A DNA stretch of 64,000 nt, from positions 128,001 to 192,000 of the forward strand of contig CAWGZR010000009.1 in NCBI GenBank assembly GCA_963827165.1. Direction: 5' to 3'. The stretch is from Candidatus Bathyarchaeota archaeon (GTDB lineage: Archaea > Thermoproteota > Bathyarchaeia > Bathyarchaeales > Bathycorpusculaceae). Position numbers and translations under genes: made by a program. The notes under the pieces are model-generated. The model saw only the letters and a list, made by a program, of their open reading frames with translations, did not search any database and was not told the DNA's origin. Shown in pieces: positions 1-64,000 of the stretch (its first letter is position 1; every line of letters begins with the position of its first letter).

Positions 1-201
1 AGTTCTCACGTAACTCATTACGCGAGGCTGAAAATCATGAATAACTATCATAACTTCTATTACGGCTCTTTCACTGGGAGCCTCCAAATGCCTATCTACC
101 TGTGCTATTGCAGTTATAACGGCAGAACCGGCGATACGTCTACAAAAATCCAGTAGCTGACCATTTAAATCTACATTTGCGACGCCAATAACCTGTTTCA
201 A
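1..201 (-). CDS. hypothetical protein, N-terminal part (runs off window start)
   Basis: Manual translation from TTG at 201: MKQVIGVANVDLNGQLLDFCRRIAGSAVITAIAQVD...YVRT, open to position 1. Confidence 0.5.
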   Translation of the reverse strand, partial: MKQVIGVANVDLNGQLLDFCRRIAGSAVITAIAQVDRHLEAPSERAVIEVMIVIHDFQPRVMSYVRT

Positions 202-349
202 CCGAATCTGCCAATACAGAATTAACCCTACAGATATTTAAAACAAGTCCGCAACGTTACAAATCGGCAAAAAAGTTTTCAGTTGCACGGAAACAAAACG
301 ACCTCTTAGCCAAAGTGTAGGAAATGCCTCGACCAAGCGCATGCGGCAT

Positions 350-754
350 CTAAGCGGTTTGTTCATGTGTAGGCAGCTTTGCCATAATGGCGACGGCGGG
401 CGGATTGGATCCTTCTATGCTGGGTTGGGTTGTTAGTTTTCGGCAGATCAGGCTTAAGGATTCTTCGGTGAAATCAAGCATTTTTTGACCGTTTTGGGTG
501 AGGCTGTAGATTTTTCTAGGCCGATCAAAATCCATATTCCACTCGCCTTTCACAAATCCCTTCTTTTCAAGAGTGTTTAACAAAGGATAGACGGTACTCG
601 GACCGAAATAGACACCGAAGCTCTTGCGGACTTTTGTTATAATCTGGTAGCCATGCATCGGCTCGGTGCTGAGGAACTGAAGTATGATAAGGTCCAGTAA
701 ACCTTTCATTAGTTTGGTCGAAACCTCCTTTTGAATTGTTAATGTTTTTAACAT
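350..754 (-). CDS. PadR family transcriptional regulator
   Basis: KGLLDLIILQFL..PMHGYQI..GPSTVYPLLNTLEKKG..RKIYSLT; SD AGGTGAGG upstream. Confidence 0.93.
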   Translation of the reverse strand: MLKTLTIQKEVSTKLMKGLLDLIILQFLSTEPMHGYQIITKVRKSFGVYFGPSTVYPLLNTLEKKGFVKGEWNMDFDRPRKIYSLTQNGQKMLDFTEESLSLICRKLTTQPSIEGSNPPAVAIMAKLPTHEQTA

Positions 755-807
755 TTTTTCCTCACCTGTCTTTCTGTAGAACAGTATTGATGTTCTTCAC
801 AAATACA

Positions 808-829
808 ATATGTCCTATTTCAGACATAT
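808..829. promoter_or_regulatory. palindrome ATATGTC-N8-GACATAT between divergent PadR genes, putative operator
   Basis: Perfect 7-bp inverted repeat in the 755-990 intergenic region. Confidence 0.5.
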
Positions 830-990
830 CCTGATGTAGTTAATAGTAATAAACCATAATATAAATCTTCATACATACTACAAGCATACAAAAACATAGC
901 AATGCCATATAACCCGACGACAAAATACACATAAAAGCTATAAACCGAAACGTCAAACAGTTCACATTAGCCCGCATCAAGGTACAACCC

Positions 991-1332
991 ATGTCAGAAG
1001 CCTACAAAGAAGAAATTGTACAACACATAATCAGAAACCTCCTGGACGTTCAACTACTCCGAATCGTGCAAACCAAACCAACATGGGGATACCAAATCAA
1101 AAAGCAGGTAGAAGAACAATTCCACATAAAACTAAGACACGGCGCACTCTATCCTGCCTTAAAGACTCTGGAAGACAGAGGCTTCCTGGAAAGCAAAAAA
1201 CAACAAAAAAACGGACGATCCCGCAACGTCTACGCTATTACCAAAGAGGGAAAAGATTACCTTCAAACCTACCGCAACATATTGAAAGAATTACTTGATG
1301 AGAGCGCAGAATCACCTGTTTCAGAATTCTAA
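991..1332 (+). CDS. PadR family transcriptional regulator
   Basis: LLDVQLL..PTWGYQI..HGALYPALKTLEDRG..RNVYAIT. Confidence 0.92.
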   Translation: MSEAYKEEIVQHIIRNLLDVQLLRIVQTKPTWGYQIKKQVEEQFHIKLRHGALYPALKTLEDRGFLESKKQQKNGRSRNVYAITKEGKDYLQTYRNILKELLDESAESPVSEF

Positions 1333-1461
1333 AAAGCAGACTAATGAAAAAAGACTTGCTGAAGTGCCGAGTTGAATAATCGTCGTCTTTTTTAAAAAAT
1401 GTTTTTTTTTCTTTCTTATCTTAATCCAATCTGCTTGAAAGCTATGGGCCTTGCGCATGGG

Positions 1462-1776
1462 TTATTTATAAACTGGAACGCCCAGCGCTTGTTCAAGTTC
1501 GTTACATTTATTCTGTAGGAATATGACTTCTGATTTCAAGCCTTTTAGTGCCCTTTTCTTTTCTTCAATTTGCGTTATGGCAATGCTTCTGAGTTCGTTC
1601 TCTTCTTTCTGCAAGTGTTCTCGTTCTCGCAGTAACTCTTGTTCTTCTGTTTTTATTCCGTTTAGAGTTGCTATCAAATCGGGAACGCTAAGTTCGTTTG
1701 ATTGCTCAACTTTTGTTTCATCCGCAGGAATCACTATTTTGTTTAGTTCTGATTCGCGGGTTTGTAACAATTCCAC
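1462..1776 (-). CDS. coiled-coil hypothetical protein
   Basis: Heptad-rich ORF with GGAGG SD; paralog of 2045..2650. Confidence 0.8.
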   Translation of the reverse strand: MELLQTRESELNKIVIPADETKVEQSNELSVPDLIATLNGIKTEEQELLREREHLQKEENELRSIAITQIEEKKRALKGLKSEVIFLQNKCNELEQALGVPVYK

Positions 1777-2044
1777 TTTTTTTGGCCTCCGTAATGCTCC
1801 AGCGCAACATCACTGTATTCAGTATTAATATACAATATATAAGCGTTATTAAGTTTGAATATACGAACATAAATAACCACAATCGAGTTTCCTCGCCACA
1901 AACAGATTAACGCTTACTTTTGAAAAGTAGTCTCTTTTCAGAGCATAAGGAAACAATTTCTTTATTTCTAAACATAAATAATACTTAGCATGAATTTGAA
2001 ATTCATAAGGTTTTAGTTATCTTATTAGAAACTAATTTTGATCG

Positions 2045-2650
2045 GTGTTGAAGACAAAACATTCTAAATTGGTTGACAACGTTTTGGTTTGGGCTATCAG
2101 TGATGAGGAACTGGATTCAGACTTAGAATCAGATAAAGCTGCGTCGGATCCAAAGGGAAAAATGATACCCCAAAAACTTGAAGCATCACAAACAATCGAC
2201 CGATCGCGGCAAACAGACACCTTGCAAATTGCAGGGTCCTCAAATTCGATTAGCGATTCAGATCTCTTAAGATCTTTGCAAAATATGAAAACAGAAGAGC
2301 AAGATCTCATAGAACAAAAACAACGCTTAGTAGCAGCGCAGCAAAACCTTCAAAATAAACTCTTCAAAGAAATTGAAAAAAGGAAGGCAATGGTCGCCCA
2401 CTTGAGAACAGAAATTACTGATCTTGAGAACAGAACGAAGCAACTCGGAGAAGCACTCGGCATTGACATTTACAAGAAAACTCAGCTTGAGACAAATTCA
2501 CCAATGCATCTCGTCACAAAAGTGGAGCAAGCCCTTCCTGAGTGTGTCGGATTATTGAAGTGCCCAAAACCAGAAGTATGCAGAAGTTACGATTCTTGTT
2601 TAAAAAAATATATGAACGCTGAAATGAGAAATGAAGTCCTAAAGTTTTAG
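2045..2650 (+). CDS. coiled-coil hypothetical protein with C-terminal 4-Cys cluster
   Basis: Shares DL...KTEEQ.L...L..ALG...YK pattern with 1462..1776; CVGLLKCPKPEVCRSYDSC tail. Confidence 0.8.
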   Translation: MLKTKHSKLVDNVLVWAISDEELDSDLESDKAASDPKGKMIPQKLEASQTIDRSRQTDTLQIAGSSNSISDSDLLRSLQNMKTEEQDLIEQKQRLVAAQQNLQNKLFKEIEKRKAMVAHLRTEITDLENRTKQLGEALGIDIYKKTQLETNSPMHLVTKVEQALPECVGLLKCPKPEVCRSYDSCLKKYMNAEMRNEVLKF

Positions 2651-3042
2651 TCTTGGATTAATTTGGTATTTTCTCTCTTTTGGATTGTCGTTTCGATTGG
2701 AGTTTAACATTGCACTTTAAGGACCAGCTTATTATTATTCATTTTTTTTGTTTTGGGAATACATGATAGACCCTTTGAATTCTTGAATAATTGGAAGCAC
2801 CGAAGCACTCTAATCAAAGAGAGAAAAAAATTAGTTGATGTTTCTTATTAAAAATAAACATTCTTCGCAGAAGACGCATGTTTAGAAGTTCTTTTGCCTT
2901 GCCAATAATAATCGGGTACCATTTCAATGTCGGTATCAATATTCGTGCGGTTTCCATAAAACGCTTGAAAATTGGTCCATTTAGGTCTAGTTGCTTGACG
3001 AAACAGCGACGTTTTATCGCCTAATAGCCTGTTTTAGGCTGT

Positions 3043-3480
3043 TTAGGTGATGCTTACGTTTTGAATGTCGAAGTATCTTTTTGCTAAAAAGCGCAGACGC
3101 TCGGCGTTTTTGCCGTTTTTACCAATCGCGACGCCCTTGTCCTTTGGGTTTACCGTGATGACTGCCATCTTTTTTCCGTCGGTTCGTTCTGTGACGCGTA
3201 CTTCTCTTACTGCTGCGGGTTTCAAAGCGTTTTTCATGAATTGAACTGGATCTTCGCTGTACTCGATGATCTCATGTTTCTTGCCTGTCATCCGCTCCAA
3301 TGTGTGGATGTTTCTGCCGCCTTTTCCTATTGCAACGCCTACTTGTCCTTGATTGACGATGAAGATTGCTCGCTCTTGTTCTTCGTCGATTATGCAGTCT
3401 TTCACGCTTGCGCCGCTTATGCTTTCAAACAGAGCTATGTAACGCATTTCGTCGCACGTGATTTTTATGCCAGTTGTCAG
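3043..3480 (-). CDS. nusA: archaeal NusA (KH-domain transcription termination factor); probable CTG start at 3480
   Basis: IKITCDEMRYIALFESISGA; two KH GxxG loops (AIGKGG, AIGKNG); located after eL30. Confidence 0.95.
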   Translation of the reverse strand: MTTGIKITCDEMRYIALFESISGASVKDCIIDEEQERAIFIVNQGQVGVAIGKGGRNIHTLERMTGKKHEIIEYSEDPVQFMKNALKPAAVREVRVTERTDGKKMAVITVNPKDKGVAIGKNGKNAERLRFLAKRYFDIQNVSIT

Positions 3481-3497
3481 TTTTTTTCCTCCATTTT

Positions 3498-3812
3498 TTA
3501 TTCTTCAGGTTGTTCCTCGGTTAGTTTGAGAATGTCAGAGTCCCCAGTTTCTCGGATGCTCAAAGCTGAAATAATGAAGAGTTTTTTGCAGACTTCGGCG
3601 AGATCCATTGAGCCACCTTTGTAAGTTATTACCGGGACTTTAGAGATTTCCCCAAAGTATTCTATCTGTTCTTTTATGGTTTTTGGACAGTTAGAAGCTA
3701 AAACAATCATCTTAGCCTTCCCTGTCTTGGCGTTTTGCAATGCTGTGTTAGCTCCGAAAGATACCTTGCCGGTTTTAACCGCTGACGCTAACGCCTTATC
3801 TATATCTATCAT
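3498..3812 (-). CDS. rpl30e: 50S ribosomal protein L30e
   Basis: AVKTGKVSFG..KAKMIVLASNCP..GDSDIL; operon context. Confidence 0.96.
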   Translation of the reverse strand: MIDIDKALASAVKTGKVSFGANTALQNAKTGKAKMIVLASNCPKTIKEQIEYFGEISKVPVITYKGGSMDLAEVCKKLFIISALSIRETGDSDILKLTEEQPEE

Positions 3813-6800
3813 GCTTCTGTCTTTCCTCCATCTTTATCTTGCCTTTCAAATGTTGACATGTACAATTCAACTAAGCCAGTCCCGATTGGTATCGACTGCC
3901 CAACTATAACGTTTTCGGTTACTCCTGCCAAGGGATCGCTTTCTCCTTTGACGGCTGCTTCAATAATGTTAGGAACGGTGATTTCGAATGCGGCGCGCGC
4001 TAAAACACTTGCTTTCTTTCCGCTGATGCCGTGCCTGCCGATCTGTTGCACATCGCCTGTAGTAGTCATCATGTCTGCAACGAGCATTACGTGCCTAACA
4101 TCTACGTCTAAGCCTTGATCTTCCAAGACGCCTTTCGCTTCATGGACAAGTGCGTTTCGTGAGGCTTCGACTCCTAAGGTTTTGGCGATTTCATGGATGT
4201 TGTTGGTGGTGGTCCGTGAGGTGTCTACGCCTTCAATCTCTAAGACTTTTGATAAGTTTGAGCCGTCAGTGCGTATTACCCACTCGCCGCTTTCTTCAGT
4301 GACAAGTACACGTTTAATGTCTGGTACTCCTTTGACTTGGAACCCAGGGATCTTGCCCAGCATACGTTTCAGTTGCTCAGCCTTTTTCGGCTTTATCTCC
4401 ACTGTAGAGTTGGTTACTGTGACTGTGGCGTTCTGCAATTGCAACCGTTCGTTGAGCAGCTCCATTGTTATGCCTCTGTCGTCCATCATTGATTTGCTTA
4501 ACTCAATTATGATTTCTTCACGTACAGGGTCTTCGTAAATTGCTGAAGCCAAGTTTTCGACCGATGTGTAAATTATGTTTCTCGCTACTTCAACGGCGCC
4601 TTCTTTGCTTTTCGCGTGATCACCCATCAGGTAAATCGTCATAATTGGAGTTGAGGGAATTCTGCGGGCATCGACGATTTCAATAAGTCGCGGTAAGCCT
4701 AAGGTGACGTTTTGTTCTTTGACACCTGCGTAGTGGAAGGTTCTAAGGGTCATCTGTGTGCCTGGTTCGCCGATTGACTGTGCGGCGACAATTCCCACTG
4801 CTTCACCGGGTTCCATAAGGGCTCGTTTGTATTGGTCAGCTGTTGTGAACGCGGCTTTTTCAACACTTTTGTTGGTGAGTTTGCCTTTTGCGAAGTTTTG
4901 TTTTAGCTGGTTTAGCAGAATCGGTGTAATTTGGTTTTCGACTTTTTTAAGTTGTTTTTTGATTTCTTCGGCGGATGCGGGTTCTCCCTTTTCTTGTCCG
5001 ATTTTTATCTGGTCGATGAGTCGAGTGACGTTTACTGCTTTTCCATGGTCGCTTTTGGCTGGGTCAACTCCGTCTTCTCCGTACCGGAACTGAATGATGT
5101 CGCCGGCTGAGTCGCGGACTGTACTGTCGTATTCGAGGCGTATGTGTTCAAGTGCGTTAATTAGCCTGCGCTGCATGTAACCGCTTTGTTGTGTGCGGAC
5201 GGCTGTGTCGACTAGTCCTTCTCTGCCACCCATAGCGTGGAAGAAGAATTCAATCGCGTCCAAACCGGTCTGGTATGAATTGTAGACAAAGCCTCTGGCT
5301 CTTGGAAGAGGATCGTTTTCTTTGAAGTGCGGCAATGCCCTTCCAGAATAGCCTCGCAAGATGCGTTTGCCTCGGACTGACTGTTGTCCTACGCAAGCAG
5401 CCATTTGGCCAATGTTAAGGCTTGAGCCTCTTGCGCCAGTTCGAGTCATGACGATGCCAGCGTTTTCCAATGTGAAGTCTTCGTCTGCTATCTTACCTGA
5501 TTCGTCTCGCGCTACGGCAAGCTCATGCATGACGTAGATTTCAAATGATTCCTCTAAGGTTTGACCTGGCAATCGCGGCAAAGTGCCGTTTTTGAAGTTT
5601 TCGATGTGTTCGTCGATTTTCTTTTGGATCCGCTCCATGGTTTTAGCCATACGATTGCGGGCTCTGGGTGAAAGAACTAGTTGCTCGTAAGTGTAGCTGA
5701 AGCCGCGCATTGAAATGTATAGTTTTAGAAGGTGAGTTATGTTGTTGAGGAATTGCCTTCCTGCTTGGGTGCCGTAGTCTTTGATTATTCTGTGAAGCAA
5801 ACTTTCAGATTGTTCTGAACCGATTGATTTCCTATCGATTATTCCTGAGACCAGTTGTCCGTTTCTAACTACAACGTAAGCGTCATGTTTGCATTCTTCC
5901 TCTTCGCATTTAGTGCAGCCTTGGCAAATGTTTGCTTTTAAAACGTAATTCAACGTTTTAGGTAGATAGAGGCTGAAGATTTGTTTGCCAGACCACATGG
6001 GTTCAGGTTCTTTGATTTCGGGTTCAGGAAGCGCGTCTGTGTACCCAGTTGCGGTGAGTAGACGGTCAACTTGGTCACGGTTGATGTAGTTGCCTTTTCT
6101 TGTGAAGTAATATGCGCTCGTGATGAAATCTCGAATAGCGCCAATGATGGGTCCACCAAATCTTGGCGAAAGGATTTGGTCTTGAACTTGCATCAGAAGC
6201 AACGCTTCAGTTCGGGCTTCTTCGCTTTGCGGTACGTGAAGGTTCATTTCGTCCCCGTCGAAGTCAGCGTTATACGGAGGACAGACACATAAGTGGAGTC
6301 GGAAAGTCTTGTAGGGCAGAACTCGAACGTAGTGAGCCATGATGGACATGCGGTGAAGTGAAGGTTGCCGATTGAAGATTGCTATGTCCCCGTTCTTAAG
6401 GTGCCGTTCAACAACGAAGCCAAGTTCCACGGCTTCTGCGATTTTTGTGCGGTCAACCACGAATTCTAGTCGTATGCGTTTGCCATCTGGCCTAATGATG
6501 TATAGAGCGCCAGGATAGGTTTCTGGTCCGTTAATGACGAGTTTTTTCATTTCCTCGATGTTCCAAGCTGTGACTTTTTCTGGAACAGAAAGACGCATAG
6601 CAACATCGACAGGCACACCGACCTCGTTAATGTCAAGGTTCGGGTCAGGAGAAATTACTGTGCGTGCAGAGAAGTCAACACGTTTTCCTGAGAGATTGCT
6701 TCTGAAACGCCCCTCTTTGCCTTTCAGCCGCTGCGATAGAGTTTTTAGTGCTCTGCCGCTTCGGTGTCTAGCAGGTGGGATACCTGAGGCTTCATTGTTA

Positions 6801-7645
6801 AAGTAGGTTGTAACGTGATACTGCAAAAGCTCGGAGAGGTCCTGAATGATAAGTGTAGGTGCTCCTGCCTCCATGTTTTCCTTTAAACGCTGGTTAATAC
6901 GGATGATGTCTACAAGTTTGTGGGTTAAATCGTCTTCAGATCGGATGCCTGATTCAAGCGTGATTGATGGGCGAACGTAGACTGGCGGTACAGGTAAAAC
7001 CTGTAAAACCATCCATTCTGGACGTGCAACTTTCGGGTTGAAGCCTAAGACTTCTAGGTCTTCGTCTGAAATGCGTTCAAGCCTTTCTCTAATCATGCTT
7101 GGAGTTAAAGGTTCAGAGCCGGCTTCAGTTTGCTCGATAAATTTTGTTGGCTTCTCAAAAGTGATTTTGAATTGAGCTGCAGCGCAGTAAGGACATTGCT
7201 TGGCTTTTATTTCAGTCATGATTTCCTTGTAAGTTTCATCAGGGATTGTTCCCAAAAGGTCGTTGAGCCGCTCGATACGTTGACGGGCTTTTTTGGCGGC
7301 ATCTTCAGTTAAGAGTATGCGACCGCAGCTACGGCATGTGGATTTCAAAAGATCAAAAATGATTTTGGTGAATTCAATGTGCACTATTGGAACTGCAAGT
7401 TCTATGTGTCCGAAGTGTCCGGGGCAGCGGATTGCGGTGTTGCCGCAGGTTTTGCAACGTTGCCTTGGTTCAAGGGTGCCTAGTCTGCCGTCCATGAGTC
7501 CAGCGGTGATTGGTGCACCGTCTTCGTCGTAGGTGTCTGGAGTTTGGATTTCAACGACTGACTGTTTCCTCAAGTCTTTGGGTGAAATTAAGCCGAATGA
7601 TATTTCGTCAACTATCTTATGGATGAGTTCTTCCTGTTGTGACAT
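3809..7645 (-). CDS. rpo1: DNA-directed RNA polymerase largest subunit, fused A'/A''
   Basis: Catalytic YNADFDGDEMN, N-terminal CxxC..CPGH zinc site, and A''-type AAQSIGEPGTQMTLRTFH in one 1278-aa ORF. Confidence 0.98.
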   Translation of the reverse strand: MSQQEELIHKIVDEISFGLISPKDLRKQSVVEIQTPDTYDEDGAPITAGLMDGRLGTLEPRQRCKTCGNTAIRCPGHFGHIELAVPIVHIEFTKIIFDLLKSTCRSCGRILLTEDAAKKARQRIERLNDLLGTIPDETYKEIMTEIKAKQCPYCAAAQFKITFEKPTKFIEQTEAGSEPLTPSMIRERLERISDEDLEVLGFNPKVARPEWMVLQVLPVPPVYVRPSITLESGIRSEDDLTHKLVDIIRINQRLKENMEAGAPTLIIQDLSELLQYHVTTYFNNEASGIPPARHRSGRALKTLSQRLKGKEGRFRSNLSGKRVDFSARTVISPDPNLDINEVGVPVDVAMRLSVPEKVTAWNIEEMKKLVINGPETYPGALYIIRPDGKRIRLEFVVDRTKIAEAVELGFVVERHLKNGDIAIFNRQPSLHRMSIMAHYVRVLPYKTFRLHLCVCPPYNADFDGDEMNLHVPQSEEARTEALLLMQVQDQILSPRFGGPIIGAIRDFITSAYYFTRKGNYINRDQVDRLLTATGYTDALPEPEIKEPEPMWSGKQIFSLYLPKTLNYVLKANICQGCTKCEEEECKHDAYVVVRNGQLVSGIIDRKSIGSEQSESLLHRIIKDYGTQAGRQFLNNITHLLKLYISMRGFSYTYEQLVLSPRARNRMAKTMERIQKKIDEHIENFKNGTLPRLPGQTLEESFEIYVMHELAVARDESGKIADEDFTLENAGIVMTRTGARGSSLNIGQMAACVGQQSVRGKRILRGYSGRALPHFKENDPLPRARGFVYNSYQTGLDAIEFFFHAMGGREGLVDTAVRTQQSGYMQRRLINALEHIRLEYDSTVRDSAGDIIQFRYGEDGVDPAKSDHGKAVNVTRLIDQIKIGQEKGEPASAEEIKKQLKKVENQITPILLNQLKQNFAKGKLTNKSVEKAAFTTADQYKRALMEPGEAVGIVAAQSIGEPGTQMTLRTFHYAGVKEQNVTLGLPRLIEIVDARRIPSTPIMTIYLMGDHAKSKEGAVEVARNIIYTSVENLASAIYEDPVREEIIIELSKSMMDDRGITMELLNERLQLQNATVTVTNSTVEIKPKKAEQLKRMLGKIPGFQVKGVPDIKRVLVTEESGEWVIRTDGSNLSKVLEIEGVDTSRTTTNNIHEIAKTLGVEASRNALVHEAKGVLEDQGLDVDVRHVMLVADMMTTTGDVQQIGRHGISGKKASVLARAAFEITVPNIIEAAVKGESDPLAGVTENVIVGQSIPIGTGLVELYMSTFERQDKDGGKTEA

Positions 7646-7646
7646 T

Positions 7647-10600
7647 TTATGCTTTCTCCTTAAGCCTAAGTTTAGGCGTTATACACAAGCTTTGAAGCTC
7701 CTGCAAGAGTAGCTTGAAAGCGTACGAGACGATGACTGGTGAAATCTTTGCTTTTTCGTCGCATATCCTGCATACGTAGCGTCTTTGTTTCATGTCGAAG
7801 TAAGCGATTTGCCCGCAGTTTTCACAGATGTATAGCGTATACTTGTCCGATTCCTCAAGAAGCCTGTCTCTGAGCAACATAGCAGCGCCGTGTCCGATTA
7901 AGCAGTCTCGCTCCATTTCGCCGAATCTTAAGCCTCCGCCTCTAGCTCGGCCTTCAGTTGGTTGCCTCGTCAGCATTTGGACTTGACCGCGTGCTCTGGC
8001 ATGGATTTTATCAGCTACCATGTGGTGCAGTTTTTGATAGTATACTACGCCTACGAAGACGTCTGCGACGAATTTTTCGCCTGTTGTGCCGCTGTAGAAG
8101 ACTTCGCCGCCTGTGTGGCTGAAACCCAATTTTATGAGGCTTTTACGTACCTCGTCGGGTCCTTCGTTGCTGAATGGGGTTCCGTCTGCTGGTCTGCCTC
8201 TTGCGGATGCTGCTTTTCCTGCGAGGGATTCGATAAATTGGCCGATGGTCATTCTTGAGGGGATTGCGTGTGGGTTGATGATGAGGTCGGGGACTAAGCC
8301 ACCGTCTGTGAATGGTAAATCTTCCTGTGGAACGATTAATCCGATGACTCCTTTTTGTCCGTGTCGTGAGGCGAATTTGTCTCCTAATTCGGGTACGCGT
8401 TGATCGCGAACTCTTACCTTCACGAGTTGGCTGCCTTCGCCGGACATTGTTATGAATATGCCGTCTACGATTCCTGTTTCTGAGGGACGCATGTCAACGG
8501 ATGTGTCACGCATAGATGGACCTTTAACTTCGAATTCTTTGTATTCTTCGAGGAATCTTGGTGGGCTGATTCGTCCAATCAATACGTCTCCGCCGACGAC
8601 TTGCGATTCAAGGCTGATTATGCCGTCGGGCTCCAGAAGCCTGTAGTATTGTTCGCCTCGGTAGCCTCGGGTTCCAGGTTCTGGAACTGTAAATTTGTCT
8701 TTTAAGCCTCCGAGGTATTGGCGGCATTCAGCTTCGTAAATGCGGTAGAATGTGGATCTTGCTAAGCCGCGTTCGATTGATGCCTTGTTGAATATCAATG
8801 CGTCTTCCATGTTGTAGCCTTCGAAGCTTAGCACGGCGACGATGCAGTTTTGTCCTGTTGGGCGCTGCTTGTAACCCATGACTTCCATTAGTTCAGTTTC
8901 AACCATTGGAACCTGTGGGTAATGCAGTATGTGCGAACGTGAGTCGACTCGGTGGTGGAAGTTAGTGCCGTAGACTCCGAGAGCTTGTTTTGCCATGGCC
9001 GCTTGGTACGAGTTGCGTGGTGACTGGTTGTGTTCTGGATACGGGATTGTGGAGGCGCATATTCCTAAGATAGTGTAGGTGGCTATTTCCACATGGGTGT
9101 TATCAGGTTGAATCTGGTCAAAGGTCAAGGAAATGTAAGCGTTTTCTTCTTCTTCAGCATCCAAATACTCAACCAAACCGTTCTTGACAAGGTCTTCCCA
9201 AGTCCACTCGCCTAATCCTATTTTCTCTATGTGTTTAGGTTGAAGTTTCGGAACTCCGTTTTCAACGATTATAAGTGGACGTCGAACTCTGCCTTCGTCG
9301 CAGTTAGCATGCAATTCTTCGTTTTCAGTCTGCATCTTCGTGAAGTAGGTTACGTTGGCTTCGGTTGAGATTTCGCCTGTTCGCCTTTTTTCGCGGAAGG
9401 ACTTTACTATCTCTCCGGCGTTGTTGCAGTAACCAATTATGTTTCCGTCAACGAAGACTTTGGCGCCTGAAATGCGTAGTTCGTTTGACGCTTCGCCCGC
9501 GGGCACGGTGCCCATTTCGAAAAGTAACTGTCTAACTCGGTCTGGGTTCACGCCGACGGCGATTGATGCTGAGAGAGCCAAGTTTTTGACGAGACCGCAG
9601 TTGGAGCCTTCTGGCGTTTCGTTGGGACATAAGCGTCCCCAGTGGGTTGGATGGAGGTCTCTGGCTTCGAAGTTTGGTTGACTTCTGCTAAGGGGTGATT
9701 GGAGCCTTCGAAGGTGGCTAAGAGTTGAAATGTAGTTTGTTCGGTCAAGCAGCTGTGTGATGCCGACTCTGCCTCTTCCCCAGTTGCCTGTTGCGAGGGC
9801 ATGTTGGAATCGCTCGGTGATTATTCCGGGACGAACGGCAGCTGAAACGGTTATGATTGGGCCTTTGACGCCTATGCGTTCAAGCTGGTACTTTATGTCT
9901 CTTGTTAAGTTTCTAAATGATACTCGGAAGAGATCTGCGAGAAGTGGTCCGCCCAATCGCAGACGTTTATTCTTAAAGTGGTCTTTATCGTCTGGTTGTC
10001 TCTTGCCCGTCTTTAACTGCAAAACGCGGTAAGCCATTTCTCCAAGGAAGATTGCTTTTTCTTGTCGGTTCTTATCGCTTCTTCCAAGGTGCGGCAGAAA
10101 GTTTTTGTCAAGAGCGGTTTCAGCTTTTTGCAGCCTGTATTCTTCTACTTGCCCGTGGGCTACGCGGTTGCCGATGAATAGAATCGCGTCTGCTGGTGTG
10201 TCAACGCCGATGGCTTTTTCAAATGATGCTGCTAATTGGCTTTGCATTTCGCTGTCAAGTGAAACTGCCTCTGCGATTTCCTTGTCTTTTTCGAGGCTTA
10301 GAGCGCGCATGATGACTACGAAGGGGATTTCGGTGGGTACTCCTGGCATGGTGACGTAGATTGCGTCGTCTGACTTGAGTTTAAGTTCGATTCTTGCTCT
10401 GAAGCCTACGGTGGTTGAGAAGATTTTTGCTTGATAAACAGGCGCTGTTCCTTTTTCGTCTATGTCAACTATTACGCGGTTGGGCGCAAGGTCTTCCATC
10501 GCGACGATGACGCGTTCGGAGCCGTTGACGACAAAGTATCCTCCTTGATCGTCTGGGTCTTCTCCTGCAGCGATGAGTTCTTCTCGTGAAAGCTGAGAGA

Positions 10601-11015
10601 GGAAGCAAAGTTTCGATTTAAGCATGACAGGGATGTTGCCGATGTAAACCAGTTCAGTATCCTGTTCTCTGCCGTCGATGACGGGAGTCATTTCCAACGC
10701 AATCGGAGCCGAATACGCTAAGTTGCGGAGGCGGGCTTCCATCGGGTAAATTTCATGTTTTGTGCCGTCTACTTCAGTGACGTATGGACCGGTGATTCTT
10801 GATTGGGGGTCGATTACCCAGATTTGTCCAAGTTTCACTTTATAGGGGCTTTCTGGCACTTCTATAGGGATTTCGGCGACTTCATCGGTGACTTCTTGTA
10901 AGCCATGGTCGATGAATTCGTTGTAGCTGTCAAGGTGCTGCCTGACAAGTCCTTTTTCTTTGAAAAATGTTTTTAGTAAATCATGGATGTCTTCTTTCTG
11001 GATAGTAGCGGTCAA
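7647..11015 (-). CDS. rpo2: DNA-directed RNA polymerase subunit B (unsplit)
   Basis: GDKFASRHGQKG, RFGEMERDC, CPNETPEG, C-terminal zinc finger. Confidence 0.98.
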   Translation of the reverse strand: MTATIQKEDIHDLLKTFFKEKGLVRQHLDSYNEFIDHGLQEVTDEVAEIPIEVPESPYKVKLGQIWVIDPQSRITGPYVTEVDGTKHEIYPMEARLRNLAYSAPIALEMTPVIDGREQDTELVYIGNIPVMLKSKLCFLSQLSREELIAAGEDPDDQGGYFVVNGSERVIVAMEDLAPNRVIVDIDEKGTAPVYQAKIFSTTVGFRARIELKLKSDDAIYVTMPGVPTEIPFVVIMRALSLEKDKEIAEAVSLDSEMQSQLAASFEKAIGVDTPADAILFIGNRVAHGQVEEYRLQKAETALDKNFLPHLGRSDKNRQEKAIFLGEMAYRVLQLKTGKRQPDDKDHFKNKRLRLGGPLLADLFRVSFRNLTRDIKYQLERIGVKGPIITVSAAVRPGIITERFQHALATGNWGRGRVGITQLLDRTNYISTLSHLRRLQSPLSRSQPNFEARDLHPTHWGRLCPNETPEGSNCGLVKNLALSASIAVGVNPDRVRQLLFEMGTVPAGEASNELRISGAKVFVDGNIIGYCNNAGEIVKSFREKRRTGEISTEANVTYFTKMQTENEELHANCDEGRVRRPLIIVENGVPKLQPKHIEKIGLGEWTWEDLVKNGLVEYLDAEEEENAYISLTFDQIQPDNTHVEIATYTILGICASTIPYPEHNQSPRNSYQAAMAKQALGVYGTNFHHRVDSRSHILHYPQVPMVETELMEVMGYKQRPTGQNCIVAVLSFEGYNMEDALIFNKASIERGLARSTFYRIYEAECRQYLGGLKDKFTVPEPGTRGYRGEQYYRLLEPDGIISLESQVVGGDVLIGRISPPRFLEEYKEFEVKGPSMRDTSVDMRPSETGIVDGIFITMSGEGSQLVKVRVRDQRVPELGDKFASRHGQKGVIGLIVPQEDLPFTDGGLVPDLIINPHAIPSRMTIGQFIESLAGKAASARGRPADGTPFSNEGPDEVRKSLIKLGFSHTGGEVFYSGTTGEKFVADVFVGVVYYQKLHHMVADKIHARARGQVQMLTRQPTEGRARGGGLRFGEMERDCLIGHGAAMLLRDRLLEESDKYTLYICENCGQIAYFDMKQRRYVCRICDEKAKISPVIVSYAFKLLLQELQSLCITPKLRLKEKA

Positions 11016-11198
11016 TTAATCATTTCTCCATTAATTTGAGCCCTATAGGATTTAGTTAGGTATGTATTGTTCAAACTTTCAACTCCAAAGATACGGGATT
11101 ATCCAACTTGAAAAAGGGTTCTCCTAACTTTTCTAAAGGCACAAAGACATGCTACGCAGCTAGCTAATAAACCTTGTCATACACATTGAAACTAAAAT

Positions 11199-11550
11199 AA
11201 AGGAGCGCTAAACTTTCATAGAGTCCCCGCATCAAAAAATGTTTGAAGGTTGCCGTTGCATGAAAAGAAATGGAAAAAGCGCCGGAATTAGATTGCAATT
11301 GGAAAAGTGGCTTTTTGCAGACGGAAAATTTTGTGGAAATGGGTTCTTCAGAAAAAATTGAGCCCCTTCTTTCTGTGAAGGAAAGTTGCGATTTCCTGCA
11401 AATTTTTTTGTTTGTGTTTTGGGTCGCTTTTTTGGTTTGGGGCTTGGATTGTTTGCAGGTTGAGTCTTTAATAGTCCATAATAGTCTACAATAGTCAGTA
11501 ATAGTCTTTAATAGTCGCCTATAGTCAATAAAAGTCAAAGGAGCGCTAAA
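11199..11550. repeat. 14-bp direct repeat AAAGGAGCGCTAAA at 11199-11212 and 11537-11550
   Basis: Exact match read from sequence. Confidence 0.8.
11461..11540 (+). repeat. tandem array of eight 10-bp units with AGTC core (consensus ATAGTCnnTA)
   Basis: tgagtcttta atagtccata atagtctaca atagtcagta atagtcttta atagtcgcct atagtcaata aaagtcaaag. Confidence 0.85.
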
Positions 11551-11553
11551 TAA

Positions 11554-11871
11554 CTAGTATCTGGCAATTTTGTAACGTCTTCTTCCCAACTGACGCTGCC
11601 TCTTTTCTTGTGCCTCAGTTAATGAAGAGTTGCCTGTCTTGACCTCAAAAACCGTTGGTTCGCCAATTTCGTTTCCAAAAAAGTCACGTTTCAGAACAAT
11701 AAAATCGCCCCCGTCACGAATTTTCCTGCAGTCATGCCCCTGCATGGTTTGGTCAAACGCAAATCGGTCCTTAGCGATTTCGCCTTTGGCGCATTTGCTT
11801 GGCATGCTAAACCGTTTTGAAACACGCCCAAACTTCGAAAGGTCAATATTTTTTGAGTCTTTTTTGCCCAA
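11554..11871 (-). CDS. small PD-(D/E)XK nuclease-like protein
   Basis: GE-helix, GGDFIV...VFEVKTGNSSLTEAQ matches D...ExK motif. Confidence 0.6.
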   Translation of the reverse strand: MGKKDSKNIDLSKFGRVSKRFSMPSKCAKGEIAKDRFAFDQTMQGHDCRKIRDGGDFIVLKRDFFGNEIGEPTVFEVKTGNSSLTEAQEKRQRQLGRRRYKIARY

Positions 11872-11947
11872 GGGATGCAGCTCTTTGCTTTCTACTTAAC
11901 AGGGTATATTAAAAAGTTGCCGATGAGCTCCACACGTAGCATCGGAA

Positions 11948-12835
11948 TTATTTTCGTTCGATTATTTCTAGATCTGCGTTCTTTTCCTTGTTAAGGGTTT
12001 TTCGGGTTATTAACGAAAGAAGGTTCGAGTCCAGTTCATATCCTACACTGTTACGCCCGTTTTGCATGGCGCCTTTTGTAGTGGTGCCCGAACCCAAGAA
12101 AGGGTCGAGTACCGTGTCGCCTTTGATGCTAAACATCTTGATTAGCCGATCGGCGATTTCGTCAGGATATGCTGCTGTTCGTCTCTCGAGTTCGCTTGCG
12201 GTTTGCCGGGTGCCCTTTAGAGACCAGATTTGGCTGAACCATTCGTCGCGTTGAGGCTTCGTGAAAGCGCTGCCGTATCGTTGAGGATCTTTAGGCGGGA
12301 ACTTACGCAGGTTTCCCTTGCGGAAAAGCAGGATGAATTCGCAGTCAATCGTCACGTAAGCATTCGGCGGCAGAAAACCTGATCCTAAAAATGCGCCTTT
12401 GCCCTTGTATGTCGGTTTCGTTGTTGGCTTCTTCCAAAGGATGTAGGGCAACGTAGTGAAGCCGATTTTTTCGCAAATCTCCAATATTCGAGCGTGATTT
12501 GGGAAAAGCTTGAATTTTCCGTTGATTGTGCGAGTCGCGTCGCCGACGTTTATGCATGCTATGCCGCCGTCAACGAGAACTCGGTAGGTTTCTTGCCAAA
12601 CTGGCGCGAGATAGATGTGCATTGCGTCGTAAATTTGCGCGATCGCTTCATCTTCTCCGTCTTCTTCCAGTTTCCGCCATAGCGCTCCAATTCTGGGGTC
12701 CTCGTCGATGAAGATGCTGTCCCACATCTGAATCATGGGATAAGGCGGCGAAGTCACCATCAACTGGACGCTGCCGTCGACAAGTTCAGACATCCGTTGG
12801 CTGCTGCCAAAGATTATTTTGTGTTGAGTTAGCAT
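11948..12835 (-). CDS. site-specific N4-cytosine DNA methyltransferase (beta class)
   Basis: TSPPY motif IV precedes DPFLGSGTT motif I; start placed at MLTQHKII because the longer ORF overlaps pepF. Confidence 0.9.
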   Translation of the reverse strand: MLTQHKIIFGSSQRMSELVDGSVQLMVTSPPYPMIQMWDSIFIDEDPRIGALWRKLEEDGEDEAIAQIYDAMHIYLAPVWQETYRVLVDGGIACINVGDATRTINGKFKLFPNHARILEICEKIGFTTLPYILWKKPTTKPTYKGKGAFLGSGFLPPNAYVTIDCEFILLFRKGNLRKFPPKDPQRYGSAFTKPQRDEWFSQIWSLKGTRQTASELERRTAAYPDEIADRLIKMFSIKGDTVLDPFLGSGTTTKGAMQNGRNSVGYELDSNLLSLITRKTLNKEKNADLEIIERK

Positions 12836-12963
12836 GCTTGTTCTCCTATGTAACATTGAGCGAGCGCTTTTACTTTTGCGGTCTTGATGAGCAACAATTC
12901 GACTGAAAACAAAATATGGGAAACCCAAAATAATAGAGCATAGTTTAATCCTTAGGCGAAAAC

Positions 12964-14751
12964 ATGAGTGACGAGAAAAAGGAGATACCGTGGGATCTAA
13001 CAGAACTTTTCTCAAGTCCAAATGACCCGTCAATTGAAAAGGCTTTGGCGGAAGCAAGGACCTGGGCTAATGATTTTGAGAATGCATATCGAGGGAAAAT
13101 TGCCTCACTGAACCCAGCCCATCTGCTAAGCTGTCTACAGGACCTTGAGTCTTTCAACCTGAAAATGGAGGATATTTCACTTTTTGCAAGTCTTTCCTTC
13201 TCAGCTAACATGACCTTGCCCGAGGTACAGACGCTCTACGACCGGGTAAGCAAGTTTGAGGCAGAGTTGAGCAAGAAACTCGCTTTCTTTTCGCTGGATC
13301 TTGGTGCTCTGCTTAAAGCCAAACCCGAATTGACTGCTGAGCCATTGCTAACTAATTATCGGCACATGCTGGAACGTGTACAACGCCGTGTCCCCCATCA
13401 ACTAAGCGAGGTGGAAGAGCAGTTAATCATTGAGAAAGATCAATTTGGCGTGCAGGCTTGGGAGGAGTTGCAGAGCAAATGGCTGAATACCCGAATGTTT
13501 GATGTCGTCGTCAAAGGGGAAAAGAAGACGCTTAGTTACGGTGAAGCCAACGGATTGCTGTCGCATCCTGACAGGTCAACGCGGGAATCCGCGAACCGCT
13601 CCATATATGGTTTGCTTGGCAGAGACGGTGAAGTTTTTGCTTCAGCCTTACGAAGCATCTGCAACGACTGGGTCACAGTTTCAAAGCGCAGAAAATACGC
13701 GTCTCCTATGGAGTCAAGCGTCCTAAACAATGATACCGAAGAGGCGATAATTGACAATCTGCTAGAGGCGATTGAGAAAAAAGCCATCGTTTACCAACGT
13801 TACCTGAAGCTTAAAGCTAAGCTCATGAATCTGCCTGTCATTGGAAACCACGATATCGTTGCACCTCTGCCAGACATGCCAGAGCAAAAATTTACTTTTG
13901 AAGAAGCCAAAGAACTAGTCACGCGGGCATACAGCCGCTTCGACACGGAATATTCAGCTGCTGTTCAGGAAATGTTTGCTAAACGCCGAATCGACGTAAC
14001 TCCCCGGTTTGGGAAACGCAACGGTGCTTTCTGTGCAAGCTGGTTTAAGGGCAAATCCGCGTTTGTTCTTGACAATTTCAATGGAGCACTCACCGACGTT
14101 TATACGCTGGCGCATGAGCTAGGACACGCCACGCATGACTATTACATGTCACGAAGCCAAACCCTAATGAATACAAGCGTAGCCTCGACAGTAGCCGAGA
14201 CCGCTTCAATTTTCGGCGAGCTATTGCTAACCAATTTGCTCCTTGAGGAAGCAAAATCAGATGCGCAACGCAAAGCAGTTCTCTGTTTGGTTCTAGACGA
14301 AGCAGGCATGACGGCTTTTCAAGTGACCGCGCGAGTATGGTTCGAGCAAGCCCTATACAAATCAATTCAGAACAGCGAATACCTCGACTACCCGAAGATT
14401 TGCCGCCACTGGACAAAAGCGCGGGACCGCATATTTGGCGACGCCGTCACATGGTTCCCTGAAATGGAGGCAGAATGGACCATGAAGCCGCACTATTATA
14501 TGGCGAACTACCGCTTCTACAATTACCCCTACGTCTACGCGCAAATGTTCGTCTACTCGCTCTACGACCGGTATCTGGAGGAGGGGAAAGCGTTTGTTCC
14601 CAAGCTGGAGCGGGCGTTATCAGCGGGCAGCAGTGTGTCACCGCTGGAAATCGGCAAAATCGTCGGCCTCGATGTGGCAGACCCCAACTTCTGGAACGGA
14701 GGGTTAAAAGTTTTCGAGCGCTTCATTGTTGACTTGGAAAAAGTCATTTAA
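12964..14751 (+). CDS. pepF: oligoendopeptidase F (M3B)
   Basis: WDLTELF N-terminus, GKRNGAF, HELGH zinc motif, AETAS, PHYY..FYNYPY. Confidence 0.93.
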   Translation: MSDEKKEIPWDLTELFSSPNDPSIEKALAEARTWANDFENAYRGKIASLNPAHLLSCLQDLESFNLKMEDISLFASLSFSANMTLPEVQTLYDRVSKFEAELSKKLAFFSLDLGALLKAKPELTAEPLLTNYRHMLERVQRRVPHQLSEVEEQLIIEKDQFGVQAWEELQSKWLNTRMFDVVVKGEKKTLSYGEANGLLSHPDRSTRESANRSIYGLLGRDGEVFASALRSICNDWVTVSKRRKYASPMESSVLNNDTEEAIIDNLLEAIEKKAIVYQRYLKLKAKLMNLPVIGNHDIVAPLPDMPEQKFTFEEAKELVTRAYSRFDTEYSAAVQEMFAKRRIDVTPRFGKRNGAFCASWFKGKSAFVLDNFNGALTDVYTLAHELGHATHDYYMSRSQTLMNTSVASTVAETASIFGELLLTNLLLEEAKSDAQRKAVLCLVLDEAGMTAFQVTARVWFEQALYKSIQNSEYLDYPKICRHWTKARDRIFGDAVTWFPEMEAEWTMKPHYYMANYRFYNYPYVYAQMFVYSLYDRYLEEGKAFVPKLERALSAGSSVSPLEIGKIVGLDVADPNFWNGGLKVFERFIVDLEKVI

Positions 14752-14868
14752 CACGTGTCAACGGATCTAGTACAAGAGAGAGCGGAGGGGGTCCCTCTCC
14801 CACTTAACATATTTACAGAGTGGGAAATGATTAATAAGACAGAACCCAGACATTTTTAGCTGGATTGG

Positions 14869-15015
14869 GCTGCGGTAACCAAGCCAGGTCAAAGGTGAAA
14901 GAATACGCATCAGTGTATTCCGCTAAGGACTCAAGATCTAACATTTGGCCGGCAAAGGCCTCGATGGGATATCCTTTCCCTCAGGGGTTCGCAGGTTCGA
15001 ATCCTGCCCGCAGCA
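14869..15015 (+). tRNA. tRNA-Leu(CAA) with two introns (14900-14926 at 28/29; 14936-14970 at 37/38)
   Basis: Acceptor GCTGCGG/CCGCAGC, anticodon stem AAGGA/TCCTT with loop CTCAAGA after splicing, long variable arm, GCAGG-TTCGAAT-CCTGC; TATA-like TTAATA about 35 bp upstream. Confidence 0.9.
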
Positions 15016-15208
15016 CTTTAAACCCTATTCCGAGCTTATTTAGGTAAATAAGCTGAAATAAGCGTTTTAGATAATTATCAGAGCCCCTACACGCTCTAAA
15101 TCGACATATAAAGAAAACAGCATAAACAATGATCAAAGTAGCTTCCAGGTAAAAATTTCCAAAGATAAAATCGGGTTACGCCCAGCACGCTAACTTCCAA
15201 GTATTGAA

Positions 15209-15580
15209 CTAGATGAGTTTAATGTTGCTTTTGCCAACACCGGCAAGTTTTCGATCCCTTGTCAGCAATACCTCATCGTGCGCTAATGATATGCCTGCGA
15301 TAAGTAAATCGTTCTCATTAATCATTCTACCGGAATCCTTAAGCTCTGTAAAAAGAACCGCAGCTTTTTTCGCAGCGTCACTATCGAATGGATAGATATC
15401 TAATTCCGAGAGGAAATCTTCTGCCAGCTGTCTCTTCAGCTTTGTCTTATGTTTGAGCAATTCATACTCAGTTATGCTAGTTGTCTTTATTTCCTCCTTG
15501 TTGGCAATTTCTTGTACTAAAGAAACAAGCCTTTCGTCGCCAGCTATAAAATCGATGATAACGCTTGTATCAATTAACAT
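15209..15580 (-). CDS. vapC: VapC PIN-domain toxin
   Basis: LIDTSVIID..E..ENDLLIAG..LLTRD. Confidence 0.93.
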   Translation of the reverse strand: MLIDTSVIIDFIAGDERLVSLVQEIANKEEIKTTSITEYELLKHKTKLKRQLAEDFLSELDIYPFDSDAAKKAAVLFTELKDSGRMINENDLLIAGISLAHDEVLLTRDRKLAGVGKSNIKLI

Positions 15581-15582
15581 AA

Positions 15583-15834
15583 TTATTCCTCTTCGAATGA
15601 TCTACCGTAATTTGCTTCCCTTTCAGCAGCAATTTGCATTTTCAGTTGCTCAAGTTTTTCCTTTTCGTTTTTCATAACTCCAGCAAATTTCATTATGTCG
15701 GTTTTCTTTTTTGTTGAACAAAGGCTTTCTTTTATTACTTCGGAAAAGCTTTTTTTGCCTTTTCGCGCAGATAGAAGTTCGTAGACTTCGTTTGACACCG
15801 AAATTTGTCTTGCCACCTTAATCCCTACATACAT
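15583..15834 (-). CDS. vapB: VapB-type antitoxin
   Basis: RQISVSNEVYELL..KSFSEVI; immediately upstream of vapC. Confidence 0.85.
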   Translation of the reverse strand: MYVGIKVARQISVSNEVYELLSARKGKKSFSEVIKESLCSTKKKTDIMKFAGVMKNEKEKLEQLKMQIAAEREANYGRSFEEE

Positions 15835-16583
15835 AAGCTATACATACTTACTGATAAATCTAGTTAGATGAGAATTCTACCTGAACGGGTCAGTAAAAGT
15901 TGCGTGCTTCCTTAAGGTTACTCCGCTTCTTAATAGAAGCGCAACTAGGCCTATTTTCGCAATTTCTTGAGAGAGAACCCCAAATCCTCCACTAAGAAAT
16001 CATAGAAAACTCTTTAAGCATTCAGCGTCGCCCAATCACTTGCAATACGCATACTTATCGTCCGACCGACGGTTTAAACGACGGCGTGAAGCTACCCCGT
16101 AGCACTTTCAGCCTCACTTCAAGCCTATTTTGGCAGATAGATCACAAATCACGAGCATTTTAAAATGAAAATCAACCATAAACTGACCCAGAAGTTGAGA
16201 CGTATGCCTGTTTTGGGCTGAGTCCAATAGTGGTTTAATCCAATTTGCGTTCGCATCTCTTCATTGACACATGAAACTTGATCTGTTCAAACGATAGATA
16301 GACCCAATTCAATCGTAATTAGCTGTTGTTCAAGAAACTGTGAAGAAATTATTCAGGAAAATCTTTGCACTATTTGTTTGAGAACGAGATTATAGTTGAA
16401 GACCATCATTAACCTCTTGACCAATGTGACCAATTTCTGACTTAGGAATTCATCAAGTTTTCTCATCAGCATACTTCAAAATTGTTCATGACGGTATTTG
16501 AAAATATCTTTGGGAAATAAAAGCTAACAGCACAAGTACATTTTTTCGTTTCTTACGCGTGTGAAAACTTGCTATAATTTTTT

Positions 16584-17351
16584 CTATTTCATTTCCAGAA
16601 AAATTCGTTTGAGAATTGTTGCGCCATGCCTCATCTTGAGCTTCTTTTCGCCTATTCTTTCGCGATATCTAATTGGAACTTCGACCGTTCTATAACCTTG
16701 TTTTGTCACTTGGGAGTTAAGTTCAACCTCAATATCGAAGCCTAAGGATCTTATCTTCCAACTCTTAAAAATATCTGCTCTTACAACCCTCAAACCTGTC
16801 AAAGGATCTTCAAGATCTACCCCATTCAATATGTTATGCGCTAAAGCAAGCATTCTATTTCCCAAGTAAAATTGGGTATGCAATGCCTTTTCATCTTTCT
16901 TTCCGCCCAATCTGTTTCCACAAACCATGCCCACATCAGGATTTTGCTCGAGTATCTCAATCATTGAAGGGATATGCTCTGCAGGATATGTGTAGTCAGC
17001 ATCAGTTAAAACGATGTATTTTGCTTCCGTGTCCATTAGGCTTATTCCCTTAGCGATTGCATCTCCCTTGCCAATGCCAGTCTGAAAGGCTATTTGGGCA
17101 CCTGAGTCTTTTGCAATCTCTACAGTTCTATCTCGACTATTTCCATCGACTACAAGAATGCTTGAGTTGCCCATTACCTGTTTAAATTCTTTTAGTGTTA
17201 AGCCGACACCGTTTTCTTCGTTAAGCGCAGCAACTATTAGCTGAGTGGGAGAATAATTCATCAAATTGGCTTGCAATTGCTTTTTCCTTCTTGTAAAATC
17301 CTTATGTTTCTTTGAGAAAAGTCGGTGTGGCCCATTTCTATACCAAAACAC
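16584..17351 (-). CDS. glycosyltransferase family 2 (DPM1-like)
   Basis: AALNEE, VVDGNSRDRT, GKGDAI, TDAD, D...GLR. Confidence 0.92.
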   Translation of the reverse strand: MFWYRNGPHRLFSKKHKDFTRRKKQLQANLMNYSPTQLIVAALNEENGVGLTLKEFKQVMGNSSILVVDGNSRDRTVEIAKDSGAQIAFQTGIGKGDAIAKGISLMDTEAKYIVLTDADYTYPAEHIPSMIEILEQNPDVGMVCGNRLGGKKDEKALHTQFYLGNRMLALAHNILNGVDLEDPLTGLRVVRADIFKSWKIRSLGFDIEVELNSQVTKQGYRTVEVPIRYRERIGEKKLKMRHGATILKRIFLEMK

Positions 17352-17396
17352 GTCCCTTTCCTTAATGCTAAGTTGTAAGCAGAACTAATAAGCAAT

Positions 17397-17420
17397 TGTT
17401 ATTGTAATCGTACAATCACT
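17397..17420 (-). promoter_or_regulatory. 24-bp TGT-N3-TGT-N6-ACA-N3-ACA motif, site 1 (upstream of GT2)
   Basis: minus strand AGT gat TGT acgatt ACA ata ACA attgc TTATTA. Confidence 0.6.
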
Positions 17421-17827
17421 TTTTTCAAACATATTTGGAGTCGGGTTGACATAATATATCATAGTAATTCTAGAGTTTTGCATTTGTATTTCAGTTAAGA
17501 CGATCCCAACTTGGCAGGGTTTTCATGGTAACATAAAACTGAAGATCTCTTTCAGACTCGGTTCAAATCCCGCCAGGTTCAGCCCAAACCAGAGCAGATA
17601 TGGTTTTGAACCTGATTTTTGGTGCAACTCGGCGAGCTTATTCTCAAATGAAAATTGGTTGTTGAAGGAAGTTTAGGAATTTAATATTCTGGATTCGCGC
17701 CTGTTCTAAGGTAAGACCGATATAGATTCAAACCGCTTCAAGCTCGAATTCAAGCATAAATTTCTTTACCTATTATGCCTGATTTATTGTGTTATCTAAT
17801 AATCGCATGGTCTACATTGATAGGGGT

Positions 17828-18633
17828 CTACTTCATTCGAGTTCTTTGAGGGCTTCTTCTACCCCGGTAGCTCTCATGGACAATTTTCACTATTGCCTTC
17901 ACCATTTTCGTCGGGTCAGGAGCCTGAAAAACATTTCGCCCTATCGAGGCGCCTGCTCCTCCAGCCTGCATGGACTCCCAGACCATCTGCAGAACATCAC
18001 TGTTTGTTTTCATCCTTGGGCCTCCCGCAACTACCACTGGAGCTGGACACCCCTCCACAACTTCCTTAAACGAATCTATGTCTCCAGGGTAGTTTGTTTT
18101 GACTATGTCCGCTCCCAGTTCCGCACCGATCCGCGCCGCAAGTTTTACAGCCTCGACGTCATTCTCGGACTTGACTTTTCGTCCACGAGGGTACATCATT
18201 GCAACGAGGGGCATACCCCATTTCATGCACTCCTGTGAGACAAAACCCAAAGTTTTAAGCATTTCAGACTCATTGTCCGCTCCAACATTAATGTGAACAC
18301 TCACTGCGTCCGCACCCATTATCAATGCTTCCTCAACGGTCGCCACAAGGACTTTATTGTTCGGGTCTGGACTAATACTCAGAACTCCCAGAAAGATGCA
18401 TAATCAATCCCGATGTCTCTGTCATATCTTCGATGACCATAAAGGGGAAGACCTTTGTGACCGAGAACGGCGTTTGCTCCTCCTTCAGCGACTTTATCAA
18501 CCATCTCAGAAAGCTTGACCAAGCCTTTTATGGGACCAACTGAAACCCCATGATCCATGGGCACTATGACCGTTTTCTTAGTCTGTCGGTTAAATATTCT
18601 TTCAAGTCGGATCGACTTTCCAATTAAACTCAT
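17828..18633 (-). pseudogene. class I aldolase / 2-amino-3,7-dideoxy-D-threo-hept-6-ulosonate synthase family, frameshifted (pseudogene or assembly error)
   Basis: [40 protein letters not shown] spread over several frames; about three indels. Confidence 0.85.
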
Positions 18634-18927
18634 TTCAACACCCATTTTCTATTGTTGTTCAGTTCATAAAAAATTTATGTTTAGGACCGATAACTGTCGG
18701 TGAAAAAATATCCTGTCTTTTTTGGTATGCGCACTGGCAATTTTTGAACATCTTTTTTAGCGGTAAAATGGGGCTAGGATCCACCTCTCAGCACTTAATC
18801 AAGAAAAGATTTTGAACCCAACTGGAAAAACCTGAAGACTAACCTGAGACAATTATTTTATTCTCCATTTTCGAGTTTCAGTCAAAACCCCGCACTTCGA
18901 GTGATCATGGCCAAAAAAACGTTAGAT

Positions 18928-18951
18928 TGTAGGTGTTGATTCACAGTCACA
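18928..18951 (+). promoter_or_regulatory. 24-bp motif, site 2
   Basis: TGT agg TGT tgattc ACA gtc ACA cgcc TTAAAG. Confidence 0.75.
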
Positions 18952-18991
18952 CGCCTTAAAGTAAACCTATCGACTTAATGGTGAGTAAGGC

Positions 18992-19177
18992 TTGAAAATG
19001 GGCTTGCTTGATTCACTTTTCGTAGTTGCTGGGATACTTGTTAACTTTTGGCTCTTCAGCTTTGTCTTTCTTAACATAGGTACCATAATATGGGTTCTGC
19101 CTGTCATAGCCATCATCATGGTAGTTGCACGACTGGCTTTCAGGACGCAAAATATAAAATTAGACAAAGAAAGGTAG
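18992..19177 (+). CDS. small two-TM membrane protein
   Basis: Two hydrophobic segments; downstream of motif plus TATA, GGTGAG SD. Confidence 0.6.
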   Translation: MKMGLLDSLFVVAGILVNFWLFSFVFLNIGTIIWVLPVIAIIMVVARLAFRTQNIKLDKER

Positions 19178-19380
19178 GAATAAATGGAGTAAAGGTGGAA
19201 AGATATGGGTTTTGGAAGTTGGATTGGTGGTGTAGGGCTCTGTATATTAGGAGTTCTGTTAGGATTTTTTGGACTTGCAGTTCTTTTAGGAATTTTTAAA
19301 TTCGTTGCAACGAGCCTTGATCGCCCATTAGGAATAGGTAGTTTAGTGGTATGCTCGTCCACACTCACAGCCGATAAGGA

Positions 19381-19581
19381 TTACTTCTTCTTTTGTCTTA
19401 CAGCGACTTTAGCTTTCATTTCAAAGATAGTGTCCTCGCCGGCTTTTCCAATTCCAAAGTTCCATTCTAATACCTCTACGTCCATGTCTTTGAAGTGTGA
19501 AACCAACGATTTCTGGAATTCGCTCCATTTCTCGCTCATCTTCTCTATCTGTTCCTTGACGTCTATATGATGTTCTGACAT
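19381..19581 (-). CDS. small hypothetical protein
   Basis: 66 aa, GGAGGTG SD, follows PRC-barrel gene. Confidence 0.75.
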   Translation of the reverse strand: MSEHHIDVKEQIEKMSEKWSEFQKSLVSHFKDMDVEVLEWNFGIGKAGEDTIFEMKAKVAVRQKKK

Positions 19582-19623
19582 AATTCGTTACACCTCCCAA
19601 AATATCTAAAAAAAGGCATATGT

Positions 19624-19911
19624 CTAAGCTTTTACTGGACTCAGGTACATATGCAGTTTGTCTTTTGCAACTTTTAAGTGTAATCCAGTGTCTGTCCAGA
19701 TGCCAGTCCCTTTCTCTAAAGCTGTAACGTTTAGATTGTTTCGCACTCCGCCTTTCTTTGCTCCAAGAACTGATTCAGCTACGTTTTTGTCCAATTCGAC
19801 TTCGAGATGAGTTACTTTCCACTCATTGGCGTCTACTTCCAGTTCTTTTATTTTGCCTATTTTTTCATCTAATGCAAACACGTCTTTGTCCATAAATTCT
19901 TTACTTTTCAT
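19624..19911 (-). CDS. PRC-barrel domain protein
   Basis: EFMDKDVF...KIGKIKELEVD..WKVTHLEV; GGAGG SD. Confidence 0.8.
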   Translation of the reverse strand: MKSKEFMDKDVFALDEKIGKIKELEVDANEWKVTHLEVELDKNVAESVLGAKKGGVRNNLNVTALEKGTGIWTDTGLHLKVAKDKLHMYLSPVKA

Positions 19912-19983
19912 AAATTGTCTGACCTCCTTTTACGCTCAAGACTTGAGCTACCTTATAAAGAGTCATTGGCTGGGTTAAACTCG

Positions 19984-20007
19984 TGTGACTGTGAATCAAC
20001 ACCTACA
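19984..20007 (-). promoter_or_regulatory. 24-bp motif, site 3 (identical to site 2, inverted)
   Basis: minus strand TGT agg TGT tgattc ACA gtc ACA cgag TTTAAC. Confidence 0.75.
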
Positions 20008-20332
20008 GCCCTCCACAAATATTTAAACCCTAAATTGCCATAAAGCGCTGCTTCAATTCGTCTCTGAAAGTTTCCTGTAAATGCTTCGCACATAACGGCA
20101 CTGTCAAAAGCTTGCTACGAACATCATGCCTTATTTAACTGCCCACTAACTCTGAGCCTTAATTTAACTCATGAATTTTGTCTATAGTATTCGATAATGA
20201 AGTTAAAGAAAACGTCAGGTCAGTCTCGGTACTTTCGTTTTTCCTGGAGGCTTTTTGGTTCTTGGAGCTTTGACATCGCTAAACTCGTTTCTTAACTTGT
20301 TGAGCGTGGGTGTCGGGTACGTAGTGATAGGT

Positions 20333-20356
20333 TGTAGGTGGGATACTACATAGACA
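20333..20356 (+). promoter_or_regulatory. 24-bp motif, site 4
   Basis: TGT agg TGG gatact ACA tag ACA tcaac TTAATA. Confidence 0.7.
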
Positions 20357-20419
20357 TCAACTTAATAGCGATTTACGCTCTATTCTATTCATAGTTCTGA
20401 TGGAGGTTTTTAGGTTCAG

Positions 20420-20734
20420 ATGAGTCTTACTGAGTTTGAGAAATCAAAGAAGCAAAGGCCGAAGGAGATGATTTGCGCTGAGACCTCGTTGGGATCCAAG
20501 ACTTCTAACGCAGAGCGAAGTCTGAAGGAACGTTTGCCACTCATTAAATGCGAGTGCGGAACCGAGATCTTGTTGCTGCCCGATTTGGTGGCTATGGACC
20601 GCGCTATCGATGCACATGTGGCTGAACACAGGAAAAAAGGGAATAACCCTTCTAGGGCAGCCACTTCTAGTCGTATCAGTCAGCTTTTAGCTCAATTAAT
20701 TTTAAGGAAGGCAAGTGAAGACACGCTTCATTAA
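20420..20734 (+). CDS. hypothetical protein, putative CxC...HxxxH zinc site
   Basis: IKCECG...AHVAEH; GGAGG upstream. Confidence 0.7.
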   Translation: MSLTEFEKSKKQRPKEMICAETSLGSKTSNAERSLKERLPLIKCECGTEILLLPDLVAMDRAIDAHVAEHRKKGNNPSRAATSSRISQLLAQLILRKASEDTLH

Positions 20735-20845
20735 TTATCAGCTGTTCCCGAAAAAAGAAGATAGAGCGCTTGCTTTGTTGAAGTATAATAATCAAATATG
20801 GAAAAAATAAGATAAGAACGAAAGATATTGAGATGAAATTAAGTT

Positions 20846-21619
20846 ATGGCAGTTTTAAAAATTTTCGAGCCGTCAGTAGACTTTGTTGACAAGTGTGAGA
20901 ATTTGCATGTAGGCTATTCACCTTTAGAAAAACATAATCCGGATTTTAGCTCAACTCAGGTTATCGTTGCAGCTTTGAACGAAGAAGAGGGAATTGGACT
21001 TACGATCGCAGAACTTATGGATAATCTTAATTCGCCTCATATCCTAGTTGTTGACGGTCATAGCAACGACAGGACTGTGGAGATCGCAAAGAATCTTGGT
21101 GTGGATATTGCTTTTCAAGACGGCGTTGGCAAAGGAGATGCCATCGTTAAAGCGTTAAGACTAACACACGGCGACGTAGATTATGTTGTACTTACGGATG
21201 CTGATTTCACTTACCCAGCTAAGCATGTTCCCGAGATGATTAAAATTTTAGAGCAAAACCCTGATGTGGGCATGGTTTGTGGTAACCGATTTACATCTCA
21301 ACTAGATAACAAAGCGTTGATCAACCGATTTTATTTGGGAAACAAGCTTCTTGCGTTCAGTCATAATATTCTAAACGGCATAACTCTTAACGATCCCTTA
21401 ACAGGTCTGCGCGTCATTCGAGCAGAACTACTCAAAAACCTGAAATTGAAATCGAGTGGCTTTGACATCGAAGTAGAACTAAATAGCATAGTACAGAAGA
21501 AAGGTTATAAAACAGTTGAAGTGCCAATAGAATATCGCCAAAGAATAGGTGAGAAAAAACTCAAAATGAAGCATGGTTTAACAATATTCAAAAGAATAGT
21601 GACTGAAATGATGTTTTAA
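20846..21619 (+). CDS. glycosyltransferase family 2 (DPM1-like), paralog of 16584..17351
   Basis: AALNEE, VVDGHSNDRT, GKGDAI, TDAD. Confidence 0.92.
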   Translation: MAVLKIFEPSVDFVDKCENLHVGYSPLEKHNPDFSSTQVIVAALNEEEGIGLTIAELMDNLNSPHILVVDGHSNDRTVEIAKNLGVDIAFQDGVGKGDAIVKALRLTHGDVDYVVLTDADFTYPAKHVPEMIKILEQNPDVGMVCGNRFTSQLDNKALINRFYLGNKLLAFSHNILNGITLNDPLTGLRVIRAELLKNLKLKSSGFDIEVELNSIVQKKGYKTVEVPIEYRQRIGEKKLKMKHGLTIFKRIVTEMMF

Positions 21620-21853
21620 TTAGCGCGCTCGGGAACGGAACCTTTTCTAAAAGGCATTCATGTTTACACTTAAAACCAGATATATCCTAAAAGGGAAAAA
21701 AAGACTATAATTCGCGTTTTTTTGAGGATGAGCTCGGTAGAGATTAACACTTTCAGGTTTGAATCCAATGATTTTCTTTATGAAGAAAATGGGACCATGT
21801 TCTTGATTGTCATGACTATATCTTTTTCACGCGCGCGGCACTGATTGAAAAAC

Positions 21854-22834
21854 TTATCGAATTCGTAGATCCTTTTTTCTTTCAATCAAGTCTGTGATTT
21901 CGTCAAATTCGCTGGTGTAGTCTTTATGTTCCTTAACTAATCTTTTTAGTCTGTTTTGGTTAAAGTAGCCTTCGTAGAATCCGAAGAACATAATCGCAAA
22001 GAATCCATACATTAGATAGTTGCCAAAAGCGGCCATGCCTTGCGTGACAACTAGGAGTATAATCGGAAAAAGCACACCGAGAGAACCAATATACGCAGAC
22101 ATTGCTCCAATTAGAGCGCCCATAACATCAATCTTATTATCATTTATACTCTTGGCCAGACCTGCTTTTCTTTCCCAGAGCGTTGACGTGTCGCTGAAAT
22201 CAACTGCACTAAACAAGCTATCAAAAGCTCCGATCGAAATATGGTTTGTTCGATTTTTGAAGGCGCTGTTCATTTTTTGGTGATAGAACTCGCGATGTTC
22301 TTGGTATTCACGCTTTATGATGGTAGCATCTATGTACGGTGTCCTTCTAACCATGCGAATAGCGTACTTTACGTTTTCAACAAACTTTTTGCCGACGAGT
22401 TCTTGTTCAGCTTTTTTTGCCGCGCGTGCCTCATTAAGTATATCTTGTTTTTCTTCATCCTTCAGAGTTTGTTTTTCTTTAGCTGTCATCATTTTGTGCG
22501 AAAATCGATGGTCATTAATACATTTGTAAATTATAGTTGAAAAGGGGTGAGGTACATAGAATTCTGAGACTTTTTCTGCACAATAGGGGCATATGTATCC
22601 AGAATCGTGCCAATCTGGGTCTTCAGTTATCTTCTTTCCATTATTTTTTTCCCATTGTTTTATCCAATGTCTTGTCTGACCCCAGCCACCGCTTAAACTG
22701 AGATAAAGAACTTTTGATTCTTTTATCGCTTGAATGATATCTTCTTCTGTTCGCGCTTGAATCTTTTCAACTTTTGTTTTGGTTTGCTCTTGCTGCGTTT
22801 TCTCTTCTATTGTGGGCTTTTCTATTTCATACAT
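21854..22834 (-). CDS. hypothetical membrane protein with zinc-ribbon
   Basis: CPYC...C-x3-H, charged helical region, two C-terminal TM segments. Confidence 0.75.
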   Translation of the reverse strand: MYEIEKPTIEEKTQQEQTKTKVEKIQARTEEDIIQAIKESKVLYLSLSGGWGQTRHWIKQWEKNNGKKITEDPDWHDSGYICPYCAEKVSEFYVPHPFSTIIYKCINDHRFSHKMMTAKEKQTLKDEEKQDILNEARAAKKAEQELVGKKFVENVKYAIRMVRRTPYIDATIIKREYQEHREFYHQKMNSAFKNRTNHISIGAFDSLFSAVDFSDTSTLWERKAGLAKSINDNKIDVMGALIGAMSAYIGSLGVLFPIILLVVTQGMAAFGNYLMYGFFAIMFFGFYEGYFNQNRLKRLVKEHKDYTSEFDEITDLIERKKDLRIR

Positions 22835-22991
22835 TTTTGTCCCTTTGTGTTAAAGAAATCCGTTTGGGGTCGGCTCTTTGTTTTTTAGAAACTCAAGGTT
22901 TTTTTTGAGCTTAAAGGTAGTTGCTCGATCACACACACTGCATGCTACCGCTTCTTTAACTAAAAAATCTTCATTTCCATATTTATGCGTG

Positions 22992-23015
22992 TGTGGATGG
23001 GACGCCCCAGCAACA
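22992..23015 (-). promoter_or_regulatory. 24-bp motif, site 5
   Basis: minus strand TGT tgc TGG ggcgtc CCA tcc ACA cacgc ATAAATA. Confidence 0.55.
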
Positions 23016-23124
23016 TTAAAGCCAGTTTGGGCAAAATTTTTTTAATAATTCAATTTCTGAAAGATAATACTAATGGAACATGATAATTAAGAGATAATAG
23101 AGATTTTTTAACATCCTACCGCTC

Positions 23125-23148
23125 TGTCGGTGTGAGACAACAGTTACA
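23125..23148 (+). promoter_or_regulatory. 24-bp motif, site 6
   Basis: TGT cgg TGT gagaca ACA gtt ACA cagac TTAATA. Confidence 0.75.
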
Positions 23149-23197
23149 CAGACTTAATAGAGATTTGCGCCCATATGTAACTTAGAAGACATAATTT

Positions 23198-23620
23198 ATG
23201 AACAATCTTATCATTGGAAATATCAGTTTAATGAGCCTTATCGTAACTATAATTGGCTTGATTATTCTTTGGGTAGTAGTCTCAATACCCGTATGGCTAG
23301 CCGGCAAGGCATTAACTGGCGGAAAAGCCACCTTTGGGGAAGCCATGCTTGCCACACTGTTTGGCCCAATAGTTTATGCTATCACGTTGTTCGTAGTGGG
23401 CTACTTCCTGGGAACGCTAATTGGCTCAACCGCGTATGTAATCGCATTAATTTTAGCGCTTTTAGCGTGGATATGGGTCTACAAAGCAAGCTTCAGAATA
23501 GGCTGGCTAAGCGCAATCGCAATAGCAATACTGGCATGGATAATCTTCGTCGTAATAAGCATAATATTTGGAGCCCTCTTCGGCATAGTGGTTCCGGGAA
23601 CGTTCTTCCCCCACATTTAA
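23198..23620 (+). CDS. integral membrane protein (about 4 TM)
   Basis: Hydrophobic 140-aa ORF. Confidence 0.8.
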   Translation: MNNLIIGNISLMSLIVTIIGLIILWVVVSIPVWLAGKALTGGKATFGEAMLATLFGPIVYAITLFVVGYFLGTLIGSTAYVIALILALLAWIWVYKASFRIGWLSAIAIAILAWIIFVVISIIFGALFGIVVPGTFFPHI

Positions 23621-23706
23621 AATGAACGTGAATTTTTTTCACGCAAAATTGTTTAAAACAAATCATTTGCGAAACTATACAAATATCCAAAGAGGTGAAC
23701 TAAAAA

Positions 23707-24027
23707 ATGAAGAATAATTTTGCTTACTGGGGATACATCCTTGCGTTAATAGGTGGAATACTCATAATCGTTTTTGGCTTACTTGGTCTTATAGGATCTT
23801 CTTTTGGCAGCACTTTCTCACCGGCTGGTTACTACTTGACGGGAGTAATGTACAGCATAGTGGCAATAGTAATTGGTGCGATCTGTGTAATTGGGTCAAA
23901 GTCCATTGGAATCTTGCCTTGGGCAATAGTGCTATTAGTACTTGGAATCGTTTCAGGCGGAATCGGAGGAGTCTTAGTTGTTCTCGGAGCCCTTCTGGGA
24001 TTACTTTCAATATTCGCTAAGTCGTAG
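23707..24027 (+). CDS. Gly-rich integral membrane protein
   Basis: 106 aa, 3-4 TM, GAGGTG SD. Confidence 0.8.
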   Translation: MKNNFAYWGYILALIGGILIIVFGLLGLIGSSFGSTFSPAGYYLTGVMYSIVAIVIGAICVIGSKSIGILPWAIVLLVLGIVSGGIGGVLVVLGALLGLLSIFAKS

Positions 24028-24139
24028 CCCAAATAGGTGAAACCAAAAAACTTCAAAAAATCTTTTTTCATGTAACTTTTTTGGTGATTTTCTGCAACAA
24101 TTGCTTTTCTTTTAGATTCGCGTCATTTATTGAGCTTTT

Positions 24140-24163
24140 TGTCGGTGTGGGGTTACAGCTACG
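24140..24163 (+). promoter_or_regulatory. 24-bp motif, site 7
   Basis: TGT cgg TGT ggggtt ACA gct ACG caag TTTAAAA. Confidence 0.7.
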
Positions 24164-24216
24164 CAAGTTTAAAAGCTGTATATACGCTTATAATTACAAT
24201 TGTGGAGATGTAGATC

Positions 24217-24543
24217 TTGGGCGCGGTAGATCAAGTATTTCATTTTATTACTTCTGGAAGCATAGGCGGATTATCACCTATTGTATTAATGATAATAATA
24301 TTCGTCGTGGGATTAATTGTAGGCTACTTAGTTCACTTATTCTTAAAGATCGCCATTATAGCTGCAATTATAATATTCATAGTTGCGTACTTCGGCTTCT
24401 TCGGCTTAAGCCTTGGTGCATTGAAAAGTTATGCAACCCAATACGGCTCAATTGTATATCAGTATGGAGCACTCATCATAGGCATCCTACCTTTGAGCAT
24501 TGGATTTATAGTAGGTGTAATCATCGGCTTCGTATTGGGATAA
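24217..24543 (+). CDS. small membrane protein (possibly FUN14-like)
   Basis: GLIVGYLV..FLKIAII..FIVAY pattern, 3 TM. Confidence 0.65.
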   Translation: MGAVDQVFHFITSGSIGGLSPIVLMIIIFVVGLIVGYLVHLFLKIAIIAAIIIFIVAYFGFFGLSLGALKSYATQYGSIVYQYGALIIGILPLSIGFIVGVIIGFVLG

Positions 24544-24615
24544 ACTAAACATTCCTCTACGGGGTTTGAAGGAGTCTCTCTAAAGAGATTTTGAAAAGAG
24601 GGAAGTAACTTCTCT

Positions 24616-24639
24616 TGTCTATGTCGCTTCCCAGTCACA
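24616..24639 (+). promoter_or_regulatory. 24-bp motif, site 8
   Basis: TGT cta TGT cgcttc CCA gtc ACA cag TTATTTAT. Confidence 0.7.
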
Positions 24640-24682
24640 CAGTTATTTATCGAACCAAACGATATTATTACAAGTAAAGTGG

Positions 24683-25135
24683 TTGATTAATATGGCAACT
24701 CCAGATGATATAAAGAACATACTTGGCTCCAACGAAAAAGTTGAATTATACATTGAGGAAAAAATCTATCATCCTCGAATTAACATAGAATCTGTGATCA
24801 TAACGAATGAACGGATAATTTTTCGGCATCCCCACGCGCTTGGTTTAAAGAAAGACTACACTGATTACAGCTATAGGGATGTAACGAATGTGACGTTAAA
24901 AAAAGGAATAAAACGTTCAACCATCAGGCTCACGGTTAAGCATGGGTTAGAAAATCAGGGAAAGCAGCAAGAAGGCGAGGATCTGGATTTGGATAACCTA
25001 CCAAACGATCTTGCAGAAAAGGGATATGGCATTATCAGAGAAAATATTGGCAAATTCCAATCACCATTTTCTACTGGATATGCGACTACTCCAAACGAAA
25101 CCCCAAATAGTCAACAGCAACCTAGCAACCGCTAG
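24683..25135 (+). CDS. bacterial-type PH domain protein
   Basis: LGSNEKV...VIITNERIIF...DYSYRDVTNV. Confidence 0.8.
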   Translation: MINMATPDDIKNILGSNEKVELYIEEKIYHPRINIESVIITNERIIFRHPHALGLKKDYTDYSYRDVTNVTLKKGIKRSTIRLTVKHGLENQGKQQEGEDLDLDNLPNDLAEKGYGIIRENIGKFQSPFSTGYATTPNETPNSQQQPSNR

Positions 25136-25322
25136 AAATCCTTTTTGCCGTCAATACTTTTTTTTTAACGCAGGTTTTTATTTAATAAAAATAAAGCTAA
25201 TTAGCGATCTGACTGAAGGCGTCATATTCGAATCTTGCCAGGATCCTTTTTTTAATCCCTTCCTTAACTTCAAGGAACTAAAAAGATAAATATGTCAGGA
25301 TACAAAAATATTAACAGATAGA

Positions 25323-26108
25323 ATGACGAACGATGAAAACACTGACCTGCTGCTTGGTTTGGGTTTGACTCTTAACCAGGCAAAGGTTTACTTGGCCGTA
25401 ATTAAACTCGAAAAAACAACAGTTGGACAAGTCGCGAGTTTTTCGAAAGTGCGTAGGGAAGATGTCTATAGGATTTTACCATCACTTGAAAAAATGGGTT
25501 TGGTTGAAAGATTACTGGGCAAACCGACTGAGATTAGAGCTACTCGCATTTCAGATGCCTTAAGCCTCTTGGTTGCCGAAGAAAAAGGCAAATTTGACGA
25601 GCGGCTTGTGGGAATGAGAGGTATAGTCCAAAAACTATCCCTTAAAGACTGGAAGCAAGAACTTCCTAAAGAAGAAAGCATTTACATACTAATTGCAGAA
25701 AAGAAATCAATTCTTGCTAAAACCGCGGATCTTATATGTAATTCCAAAAAAGAAGTCGCCTTAATTGCAGATAAAGGCAGAATTATGCCGGTTTTATTTC
25801 AATTTTCCGATGAATATACGCTCGCAATAAAGAACGGTACTGTGATTCGGTTGCTTTTTGAAGGCGAAAAACCGGATGCCATACTCAAAGAAAAAGTTAC
25901 AAAACTCATCGGTGCCACCTCGGTTCAGGTAAAGTTTCACGCTGAGCCTTTGAATCATTTTCTAATGTCGGACGATAAAGAAGCATTAATCACTACCTCC
26001 AAAGAAAGCGGATTAGGGGAAAGCCCCTCTTTATGGACGAACAATAGCAACCTCATAGGTGTGTTAAGGACAAGTTTTGAATCGGATTGGAAAAAAGCTG
26101 AATGCTAA
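25323..26108 (+). CDS. TrmB family transcriptional regulator
   Basis: LGLTLNQAKVYLA..VRREDVYRILPSLEKMGLVE wHTH plus C-terminal PLD-like effector domain. Confidence 0.9.
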   Translation: MTNDENTDLLLGLGLTLNQAKVYLAVIKLEKTTVGQVASFSKVRREDVYRILPSLEKMGLVERLLGKPTEIRATRISDALSLLVAEEKGKFDERLVGMRGIVQKLSLKDWKQELPKEESIYILIAEKKSILAKTADLICNSKKEVALIADKGRIMPVLFQFSDEYTLAIKNGTVIRLLFEGEKPDAILKEKVTKLIGATSVQVKFHAEPLNHFLMSDDKEALITTSKESGLGESPSLWTNNSNLIGVLRTSFESDWKKAEC

Positions 26109-26433
26109 ACCGAGAAACTGAGGTTTATACAGAGCGATGCCACTTTACAGTCTGCACAGCGAGACAATTCGTAATATTTCACAAACAAAGGCGTCGTTTT
26201 GCATCTTGACCGGTAATCCCCCGAAGAAACATGGGAAAATGTAAAATAAGCCGTTTTGGTTAGCACGCAATGTTAAAGCGACAGCAGAATGAACAATGGA
26301 TTGTAGCAGCAGCCTTGGCCGAAACCGCATAACCGTTTCTTTGCAATATTTTAGCCAAGTTGACAATACATCAACAGCAACCGATAGCAATGGTGCAATA
26401 ACTCTTTCTAGCCTTTTTCCTTAGTTTTCAACT

Positions 26434-26733
26434 TCAAACAAAGAGATGAGGGGTTACCTGAGCGGTTCTGTAATAGATTTCTTCACCTATCGCTTCCTTA
26501 ATTACTTTTTTCTCTATTTTCTTCTCTTCCGCTAATTTATCTAGAGCCTTCCTTAGTTGAATCGCAAGCTCATAACTAATCGGCTCTTTTGTGACCAAGT
26601 ATCCCAGGCCTTCCATTATACTTACAAGATTAAAAGCGCGATTCATGTTTTCTTTTTTGTTCAGAAAGGACATTATTCTGTCTTCAACTGGATGTACTTT
26701 TCCAGAATCCCATTCTTCAGTATCAATTGGCAT
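26434..26733 (-). CDS. hypothetical protein (winged-helix-like)
   Basis: RIMSFL..AFNLVSI..LRKALDKLAEEKKI..YY. Confidence 0.65.
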   Translation of the reverse strand: MPIDTEEWDSGKVHPVEDRIMSFLNKKENMNRAFNLVSIMEGLGYLVTKEPISYELAIQLRKALDKLAEEKKIEKKVIKEAIGEEIYYRTAQVTPHLFV

Positions 26734-27006
26734 TTTAGTCCCAATGTGTTAAAGGTTTTGTAAGAATTAAAGCTAGTACTTTCAAATTACCTCTTCAATT
26801 AAATATAACACAGCTTCTGTTTTGGGTATAATCTTTTCTTTATCGTAGCCAATGATAAAAACGCGTGAAATCGTAATCAATACCATGGCTGAAGTTAGAA
26901 GTGTCGCTTCAGAAACTGGAGTTGAACTTACATAATATTCAAGATGTGTATGTTTTCTGGCTGTTCCGATAAAGAAGAATATGTTAAGCTATCCCGTAGC
27001 ACCAAG

Positions 27007-27417
27007 CTACACTTTCAAAAAGATAACTTCGTTCAACAATCTGAAATGCTCGTCTCCCGTAACGACTTTTGCATTGAAATTTTTTGCCGTGCACAAAATA
27101 ATTGAATCGGCCAAACCCCAGCATTTCGCTTTTTCTTTTAAATCTACATTTAGTTTACCTGCGTCAGCTGCAATTTCAAAATCCAAGTCAACGATCATGC
27201 TTGTGGCGCGTATAAATTCTAGACGTTTTAACCTACCATCAGGGGTTTCATTTCCCAGTTCGATTTCCTTTTGCAGTTTTCTGCTGATTTCCGAAATCAC
27301 AATTGTCGGAGTGGCTGATTGTCCATCTTCTATATACTCTCTTGCGATTACCCCTAATTCTGAAGCTTTGAAGTATTCTATCCAAGCATAGGCGTCGATA
27401 ATGTATTTACAGCTCAT
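27007..27417 (-). CDS. vapC: VapC PIN-domain toxin
   Basis: IIDAYAWIEYF..E..LADSII..VVTGDEHF. Confidence 0.92.
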   Translation of the reverse strand: MSCKYIIDAYAWIEYFKASELGVIAREYIEDGQSATPTIVISEISRKLQKEIELGNETPDGRLKRLEFIRATSMIVDLDFEIAADAGKLNVDLKEKAKCWGLADSIILCTAKNFNAKVVTGDEHFRLLNEVIFLKV

Positions 27418-27607
27418 GGAATTCTGCCTCGTCCTGTTTCGAGAAAGAATTCAATTTACGGTTTGAGCCAAACATAGAGCAAGGAATTTTTTTTCTTTCG
27501 ACAATTAGTGTTCTTATTACTTCGTCGTGGCTTTTCATTTTCATCTCTTTCTTAACTCTATTGAGCATCTGAAGAGTCTTTTCGTTTACCTGAACTGTTG
27601 TCGGCAC
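27407..27607 (-). CDS. vapB: VapB-type antitoxin
   Basis: TTVQVNEKT..L...SHDEVI; overlaps vapC; palindrome TAACTATAGTTA upstream. Confidence 0.85.
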   Translation of the reverse strand: MPTTVQVNEKTLQMLNRVKKEMKMKSHDEVIRTLIVERKKIPCSMFGSNRKLNSFSKQDEAEFHEL

Positions 27608-27754
27608 TTTTCAACACGACTGTAACTATAACTATAGTTATAGCCTATTAATATTTTCATAGAAGATTTTGAATCGTCCATAATTCCCATCAACCGCAGA
27701 TGCACCTGCTAATAAATTCCAAAAATTAATATTCTCCCGCATGCCCAGATGAAA

Positions 27755-27786
27755 ATCCTTTCCCGCAGAGGTTCGCAGGTTCGAAT
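27755..27786 (+). repeat. att-like partial copy of tRNA-Leu 3' exon
   Basis: atcctttcccgcagaggttcgcaggttcgaat vs atcctttccctcaggggttcgcaggttcgaat. Confidence 0.85.
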
Positions 27787-27865
27787 TAACCCCTGCAACA
27801 AAAATAATCTAAATTTTTTATAGGAAAATTTTAGTAAGCCAATCCCTTAAAAGGTAATCGTTCCC

Positions 27866-28117
27866 TTGGTGGCTAAATTGGCTAAGACAGTCATGACTGA
27901 GCAGGAGAAGAGAGATCTTAAGATCATCGCTATAGAACTCTTAGAAATCCGCAAGCTTGTTGATGAACTTGCCGAAAGCTTGGTAAACTTAAGCGACAAA
28001 GAGTTGCTAAAGTTATGTAATGCAAACCAAGATAACGAGATTAAGGAAAAACAAGTAGACAAGTACAAAGAAAAACTGGAAAAACAACTGGACATCGCCG
28101 AAAAAGAATTTCGATAA
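27866..28117 (+). CDS. hypothetical protein
   Basis: 83-aa charged helical ORF. Confidence 0.6.
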   Translation: MVAKLAKTVMTEQEKRDLKIIAIELLEIRKLVDELAESLVNLSDKELLKLCNANQDNEIKEKQVDKYKEKLEKQLDIAEKEFR

Positions 28118-28203
28118 TAAGCACCCGAACGAGCATCTTTTCATCTGGAGGCTTGCAGCTCACGGGCGGCCAAAGAGCTTTTAGCAATTCAACTAAATGT
28201 TTC

Positions 28204-29259
28204 CTAAAACTTAATGAGTGGTTTTATGACGCCATCCAGCTTTTTATCCATTATTTCAAATGCTTTGTCGGCCTCATCAAACGTGAATGTATGAGTGGTC
28301 ATACGCGTTGGATCAATTTTCCGATTCTCTAATAGCAGCAGTAATCTTTGCAGCCTTAAGCGTCCTCCTGGGCACAATGAGGTTTTTATGGTTTTTTGAG
28401 ACATCCCAACACCCCAATCCAACCTAGGAATACAAACGCACTCGCCAACGCCATGATATCCTACATTTGATATTGTTCCGCCAGGCTTTGTGACCTTAAT
28501 GGAGTTCTCAAATGTGATATCTGCTCCAAGCGCTTCAATCGAGCCATCTACACCCAAACCCGCAGTTAAATCCATTATTCTGGCCACCGCGTTTTCTTTA
28601 GCTGGGTCAACAATCAAATCTGCACCGTAAAACTTCGCAAGCTCTTGTCGCTTAGGCACTGAATCGACTCCCACTATCACGCCTGCACCCCTGAATTTGG
28701 CTCCAGCAACTGCCATGAGACCCACGGGTCCCAGAGCAAACACCACCGCTGAACCCCCTATAGGAATGTTAGCCTCTTCAGCACCTGCAAATCCAGTTGA
28801 CATCATGTCAGCCACATAAACGGCGGCTTCATCAGGCACATCATCAGGGATCTTTGCCATGTTAGCGTCCGCCTCATTAACATGAAAATACTCTGCAAAC
28901 ACGCCGTCCTTGGTGTTAGAAAACTTCCATCCGCCCAATGGTTGACCAGATTGAGATGGGTGGCCTCCTTGAGAAGCGATATCTCCCCAGTCAGGCGTTA
29001 TAGCGCCGACAGCAACTCGGTCACCGGGCTTAAAGATTTTCACTTGGCTGCCAACTTTGTTGACTACACCCGTGGCTTCATGTCCAAGAGTCAGGTTCGC
29101 ACGTTGACCAATCGCGCCCCGCACAGTATGCGAGTCTGAGGTACAAACTAAGGCGACTTTTGTCTTTACAATTGCGTCGTTTGGTCCGACCTCAGGAAGA
29201 GGTTTTTCCATGAACCCGACGCTGCCTATTTCCTTCATTACAAAAGCTTTCATAGACAT
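28204..29259 (-). CDS. adh: zinc-dependent secondary alcohol dehydrogenase (MDR)
   Basis: CTSDxH, LGHE, AITPDW, GPVG; Thermoanaerobacter ADH-like without structural Zn Cys. Confidence 0.92.
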   Translation of the reverse strand: MSMKAFVMKEIGSVGFMEKPLPEVGPNDAIVKTKVALVCTSDSHTVRGAIGQRANLTLGHEATGVVNKVGSQVKIFKPGDRVAVGAITPDWGDIASQGGHPSQSGQPLGGWKFSNTKDGVFAEYFHVNEADANMAKIPDDVPDEAAVYVADMMSTGFAGAEEANIPIGGSAVVFALGPVGLMAVAGAKFRGAGVIVGVDSVPKRQELAKFYGADLIVDPAKENAVARIMDLTAGLGVDGSIEALGADITFENSIKVTKPGGTISNVGYHGVGECVCIPRLDWGVGMSQKTIKTSLCPGGRLRLQRLLLLLENRKIDPTRMTTHTFTFDEADKAFEIMDKKLDGVIKPLIKF

Positions 29260-29295
29260 CTTAGTGCTCTCTAGCTTTCAGATTATTTCAATATT

Positions 29296-29319
29296 TGTGA
29301 CTGCCATTTCACAGTTACA
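29296..29319 (-). promoter_or_regulatory. 24-bp motif, site 9 (upstream of ADH)
   Basis: minus strand TGT aac TGT gaaatg GCA gtc ACA aata TTGAAATA. Confidence 0.65.
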
Positions 29320-29378
29320 GAAGTCGTTAAGCGACGAAGCAATATTGAATGGTTACGAGAGGTCAGCGAGTTTCCGTA

Positions 29379-30398
29379 TTATCCTGATGCGAGCCAGTTT
29401 ATCATAAAGCTTAAGCCGTCAGGGGTTAAGTCGGATACGTCGGTTAGTTGGACTTGCCCGATCGAAGACATAGGCGACGAATACGCGGTTAGCGCCTCCC
29501 AAGGGAAATTTCCAATCCCACCAATAGTAGAATTAATGGTCGCGGTGCAGTTTGTGAACGTCACATTTCCGAAGTCCATCAACTCCGAAAGGTTGCCGTC
29601 GACTGTCGGTCTTTCAACTATCCACTCGGCCGTCAATCGGCTTGAATCATAGATAAAATTCCTCTGAAACTGTTGCGAGGAGTTAGTGTCCATTATGCTG
29701 ATTCCCCATTGATCGGATGTCCCATTCGCAAGCTGAATTGAAGCCTGCATCATATCCCCAGGTGAAATAGGCATAGAGAAAATGGTGGTCGATAACCTTG
29801 GCAAAAGCTCGAACCACGCGAAATATCTTGCTTGACCGTCAATTGAATCCTGTTCGGTTCCGCATTGGATGAGTGTGCTGTCATTGTTGAATTGTCCACC
29901 TATGCCTATCCAGATAGCAGAATAGGTGTCGTTGGTGGTGGAAGTTACTACTATTGGAACGACCCATGAGGCACTGATGGCTGTCGCGCTGGGTTGAGGG
30001 TTTTGTAGATCAGAGGAAACCACGTAGCCTGCCCAGTTCATCGTAGGCGTTACGTTTTGTGGGGGCGTCGGGGTCGCCGTCGGCGTAGGTGAAGGTGTCG
30101 GTGCGGGTGTTGGCGAGGCTGTTGGAACCGGAGTAGACACAGGTGTTGGTATAGAAGTTGGCTGGATTGTGGGAATGGGAGTTGGCTCTGAAGTTGGATT
30201 TGGGATTGGAGTTGATGTAGGCATCGATGTTGGCTGCGGTGTGGGTGTTGATGATGAAGTAACGATGGGAGATGGAGAAGGCTGATAACTTTTTTTTGCA
30301 GGCGTTGATTGGAACACAGCATACGCTCCAAAAGCGTCGGCAAACACAATTGCAACCAGCAACAAAGCAAGGACTTTGGCGACAGTTCCCTGTTTCAT
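29379..30398 (-). CDS. G1 family glutamic endopeptidase with N-terminal anchor and Pro/Thr linker
   Basis: NWAGY, WIGIGG, LIQCGT, AEWIVERP. Confidence 0.88.
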   Translation of the reverse strand: MKQGTVAKVLALLLVAIVFADAFGAYAVFQSTPAKKSYQPSPSPIVTSSSTPTPQPTSMPTSTPIPNPTSEPTPIPTIQPTSIPTPVSTPVPTASPTPAPTPSPTPTATPTPPQNVTPTMNWAGYVVSSDLQNPQPSATAISASWVVPIVVTSTTNDTYSAIWIGIGGQFNNDSTLIQCGTEQDSIDGQARYFAWFELLPRLSTTIFSMPISPGDMMQASIQLANGTSDQWGISIMDTNSSQQFQRNFIYDSSRLTAEWIVERPTVDGNLSELMDFGNVTFTNCTATINSTIGGIGNFPWEALTAYSSPMSSIGQVQLTDVSDLTPDGLSFMINWLASG

Positions 30399-30693
30399 AT
30401 TTTAGTCCTCATTTCCGTTTATTATGTATTATACAGGCAATCTGGCAGGGGAGGATTGAAAACCGGGGTGCAGTCTGCAAGAGATGCCCGTAACTAGACA
30501 TACTCTATTTCTTCATGTGAGAGAGAATTTAATCTTCCGTGTAATTTTCCGTTATTTCGCAAATGAAAGACCTCGTCAACGGTTATTCTGATCGGTTTTT
30601 TAGGGGTGTGTTCGGTGTCAATTTTGAAAAAAAGTTTTATACTACAAGGGTGTAAAGATGCGTAATTGAATCTAATTTGGATGGGGATGTTTC

Positions 30694-31686
30694 GTGGGGA
30701 AGAGGATAGTTTATCTCTGTATTGCGTTGTTGCTGCTTTCAATGAGTTTAGCTGCAGTTCCAAAGAGTTTTAGTCAAACAAGCGATATTAAATTTGCAAA
30801 CTACAGTTGGTATATAGATCCTGAAGGCTACCTTGACGTCGTTGGCTTGGTCCAAAATACGGGTCCTAACACGATTGCCTCCGTTTCATTGTCTGGGACG
30901 GTTGTGGGTCCAGGCAACGTGGATGTGGCGGATTCAGGCTGTCCAGTTTGGGTATCAGATTTATTGCCTCAGCAGGAAGCACCTTTCTACATGGAGTTCA
31001 TGCCACCAAACACGAGCAGCTCCACAACATGGTACGAGATTATGCAAGCAGGAGAGTTCTCCAGCATATCCCTTAGAGCCGCCTCAGCTAATGCTACAGC
31101 CAACTATCAATACCAAGGGTTAAGCATCACAAGTTCCAAGGGCTTCGTTGGCACCACCGGCGGATATAATGGCGCTTACGGGGTTAGTGGCGTGATAAAA
31201 AATACGGGTGACCAGTCAGCTTCCAATTTGACGGTTGTGGGAGCCTTCTTTAACTCCACAGGATCTGTGGTTGGTGTAGGATTCACAACTTACCTTGTCC
31301 CTACGATTCTGGTTCCGGGGAACACAACTACTTTCCAAATTTTTTGCTTAGATTTGAACCAGTCTCAGGTCCCAGCTGCCTTACAAATTGCGAAATATCA
31401 GCTGCTAGTTCAGACTCAAGGACCAATTCTGCAAGGAAACGCACCCGTTGCTTCTGCGGAACCGACTGGAAACACAGGACCCACTGATGCCCCAAGTTCA
31501 ACTCCTACCGCGGGTTCGCATGCGAAAGCCAACAACTCGCTTCTCATCTCAATAATAGTCGCAGTGGTTATAGTAGTAGTTATAATGGCAGCCGTAGCGA
31601 CTATAGTTCAACAGGTCATGAATAGGAATGCGAAACGCCGCAAGACAGTGAAGGAAGCAAGAAAAGTCCAGAAGCAAAAACCCTAA
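30694..31686 (+). CDS. secreted FxLYD-type Ig-like domain protein with C-terminal TM
   Basis: Two V.G.V.NTG repeats, GAFFNSTG..VG, signal peptide, TM plus basic tail. Confidence 0.75.
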   Translation: MGKRIVYLCIALLLLSMSLAAVPKSFSQTSDIKFANYSWYIDPEGYLDVVGLVQNTGPNTIASVSLSGTVVGPGNVDVADSGCPVWVSDLLPQQEAPFYMEFMPPNTSSSTTWYEIMQAGEFSSISLRAASANATANYQYQGLSITSSKGFVGTTGGYNGAYGVSGVIKNTGDQSASNLTVVGAFFNSTGSVVGVGFTTYLVPTILVPGNTTTFQIFCLDLNQSQVPAALQIAKYQLLVQTQGPILQGNAPVASAEPTGNTGPTDAPSSTPTAGSHAKANNSLLISIIVAVVIVVVIMAAVATIVQQVMNRNAKRRKTVKEARKVQKQKP

Positions 31687-31887
31687 TAATCAAACCACGT
31701 AACCGCGGTTGCTCCGCAAAAAACGCTTGAGGCGTGGCGTGGCTTCTCTTTTTTTTCAATTATCTATTCTTATGGGCACTTTCTTAGTTATGGTTTTTTT
31801 GGGTATTGGGTAATAACGAAATCGGCAAGTTTAGGAACCCGGGTTTTCGTGCGTTCAAATTGAGGGGTATTCTATTTTAGAAACCTT

Positions 31888-31909
31888 AAATATGACGCAC
31901 GTCATATTT
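31888..31909. promoter_or_regulatory. perfect inverted repeat AAATATGACG-CA-CGTCATATTT overlapping TATA, putative repressor operator
   Basis: 10-bp arms, directly upstream of 31924 ORF. Confidence 0.65.
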
Positions 31910-31923
31910 TTCATGCTCGCAGC

Positions 31924-32802
31924 TTGACTCAAATGAACAAAAAAACCATTTTAACAATCACCACAATAATCATAGCATCCCTAGCCCTAACAGTCCTCGT
32001 CACAAGACCCCTCCAAATACAAGCTCAAACATCCAACTCAATTCCAACCCTCGCAATAACAGGACTTGTCGAAAACCCTCTTAATCTAACTATTGACGAC
32101 ATCCAAGCCATGCCCAGCGCCACAGAATACGCGGTGTTGTACTGCGTTGACGCCCCCGGAACGCCGCTGCAGGAGGGGTCATGGACAGGCGTCAGCCTTT
32201 CCTATCTACTTCAATTGGCAAACGTATCCATTGGCGCTGTCAAAGTCGCATTTTTTGCGCCCGATGGTTACACTGCAGACTTAACGATTCCTATGGCAAT
32301 GCAAAACAATACCTTAGTTGCCTACCAAAAAGATGGGGTACCGTTAAGCTCACTTCAGCTTGTTGTACCAGGCAATTTGGGTTATAAATGGATAACAGAT
32401 CCAACCCAAATAAAACTTGTAAACTACAACTTTTTAGGAACAACGGAAAGCGAAGGATACTCTGACGACGCGACAATCTCCAATACGGTAGGAGCAGCAC
32501 CAGGAAACCTTCCAGCTTTTCAATCAAACCCGTCCTCTTCAACACCAAATCCGATAACAATACCAACACAAAATTCAACGCCGACCCCCACGAGTTCATC
32601 TTCTTCTTCGCATGCACAATCCGCAAGCTCAACACCATTCTCAACCGTTTCAAAAGCCAAACTTCAACCAACAACAGAATTTCTCATCTTCGCAGCCGTC
32701 GGCTCAATAATTGCTGTAGCAACAGCGGCAGCTTCAGGGCTGATTTTAACAAAACGAAAGAATCTAAAAGCTGAAAAGAAAAATGCAGAACCTGTGAATT
32801 GA
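31924..32802 (+). CDS. sulfite-oxidase-like molybdopterin-binding domain protein, membrane anchored
   Basis: ITGLVENPL, LYC, WTGVSL, DGY, LVVPG..GYKW. Confidence 0.8.
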   Translation: MTQMNKKTILTITTIIIASLALTVLVTRPLQIQAQTSNSIPTLAITGLVENPLNLTIDDIQAMPSATEYAVLYCVDAPGTPLQEGSWTGVSLSYLLQLANVSIGAVKVAFFAPDGYTADLTIPMAMQNNTLVAYQKDGVPLSSLQLVVPGNLGYKWITDPTQIKLVNYNFLGTTESEGYSDDATISNTVGAAPGNLPAFQSNPSSSTPNPITIPTQNSTPTPTSSSSSSHAQSASSTPFSTVSKAKLQPTTEFLIFAAVGSIIAVATAAASGLILTKRKNLKAEKKNAEPVN

Positions 32803-33013
32803 AGACGGAATTCAACCTTTTTAGATGCTAAGTTTTTCCGTAGGGTCTGATTTGTGAAATCAAAGAACCCTACAAACCAAAAAAGACGCTGTTTTGAGGG
32901 AAACTCGCAAGTCTTATTAGGCTACATAGTGAAAGATAGCGCCCGTTGGGAGAGAACAATTTCATTTCTTAGTCCCAACGCTAAATTTCAACATAAAAGG
33001 AGAAAGAAAAAAA

Positions 33014-35911
33014 TTGCAAATGTTAAAAAACAAAAGTATAGCTATATTGATTGCGGCAATACTAACACTTTCACTGATGGCTCTTCCAATGTTGACACCG
33101 ACTGCCAAAGCTCACACTCCAGCCTGGAACATACCAACATACGCATACATCATCGCAACTCCGAATCCTATCGGTGTCGGCCAGACAATCCAAGTTTACA
33201 TGTGGCTTGACATGGTCTACGGAGCGGCTGGAGGATCAAGCGCCGCAGTAGCGACGAACGGTTCCACAGCCAGCGCAGCCTTGCTGTCAAACACTTGGAG
33301 ATTCCATAACTTCAACCTCACAGTCGTCCCACCCAGCGGTTCACCAACAACTACAATTTTCCAAACCATCTCGGACTCCACATCAGCTCAAGAAACAGGC
33401 TTTACACCAGATACAACGGGCTTGTACACTCTCATATTCACTTTCCCGGGGCAAACCTACGGAGCAAACGGTGACGGATACGAAAAATCGTCAATCTTCG
33501 GCGACTATTACACGCCAAGTAGCGCAAAAACAACAGTAATGGTGCAGCAAGCTCCCATAGCTAACGCTATCACAAGTGAACCGTTGCCAGCAGCTTATTG
33601 GACACGCCCGATATACGGCGAAAACACAAACTGGTACGCGATTTCGTCAAACTGGCTAGGTTCAGGTTCAGCAGGCTACAGTGGCTCTGTTGGCCCAACC
33701 GAGTTATTCTACCATCCAGACGGCGTAGGACCCTTGACTTCACACGTCATGTGGACACAGCCACTTGAGATGGGCGGAATCGTAGGAGGCAACTTCGGTG
33801 TTTCAGCACAGCAAACGACAATTTTCGCACCAGCATCGCAAGGAGTTGGCTACTTTGAGGGTTCCGCTTACGACCAACGATTCGTTAACCCAATAATCGT
33901 AGATGGATACCTATTCTTCACTGAACCAGTTTCATTCTCTGAGCCAAGCGGCGGAGCAACAGTCTGCGAAAACCTGCAAACTGGACAAGTCGTTTGGAGC
34001 AGCACTCAAATTCCATCGCTGTCATTTGCTTATATCTACAATCTTTGGGACCCAGATGAACACGGAGTATTTCCGCCAATATTATTTACCAGCAACTTCG
34101 CCCGAGCTTTTGACGCATTCACAGGACAGGCATTGTTTAATGTAACTAACGTTCCTTCAGGAACATCGGTCGCGGGACCAGCAGGCGAACAACTAAAATA
34201 CGTCATGAACAACTACGGCACTACCGCCAGTCCAAACTGGTACCTGAGCGAATGGAACTCTTCCAGACTATGGCAATACGACATTAACCCATACACAGGC
34301 GGAGGAAGCTTAGTACCGTCAATCGTAAACGCATCCAACGGATTACTTACATCAACCTACCCGATTCCGATCACAGGCGGATCAGGCACTCTCCCGCCGG
34401 GAGCACCAGCCGGAACTAGCAGCGCAGTCCCATACAATTCAGCTCTCACAGTCAACGCAAACATCCCGTTAAACTCAAATACCCTTGCAGCAGGATCAAC
34501 AACGACAGCAATCAAAACCATCAACCAAGATTCATTGACCACGTACGACTGGAACGTTTCGATATCCTGGCATAACTCCATGATTGTATCGCCTTCTATA
34601 ATTGCAGCTTCTTATGACGACATACTACTCTGTCGAAACGGGTCTCTACCAGGCGGATACGCAGCAACTGGAACAGGCACACCACAAACACCCTTTACAT
34701 ACTTTGCAGTCGACGTAAACCAAGCACACTCAACATTCGGTCAAATACTTTGGATGCAGACATACCAGCCCCCGGCAGGCAACCTTACCGTTGTGCAGGG
34801 ACCAGTCGACTTCCAAACAAACGTATTCATCCTAAACTACAGAGAATCTCTACAATGGGTAGGCTACAGCATGACAACTGGAACCCAAATATGGGGACCC
34901 AGCACACCTCAATCAGCCTTTGACTATTATGGCAGTCCAGGTCCAGGGACCTTAGCCGGCGAAACAGCGTACGGCTACCTCTACAGTAGCTCATTCTCAG
35001 GAATATGCTACGCCTACAACGACACCACCGGCAAAATAGCGTGGACTTACGGTAACGGCGGCGCAGGCAACAGCACCAACGCAGGATTAAACACTTTCTA
35101 CGGCGATTACCCGAGCTTCATAATGGCGATCGGCAACGGAGTCATATACGATGTAACAGTCGAACACACCATCACTGACCCCATCTACAAGGGCGCAACC
35201 GCAGAGGCCATCAACGCGACCACGGGAAAAGAACTCTGGAGACTCTCAGCATACGTTTCAGGCTCATTTACAGGCACAAGCTTCGCAATGGCAGACGGCT
35301 ACGCAACATTCTTCAACGGATACGACGACCAAATCTATAGCGTAGGACAAGGACCCAGCGCAACCACAGTTACGGCACCAGATGTCGGCGTCTCAACTTC
35401 AACCCCATTCGTGATAAAAGGCACAGTAATGGATGTTTCAGCTGGAACACAAATGACACAGCAAAAAGGAGACTTCCCGTACGGTGTACCCTGCGCTTCA
35501 GACACAAGCATGATGGATTGGATGGGCTACGTTTACCAGCAACAGGCAGAACCAACTAACTTCACAGGAGTACCAGTTCAAATATCCGTCTTAGACTCTA
35601 ACGGAAACTACAGGACCATCGGAACGGCAACAACGGATCGAAGCGGAACCTACAGTCTAACATGGACACCAGATATTTCAGGCAACTTCACAGTGTACGC
35701 GAACTTCTTAGGCACCAAAGGCTACTATCCGTCATCAGCTGAAACACACATCTACGCAAACCCAACATCTGCAACAAGTCCCCCAACAGCAACACCAATT
35801 AGTGACTTAGCAACACAAAGCACAGTAGAATACATTGGCGTCGCAATAATTATCGTCATAGTCATAATCGGCGTATTGACTTTGTTGATGCTCAGTAGAA
35901 AACACCCATAA
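33014..35911 (+). CDS. large secreted PQQ-like beta-propeller protein with C-terminal TM
   Basis: Signal peptide, repeated TG...W motifs (NLQTGQVVW, NATTGKELW), Ig-like C-terminus, TM plus RK tail. Confidence 0.85.
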   Translation: MQMLKNKSIAILIAAILTLSLMALPMLTPTAKAHTPAWNIPTYAYIIATPNPIGVGQTIQVYMWLDMVYGAAGGSSAAVATNGSTASAALLSNTWRFHNFNLTVVPPSGSPTTTIFQTISDSTSAQETGFTPDTTGLYTLIFTFPGQTYGANGDGYEKSSIFGDYYTPSSAKTTVMVQQAPIANAITSEPLPAAYWTRPIYGENTNWYAISSNWLGSGSAGYSGSVGPTELFYHPDGVGPLTSHVMWTQPLEMGGIVGGNFGVSAQQTTIFAPASQGVGYFEGSAYDQRFVNPIIVDGYLFFTEPVSFSEPSGGATVCENLQTGQVVWSSTQIPSLSFAYIYNLWDPDEHGVFPPILFTSNFARAFDAFTGQALFNVTNVPSGTSVAGPAGEQLKYVMNNYGTTASPNWYLSEWNSSRLWQYDINPYTGGGSLVPSIVNASNGLLTSTYPIPITGGSGTLPPGAPAGTSSAVPYNSALTVNANIPLNSNTLAAGSTTTAIKTINQDSLTTYDWNVSISWHNSMIVSPSIIAASYDDILLCRNGSLPGGYAATGTGTPQTPFTYFAVDVNQAHSTFGQILWMQTYQPPAGNLTVVQGPVDFQTNVFILNYRESLQWVGYSMTTGTQIWGPSTPQSAFDYYGSPGPGTLAGETAYGYLYSSSFSGICYAYNDTTGKIAWTYGNGGAGNSTNAGLNTFYGDYPSFIMAIGNGVIYDVTVEHTITDPIYKGATAEAINATTGKELWRLSAYVSGSFTGTSFAMADGYATFFNGYDDQIYSVGQGPSATTVTAPDVGVSTSTPFVIKGTVMDVSAGTQMTQQKGDFPYGVPCASDTSMMDWMGYVYQQQAEPTNFTGVPVQISVLDSNGNYRTIGTATTDRSGTYSLTWTPDISGNFTVYANFLGTKGYYPSSAETHIYANPTSATSPPTATPISDLATQSTVEYIGVAIIIVIVIIGVLTLLMLSRKHP

Positions 35912-36063
35912 AAAAGATAAAGAACAAACTTTATCTCCCTTTTTTGTTTTTTACCCATATCAGGCAACTTTTGGCTAGATCAATACAATTGGCTCTTTAG
36001 TTACAAAGCGCAAACTTTCTAAACTTGTTAGCTGGCATCGGAAAAAAGAGCGGGAGGTGGAAT

Positions 36064-37335
36064 CTATTTTTGCATGGACAGTTCTTCCAAGATTTCTTTA
36101 GCTCTGTCTACTCGGACTTTCCGCTCCTTCACCATTCGTTCAGCTACCAAATCGACCAATTCGTCTTTTGCTCCAGCGGTAATTGCGATGTTTCTTGCAT
36201 GCAGAGACATGTGTCCACGCTGTATTCCTTCACTTGCTAAGGCTCGAAGTGCCCCAAGGTTTTGGGCTAAACCTACTGCCGCCAAAACTTCTGCAAATTC
36301 GTTGGCTGTTTTAACGCCAAGGATTTTCATGGCTACACGAGCTACAGGGTGGGTTTTCACTGCCCCGCCAATTAAACCTACAGCCATCGGCAGCTCGATT
36401 ACCCCTTCCAAGTCGCCGTTCCCGTTTTTTGTCCACTGCGAAATGCTTGTGTAAGGACCTTTCAGGGCGGCATAGGCGTGGGCTCCAGCCTCAATAGCGC
36501 GATGATCGTTGCCGGTTGCGAGGACAACTGCGATGATGCCGTTCATTGCCCCTTTGTTATGTGTCGCCGCACGGTAAGGGTCAGCTGCAGCGAAAGCTGA
36601 AGCATATGCGATACCTTCAACGATGGCTTCTCCGCCGAGGGCTTCTTTTGTTATAGTGCACCAAGCCTTCGCCATTCGTCTGGTCGCGAGATTAGAGATT
36701 ATACGAAGATAAACGTGCCCACCTGTCAATTGTTCAATTTGCGGGGCCACTGCTTCAGCCATAGTGTTAACGGCGTTTCCACCCATCGCATCGCGGCAGT
36801 CGACATATAACTCGACGATAAGCATCTGCCCCATAGTGGTTTCAATGATCTTTGCGTCTAAATCTTTGGCTCCTCCGCCGAAAGAATTCAAAACTGGATC
36901 CTGGTCGTTAGCTTTCTTGAGAATATCCGCTTTACCAGCAAGAACCCGTTTTTTCGCTTCTGCAGCGTCTTTTAAGCCGACGACTTGAACTTGCCCAATC
37001 ATGATTGGCGCCGTACTGCTTGCATGGAAGCCTCCGCCGTCGCGGACCATTTTTGCCGCGTAGCAAGCAGCGGCGATGACGCTTGGCTCCTCAGTTGCCA
37101 TTGGAATTAGGTAGTCTTTTCCGTTGATTTGGAAGTTAACTGCAATCCCCAGCGGCTCTGGGAAGACGCCAATTACGTTTTCAACCATGTGATTAACGGT
37201 GTCGAAGGATACTGCGCCCGTGTTCTCGAGCAGGGCAATTTCGTCGTCCGTTAAACCTGCAAAATCCTTGACGATAGCTAAACGTTCCTTGATTGGAAGC
37301 TTGTAGAATCCTGATATTACGGATGTTTTAGTCAT
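36064..37335 (-). CDS. mvaA: hydroxymethylglutaryl-CoA reductase, class II
   Basis: ENVIG, PMATEEPSV, DAMGGN, THNKG, GHMSLH. Confidence 0.95.
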   Translation of the reverse strand: MTKTSVISGFYKLPIKERLAIVKDFAGLTDDEIALLENTGAVSFDTVNHMVENVIGVFPEPLGIAVNFQINGKDYLIPMATEEPSVIAAACYAAKMVRDGGGFHASSTAPIMIGQVQVVGLKDAAEAKKRVLAGKADILKKANDQDPVLNSFGGGAKDLDAKIIETTMGQMLIVELYVDCRDAMGGNAVNTMAEAVAPQIEQLTGGHVYLRIISNLATRRMAKAWCTITKEALGGEAIVEGIAYASAFAAADPYRAATHNKGAMNGIIAVVLATGNDHRAIEAGAHAYAALKGPYTSISQWTKNGNGDLEGVIELPMAVGLIGGAVKTHPVARVAMKILGVKTANEFAEVLAAVGLAQNLGALRALASEGIQRGHMSLHARNIAITAGAKDELVDLVAERMVKERKVRVDRAKEILEELSMQK

Positions 37336-37422
37336 TTTCCATACCTTTGATTGTATGTAGGTTGAAAGAGTAGTTTGAGTTTGGGGATTTAAGCTTAACC
37401 AAAATCAAGAAAAAACGGAGGT

Positions 37423-38439
37423 TTACAACGTTGTTTGGCCGGGGGTTCTGGGCATGGGAAACGCTGAGATGCCAAGACGTTTTCGAATTTCTTTAGCTAA
37501 AGCTGCCCCTGAGCTTCGATAGTTATCGGTGATGACCTGTTTCGCTTTTGAACGTTTCACGTACTCGATTAACCCGTCAAAATCCGAGTGGTCGCTTAGC
37601 GCCACCAGGTATTCTCTTTCACCGATTTGCCTGCAGGCCGAGTTGAATTCCCATCCGCTAAGACAGATTCGCGCGTTGCGTAGACCTACATAGCCACGGG
37701 CATTCATATGGTAGAACGCGACGCATGGGAGATTACCTTCTAAAAGTTGTCGCCCGTCATCATCGGTTGATAGCGACATGTCGCCCAGCCTCATGCCATG
37801 ATGTTTGCAGACTTGGGCAATTTCGTGAACCCTCTCAGGCATTACAAAAGGTACAGAGACGTCGGCGTCCCTTAGAAGTTGCATCGCTTCTTGAAGTTTC
37901 CCGTGGTACCCGAAAACGTAGACGGCGCCGCCGCGGAGGCGTTTCTCAACCATAGATACGAAAAGCTCGCGCACATCTACGTTGAACCTGCGCCGGCAGG
38001 AGGGGCTGCCATAGGTTGCTTCAACCACAAGCACGTCGCTTTCCACGACTGGTGTGTCGTCGATGCGGAAGTCGCCGCTGTAAACAATTCTTATTCCGCC
38101 CGCGTCCTCAACCAACACCTGTGCAGCGCCCAAAATGTGGTCGGCTTTTACAAGCGTTATTTTTTCGTCGCCGAACACCAGGGGTTCCCCGTATTCTAGC
38201 GTTTGAATCTGGGTGCCCTTAAGATGAAGTGTTTGGTCTAGTTTTTCGGCAAGGTCTCTTGTTGCGCTTGTCATCAAGACTTTTTGGCAACATTTGATGC
38301 TTTTCCTTAAGCCGCCAAGGTGGTCGGCATGGGCGTGGGTTACAATCCTAAGGGGGCGCTTGTCGTCAAACGCGTCGCATGCGACGCTATCCCCTAGCAG
38401 AACTGCACCGTTCTTCGCCACCTGCGCCCTTTCAACCAT
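37423..38439 (-). CDS. metallo-beta-lactamase (beta-CASP-like) nuclease
   Basis: THAHADH, HILGA, YSGD, EATYG, SDHSD. Confidence 0.88.
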   Translation of the reverse strand: MVERAQVAKNGAVLLGDSVACDAFDDKRPLRIVTHAHADHLGGLRKSIKCCQKVLMTSATRDLAEKLDQTLHLKGTQIQTLEYGEPLVFGDEKITLVKADHILGAAQVLVEDAGGIRIVYSGDFRIDDTPVVESDVLVVEATYGSPSCRRRFNVDVRELFVSMVEKRLRGGAVYVFGYHGKLQEAMQLLRDADVSVPFVMPERVHEIAQVCKHHGMRLGDMSLSTDDDGRQLLEGNLPCVAFYHMNARGYVGLRNARICLSGWEFNSACRQIGEREYLVALSDHSDFDGLIEYVKRSKAKQVITDNYRSSGAALAKEIRKRLGISAFPMPRTPGQTTL

Positions 38440-38452
38440 CCTGTGTCCTTGC

Positions 38453-38857
38453 CTATTTTGTTTTTTCAGCCAGCCACTCAACAAGCTGCTGTGGAGTCTC
38501 ACTTGTAATTGTCACCCGTATTGGACCCAGAGGTGACTCCGCGGTTTCCTCCGAAAAAGAAACGTGTCCCGCAAAGGCAACCTGCTTGTTTAAGCAGAAG
38601 CATATGGAGCTTCCTCGTATGCTGTGGAAGAGGGCTTTTCTGGAGGCGTCGCGGATCCTGTCAGTTCGCAACAGGTTCCGAAGTTTAACAAGGGAATCTT
38701 GACCCGATGCTTCAGCAACGAAAACGCTACCTTTGAGGTCAGGTTTAACCGTTACAGAAACTTTGCCGCCTAAAATATTGAAGACCGCCGTTTTGACTTT
38801 TTCTTCAGTTTCGGTCGGGTTAATTTCCGTTTCCACATGAACTGTTACTTGATCCAT
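38453..38857 (-). CDS. UPF0201/DUF54 RNA-binding family protein
   Basis: NPTE..EKV, IRDA, LNKQVA, ESPLGPI. Confidence 0.85.
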   Translation of the reverse strand: MDQVTVHVETEINPTETEEKVKTAVFNILGGKVSVTVKPDLKGSVFVAEASGQDSLVKLRNLLRTDRIRDASRKALFHSIRGSSICFCLNKQVAFAGHVSFSEETAESPLGPIRVTITSETPQQLVEWLAEKTK

Positions 38858-39411
38858 TTTGCCTCTATCCTTTCCAGCGCGTCTCTAATAGTATGCTTAG
38901 CTTCTTCTGCGCTATTATCATTAACTATCAATTGCTCAGCCATCGCTATGACGTTACCTAACCCAACGCTTAGTTCACGCATGTCACGTTCATGGAAGAC
39001 CGCATACACGTCGGGATCGTCACTTCGTCGGCGGGTAAACAAACGGTTAAACCGGGTTTCAGGTGAAGCATAAACACCCACTACCGCAAACTTGGTGAAA
39101 TGCGCTCTGAATGCGTCTACCTCGTAAAGACTCCTTAACCCATCGACAAGAATTTTGGCGGCTGAATGCATCTCAATCTTGGGAATGCATTTTGTCGCAA
39201 CCACGGAGTTTCCACCTTCCACACGCAGTTCAAGCATGACTTTTCCAACGTTTTGCGGAGTCAAATCTAAACCGCGTTTAGCTGTTTCTTCCCTGATCAC
39301 GTCGCCCATCACAACAACAGCGTAGCCTAATTCGCGTGCTGCGTCAACAACCAGTGATTTTCCTGCTCCAGGCATCCCAGCCAGCCCAACAACCAGTTTG
39401 TCAGCGTTCAT
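38845..39411 (-). CDS. UPF0200 P-loop kinase (dephospho-CoA kinase-like)
   Basis: GMPGAGKS, MGDVIREE, VDGLRS, RDMREL. Confidence 0.88.
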   Translation of the reverse strand: MNADKLVVGLAGMPGAGKSLVVDAARELGYAVVVMGDVIREETAKRGLDLTPQNVGKVMLELRVEGGNSVVATKCIPKIEMHSAAKILVDGLRSLYEVDAFRAHFTKFAVVGVYASPETRFNRLFTRRRSDDPDVYAVFHERDMRELSVGLGNVIAMAEQLIVNDNSAEEAKHTIRDALERIEAKWIK

Positions 39412-39681
39412 AGCATACCCTTTTTTGCTTCTATGTCGGTAACTTCCATTAAAGAGTATCTGAAGCACAACCAACCCTTCGGTATCCAACAGGTTGATGA
39501 AGCACAAAAAAAGATACCATTAAAAATTGGCTATACCAAAAAAGGATAGTCAGAAAATCTTTGCGAACCAGTTTTTATTGGAAAACATTTAGGTACTGTC
39601 CGAGAATGACAAAAAGCGTTCTTGAAGCCACGTTAAAGCATTTATGAGTGTAGTCTGCTAAGTATTCTGAAGGTGACTGTT

Positions 39682-40260
39682 ATGTCTGAGAAGATTAGAA
39701 GTTTCATAGCTTTTGATATGGAAAACGAGCAAGTGCTAAGCAGGCTTACTGCCGCACAGAAACTTCTCCAGGAGACAGGCGCCGACCTAAAATTTGTGGC
39801 GCCGCAGAACATCCATATAACCATGCGTTTTCTTGGCGACATCAGCCTTAGTATGGTTGATAAAATCCACGAAGCATTGAAGAACGTTAAATTCTCGCCT
39901 TTTAGCATTCAACTTTGCGGGTTAGGCGTCTTCCCAAGTCTAAATTACCCGAGAGTTGTCTGGGCAGGCATGACTGAGGGCGTGGAAGAACTCAAAAGCA
40001 TCTTCTCGCAGTTGGAGCCGCAGATACGTGCCTTAGGATTTGCCGCAGACGCCTATGGTTTCAGTCCTCACTTAACTATTGCACGAGTTAGATCAGGAGC
40101 CAACAAGCAGCTCCTCGCAGAATTAGTAACCAAAAAATCTGATTACGACTTTGGTACGATTAAAGCGAATTGTTTGCGGCTTAAAAGAAGCCAGCTTTCT
40201 CCTAAGGGTCCAACTTACTCGACGCTAAGAGAATTTTGCCCGGTACCCAAACAAGAATGA
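39682..40260 (+). CDS. thpR: RNA 2',3'-cyclic phosphodiesterase (2H family)
   Basis: Two HxT motifs: HITMRFLG, PHLTIAR. Confidence 0.93.
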   Translation: MSEKIRSFIAFDMENEQVLSRLTAAQKLLQETGADLKFVAPQNIHITMRFLGDISLSMVDKIHEALKNVKFSPFSIQLCGLGVFPSLNYPRVVWAGMTEGVEELKSIFSQLEPQIRALGFAADAYGFSPHLTIARVRSGANKQLLAELVTKKSDYDFGTIKANCLRLKRSQLSPKGPTYSTLREFCPVPKQE

Positions 40261-41678
40261 TTTTCATGCAGGAAATTACTCAGCGAGTTTTAATGCAAAT
40301 TTCGCCAACGGACGAAGACCGCCAGAAAGTTGAGGCTATTACCCGCGAGCTTGAGCAGAAAGTTGCTTTAGCCTGCCAAGAAGAGGGGGTCTCTGCGGTT
40401 GTACGTGTTGAGGGTTCAGTGGCTAAGGACACTTGGCTCCGTGAGAACCCAGACATAGACATCTTTATGCGTTTGCCTACATCGATTCCCAGAAAGAATC
40501 TGGGAGAAGTAGGCTTAAGAATCGCGAGGAAAGCGGCAGTTGGATACAAGCAACTTGAACGATTCGCTGAACACCCTTATCTTCAAATTACCGTGGAGGG
40601 GTATCGCGTCGATATTGTTCCCTGCTATGACGCTAAACCAGGAGAGTGGCAAAGCGCCACAGATCGAACACCCTACCACACTGACTACATAAGAGTACAT
40701 TTGACGACGGGGCTTCGCGGCGAGGTGAGGCTTCTTAAAAGGTTCATGCAGGGCACAGGCGTTTACGGGGCGGAAATTAAAGTCGGCGGCTTCAGCGGAT
40801 ACCTATGCGAACTGTTAATTATGAAGTACGGCACATTTGCAGGAACCCTGCAGGCTTTTGCACACTACAAAAAACGCGTGATAGTCGATATCGAAGATCA
40901 CTATAAAGGCAGACAACATGAGGTTTCCATACTTTTCCCTGAACCATTGATAATCGTTGATCCCGTTGATAAGGGAAGGAATGTCGCTTCAGCTGTGCAA
41001 CCCGAAAAACTTTACAGTTTCATAGCAGCGTCTAGAGCATACCTGCAAAAGCCAGACGAAGCCTTCTTTTTCCCCCCGAATACCGAAGCGCTACCATTTG
41101 AACAACTCAAAACCCTACTGGAGAGTCGCGGGTTATCCACCGTGTTTCTGGTAATAGATCAAGTTTCCGCTGTCCCAGATGTCCTTTGGGGGCAACTCTA
41201 CAAAACAAAGCGGTCGTTACATAAACTTGTAGAGATTAGCGATTACAAGATTCTCAAAGACGCAGTTTGGAGTAACGAAAAAAACCTCAGCGTTTTGGTC
41301 TTCGAGTTGGAGCAACAAGTTTTGCCGAGGGCGAAAAAGCACCTTGGTCCTCCGCTTGAACGGGAACCCGAATGCGAGTCTTTCTTGGGAAAGTACGCTG
41401 CAAATGAGGAGGTCGTTTCTGGACCCTTCGTCGAAGACGGACGCTGGGTTGTGCTGTTGCCACGCAAAACAACGGACATCGTAACTCTACTCAAGGATAA
41501 GCTTGCCGGAGGAGGCAAGAACGCAGGCGTTGCGGACCTTATTGCGGAATCAATCCGAAGGAAACTTATGGTTCTGGTTAACGGCCAAATAGACACAGTT
41601 TACTCTGAGAATACCGATTTCGCGGTTTTCTTAACTAAATTCGTTTCTGGCAAACCGTTCTGGCTCAAACCCCTGTAG
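40257..41678 (+). CDS. cca: class I CCA-adding enzyme
   Basis: GSVAKDTWL..DIDIF, AEHPY, DRTPYHT, GFSGYLCEL. Confidence 0.96.
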   Translation: MIFMQEITQRVLMQISPTDEDRQKVEAITRELEQKVALACQEEGVSAVVRVEGSVAKDTWLRENPDIDIFMRLPTSIPRKNLGEVGLRIARKAAVGYKQLERFAEHPYLQITVEGYRVDIVPCYDAKPGEWQSATDRTPYHTDYIRVHLTTGLRGEVRLLKRFMQGTGVYGAEIKVGGFSGYLCELLIMKYGTFAGTLQAFAHYKKRVIVDIEDHYKGRQHEVSILFPEPLIIVDPVDKGRNVASAVQPEKLYSFIAASRAYLQKPDEAFFFPPNTEALPFEQLKTLLESRGLSTVFLVIDQVSAVPDVLWGQLYKTKRSLHKLVEISDYKILKDAVWSNEKNLSVLVFELEQQVLPRAKKHLGPPLEREPECESFLGKYAANEEVVSGPFVEDGRWVVLLPRKTTDIVTLLKDKLAGGGKNAGVADLIAESIRRKLMVLVNGQIDTVYSENTDFAVFLTKFVSGKPFWLKPL

Positions 41679-41811
41679 AATAAGTTTAGAGTTTTGCCTG
41701 TTACTCAACCTACCCCTTTTCTATTTATAGAGGATTTGGGTGTTCAAAAGAGCCTTTGAGGATAAGTAGACTCCACGGTTTTACTGAGCAATTCGACGGT
41801 AAAGGCTGTTT

Positions 41812-42981
41812 TTACTGGGTTACTGAGTGGTACCAGCTGATTATGTATTCGGGCAGGTTTAGGCCTCTTTGACCGAGCCTTTCAGCAAGCTTAACCGGGA
41901 CTGGACTTAAGGCGAAAGCTGCTCTTGTATAGAATCGCCTTGGGGTGAGTGGTTGGGCTTCTTCGGGAAGGATAAGTTTGAGGTCGGCTTTCTTTGCCAG
42001 TGTTGAATCCTTGGCGCTTGTTATTGCGAAGACAGTTCCAGCGAATTTTTTGATGACGTCAGCCCAAATGATCACGGGTCTTGTTTCGCCCGAATAGGAA
42101 ATTAAGATTTCAAGGTCGCCTGCCCTTGGATGGGGAGTGTTGACGCCTCGGGTGATGTAGACGTTGTCGCCAAGGAAGCTTTTGATGTGGAAAAGTCTGA
42201 CGCCCGTCATTTTGGCGATTTCGTTAGCTGTGCCTTTTCCGCCGAGGAAAACGTTTGTTCGTTTCTCTAGCAAATCGACAAGCTGAGTGTAGGTCTCAGA
42301 GTTAACGTTTGAATCTATGATGTCGCCGATCTTTTCAAGTTCGTCAACACAAAGTTGGAAAACTTCTTCAACTTCCAGGTTTCGGAAGACGGCTTCAACC
42401 ATGCTGTTCAAAAGTTCAAGCGTTCCTAACTCAAATATGTCGCCCATCATTCCTGTTTCGCTGTACTCGGTGCCGGGTTTTGATTTGCCGCGGCCTTTAA
42501 GCTCAACTACGTTTCCGTATTTGCTGACTATGTCTCCCAACGGGGAATCAGGGGCAGAAGTGAATAGACCCATGGAGAACTTGTTTGTTTTTTTCTCTTC
42601 AATGTACTGTGCTAAATCCTGCGCCATCACCAATGGGTCGTCAGAGTAGCCGCTGCCGCTGTTAATAAGAAGCAACGTTCTCTTGTACCTGCTTGCAAGG
42701 TCAGCTGCGGCGTCGTACATGCTTTTTCCGGGGAACCCTGGGTCATCAGGAGTTAAAACTACTTTGTTTCGCCAGCCTGCTTGGCTTAGCGCGATTTGAC
42801 TTAAGGCAGCGTTTAGCGAGTAAAGTGACCTGCCTGATCCGCCACAGATTACGCAGTCAGCAGCTTTTAACTCGTTAAAAAGGGGTGAAAGCTCTCTGTG
42901 CTTAATGCTAAGAATGTTTTCTTGGATTTTGTTAACGTACCCGATGCTGCTGATTTTGCTCTTGATCCCAACAACCCCCAG
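41812..42981 (-). CDS. tandem SIS-domain protein (6-phospho-3-hexuloisomerase-like)
   Basis: Frame open upstream of 42720 with CGGSGRS; NSGSG and ISYSGET motifs; only CTG available as start. Confidence 0.75.
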   Translation of the reverse strand: MGVVGIKSKISSIGYVNKIQENILSIKHRELSPLFNELKAADCVICGGSGRSLYSLNAALSQIALSQAGWRNKVVLTPDDPGFPGKSMYDAAADLASRYKRTLLLINSGSGYSDDPLVMAQDLAQYIEEKKTNKFSMGLFTSAPDSPLGDIVSKYGNVVELKGRGKSKPGTEYSETGMMGDIFELGTLELLNSMVEAVFRNLEVEEVFQLCVDELEKIGDIIDSNVNSETYTQLVDLLEKRTNVFLGGKGTANEIAKMTGVRLFHIKSFLGDNVYITRGVNTPHPRAGDLEILISYSGETRPVIIWADVIKKFAGTVFAITSAKDSTLAKKADLKLILPEEAQPLTPRRFYTRAAFALSPVPVKLAERLGQRGLNLPEYIISWYHSVTQ

Positions 42982-43156
42982 TGCAAAAACATGATTTAAC
43001 GATTCAGTATATTATCCTTGCGCTCAGTAGCATGTAAAAAAACCAAGCGCCCTGCCTAAAGGTAAACTCGCGATTTCTTGACGACGTTTTCCCTGTGGCT
43101 TCGCTAAACGTTTATATTAAAAGAAACATTCAGGCAAAGAGCTAAGTGAAAAAATA

Positions 43157-43794
43157 ATGTCTGCCAAAACAAGTGAAGAGAAATTTCAATTTCTTGCTAA
43201 ATTAGCTTTGGAGAAAGGTGCCGCGGACGCCAAAATTATATCCGCCAACAAAGTTGTCGTTGAAGACCGCGTGGTTCTCAAATGCAAAATCGGCTGCAGC
43301 AACTACGGTAAAACCTTAGCTTGTCCACCATTACACGCCTTCTGCTGAGGAATTCAGGAAAATCGTTGCCGAATACAAATATGCCGTTTTCATGAAGTTC
43401 AAGTCTAAGGCTGCTGCTGACCCTGAGATTCTGAAAAACTTGAACATGGCTGAATCTGACTCAACCGTTGCAAAGGAAGTTAAGGAAGGTGTTGCGAAGT
43501 TTTGGGCTGACTGGAAAGAAGATAAGAAAAACGATGCTTCAGGCAGTGGTTGATTTGGAGAAGGCAGCTATGAAGGAAGGCTACAGCTTGGCCGTAGCGT
43601 TCGTTTCGGGAACCTGCCAACTTTGCGAGAAATGCAACACTCAAACCAGGATTTGTTTGCACCCCGAGTTGGCGCGTTGGTCAGAAGACGCCGTCGGAGT
43701 AAACGTGAAGAAAACCGCAGCCAACGCCGGGAATCGAAGTCACTTTCCATTCACAAAGAACCCTGAATCCTTCGCCTTGCTACTCATAGACTAA
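43157..43794 (+). CDS. DUF2284 Cys-rich metal-binding protein, frameshifted
   Basis: KC..GC.NYG...CPP / G.CQLC..C..C.HP..AR.S.DAVG split over frames. Confidence 0.75.
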
Positions 43795-43857
43795 ACGCCT
43801 ATAGCGCTTAGCAGTTCGAAAGTTTTCAGCGTTACGAAAAGTTAAGCGAAGGAAACA

Positions 43858-44963
43858 TCAAAACCCTTCTATCTCGAGTCTTTTGAGGAAAGCACCCAAT
43901 TTTTCCCATGTTGGATGTTTTCCTTCGGGATCTGACAGGTAGCAGGCTGCAACCGCATTCGCCAACGTCAATCGGCACATGTCTGAAAGACCGTTGCGGT
44001 CGCCGACAATATTACCTGCTGTCCAAGCATCGCCCGCGCCCGTTGCCCGAAGCACCTTAACCCTGAAAGTGGGCGCAACAACCTCCGTTTTTCCCTTCAA
44101 AGTAGCCGAAAAAGCTGTAGGTGTGCAAATCAATTCGCGCCTTCAGATACTCTCGCCAAAACCCTTGCTGCCTCCATCGCCAACTCCTCAAACGGCAAAT
44201 GCTTTTTTTTGTCGTCAAAAGCGCTGTCAAGCAGGCGAGCATACACAATGGCTTCGTTCTCGTTCAGGCTCAAAATGTCGATTAGGTCGGAGTTGAAGGA
44301 TTTTCTTGATTAAGTCAGGAACGCGCCGCGAGGTTTGGCGTTGGGTCGGCGGTGTCATAATAAGTTTTTCCTTTTCCCTGTTTTTTGGTTCGGCTAAAAA
44401 CTGTCTGGGCGAGTTGTGTGCCATTTTTCGTGTGCCAGCCCAATTGAAAAGGCATGTATAGTCCGCATCTTCTATGTCTGCGTAATCGTCTTCGTTGAGG
44501 TCGTCTGGTCCGAAATCGGCCAGGGCGCCTAAGTCGCGTATCATAACGTTTGTTTTTGTGTCTTTGTTCTTGAACTCCAACGCGGTAGTTATCGAAGCTT
44601 TGCCCAAACCTTAACGTGTGAAAGTGTCGACTTCCGTGCCTCTGAAATAGTACTTTAATCTGCTGCAGTCCCCACTCGCTTGTGCACACAATCGGCGTAA
44701 CCTCTGGCTCCCAAGGTTTGCCAGGGCCGATGCCACATTAATTGCGTTTCCACCTTGCATGTCAGTTTGGGGAACGCCGTCTATGCTGCCGCCTTTGCGT
44801 TTTGCAACATCCCCGATTAACCGCGAAAACTCCTTGTGGATTCCAATCCAGGTTGATTAGACGGTCAAGGAAAAAATCAGGTAGAACCGTGACTTTGCAT
44901 TCTTTTCGGCTGTCTGGCTTTACGAGATTTTCCAGTTCTTTTTTGCATTCACAATGGACATGA
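43858..44963 (-). CDS. PfkB family carbohydrate kinase, multiply frameshifted
   Basis: GGNAINVASAL, TGAGDAW, ANAVA fragments in several frames. Confidence 0.78.
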
Positions 44964-45054
44964 GGCTGCTCCTAAGCGGGTATTTCCAAAAAGCTTAAAA
45001 CAGCCTATCCATTAAAAGGTTGTCTAGTGGGAAAAGGAGATTGGGGTAAGGCAT

Positions 45055-45330
45055 TTGAAGTTCAAAACGGAAGTTTGTCTTCTGTCGCTTGCGCTTTCAT
45101 TGTTCGTGGTTAGCGCTTTCTTCTATTCATACCAAACGGGTAACACAAGCGTTGACGTTAAACTGGGGGACTTACCCATATCAGGGCTACAGCCTTGCGT
45201 TGGTTGCTTTCGGCTCGGTTTTAACTCTGGTTGCTTTTGTTTCTTATTCAAAACGCGGCAAAAGTATTTACATTGAAACTCTTGATTTTTCATGCGAGGA
45301 TAAATCTGAACTAGCATCCATAACAAAGTC
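45055..45330 (+). CDS. small membrane protein, frameshifted; 3' end uncertain
   Basis: MKFKTEVCLLSLALSLF... joins YPYQGYSLALVAFGSVL.. via one indel. Confidence 0.45.
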
Positions 45331-46145
45331 CCCGCCATACAGGGCGACGATTAGGCCTGCTGTAATGAATATGAGCATGGGTAATCCTGGGGTTGCCCAA
45401 ACGTAAGTGTCGATTTTTCCTGCTTGAGCGGCGTTAGATAACCGTTCAACGATTCCGTCTCGTCCATCCTCGCTTGGAATAACCACCAGTTTCCGTTTTG
45501 GTTCGCTTTCGCCTTCAGTTTCAACGTCTTCCATTGGGAAAATGTGCCATTTTTCTTTCAATTTCGCAATAGCTCATTTTGTAGCCTGTTATCAGGATAA
45601 GGATTTTCTTCCCAAGCTGACTCATGGGCGAGGGTACCGGTGAACATTTCTTTCCCGTTTTTCTTGTGCCAAACATAATTGCGAAGAATCATGTAAACGC
45701 AGCTTGCTGCGGCAAACAAGACGCCATTGCTGAAGATGGTCATTGGGTAAATGACCTGGGAGACAGGTGACAGGCTATTTGCTATGACGGGCGTGAAGAG
45801 TGCAACTGGAGCAAAAGGCAAGGAAAAGGCAATGCACATAAGTGCTTTTGAGTCGGCGCCGCCGAATGCGCCTGTATAGAAAAGCAGAAACGCTAAGCCG
45901 ACAGTGAAGCCCACGCTAACTCCGAAGAGAATAATTTTGGAGCCCACGCTAACTCCGAAAAGAACAATTTTGGATTGGTCAAAGAGCAGAAGGTCGGATA
46001 CGCTAAGAGCAATCGCTATTGGCGCATAGATCGCCCAAACCCAGTTGCTGACTTCTCGGGTTTTGTAGTCGCTCCAAGACGAGTAAAGCAGGATAGCTAA
46101 GGTAACTGCTACCTGTGACCCGATTAGGAGCATTTGATAGTTCAA
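45268..46145 (-). CDS. prepilin/prearchaellin peptidase (A24, FlaK/PibD-like), frameshifted
   Basis: SDYKTREV, FGGADSKAL catalytic Asp motifs; C-terminal WATPGLPMLIFI in second ORF. Confidence 0.88.
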
Positions 46146-46233
46146 TTTGCCACCTTTCGTTTAAACTGGACTTTAATGCCATTTAAGTAATATGAAAATT
46201 AAATACTTAGCGTAAATAAGATTAAAAAAATGG

Positions 46234-49200
46234 TTAGTTGCCGCATGTCATATCGATGATAGGCGGCATTTCAGCAAGCACCCAAAGTCCAGGCTGAGGC
46301 CAATTGTAGATCGGAACCGAGTTGAACTGTCAAACGTCACGACGGCGCCGATACCATGAGACATCTAAAGCGTTTTGGAAAGTCACTGAATTGAGCGTTA
46401 CTGGAAGTAGCGAGATTGTTTGGGTTGCAGCGTTTGCGCTCAATGCGCCTCTTGGCGTTGCAGGTGACATGCTGTCGAAAACGTAGAGCCCATGGTTAAA
46501 TGCGTCAGTGTACATTATACCTGCGCCAGTGTTTCCGTTTATGAATTCGCTCCAATGATGCACCCAAGTTTGTGCGGCGCTGAAGACTTGAGTTCCGCTT
46601 GCAACTACAGGGTCGCCTTGAGATGTTCCGTTTTCAGTCTGCAGATGTGCTGATAGAAGAAGATAGGGAGAGTGGGCATAGCGAGCTTATTGTGCGAGAT
46701 TGGCGTTGAGCTAGGAACATGAGGCTGAGTTGGTAAGTGAAGTAGGTGGCGTTCGCGGGCAACGTTAGCACGATATCGGCGTAAAAGTTAGGGCAATTAG
46801 TTACTCCGCCGCTCCATTCCGCTTCCTGTTGGACTACGTCACGAACAACCCCATTGTATATCACGTAGTCTATTCCTGATCCGTAAGTGCTCGTCTGCGA
46901 GTTAATCTGCTGCATGAAAGTCGCCTTATCCGTGGTACCGCTTCCAACCAAAGTTGACGTTGCAGTAAATGGGGTGACTCCGAATTGGAGGTTAAGCTGC
47001 CCGTTACTAAGAAAGTTACCGTTTGGGTTGTCACTCCCAAAGTGGCTATCAGTGTATGCTAATGGGGTTTGAACTGCTGGGCTGCTGCCGTTCCACCAAA
47101 GCGTGAAGGCTGAGACGTGGGTATTCACAAGAAAAACAACCATTTGCCTGTTACCGAACACCGTCGAATTGTCTGTTAACCCCAACGGAATGGTGTAGGA
47201 TGAAGCCCAATCTTCAATTTGGAAAGGAACTTGCTCGTTTTTCCCATTTATAGTTTCGTTAACATGCAACGCTTTCACTGGAACCGGCGGAACAGGAATC
47301 AATTGTGTAGTAACCTGCAAATTTTGCCCCAGCCAAATCATCGTTCCATTCTGGAGAAGTTCCACAGCGACGGTCGCAGCTGGATTGTTTAATGCCAAGA
47401 ATAAGTCTTGGTCCGATTCGGGTCTTATCAAAACGGATGCAACCGGCCAACTGTTCTGCGCCGTGTCGCCTGTCTTGGTGAATTTCAATGTGAAAGTCGT
47501 TGAGCCTGAAGTCAAATAGGAATTAATGGACATGTTATTCCAGCCACTGACGAGTCCCGATGAGAGAGTCTGCCATGAAGATGTTGCCGTGTTCCAAGCA
47601 TCGACAGCCACTTGGTTCGAGCCCATGGTGCCTGCATCTATGCAGAGCGCGGGGTGAAGCAGAGTTGTCATGTTTAGGTTTGTCCATTGTTCTTCAAGAT
47701 TAAGTGCGTAAGTAGCAACACCACTTGTAAAGGTAGATGAATCCACGTTTATGTTAAAAGGCGCCGAATTTGTTACGGTTAATCGCATCTTCCAGTTTCC
47801 AATGGCATCTCGGAACTGGGTAGGCGTGGTGGTGATAGTTTGGGGATTTTGCGTTATCGTTGTTCCCAAGGTCGCAGTGAAATATCCGTTGTTCCCGCTG
47901 CTGGGATACTGGCTTGATGCGTAGTTGTAAAGTTGAAAGACGGCAGCTGAATTAGCAACCGTTGAGTCAGCATCTAATTGCCATAAAAGCGTGTTCCAAG
48001 TGTTCAAATTAGAGGCGCCTGAAAGCTCTGCCTCACAAGTGTATTGACCCGGAACCAATATGTTGCCTATGCTCGTTTGCTGTGAAGTTAATAGTCCACT
48101 GTTATCAATCATCAAGTAGGCGTTGGTGGAATCGGTGGTTGATACGCTTGTGTAATAATCTATTTCGAGATAGTCTGTTTGGCTTACGACGGTGTAGGCT
48201 GGAAAGCTGTAGGTCCCTGAAAGTGTGGAGGCAGAAGTTGTCAAAGCCCCGGAGAGAGCTACACCGGTAGCTAGAGTTGTCCTCACTGTACCGCTTGTTT
48301 CCCTTATGAGAATGGTCGCGTCGATTTTTCCAACGGCCGCAGTCGCTACAGGATTAATGACTACTGCGAGGCAGACGTAGCCGACGCTTGACGCTCCAGT
48401 TTGCCAGCTTGAGGTTACTGATCCAACAGAGGGGTTTATCTCGTCTACTCCTTGTCCCTTGTAGTTCTGCCCTGTTTGGCTCCATCTTGAGGTTGGGCCA
48501 CTGTTAGCCGTTAGAGTATATGATGAAGTTGAATAGGTTCCTATGCTGGCATAAACCGCCTGACCCACGCTAGTTGTTGAAACTGAAACTGATTGAGTTT
48601 GGCCATAGTTCGGTGTGGTATTTGAGGTTTGAATGGGGTTTGATGTGTTCACATTTGAGTATGAAGCGGCTCCTCCTACCGCGTAAGTGCTGCTTGAAGT
48701 TCCGGCCAGACTGACTTGGATAGTGTGGCTGCCGGAGGGCGGATTAACTAGGTAGTAAATGTAAGAGTGGACTTGCGGATTTGTGTTGGAAGTATATACA
48801 TTGCTTGGTCCCGGAGTCATTTGTACGTTGTCATAGGTTGGAAGGGAAGAGATTGTTGGGGGAGCCGATGAAGAACTCCCAGCTCTTGACGTCGAAATTG
48901 TGACAACTAGAAGACGATTGCTGCCGCTTCCAACCGTGTGGCTCCATGATAATGAAGAACTTCCGCTGGATGTTGTTGATGACTGCGCATCGTAAGCTAC
49001 TGTTGAAACGGAGTCTTTCCATGCACGGTAGTTAAATGTCCAAGTGTTTGCGGGTAAGGATGCGATTCCTTGGAGACTGTACACTACCTTGCCTAAGAGT
49101 GCGCTGGAAGTTGACATGGATGCGGATAGGGTCAGTCCTGAAGATGTTGCGCCTGATGTTGAGTAACTATAGTAGTTTGCCCCGTTGATGCTGGTTGTTG

Positions 49201-50266
49201 ACTGGTGGGAGTAGAGTGTTTGGGACGTTGTTGAGCTTAGGTAGCTTCCGAACGTCATGTAGGCCCCGTCGTCGCTTACCAGATTGCTGGGCGAACCTGA
49301 GACAAGTGTTGTTGAACCGTCCAGTGTGTAGCTCGCTGGATGGTAGGGTTGAGTGTTTGTTGCTGCATTTGCTTCTGTTAATGTGTCAAATTTGCCGTTT
49401 AGTGGTATCTGTTGAATTGTGGAGTTACTGTGTGATCCCTGATCCAAAATTCCATCAACTTGGGTGTCGAACTGTTTCACGTAGTATCCGCCGCTTTGCG
49501 ATGTGGCGTTAAAGTCGAGTGTTCCTGTGTAGTGACTAAAAGATGAGGCTGCAACCATTATGCCGCGTGAATCTTGCACCTGAATAATGTAGGATTGAGG
49601 GTTGATTTGAGGTGGAACCGAGATGGTATAGGTTCCGTCGCTTGAAACGACTGGTGAGCTTGGCGGATTCACCATTCCCCATGTTAAGTTGGAGTCGATG
49701 TACTGGTAGAATTTGAAGCTGGATGTGCCCAAACTGACAACAGGCTGATCGCCGTCTTGGGTAACTGTTAAGCTCACTTGGTTATTTGATGGTGAATGTA
49801 AGACTTGGACATTTAGTTCAGATGATATCGAGTAGGCGATGCCGTAGACGCCTAGTCCGGTGAGGTCGTAGGTGACGTTTAAGCTTCCTTGGCTGAAACT
49901 TGAATTTGTAAACCAGTTAGTGCCAAGTGACAGGGTGGTAACCTTGAAGGATGTGCCCCACTTGGGGTTTACGTTGACTATGTTGTTTAGGCCGCTGTTA
50001 AGGTAGCTGTCCGATTGGTCGTAAGCATAAGAAGAGTTCCCGGTAACCTGCAAAACGGAGCCGTAGTAGCCGACGGTGAAGCCCAGCACCTGTTTCAGCG
50101 ACAAATTGGTTTCGTCGACTGCGCTCATGATTTGCGGGTTTGTTTGAGGGTCGTTGTAACGTATTGTGGAGTAAGTCATCATGACACTTGTAATGAGGAT
50201 AACTGCGACGAAAAGCGAGGCAATAATTGAAAACTGCCCTTTCCTATTCGTTCTTATTCGCATCAT
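46234..50266 (-). CDS. large pilin-like adhesin with class III signal peptide (3' end frameshifted)
   Basis: RKG|QFSIIASLFV N-terminus; Ser/Thr-rich beta domains; frame continues via 46330..46563. Confidence 0.8.
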
Positions 50267-51592
50267 TTATGTGCCTCCAACCAAACCAAGCTGCAAAACA
50301 ACCAGACGCGTAGTATCGTAGCTGTTGAAGTCTGAACTGTAGATTCTTGGGTGATAATCGCAGAGCAAACCGAGGGCCGTAAGCCTGATGTCGGGAGTTC
50401 GGGTTAAACCCAGAGCGTAGAATCCGCCTTGATACTGCTGTTTCCCATTGACGGTTTCGATGTGTCTGTAGACGGCGCCTGGATTGTAGCCGCCTGCAGT
50501 GTTGAAAACGTAGGTTGACACTGCAAGATGGAACTGGGATAGGATCGAAGTTGAGAGTGCACGAGTCGATGTCTGATATGTTGATGGATAGATGCCATAG
50601 TAGTTGCAGTCTGTGACGGCTTCATTTGACAAGTTTACGACGCCAGGAGCACCTGTTGAGCTGTCGCCCGGTGTATACACTTGGTTATCTATTCCTTCAA
50701 GAAACGCGTTTAGCCCTGGGTCCCCGACCATGTTCATGCCGTATATGCCCCAGCTGTTTTGGCTGTTAGCAAACAAAGCGGTGTTAGTGACATAATAAAA
50801 CGGCCAACCCACAATGCTAGTCCACGTCCAATTGTACTGGTTTACTTTTTGACCTAAAAGATAACAATAGTTTGCATACCCATTGGATGAGTAGGGAGAA
50901 CCAGAAAACGCAGTTGGAATCGGAACAGCTTCTCCACATGTGTTGATTATGACTGCGTTTTGAAGAGTTTCGCCATGAAGAGGCGTTCCATTCAATAACT
51001 CCCCAAGTTGAGCCGTGTTTTGGACTACAATGGTGCGAGCAAAGTAGGGTGAGAGCAGGTTGTAGAGGTCAGCCGCTAGGCTTTGTGCACTGTAACCAGT
51101 AATCCACCAGCCGTTCGAGTCACTGCAATTCAGAATATACAAGGTAATCCCGCCGCCGCCATTTGCGGTTTCACCAATTTTCTGCGGAGTAGGATTAAAC
51201 GTAACGTTGGAGGAAGAAACAAGATAGGACGAGGCATCTGAACTAACTCCTAAGTTTGCTGCATTCGATATGGATTCTTTAGAAGTGTACAGGCTATTGC
51301 CGCCGCCTCCGTTGTTCACGTCGTAAACCGTCAGGTTGTAGATGATGTTAGGCGGCAAGGATGCAGAAAGAGCAACTTGCAGATTGTCCCATGCAGTTAC
51401 GTTCCCAGTGTCAAATGCAGCTTCGCTTAAGTCGTTGCCTGAATTCAAAGTCTCCATAGTGGTGAGCGAGAGACGCCCCAAATCCAGCGGAGACACTTGA
51501 CGAGGCCAAGGCAAAACAGCAAAATAGGATGTCGCAATAAAAGCGCCTGTCAATATGACAATTACCATTAAGACTTCAACGGTACGCATCAT
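50267..51592 (-). CDS. minor pilin-like protein
   Basis: MMRTVEVLMVIVIL (E plus hydrophobic helix); TAATG coupling to upstream gene. Confidence 0.75.
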   Translation of the reverse strand: MMRTVEVLMVIVILTGAFIATSYFAVLPWPRQVSPLDLGRLSLTTMETLNSGNDLSEAAFDTGNVTAWDNLQVALSASLPPNIIYNLTVYDVNNGGGGNSLYTSKESISNAANLGVSSDASSYLVSSSNVTFNPTPQKIGETANGGGGITLYILNCSDSNGWWITGYSAQSLAADLYNLLSPYFARTIVVQNTAQLGELLNGTPLHGETLQNAVIINTCGEAVPIPTAFSGSPYSSNGYANYCYLLGQKVNQYNWTWTSIVGWPFYYVTNTALFANSQNSWGIYGMNMVGDPGLNAFLEGIDNQVYTPGDSSTGAPGVVNLSNEAVTDCNYYGIYPSTYQTSTRALSTSILSQFHLAVSTYVFNTAGGYNPGAVYRHIETVNGKQQYQGGFYALGLTRTPDIRLTALGLLCDYHPRIYSSDFNSYDTTRLVVLQLGLVGGT

Positions 51593-52824
51593 TAGCCAGT
51601 CACCTGTACTGCCTGGGTGCTCCAAAGCGAAAGCTTTGCCTGATAGGCAACGTCGCCAACCATAACTTGACGCAGATCGGTTGCAACCCACTCCTGCTGC
51701 GACGGATTCCCGCCATAATTCACTGGAAACTCCAGCGAACTTAAGCCCCAAGGCATGATTACTACGCCGCCTAAACTGCTACTTTCCTGATAGGTAAGTA
51801 TCAAAACTCCTGTCGTACAATTTGGCAAAGTAACATTTTCCGTTGGGTTTCCCACGCCTGACACAACGGATCCATAGGTTCTGCTGCCGGAGCCAAGGGA
51901 CAATTCACTAAGGGTGTAATCTTGGGTTGAAATCACGAAAGTTGCATTGTACTTTAATGTGGCTGTCGCTGCATTCGAGTCATTCAAATCATAATTGTGC
52001 GCTAAAACCACCGTTTGTGAACCTACATCTTCAACAGCGGGGACCAGATACTGGTCGGATTCTGAGACACGAGTGTGGTAACCGACTCCGACGATACCGT
52101 CTAAATGAGCGTAGGCAATGAACGCGTAAACCTCAGTTGAACTCGTTACAGTTGGGAAGACAAGTGAAGCCTCACCTTGCGAGTTCGTGGTTGTAGTGCC
52201 GTTTAGCAAAGTATACGATGGGTATTGGGCTTGGGTATTACCTAAAGAGACCAAGAAAAGACACCAATTTACCTCTGCATTCGAAAAAGGAAAACTTGCA
52301 CCGGACGCGCTCAAAGATAGGGTCAACGGCGAACTAGAATGTGTTTCAGAAACCGACACTGTAACGTCAGGGGTCAGCGAAAGTTGGAAGCCGTAGGTGC
52401 CGTTAATCCCAAGCAGCGTCAACGCGTTAGAGTAGTTTAAAGCTTGTGCGTTCGATGTCATTAAAACCGCTCCAGCCGATGGCGTGACCTCCGTGTAAAG
52501 CGTGTTTGGGGTCTTATCGTATTCGAGAAGGTCTCCTGTTGCGTCTAGTCGCATAAGCGAAAGTGCACTCACCTGGTACTCGGTGAACTCTGGATCTTGC
52601 ACGCCGAAGCTCGTAGGAGCCACATTGCTTTGGCCCCAATAGTTTGGGCTACCAGGGTTAAGCAACATTTCATCGAGAAGGTCACTGCATTTTGTGGCAG
52701 TTGCTTGGTGTTCCTGATAGATAACTGCGGTTTGGATCGTTTGGCCGAAGAGAGTGACGAAAAGCAATATAGCCGCTAGGAAAATGATTATTGAAACTAT
52801 GTGGTCTATCGATACGCTTGACAA
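51592..52824 (-). CDS. minor pilin-like protein
   Basis: SIDHIVSIIIFLAAILLF N-terminal helix; LLNPG.P..W motif. Confidence 0.75.
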   Translation of the reverse strand: MSSVSIDHIVSIIIFLAAILLFVTLFGQTIQTAVIYQEHQATATKCSDLLDEMLLNPGSPNYWGQSNVAPTSFGVQDPEFTEYQVSALSLMRLDATGDLLEYDKTPNTLYTEVTPSAGAVLMTSNAQALNYSNALTLLGINGTYGFQLSLTPDVTVSVSETHSSSPLTLSLSASGASFPFSNAEVNWCLFLVSLGNTQAQYPSYTLLNGTTTTNSQGEASLVFPTVTSSTEVYAFIAYAHLDGIVGVGYHTRVSESDQYLVPAVEDVGSQTVVLAHNYDLNDSNAATATLKYNATFVISTQDYTLSELSLGSGSRTYGSVVSGVGNPTENVTLPNCTTGVLILTYQESSSLGGVVIMPWGLSSLEFPVNYGGNPSQQEWVATDLRQVMVGDVAYQAKLSLWSTQAVQVTG

Positions 52825-52838
52825 TGTTTTGTCCTCCG

Positions 52839-53327
52839 TTAGCTGCCAAAAGACAGCTGGATTATTTGGTTAGGGAATTTCTGGGCGATTAAGCAGGCTG
52901 TTGGCGGGTTACCTATTAGTTCTGAGTTTAGCCACTGGACGTTTTGCCCCAACGTTACTTCAGTTGAGGTTGAAAGATGCTTGCCAACTAAGCTTACTGT
53001 TACAGTGAGCACTTCGCATGCTCCGTAATCAGAGTTCGAAACCGCGTGCAACGAAGCGAGAGCCGTGTAATTGTAGCCTTCTATTGTCGCGGCGAAAGGA
53101 AAGGTGCTGTTGAATTTGCAGCTCAGAATTGAAGTGTGATTGAGGGAAAGGTAAGTTTGTTCGATAACGCTGCCTAAGCTGCTGGCCGTCTGCTGAAGTT
53201 CAAGAGTCTGACGGTCACCAGTCCATTGACCCATCGCTACGCTGACGAACATGGGGAAGAGGAAAATCTGTAGTATCAGAACCGGAATCAGAATCATGTA
53301 TTCAAGAGTAGGCTGCATTGATGTCAC
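52839..53327 (-). CDS. pilin-like protein
   Basis: QPTLEYMILIPVLIL (Q+1..E+5 pilin-like N-terminus). Confidence 0.75.
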   Translation of the reverse strand: MTSMQPTLEYMILIPVLILQIFLFPMFVSVAMGQWTGDRQTLELQQTASSLGSVIEQTYLSLNHTSILSCKFNSTFPFAATIEGYNYTALASLHAVSNSDYGACEVLTVTVSLVGKHLSTSTEVTLGQNVQWLNSELIGNPPTACLIAQKFPNQIIQLSFGS

Positions 53328-53331
53328 TCCA

Positions 53332-54180
53332 TTAAGCGTACAATCCTATCGAAACTGATACTTGCCCAACGTAAAGCTGCACGGTTGAATCAAGATTGCT
53401 AACGGTTTGGGTGGTGCTTTTGAATGGGAAGAAACTTGAGTCGAAACCTTTGGAAGCCAAGGGGAACCCCGTGGTGATGGTTACCTGGGTGATACTGCTT
53501 TTCAGGTATTGGTTAACAGTTTGGCAGATCAATGTGACGGACTGTGAGTGTCCTGGACTTGTGCCGCTTTCAAGGAGGGGCATGTAGAATTCGGTGTAAC
53601 TTTGGCCACCCACCTCGGTAGTCATCATCCTAATCGTGGGGACTACAACTATTCGAAGGAAGTTTCCATCGCTCATAGGAAGCTTTTCGATTGAATACGC
53701 ATAGCTGTCGGGAGCAGCTGAACCGGTCTGCAGAAACTCATTGTTCGATGATCCGATGGGTTCAACGTAGTTTTTACCAAGCGAATACTCGGCGGTAGGC
53801 ACATTGTACAGAATTATGCCAGTTTGCAAAGTTGTAGTGTTCACCAAGGTTCCGCCGCTGTACATATTGACAGTGTAGGTCAAGGCCCCTGGCAAAATCT
53901 GAAGGCTCCCATAGGTGCTTGAATACTGGATTGTTTGGGCTCTACCAATCATCCAAGCAACGTTGTCGATTTGGAGTCCAGTGGTAAGCATAAACTGCTG
54001 GTTGGTACTGAACTCGTTTTGTGCGATGCTTGAGGTAAGATAGTTTTGTCCATAAGACATGGCTACAAGAACCAATACTATGATTGCAGCAGTCATGATT
54101 ATGGTGGAGATGGCGGGGCTGAGGGCTCTGCTGTCTTTATGCAGTACCTTTCTTTTTCCCCAATTTTTAGTTGACACCAT
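53332..54180 (-). CDS. type IV pilin with class III signal peptide
   Basis: RA|LSPAISTIIMTAAIIVLV canonical archaeal prepilin site. Confidence 0.82.
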   Translation of the reverse strand: MVSTKNWGKRKVLHKDSRALSPAISTIIMTAAIIVLVLVAMSYGQNYLTSSIAQNEFSTNQQFMLTTGLQIDNVAWMIGRAQTIQYSSTYGSLQILPGALTYTVNMYSGGTLVNTTTLQTGIILYNVPTAEYSLGKNYVEPIGSSNNEFLQTGSAAPDSYAYSIEKLPMSDGNFLRIVVVPTIRMMTTEVGGQSYTEFYMPLLESGTSPGHSQSVTLICQTVNQYLKSSITQVTITTGFPLASKGFDSSFFPFKSTTQTVSNLDSTVQLYVGQVSVSIGLYA

Positions 54181-54194
54181 TTTTTCCGCTCCAA

Positions 54195-55925
54195 TCAAAG
54201 CTTCACAAACATTGGAATCAATTTAGCAGCGATCACAGCGATGACTACTAGAATTGCGGCATGTTTGAATCCTGCAGCAATAGATTCCTCACTGATTTTT
54301 CCGCCAACTATGCCGATTAGGTAACTGTTGAAGATCACTGAAGTAAGGAATATTTCCTGTGCAAGACCCTTGGCTGCTGCGGCTTGCGCCGAAACACCTG
54401 TGGTTGTAGTTACACCGAAGCCGGTGGTGAAATTCAGCATCATCGTAGTTGTGGCGACTAGAAGAATCGAGGCAAGATATGGCATCATTACGTATGGTCG
54501 AACTGACATTTTCTTTTCTCTGTCGACCTCGGCAGTCAGATTGTTGAAGTTAGCTAATGATTCAATCATCGAGATGGTCCCGCCGCCCACATCCACGGTT
54601 TCCACCAGCAGAAACATCACTATCTGAACGATCCAGCTCTTTGTTCTATGCAGGAAATCCATCATAACTCTCTTCAACGGTATACCCCAGGAGATTTCGG
54701 CGCTGATTTTCCTCAGCTCTTTACTGAAAGCCCCGTAATCACGCTTGGATAGGCTTTCGATGCATTTTTCAGGTGAAAGCCCTGTTTTTCGGACTTCAGT
54801 TAAGTCCCGCAGAAAGCTTGTGACGCCCGACTCCATGCTAGCCTGCTTCTTAGCCATACGCATGTGTACTATTCCAGGTGGCGCTGCGGAGATACAAAGC
54901 GCAGCCGCTATGGCTATGGGTATATCAAGACCCCATCCAATCAGAGTAGTGAATAAGGGCAGCCGTACCGTCCCCAAAAAGTTGGTGCAGAGCAGGAACA
55001 CGAATACGCCAACTACGGATGAAATTGCGAATACTTTGTAGGGCTTCATTTCAATTATGGGAGTCTTCGGTTGCATGCTGTGAGCTAAATAAATGAACAT
55101 CACCGACATCAACGGCGTAAAGAGGTAGGTGTACATGAGTATCCCCGAGAAAGTCGACAGGCTTGTCCCAGCCGCAGCGGAACCGCCTTGAATCTGCTGC
55201 ACAGCGAACAAAATGTAGAAGCAAAGCGACATCATGACCATGACGATAATGAAGGTTTCCAGCAGCATCCCGAGGCGTTCAGCAGCGGCTTTAACGCGTA
55301 GCGCACGGGTTTTGAATATGTCTTCTGCTTTGCGTTCAAGAAAGTGCCCTATGTCGCCGCCGATAATAACTGTTGAAGCGTAGCCGCCTAAGAAGTCTTT
55401 GAAGATGTCCAGCGGATTCTTTTTTGCAGCTTCTTCAAGGGCTGAGAGCGGATCAACGCCGAACACTTCCACATCTTTCATTATGTCCCTTGCTTCTTTA
55501 CGCATAGCAGGCATCAAGTCAACATCAGATAAACGCTTAAAACTGGTGTACGGCGCAATGCCGCCCGACGCCATAACGCTGATGTATGCTGCTGCGAAAG
55601 GCATCTCTCGCTCCAAGCCTGAAGCTCGGTCACTGGCGTTAGAGGTCGGCATGAATAAGAATGCAACTGCGATAAAAGCTGGAACTGGCACCAGAGCCAG
55701 CAAGGGTAAAACGTGAGTGAGTAGAGTAAGCACAATCCCTACCACTGAAATTGGAAGGGTTATCAAAACAGCTAGAAACATCATTGAAATGTATGTGTCA
55801 TGAAAAATTCTTACCCGTCCCTTCTCTAGTGAACCTTTGATCGGGTAAATGTGCTCTTGGAAATAAGGTGCAAATCGCCCGAAAAGGCGGTATGAAAGAG
55901 CCTCAAATTTTTGGAGCAGCGGCAA
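54195..55925 (-). CDS. type II secretion F / TadC-like membrane platform protein (two domains)
   Basis: EREMPFAAAYI..ASGG, FLRDLTE..KTG, multiple TM. Confidence 0.92.
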   Translation of the reverse strand: MPLLQKFEALSYRLFGRFAPYFQEHIYPIKGSLEKGRVRIFHDTYISMMFLAVLITLPISVVGIVLTLLTHVLPLLALVPVPAFIAVAFLFMPTSNASDRASGLEREMPFAAAYISVMASGGIAPYTSFKRLSDVDLMPAMRKEARDIMKDVEVFGVDPLSALEEAAKKNPLDIFKDFLGGYASTVIIGGDIGHFLERKAEDIFKTRALRVKAAAERLGMLLETFIIVMVMMSLCFYILFAVQQIQGGSAAAGTSLSTFSGILMYTYLFTPLMSVMFIYLAHSMQPKTPIIEMKPYKVFAISSVVGVFVFLLCTNFLGTVRLPLFTTLIGWGLDIPIAIAAALCISAAPPGIVHMRMAKKQASMESGVTSFLRDLTEVRKTGLSPEKCIESLSKRDYGAFSKELRKISAEISWGIPLKRVMMDFLHRTKSWIVQIVMFLLVETVDVGGGTISMIESLANFNNLTAEVDREKKMSVRPYVMMPYLASILLVATTTMMLNFTTGFGVTTTTGVSAQAAAAKGLAQEIFLTSVIFNSYLIGIVGGKISEESIAAGFKHAAILVVIAVIAAKLIPMFVKL

Positions 55926-57636
55926 CTGTTTTTTCCTCCTCGCTCATTTGAATTTTCTCGTAAAATTCTTTAGGTCGTGCATAGTACTCTGAAATAATTC
56001 GCGCGACTTCTTTGTAGCTTCGGATTTTCTGTTGCCGCATCCAACGCAGAACCTCGCTTCGCCGCTTTGCCTCTGCAACCAAATCATCAGTTGTCTGGCC
56101 AACCTTTTTTGCGATTGAGTCAAACATCGGGCTTTTGTTCATGAAAGAAACTTGTTGATCTGCAATTGGATCCCAAGTGAATATGTTAACGTAGTTTTCG
56201 TAGCCCACGATTTCGTTGGTTGAAAGTATACGTCTGTAAGCCTTCTTCACACCGGACTTAACCAAGTGTACACGCTGAACCGAGATGACAACGTTCATCA
56301 GTGGAATGTATGCGGGAGAAATTTCCATTGGCTTCTGAGTTAACCTTTTCACAGCTGAATCCAAGTTCTCCGCGTGCATAGTACACATGCCACCGTGGCC
56401 TGTAGCTAGCGCCTGGAACAACACATATGCTTCTTGCCCTCGAACCTCGCCTACAATCAACATGTCAGGGCGATGTCTCATTGAAGCTTTTACCAAGTCG
56501 AAAAGAGGAACTTCACCGACGCTGTTTCCGCCCAATCCATAGCTTTGACGACTAATAAGTGAAACCCAGTTTTCGTGGGACAAGTTTAACTCAGCAGTTT
56601 CTTCAATCGTTATGATTTTGCTTCCTGGCTTGATAAGGCACGCCATAGCGTTCAACGCAGTAGTTTTACCCGCGGCTGTTCCCCCGAGAATCATGATTGA
56701 AGCACGATTTTCAAGGCATATCCAAAGGTAAGCGGCGAGTTCTTCAGTGAAGGTGCCTATGTTGATCAAGTCGATGATTGAGTAAGGGTCGTCTCGGAAT
56801 TTTCTGATGGTGAAGGCTGTGCCGAAAGGCGTGATTTCTCGGCGGTAACATACGGCTAAACGGTGTTTGCCTGGAAGCGATGCATCGACTATTGGGAAAG
56901 CGGAACTGACGTGTTTTCCCGCCATGTGGACAAGTTTTCCAACCATGTTATCGAGGATTTCATCGTTTTCAAATTGGACATTAGTCTCGATGCTTTCGAA
57001 TGTTCGGTGCCATATGTAGACTGACTTGTTAACTCCGTCGCAGGAAATGTCTTCAATGTTTGGGTCACGCATTAACGGGTCAATTTTGCCAAAGCCAACC
57101 AAATCGCGTTCCGCATGATAGAGAATTTTGTACCATGAAACATCAGGCAACCAGCCGAGGCTGATGCGGTATTTATCCACGATTTTCTTTGCTTCCGTTG
57201 CGAAAAATTTCCGCGGATCAGGGATTTCTTCTTTGGGCGAGTCGATCTCAGCCAGCAATATTTCTAGGACACGGTTGTATATTCCACGCTCAAAATTGTC
57301 TAGTTGCAGCTCATCCAAAATGTAGCGGTATTCGCCGGTTTTGGGGTCTTGAACAATGAAAACCTGACAAAACGGCTCGTAAAGAGAATATTTATCGACA
57401 ACTTTCAAGGATTTGGGCAGAGCTTTGTTTACAGTGGGAAGCTCTTGTTTAGGCATTTTCTTTTTGAAGATCGAGCCTAGTTTCGGCATTTTGAATTTGT
57501 TTTTGGATTTTTCGTTCTTGTTTTCTGTGGTTTTGTTTTCTTGAGGAGGCGCTTTTTGTTGTTTTGCGGGTTTTTTCTTTGGCTTTAGCTGTGTAAATTT
57601 TTGGTTTAGTTTTTCTTTTAGGCTTTGGTTGGGCAT
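55903..57636 (-). CDS. type II/IV secretion ATPase (PilB/FlaI-like)
   Basis: GGTAAGKTT, IEETAEL, RHRPD..VGEVRG, ATGH..TMHA. Confidence 0.95.
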   Translation of the reverse strand: MPNQSLKEKLNQKFTQLKPKKKPAKQQKAPPQENKTTENKNEKSKNKFKMPKLGSIFKKKMPKQELPTVNKALPKSLKVVDKYSLYEPFCQVFIVQDPKTGEYRYILDELQLDNFERGIYNRVLEILLAEIDSPKEEIPDPRKFFATEAKKIVDKYRISLGWLPDVSWYKILYHAERDLVGFGKIDPLMRDPNIEDISCDGVNKSVYIWHRTFESIETNVQFENDEILDNMVGKLVHMAGKHVSSAFPIVDASLPGKHRLAVCYRREITPFGTAFTIRKFRDDPYSIIDLINIGTFTEELAAYLWICLENRASIMILGGTAAGKTTALNAMACLIKPGSKIITIEETAELNLSHENWVSLISRQSYGLGGNSVGEVPLFDLVKASMRHRPDMLIVGEVRGQEAYVLFQALATGHGGMCTMHAENLDSAVKRLTQKPMEISPAYIPLMNVVISVQRVHLVKSGVKKAYRRILSTNEIVGYENYVNIFTWDPIADQQVSFMNKSPMFDSIAKKVGQTTDDLVAEAKRRSEVLRWMRQQKIRSYKEVARIISEYYARPKEFYEKIQMSEEEKTVAAAPKI

Positions 57637-57855
57637 GGTCGGTCAATCTTAGGTTCATGTTTTCACCTATTAAATATTATGTCTCAATACACACTAATGT
57701 CGAAGTGTTGAACGCAACTACACCAAAACCGCACAGGCAAAACAACCCTCACAAGCAACCGAATCTATGCAAACAAAACTAAGCAAATTCTTTAGTATGT
57801 TGCAAGCGCAGAAAATAAGAAATAAGAAAAAAATAAAAAGCTACTTTTTGATGAC

Positions 57856-58566
57856 TTATTCAAGTATTATTCTTGCATCGACGGTTTTTGCACCGCTTTG
57901 GTATGCGAGTACAGGGTTGAGGTCTAACTCTTTGATTTCAGGGTTGTCCATTACGAGACGCGACGTGCTCACGAGTATGGCGACTAGGGCGTCAATGTCT
58001 GCTGGAGGTGTGTTGCGGAAACCTTTCAGAAGCGGATAAGCTTTAAGCTGAGTAATCATTTCTTTGGCGTCGTCCGCGGTTATCGGGGCGATTCGGAAGT
58101 TTACGTCTTTTAGGACTTCAACAAAGATGCCTCCCAGGCCGAACATGATGGTTGGCCCAAACTGGGGATCTTTGATGGCTCCGACAATGGTTTCGGTCGA
58201 TGAGGGAGCCATTTCCTGAACGAGGATGCCAACGATTTTCGCGTTTGCGTTGTATTTTTTGACGTTTTCCAAGATTTTTTTGTAGGCATTTTGTACGTCG
58301 GAAGGGGTTTTTAGGTTAACCATGACGCCACCTGCATCAGATTTGTGGATGACGTCGGGTGAAACAATCTTTAGCACAACAGGGTAGCCGATTTCGTCAG
58401 CGTATTCTGCCGCTTGCTTCTCGTTTGAGGCAACTTTAAATTTGGTTACTGGGATGCCATAATCCATGCAGATCAGTTTGGCTTCGGATTCAAGAAGCGC
58501 GTGTCTGCCTTCAGCCTTTGCTTGGTTAATGATTTTTGTGGTTCGCTTCAAACTTGATACTTCCAC
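57856..58566 (-). CDS. acdB: acetate--CoA ligase (ADP-forming) beta subunit, ATP-grasp
   Basis: GYPVVLKIVSPD..HKSDAGGV, FGLGGIFVE, ELDLNP. Confidence 0.92.
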   Translation of the reverse strand: MEVSSLKRTTKIINQAKAEGRHALLESEAKLICMDYGIPVTKFKVASNEKQAAEYADEIGYPVVLKIVSPDVIHKSDAGGVMVNLKTPSDVQNAYKKILENVKKYNANAKIVGILVQEMAPSSTETIVGAIKDPQFGPTIMFGLGGIFVEVLKDVNFRIAPITADDAKEMITQLKAYPLLKGFRNTPPADIDALVAILVSTSRLVMDNPEIKELDLNPVLAYQSGAKTVDARIILE

Positions 58567-58755
58567 TACCTGTTAATCTTTCGTGTAGTGACATGACTCA
58601 TTGGTTTAAATTTGTTGCGATGCCAATGTTGCCTTCAAGAGATGAGTTCTTAAAATAAAACCTGCCCGTCAAGGGATTAAATCCACTTCGCTTGCAGGTT
58701 GGAAGCCCTAATCACGGACAAATGACGCTGGGTCATCATAATAGAAAAACCGTAC

Positions 58756-60396
58756 TTAAACGGGTAGTTTTCGTTTAGGCGGGGTGGCTTGTTTTTTCCG
58801 CGGCAAAAGCAGATATGCAGACGCTATAACGATGATCACCGATGCTGATATCCCCACGACGGTCAGGGTTGGGAAAGGCGCTATGTTGAAGTAAACTGTT
58901 TTTGAGTTGGAGAGACCATATTCGCCATTAACGTAAATCGTGATACGGTGTGAACCGTTGGCTAGAGCGGCTATAGTGACATTTCCGACTATTGTCACGT
59001 TTGCTTGCCCGTCTAAGCTATACGCTATATGGGTGGCATTCTGGTTCAGGTTAAAATCCAACTGAATGTCTGTGGACCCGTATGACTGGTTCATGGGCGT
59101 AATCATCGTGATGACTGGGGGAAGAGAATTGATTGAGAAGAAAACTCTGTTTGAGGAACCCATGTTGCCGGTGCTGTCGTTACAGTAAAGAATAATGTTG
59201 TGTTGTCCTTGGGTGAGATTGAAGAGTTGAATTTCGCTGCTTACTGTGATGTTCTTTTTGTTATCCAGGCTGTAACCCACCCAAGCGGCGACTCTATCAA
59301 CGGTGTAGGCTAAGGTTACTTTAGAGTATGTGCTGTTGCCGGGTGAGTTGATTTGAATTGTGGGCGGAGAAGTTCCGTAACCCACTGGCGTATACTGCTC
59401 GACTGTACTGAGCCAGTTTGTGCCATCGAACCCGCCGATTGCATATAAGACGTCATTTACGTTTGCAACGCCCAGGTACGCTCGATTGGTAGGCATTGAA
59501 GCTCCGTTTACCCATGAGTTGTTGAGTGCATCGTAAACTTGGACAATGTTGCTGAAAGAGTTAGTGTTGAATCCGCCGATGCAATAAAGCTTGGGAGGCG
59601 CCATAAAACCGGAGGTTGCTGCCGCGGCGGCGAAGGCGACTTCGGTAGGCAAGTTTGCTCCTATGCCCCAACTATTGGTTTGAGGGTTATACACTTGGTT
59701 GGAATTGAGGAAGTTGCCTGTTCCAGCCGTTCCAGCGCTCTTTGAGCCTCCGACAATGTAGATCTTGTCGTTGATTACTGCTGAAGCGTAGCCGTAAACA
59801 GACTGCGGCATGGGCGCTTGCGTGCTCCACGAGTTTGCGGTTGGATCGTATACTTCGGTGATGTTGCTTTCTACGTAGTACGGGTTTTTGCTTGAGTACT
59901 CCATTCCGCCGATAAGGTAGATTTTGCCGTTTGCCACCGTTGCGCTCAAGTCAGCTCGGGGAGTCGGCATTGAAGCTTCGGTTTGCCAAGTATCAGTAGC
60001 GGGGTCGTAGACCTCGTTGTTTCCAACAAACTCGCTGTTCCCCCCAAGTGGCCCGATAGTCCCGCCGATGCAGTAAATCTTTCCATTGTAAACTGCTACA
60101 GCGAAGCCGCTCCTTGCCGTCGGCATAGACGACATAGTTGTCCATGAGTTTAAGGCAGGTGTGTACTCTTCATTTGTGCCAAGTGGTAGATTACCGTTAA
60201 AGCCCCCGATTGCATAGATTTTTCCGTTGTCAACAGCCACGCCAAGTCCACCGCGGGCGGTTGGCATAGATGCGAGTGAAACCCATGAATTTTGGTTTTG
60301 GCTTGCTTCTGCTTTTGCAGGTGAGAAGGTGAAGGTGGGCAAAATCATCAGTACAATAATAAGCAGGGCTATTGAAATTTGATTATGCTTGCTTAT
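58756..60396 (-). CDS. secreted Kelch-repeat beta-propeller protein with C-terminal TM; probable ATA start
   Basis: Six IY.IGG...Y.P...W repeats; complete signal peptide only if extended to 60396. Confidence 0.88.
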   Translation of the reverse strand: MSKHNQISIALLIIVLMILPTFTFSPAKAEASQNQNSWVSLASMPTARGGLGVAVDNGKIYAIGGFNGNLPLGTNEEYTPALNSWTTMSSMPTARSGFAVAVYNGKIYCIGGTIGPLGGNSEFVGNNEVYDPATDTWQTEASMPTPRADLSATVANGKIYLIGGMEYSSKNPYYVESNITEVYDPTANSWSTQAPMPQSVYGYASAVINDKIYIVGGSKSAGTAGTGNFLNSNQVYNPQTNSWGIGANLPTEVAFAAAAATSGFMAPPKLYCIGGFNTNSFSNIVQVYDALNNSWVNGASMPTNRAYLGVANVNDVLYAIGGFDGTNWLSTVEQYTPVGYGTSPPTIQINSPGNSTYSKVTLAYTVDRVAAWVGYSLDNKKNITVSSEIQLFNLTQGQHNIILYCNDSTGNMGSSNRVFFSINSLPPVITMITPMNQSYGSTDIQLDFNLNQNATHIAYSLDGQANVTIVGNVTIAALANGSHRITIYVNGEYGLSNSKTVYFNIAPFPTLTVVGISASVIIVIASAYLLLPRKKQATPPKRKLPV

Positions 60397-60564
60397 TAGT
60401 ACCCCACCACATGCTGTTTACGTATTAATTAGCACATTATGCTTATAATGTTTAAAGAAATCGGTAAGGAAAAAAAGAAATAACGGATCAAACAGAATTG
60501 AACTCTTCGAAGACAATTTTTTGTTGGGGAAAAGTTTAATGGCTGTTTTAATGAACTAGTTTTT

Positions 60565-61029
60565 TTGAGGGCTTCTTTGTTGATTACCAAAGTCTTGGTC
60601 GCTGTTGATGGATCAAACAACTCTGACGTGGCGTTTGATTTAGCATTGGATTTTGCTGAAAAATTCGGCGCATCACTTATCGCACTGAACGTTTCTGAGG
60701 CAGTGGTTATGTCAGCGGTGCCTCAAGAAACAGTTGCTTACCCAAGCGGCAGCACCACTGTCATCACTAAGGATTTAAGAGCAATTCAAAACGAAATCAT
60801 AAGTAAATACGTAGAGCACGCTAGGGTAGTCAAACCCAACGTGTTAGTTTCAGGCTTAGCGAAAGAGGGAGATGCCGCCTTTGAAATTGTAAACACAGCA
60901 AAAGAAGACTGCTTCGACGTCATCGTTGTTGGGCATCGAGGGTTAGGCAAGACAAGCGAACGTTTCCTGGGCAGTGTAAGCGAAAAAGTGGCTCATTCTG
61001 CGCCATGCACGGTGATAATCGTGAAATAA
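60565..61029 (+). CDS. uspA: universal stress protein
   Basis: VLVAVDGS, IVVGHRG..LGSVSEKV. Confidence 0.92.
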   Translation: MRASLLITKVLVAVDGSNNSDVAFDLALDFAEKFGASLIALNVSEAVVMSAVPQETVAYPSGSTTVITKDLRAIQNEIISKYVEHARVVKPNVLVSGLAKEGDAAFEIVNTAKEDCFDVIVVGHRGLGKTSERFLGSVSEKVAHSAPCTVIIVK

Positions 61030-61102
61030 CGAGAAATCGGCCACTCTCAAATTCTGGAGTAAGCGTGTTGGTTATATCCAAGCCTTAGATCTTGTTTCTT
61101 TT

Positions 61103-62014
61103 ATGATAACAGTAATAGGCGCTGGCAAAGTGGGAAGCACAGCTGCATTTGAGATTTTGCGTTATAAAATCAGTGATGTTGTCCTTATTGACTCGAACGA
61201 GAACCAAGCGAAAGGGGAAGCCTTGGATATGATGCAGGCTGCCCCCGCCATTGAGTTCGACGGTAAAATTACTGGGACCAGCGATTACGGGGCAATGCGG
61301 GGATCTGACCTTGTGATTGTGACCGCGGGATTCGGCAGAAGACCCGACATGACCCGCATCGATTTGATGAACACCAACGCAGGGATAATGCGGTCGATCG
61401 TTAGGGAGGTTGTCAAGTACGCGCCAGACTGCAAACTTATGATTGTGACAAATCCCGTGGACATTTTGACGTACGTAGCCTTCGAAGAATCAGGTTTTCC
61501 ACGCAGCCGTCTCTTCGGAATGGGCAACATCCTTGATACTATGCGTTTTCGCACCTACATCGCAGATGAATTGAAGGTCTCAAGAGAAGACACAAACGCC
61601 TTAGTGATCGGTGAACACGGCGATTCCATGGTTCCGCTCGTCGAGTACGCCTCAGTTTCAGGCGTTCCCATAACAAATTTTCTGACACAGGAGCAAATTG
61701 AAAAAATCGTGCATTTAACCGTGACTTCAGGAGCAGACGTAATTAAGCTCAAAGGCTCAACAATTTACGCTCCCGGCGCAGTCATCGCAACCACGGCGGA
61801 CGCAATCTTAACTGGAAGAAACAGAGTTATGAGTGTATCAACATGCCTTGACGGGGAATACGGGGCTTCACAGGTTTCGATCGGAGCGCCAGTTGTCCTG
61901 GGCAAAGAGGGTGTCGAAAGAATAATCGAGCTTGAATTATCTAGTCAGTCCCAGGGGCGATTCGAAAAGTCAGTTTCAACTGTCAAAGAAGCATTAACCA
62001 CGTTGAAAAGCTAA
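61103..62014 (+). CDS. mdh: malate dehydrogenase (LDH-like)
   Basis: IGAGKVG, GRRPDMTR (Arg specificity loop), VTNPVD, GEHGD. Confidence 0.93.
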   Translation: MITVIGAGKVGSTAAFEILRYKISDVVLIDSNENQAKGEALDMMQAAPAIEFDGKITGTSDYGAMRGSDLVIVTAGFGRRPDMTRIDLMNTNAGIMRSIVREVVKYAPDCKLMIVTNPVDILTYVAFEESGFPRSRLFGMGNILDTMRFRTYIADELKVSREDTNALVIGEHGDSMVPLVEYASVSGVPITNFLTQEQIEKIVHLTVTSGADVIKLKGSTIYAPGAVIATTADAILTGRNRVMSVSTCLDGEYGASQVSIGAPVVLGKEGVERIIELELSSQSQGRFEKSVSTVKEALTTLKS

Positions 62015-62083
62015 TTTTGAACGATATATCTACCTATTGCGCAAAGAAAACCGAAGTAATGGAAGAAAATGAGAAAGGGTTAC

Positions 62084-62281
62084 CTAGCTGTGAATTTGTT
62101 TTGCTTGTGCACAGTAAAAGTTCCCGTTAATTCTCGTGAACGCCGGGCATTTGCCACCGTTGCAATGATCTAGCCACTGGCACGGCGATCTTACGTCGTA
62201 CACTCTTGGCATGTAATCTCTGGTGCTAAAAATTTCTTTGGTTTTTTGCCTTTTATTGATTTTATCAAAGACTGATTCCAT
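62084..62281 (-). CDS. small Cys-rich hypothetical protein
   Basis: 65 aa, four Cys (CQWLDHCNGGKC...YC). Confidence 0.5.
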   Translation of the reverse strand: MESVFDKINKRQKTKEIFSTRDYMPRVYDVRSPCQWLDHCNGGKCPAFTRINGNFYCAQAKQIHS

Positions 62282-62561
62282 AAAAATGCCTTCAAAATTT
62301 GCTTTTTAGCTTGAGTATGTAGTGCTAACTTGTCATTATTAAAAATGTGTTGCATCTTGTGTGCTACAACAAAAGCATATAAGCTCTAACAAGCCGAAAA
62401 AGCAAGCAGATGCCCGCTTATTAAAACCTCCAAATCCATTTTGGTCAACCAAAAACCGCAAAAATTTTGTTTCAATTCTTTCAAAGAAACGCAGATTTAC
62501 CAAATCCAAAAAATTGGTAACGGAAAGTCATAATTATAAGAAGAGAGCTTTCTTGATTTAG

Positions 62562-63491
<930 letters not shown>

Positions 63492-63495
63492 TTTT

Positions 63496-64000
63496 TTATG
63501 TGGATGCGAAGCGGTCGAAGGTTGCAAGTGCACTCATAGAACCGCAACAGGGGCATTTGTGGAGGGTTCCGAACCAGCTTTTCTTGCAGTTGTCACAGTA
63601 GGAAACGACACGGTTGTAAGTAAAGAACTCTAGAGCTTGGTTTCCTATTAGGCGACAGCTAAGGTCCATTAGCGCTTCAGCCTTAAAGTCCCCGACTTCC
63701 AACTCGATGATATCCAATGTACCACCCGCGCCGAGCCCCTTCATCTTTTGGACTGTCTCCAACTGCTCCGTCGCCAACGCCAACGTTTCGCCGATAGTTT
63801 TGATTTGGAACCTCCGCGTGGTCGAGTAATAGGGTTTTTCTCTTGTTCCCGAAAACTTGACTTTAGCTACACCGAACCGCTCAATATCTAGCTGCGCAAG
63901 CCGCTCCGCCGCTTCACTGTTGCTAAGCATAACCGAGTACAAGCGTTTGCCGTATTTCCTGCCGATTTTCTGCTTAAAAACCAAAATCGCCTGAATAATT
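63496..64000 (-). CDS. NrdD-like (class III ribonucleotide reductase family) C-terminal part
   Basis: AERLA..D..RF, PYYS, GG, FFTYN..SYCDNC...KCPCCG zinc ribbon. Confidence 0.72.
   Translation of the reverse strand, partial: IIQAILVFKQKIGRKYGKRLYSVMLSNSEAAERLAQLDIERFGVAKVKFSGTREKPYYSTTRRFQIKTIGETLALATEQLETVQKMKGLGAGGTLDIIELEVGDFKAEALMDLSCRLIGNQALEFFTYNRVVSYCDNCKKSWFGTLHKCPCCGSMSALATFDRFAST

Follow-up and report, generated by a model that had tools for sequence, protein, structure and literature searches.

A 24-bp dyad, TGT-N3-TGT-N6-ACA-N3-ACA, recurs just upstream of TATA boxes in a Candidatus Bathyarchaeota genome (G000; other G numbers denote compared genomes) and is very probably the operator of a regulator that defines a stress-type regulon. 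This regulon is probably previously undescribed, with the gene of the candidate regulator itself preceded by a site. For the whole chain, in which a dimeric activator, the HTH_45 factor, acts through this operator on a stress regulon, we estimate a probability of about 0.55.

Sites in the window, the genome and its relatives

The window, a 64,000-nucleotide stretch of G000, had been described in an initial annotation as holding nine intergenic copies of the dyad, whose inner pair of arms is spaced N6 and outer pair N18. All nine were recovered at the same starts, between genes and with 0–2 mismatches to the pattern given above. Site 1 (17397-17420, minus strand; 1 mismatch, 20.5 bits) is followed after 4 nt by the TATA-like box cttatt (17387-17392, minus) and faces a GT2 glycosyltransferase gene (16584-17351, minus). 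Site 2 (18928-18951, plus) is a perfect match of 25.7 bits, with cttaaa at 18955-18960 (plus), 3 nt past the site, and a gene for a small DUF5670-like membrane protein at 18992-19177 (plus; probable ATG at 18998). The 24-mer of site 3 (19984-20007, minus) and that of site 2 are exact reverse complements of one another; here the box is tttaac (19974-19979, minus; 4 nt) and the target a PRC-barrel gene (19624-19911, minus). Site 4 (20333-20356, plus; 1 mismatch), with cttaat at 20361-20366 (plus; 4 nt), precedes a 104-aa gene of no known family (20420-20734, plus), which is followed by a GT2 gene (20846-21619, plus). Site 5 (22992-23015, minus; 17.3 bits) has 2 mismatches, the most among the nine, a box cataaata on the minus strand, and as its target a 326-aa gene of no known family (21854-22834, minus).

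The remaining sites show the same arrangement. Site 6 (23125-23148, plus; perfect match, 21.9 bits) has cttaat at 23153-23158 (plus; 4 nt) and lies before two small membrane protein genes (23198-23620 and 23707-24027, plus), and site 7 (24140-24163, plus; 1 mismatch, 21.0 bits) has tttaaa at 24168-24173 (plus; 4 nt) and lies before another (24217-24543, plus). Site 8 (24616-24639, plus; 1 mismatch, 16.4 bits), with ttatttat 3 nt on (plus), precedes a bacterial-PH-domain (bPH) gene (24683-25135, plus), which is adjoined on its downstream side by the gene of a TrmB-family regulator (25323-26108, plus), TrmBL2-like over its full length. Site 9 (29296-29319, minus; 1 mismatch, 23.0 bits; box attgaaataa) lies 36 nt from the ATG of a zinc alcohol dehydrogenase gene (28204-29259, minus). 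As the annotation had described, each site is followed by a TATA-like box facing the nearest gene, at 3–4 nt in our reading and 3–5 bp in the annotation; the box is canonical at six sites and less so at 22992, 24616 and 29296. The distance from site end to start codon, given there as 37–73 nt with one of 158, measured 36–72 nt with one of 157 nt (site 5). The shared sequence it noted downstream of sites 4 and 6 agrees at 18/20 bases, and this stretch was found nowhere else in the genome.

These copies are not a chance accumulation. At up to 2 mismatches the window holds 11 matches compared to 2.73 expected, and none of 100 shuffles reached 11 (maximum 8); the two further matches, at 44559 and 49520, each with 2 mismatches, are probably fortuitous. 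Genome-wide, at most 1 mismatch gave 46 matches in 3.13 Mb compared to 4 for the pattern read backwards. A weight matrix returned 61 matches of at least 16 bits compared to 2 in the reversed genome and 6–8 in three 50-nt window shuffles, scores that are partly circular because its 23 training sites came from the annotation's own pattern. At 14 bits or more, 66 of 75 matches are intergenic, in a genome that is 73–81% coding by a crude ORF caller on which the gene calls also rest. The highest-scoring site, at 29.6 bits, precedes a fasciclin-C2H2 operon. The nine sites of the window, spread over 12 kb, form the densest patch of this set, and the count of nine, right within the cluster, understates a system that on sequence grounds would comprise about 60 promoters.

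The element recurs within the genus, where 20 of 24 sampled genomes are enriched (18–48 matches compared to 1–11 in the control), counts that overstate the support because related genomes are not independent. Enrichment was seen in none of 16 genomes from other families of the order. In a class sample of 151 genomes including G000, it was confined to the genus, G113 (23 vs 8) and G102 (99 vs 4); of the two genomes beyond the genus, one belongs to the same family and the other to a different family of the class. G102 keeps the same layout of site, 4 nt and TATA. Related Bathyarchaeia from soil, peat and termite gut would each have 20–100 element-bearing promoters.

Register to the TATA box and direction of control

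Read toward the gene, the consensus is TGT-nRY-TGY-N6-ACA-[G/A][T/C]C-ACA. We located TATA boxes with a strict hexamer, [CT]TTA[AT][AGT], which has a background rate of 0.0065 per offset. Among 122 flanks the hexamer starts at +4 in 23, where 0.8 would be expected, and at +3, +5 and +6 in 3, 1 and 5. It lies at +3 to +5 at 27/61 sites compared to 3.9% of 20,000 random intergenic positions. The composite promoter would thus consist of the operator and a YTTAAR TATA box separated by 4 nt, or sometimes by 3, a layout in which the operator would span roughly -59 to -36 and therefore overlap the distal BRE. Positions -4 and -6 from TATA are occupied by spacer and motif, and the proximal ACA falls at -5 to -7, within the BRE zone of ordinary promoters, which have an A-rich BRE only and no ACA pattern. 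An A at -3 is found in 18/27 oriented sites compared to 52% of ordinary promoters, a figure that bears on the annotation's idea of a factor that might compensate for a weak BRE. The overlap with the BRE at -5 to -7 would also fit a repressor that competes with TFB. The earlier proposal that the copies are cis-elements of one regulon is borne out by their excess across the genome, their position between genes, their rigid register and their conservation before orthologous genes.

We infer that a dimeric, sequence-specific transcription factor would read the dyad and that, with odds leaning modestly that way, it would activate rather than repress. Bound immediately before TATA at a fixed distance, such a factor would help TFB/TBP to bind, and signal-dependent binding would turn on the entire gene set. 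In the archaeal systems treated in the sources cited here, sites upstream of BRE/TATA accompany activation, as for TrmBL1/Tgr, Ptr2 and TFB-RF1 (PMC4158304) and for OxsR (PMC9426492).

The rival that survives best, though we consider it rather unlikely, keeps the operator and reverses the sign: a repressor would cover the distal BRE beside TATA and exclude TFB/TBP until stress released it, leading to derepression. An analogue is HrcA, which acts on an inverted-repeat operator before bacterial chaperone genes. The position of the proximal ACA inside the BRE zone fits this reading. Furthermore, the regulated promoters look able to fire unaided, because their TATA boxes match the consensus well and most retain the A at -3, and the candidate regulator genes carry their own site, in keeping with negative autoregulation, the commoner habit of regulators. 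However, a repressor usually tolerates several registers, overlap with the core promoter being sufficient, whereas the register here is rigid, with +4 in 23 flanks and the neighbouring offsets in 1–5. In addition, the repression sites described in the archaeal sources cited above lie on or after TATA or the start site (PMC4158304, PMC9426492).

Candidate regulators

The best candidate for the factor, at slightly less than even odds, is a small winged-helix protein that resembles Sso10a and belongs to Pfam family HTH_45. Genes of two types are present in G000, type A (~112 aa; G000:C2:42263-42598, minus) and type B (78 aa; G000:C4:92718-92951, minus). The candidate scores 75.9 bits against a Pfam cut-off of 25.5 and matches Sso10a (PDB 1r7j) with an E of 2.5e-8; 1r7j is also the best Foldseek match (target TM 0.74, rmsd 2.3 Å). 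A site lies upstream of type A in 13/13 genomes and in 34/35 species representatives, and upstream of type B-like genes in 8/9. Both types fall with G113_C134 in one clade (SH-aLRT 88 in a quick tree), 15/20 members of which carry a site scoring 14 bits or more. In fresh genomes the predicted occurrence of type A held in 5/5: it was detected in G143, G166 and G172, all motif-rich, and in neither G118 nor G148, both motif-poor. By single queries or profile, neither type was found in motif-rich G016, G020 and G022 (94–95% complete), nor in G009 (56% complete) and G021 (65%), and the site-linked HTH_45 protein of G102 is not orthologous to either.

A homodimer model of the candidate reached an ipSAE of 0.53 compared to 0.00 for the best control, passing a mark reached by 20/30 solved homodimers and 1/23 single chains, although this may reflect mere likeness because the Sso10a dimer is already solved. 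The runs agree on at least 68% of contacts, with a partner pLDDT of 72, and the modelled interface is an antiparallel C-terminal helix, through which the factor would dimerise while controlling its own gene. Cys48 is invariant in 20/20 aligned sequences and lies outside the modelled interface; this helix 1 cysteine could act as a thiol switch.

Other proteins encoded near the sites could instead be the factor. One unlikely reading assigns the role to a C2H2 zinc-finger protein, either a small single-finger protein (~45–100 aa) or the two-finger fasciclin protein. A zinc finger reads three bases, and one finger of a dimer or tetramer per TGT/ACA triplet would explain the four-triplet motif. The family (zf-C2H2, PF00096) is present in 21/24 same-genus genomes, lacking exactly in motif-poor G006, G018 and G024, and in 0/16 genomes of other genera of the order; in the class sample it is present in motif-rich G013, G017, G143, G166 and G172 and in G102, and was not found in motif-poor G118 and G148. 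Site-driven C2H2 genes occur at C7:3556 and in the fasciclin-C2H2 operon of G000, three times in G020 and once in G102. However, these genes would track the motif anyway as members of the regulon, and only 2/6 C2H2 loci in G000 have a site. Motif-bearing G113, 95% complete, gave no C2H2 match at E up to 0.001, whereas many motif-free genomes of other families have one (21/33 in f24 and 4/4 in f21). Nor is a dimerisation domain evident, and the 80-aa type has a proline-rich N-terminal half that is apparently disordered.

The TrmB-family protein (25323-26108), a second or third candidate, is more doubtful still; it would govern the local island, and the wider set through paralogues. Its gene is part of the densest cluster and lies directly 3' of a site-driven gene. 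In G113 an 84% identical orthologue is again directly 3' of a site-driven gene, in a 4-site cluster, and a homologue of the 104-aa gene (55% identity) adjoins it on the upstream side. In the motif-free congeners G169 and G181 there are only paralogues, of 29–30% identity, and the bPH site is kept only where the orthologue is also present (G000, G003 and G013). The family includes known activators and repressors acting on palindromes, as the cited source describes (PMC4158304). In contrast, just 4/24 same-genus genomes (G002, G003, G013 and G019) have an orthologue at 70% identity or more, compared to 20/24 that are motif-rich, and G102, with its 99 sites, has a single family match, 25% identical. 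The gene's own promoter is without the motif, and in the operators given in that source (TGM, TACT-type) the half-sites are more closely spaced and the arms stand in the opposite order (PMC4158304).

Lastly, it is very improbable that the element marks promoters of an alternative general factor, an extra TFB/TBP paralogue with an extended upstream recognition element, since an asymmetric TFB-TBP complex would not read a 24-bp two-fold symmetric element and TFB number is untied to the motif (2 genes in motif-rich G113 and in motif-free G169 and G181, 3 in G102, about 5 in motif-free G106), even though the rigid register, the BRE overlap and the 5 TFB genes of G000 would suit a basal-factor element.

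Target genes and relation to known systems

Target families, assigned with Pfam, include an accessory thermosome, MsrA, KGG and CsbD proteins, hemerythrin, a DEAD-box helicase, PRC-barrel proteins and a PNPOx-like protein, and in G020 an ADH_N gene is also among the targets. The genes behind the sites, mostly small stress-type proteins, would together form a general-stress-like regulon, and the earlier guess of such a programme is strengthened by the targets beyond the window. The accessory thermosome gene has a site upstream in 6/7 genomes, with the N positions varying. Membership is nevertheless fluid, as the bPH gene keeps its site in only 3/17 homologues (12 genomes); a 50% identical homologue in G102 also has one.

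The arrangement resembles those of TGM/TrmBL1-Tgr, Ptr2, TFB-RF1 and OxsR, which as described in the sources cited here combine a palindrome directly upstream of BRE/TATA, a multi-promoter regulon and a winged-helix dimer reading the sites, the dimer having a candidate counterpart here (PMC4158304, PMC9426492). OxsR is also described as a winged-helix protein of small size and a single domain that has a conserved cysteine and controls a stress regulon (PMC9426492). In contrast to the TATCAC-N5-GTGATA, TACT-type or CG-repeat motifs given there (PMC4158304, PMC9426492), the element here is a 9-6-9 dyad with four TGT/ACA triplets; its TATA register is far more rigid than that of archaeal activator operators, and the candidate belongs to HTH_45 and not to TrmB or Lrp.

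In its modelled fold and antiparallel coiled-coil dimer the candidate is like Sso10a/Sul10a of Sulfolobales (HTH_45; PDB 1r7j, 4hw0). Sso10a proteins are treated in the cited account as architectural proteins of chromatin, able to bend, bridge or coat DNA, with sequence-specific regulation only presumed from the fold (PMC4941522). The candidates here differ in their invariant cysteine and in the conserved, specific site that precedes their genes, and type A also in an extra N-terminal segment.

In content, the regulon is reminiscent of those of sigma-S and sigma-B, with KGG-repeat and CsbD-like small proteins, MsrA, a PNPOx-like protein, small proteins anchored in the membrane and one common promoter signature. 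KGG and CsbD proteins are described as small stress proteins that depend on sigma-S in Salmonella (PMC5437024). Archaea are without sigma factors, and in these Bathyarchaeia a dyad operator beside TATA would serve in their place, with induction by stress being putative.

The 24-bp dyad and its promoter setting

The initial annotation had described nine copies of a dyad, TGT-N3-TGT-N6-ACA-N3-ACA, locked to TATA boxes, and we found all nine where they had been placed (window starts 17397, 18928, 19984, 20333, 22992, 23125, 24140, 24616 and 29296), with 0–2 departures from the pattern. All of them are intergenic and, as we read the sequence, a TATA-like box lies 3–4 nt past each site towards the nearest gene, whose start codon is 36–72 nt away (157 nt in one case). 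The window contains 11 matches with at most two mismatches where 2.73 are expected, and none of 100 shuffles reached 11. The downstream likeness claimed for the sites at 20333 and 23125 was also borne out (18 of 20 bases identical). Here the likeness takes in the TATA box and 13 nt beyond it (20357-20380 and 23149-23172); this stretch is found at no other place in the genome, and it represents either promoter duplication or a further element common to both. As 24-mers, the sites at 18928 and 19984 are reverse complements without a mismatch, within an identity of 26 nt (18928-18953 and 19982-20007) that is inverted, about 1 kb apart and flanks a divergent DUF5670-like/PRC-barrel pair, which suggests a recent promoter duplication or conversion. 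A dispersed repeat or mobile promoter cassette was rejected because flanks and N positions vary between the sites, the only exceptions being these two pairs.

The motif is in excess throughout the window's own genome (3.13 Mb, 14 contigs). Allowing at most one mismatch, the bare pattern occurs 46 times, compared to 4 times when it is read backwards. A weight matrix trained on 23 sites with a TATA hexamer 3–4 nt downstream returned 61 sites of at least 16 bits, versus 2 in the reversed genome and 6, 8 and 8 in three 50-nt window shuffles; its scores are partly circular, since it was seeded from the initially annotated pattern, and the 61 sites far outnumber the 23 used for training. In line with the intergenic position first noted, 66 of 75 merged matches of at least 14 bits lie between genes, while the coding fraction is 73–81% per contig by a crude ORF caller. 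For several of the nine matches scored as coding, a TATA box follows at +4 or +5 with a credible small gene beyond it, and these are therefore probably ORF-caller errors. Chance or a repeat as the source of the motif was ruled out by the window shuffles, the controls of the genome scan and the register with TATA.

This register is narrow. Of 122 flanks, 23 have a strict hexamer, [CT]TTA[AT][AGT], beginning at +4, where 0.8 are expected from a background of 0.0065 per offset; at +3, +5 and +6 it begins in 3, 1 and 5 flanks, respectively. Counted by site, the hexamer falls at +3 to +5 in 27 of 61, compared to 3.9% of 20,000 intergenic positions drawn at random. In gene orientation the consensus reads TGT-nRY-TGY-N6-ACA-[G/A][T/C]C-ACA, and the promoter-proximal half is better conserved than the distal half. 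There is an A at -3 relative to TATA in 18 of 27 oriented sites, and a T/A-rich patch 21–24 nt past the TATA start, the expected place of a promoter-proximal element. Ordinary promoters of this genome carry an A-rich BRE at -3 to -7 without the ACA pattern. We infer that the operator would cover about -59 to -36, taking over the distal BRE positions.

Distribution and predicted target genes

Within the same genus, the motif was enriched in 20 of the 24 genomes sampled (18–48 matches compared to 1–11 in the control), counts that, like the other phyletic counts here, come from related and non-independent genomes. It was not enriched in three of the others (G006, G018, G024) and was ambiguous in the fourth (G011, 58% complete). 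None of 16 genomes from other families of the order was enriched. In a class sample of 151 genomes, the window's own included, enrichment was confined to the genus, one genome of a sister genus (G113, 23 versus 8) and one of another family (G102, 99 versus 4), with two genomes inside the genus not enriched (G118, G148). The layout in G102 is identical: site, 4 nt, TATA. The relatives are recorded as Candidatus Bathyarchaeia/Bathyarchaeota MAGs from peat, palsa, fen, bog and soil, and also Ca. Bathycorpusculum. We rejected mis-binned DNA as the origin of the G113 contig that carries an HTH_45 gene, which is nearer to its own genus (81–83% identity) than to the window's genus (74–75%); the G113 contig with a TrmB-like gene has 94–96% identity everywhere and hence does not separate the genera. 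In G102, a three-site cluster adjoins a phage-type integrase gene (G102:C73:5000-15017, L054), and part of the regulon there may lie on an integrated element.

Predicted targets in the window are two GT2 glycosyltransferases, a DUF5670-like small membrane protein, a PRC-barrel protein, a bacterial-PH protein (24683-25135, plus strand), a zinc alcohol dehydrogenase and several small proteins without known family. Elsewhere in the genome they comprise an accessory thermosome subunit, a DEAD-box helicase, MsrA, two KGG-repeat proteins, a hemerythrin, a PNPOx-like protein, a multicopper oxidase, TatC, BrkB, an MFS transporter, a receiver-domain protein, two stand-alone Lrp/AsnC ligand domains, two DUF5752 proteins, a second PRC-barrel protein, two HTH_45 proteins and C2H2 zinc-finger proteins. 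In G020, a same-genus genome, the 20 promoters examined precede genes for a fasciclin, a fasciclin with two C2H2 fingers, an alcohol dehydrogenase, two DUF5752 proteins, CsbD, two DUF5670 proteins, a PRC-barrel protein, TatC and two C2H2 proteins. Further targets in G102 are DUF1428, tautomerase and CHRD proteins and small membrane-anchored proteins, one of which has a sub-threshold match to DUF883_C. KGG and CsbD proteins are named as sigma-S-dependent small stress proteins in an excerpt of a Salmonella study (PMC5437024). Judged by its gene content, the target set reads as a general-stress programme.

Some sites are conserved before orthologues while nearby bases vary, as for the accessory thermosome paralogue (6 of 7 genomes, with an internal stop in the copy of the seventh) and one HTH_45 gene, type A (13 of 13 genomes and 34 of 35 species representatives). 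The bacterial-PH gene, with a site in only 3 of 17 homologues, was rejected as a conserved target. Regulon membership is fluid.

Several further genes deserve mention in their own right. A motif-free genome of another family of the order encodes a bacterial-PH protein (G040:C1:373734-374132) that is 77% identical to that of the window and nearer to it than most same-genus copies, which suggests lateral transfer. Behind the best-scoring site of the window's genome sits a gene for a fasciclin (FAS1) domain with two C2H2 fingers and no evident signal peptide (G000:C4:254014-254751, L025); full-length copies at 58–86% identity are found in 7 of the 24 other same-genus genomes (G016, G020, G013, G009, G023, G012, G001), and in 6 of these 7 the six-frame match crosses 1–2 in-frame stops, mostly TGA. 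Next to the alcohol dehydrogenase target is a gene for peptidase A4 (29379-30398, minus strand), of the scytalidoglutamic peptidase family, which is unusual in archaea. A DeoC/LacD-family aldolase (17828-18645, minus strand) is split into two ORFs, 17828-18346 and 18379-18645, covering profile positions 80–229 and 1–57; this is a frameshift, a pseudogene or an assembly error. Within the cluster, a 66-aa ORF (27407-27607) lies upstream of a PIN-domain gene (27007-27417) and overlaps it, both on the minus strand (27007-27607), and the pair looks like a VapBC-type toxin–antitoxin module. Two winged-helix families are strongly expanded in the genus: HTH_45, with about 20–25 loci in the window's genome and in G102 compared to 4–10 in motif-poor relatives, and TrmB, with 5–19 matches in 18 of 24 same-genus genomes and 0–2 in the other six, compared to 0–3 in 15 of 16 genomes from other genera of the order and 6 in one.

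Candidate regulators

The two-fold symmetry of the operator points to a dimeric regulator rather than a basal factor. Our leading candidate, to which we give a probability of roughly 45%, is an Sso10a-like protein of the HTH_45 family, in one of two forms: type A (~112 aa, G000:C2:42263-42598, minus strand) or type B (78 aa, G000:C4:92718-92951, minus strand). The genome has about 20 HTH_45 loci, and three have an upstream site (type A, type B and one weak). Type A orthologues are 50–73% identical, and the conserved site before them, always in the same position and with ttcg and TTTAAG after it, scores 15–28 bits; type B-like genes have an upstream site in 8 of 9 cases. Types A and B and the G113 member form one clade in a quick tree (SH-aLRT 88), and 15 of its 20 members carry a site scoring 14 bits or more. 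In the genus, one or other type was found in 18 of 23 motif-rich genomes and in none of 5 motif-poor ones, and presence or absence of type A was predicted correctly for all five fresh genomes. Neither type was found in five regulon-bearing genomes, G016, G020, G022 (94–95% complete), G009 and G021, and an HTH_45 profile search for hidden copies in G016, G020, G022 and G021 gave none. Among 20 loci from the profile search, the only site before an HTH_45 gene was the known case in G102, and that gene is not an orthologue of type A or B.

Type A and type B score 75.9 and 45.7 bits against Pfam HTH_45 (cut-off 25.5). The match to Sso10a (1r7j) has an E value of 2.5e-8 by sequence, and 1r7j was also the top match in Foldseek. 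A homodimer model with an antiparallel C-terminal helix scored 0.53 compared to 0.00 for the best control, a level attained for 20 of the 30 solved pairs and for 1 of the 23 single chains; the Sso10a dimer has been solved, and the score may reflect this likeness only. Model runs had at least 68% of contacts in common, with a pLDDT of 72. Cys48 is invariant in all 20 aligned HTH_45 sequences. As background only, the recognition helices in the 2004 Sso10a structure paper are reportedly ~55 Å apart, which would suit half-sites 15 bp apart.

No candidate is present in all motif-bearing genomes, so each is put forward as a candidate only. After HTH_45, a regulator not yet seen is the next possibility, one we consider rather unlikely. 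On the site-bearing contigs of G113, annotation of 47 ORFs turned up TrmB, HTH_45 and an RHH-AIRS fusion but no other clear regulator. We think it improbable that the factor is a C2H2 zinc-finger protein. Such proteins follow the motif within the genus without exception, being present in 21 of 24 genomes and missing exactly in three motif-poor ones, with the same pattern within the genus in the class sample (5 of 5 motif-rich, 0 of 2 motif-poor), and several of their genes are themselves site-driven. However, as regulon members they would track the motif anyway, the motif-bearing G113 is without them, and some motif-free families have them. Less probable again is the window's TrmB-like protein (25323-26108, plus strand), whose gene lies directly downstream of a site-driven gene both in the window and in G113, where the orthologue is 84% identical and inside a four-site cluster; with close orthologues in only 4 of 24 same-genus genomes and none in G102, it was rejected as a universal regulator. 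The idea that the motif marks the promoter class of an alternative TFB was rejected, as TFB copy number does not follow the motif (two copies each in G113 and in the motif-free G169 and G181).

Predicted mode of action and significance

Excerpts of two reports describe archaeal cases in which activation goes with binding upstream of BRE/TATA and repression with binding at or beyond TATA (PMC4158304, PMC9426492). Because of these precedents and the rigid TATA register we favour activation, and by this analogy the predicted factor probably activates; repression, which would fit the overlap of the operator with the BRE and the pattern of self-regulation, is the less likely mode. Given the cysteine that never varies and the oxidative-stress targets, the signal may be redox. 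A cysteine-bearing Sso10a-like winged-helix dimer would sense redox or another stress, bind the 24-bp operator, which would take the place of the distal BRE at a constant four bases from TATA, and recruit the basal machinery to 60–100 promoters, many of them for bacterial-type stress proteins (KGG, CsbD, PNPOx-like and small membrane-anchored proteins). As a whole, the proposal that such a dimer gives the Bathyarchaeia of soil and peat an archaeal equivalent of the general stress response of bacteria is tentative, and we hold it to be doubtful at present.

A palindromic operator beside an archaeal core promoter, with a winged-helix regulator, is a known kind of arrangement. The TGM of TrmBL1/Tgr, TATCAC-N5-GTGATA, lies before sugar-metabolism genes, whereas the motif here has 9-nt arms with 6 nt between them, reversed arm order (GTGAY outside) and stress-gene targets. 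In the literature we searched, there is no description of the motif, the regulon, its fixed coupling to TATA or a possible role of Sso10a-like proteins in regulation, and full-text searching yielded no paper that deals with a regulon or binding motif in Bathyarchaeia. These are an abundant, uncultured archaeal class, and to our knowledge nothing is known of their gene regulation.

Sso10a proteins are treated as architectural in the available portion of one paper (PMC4941522). If the proposal is true, this would be the first defined operator and regulon for Sso10a/HTH_45, so far treated as a chromatin protein, and the system offers a way of asking whether Sso10a-like proteins are capable of sequence-specific regulation. 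The predicted regulon is large, clean and testable, with a well-defined operator, fixed TATA spacing and a short list of regulators. Its gene set would show which proteins, many without known function, are deployed together, and the motif is a computational handle by which stress genes could be annotated across hundreds of metagenome-assembled genomes.
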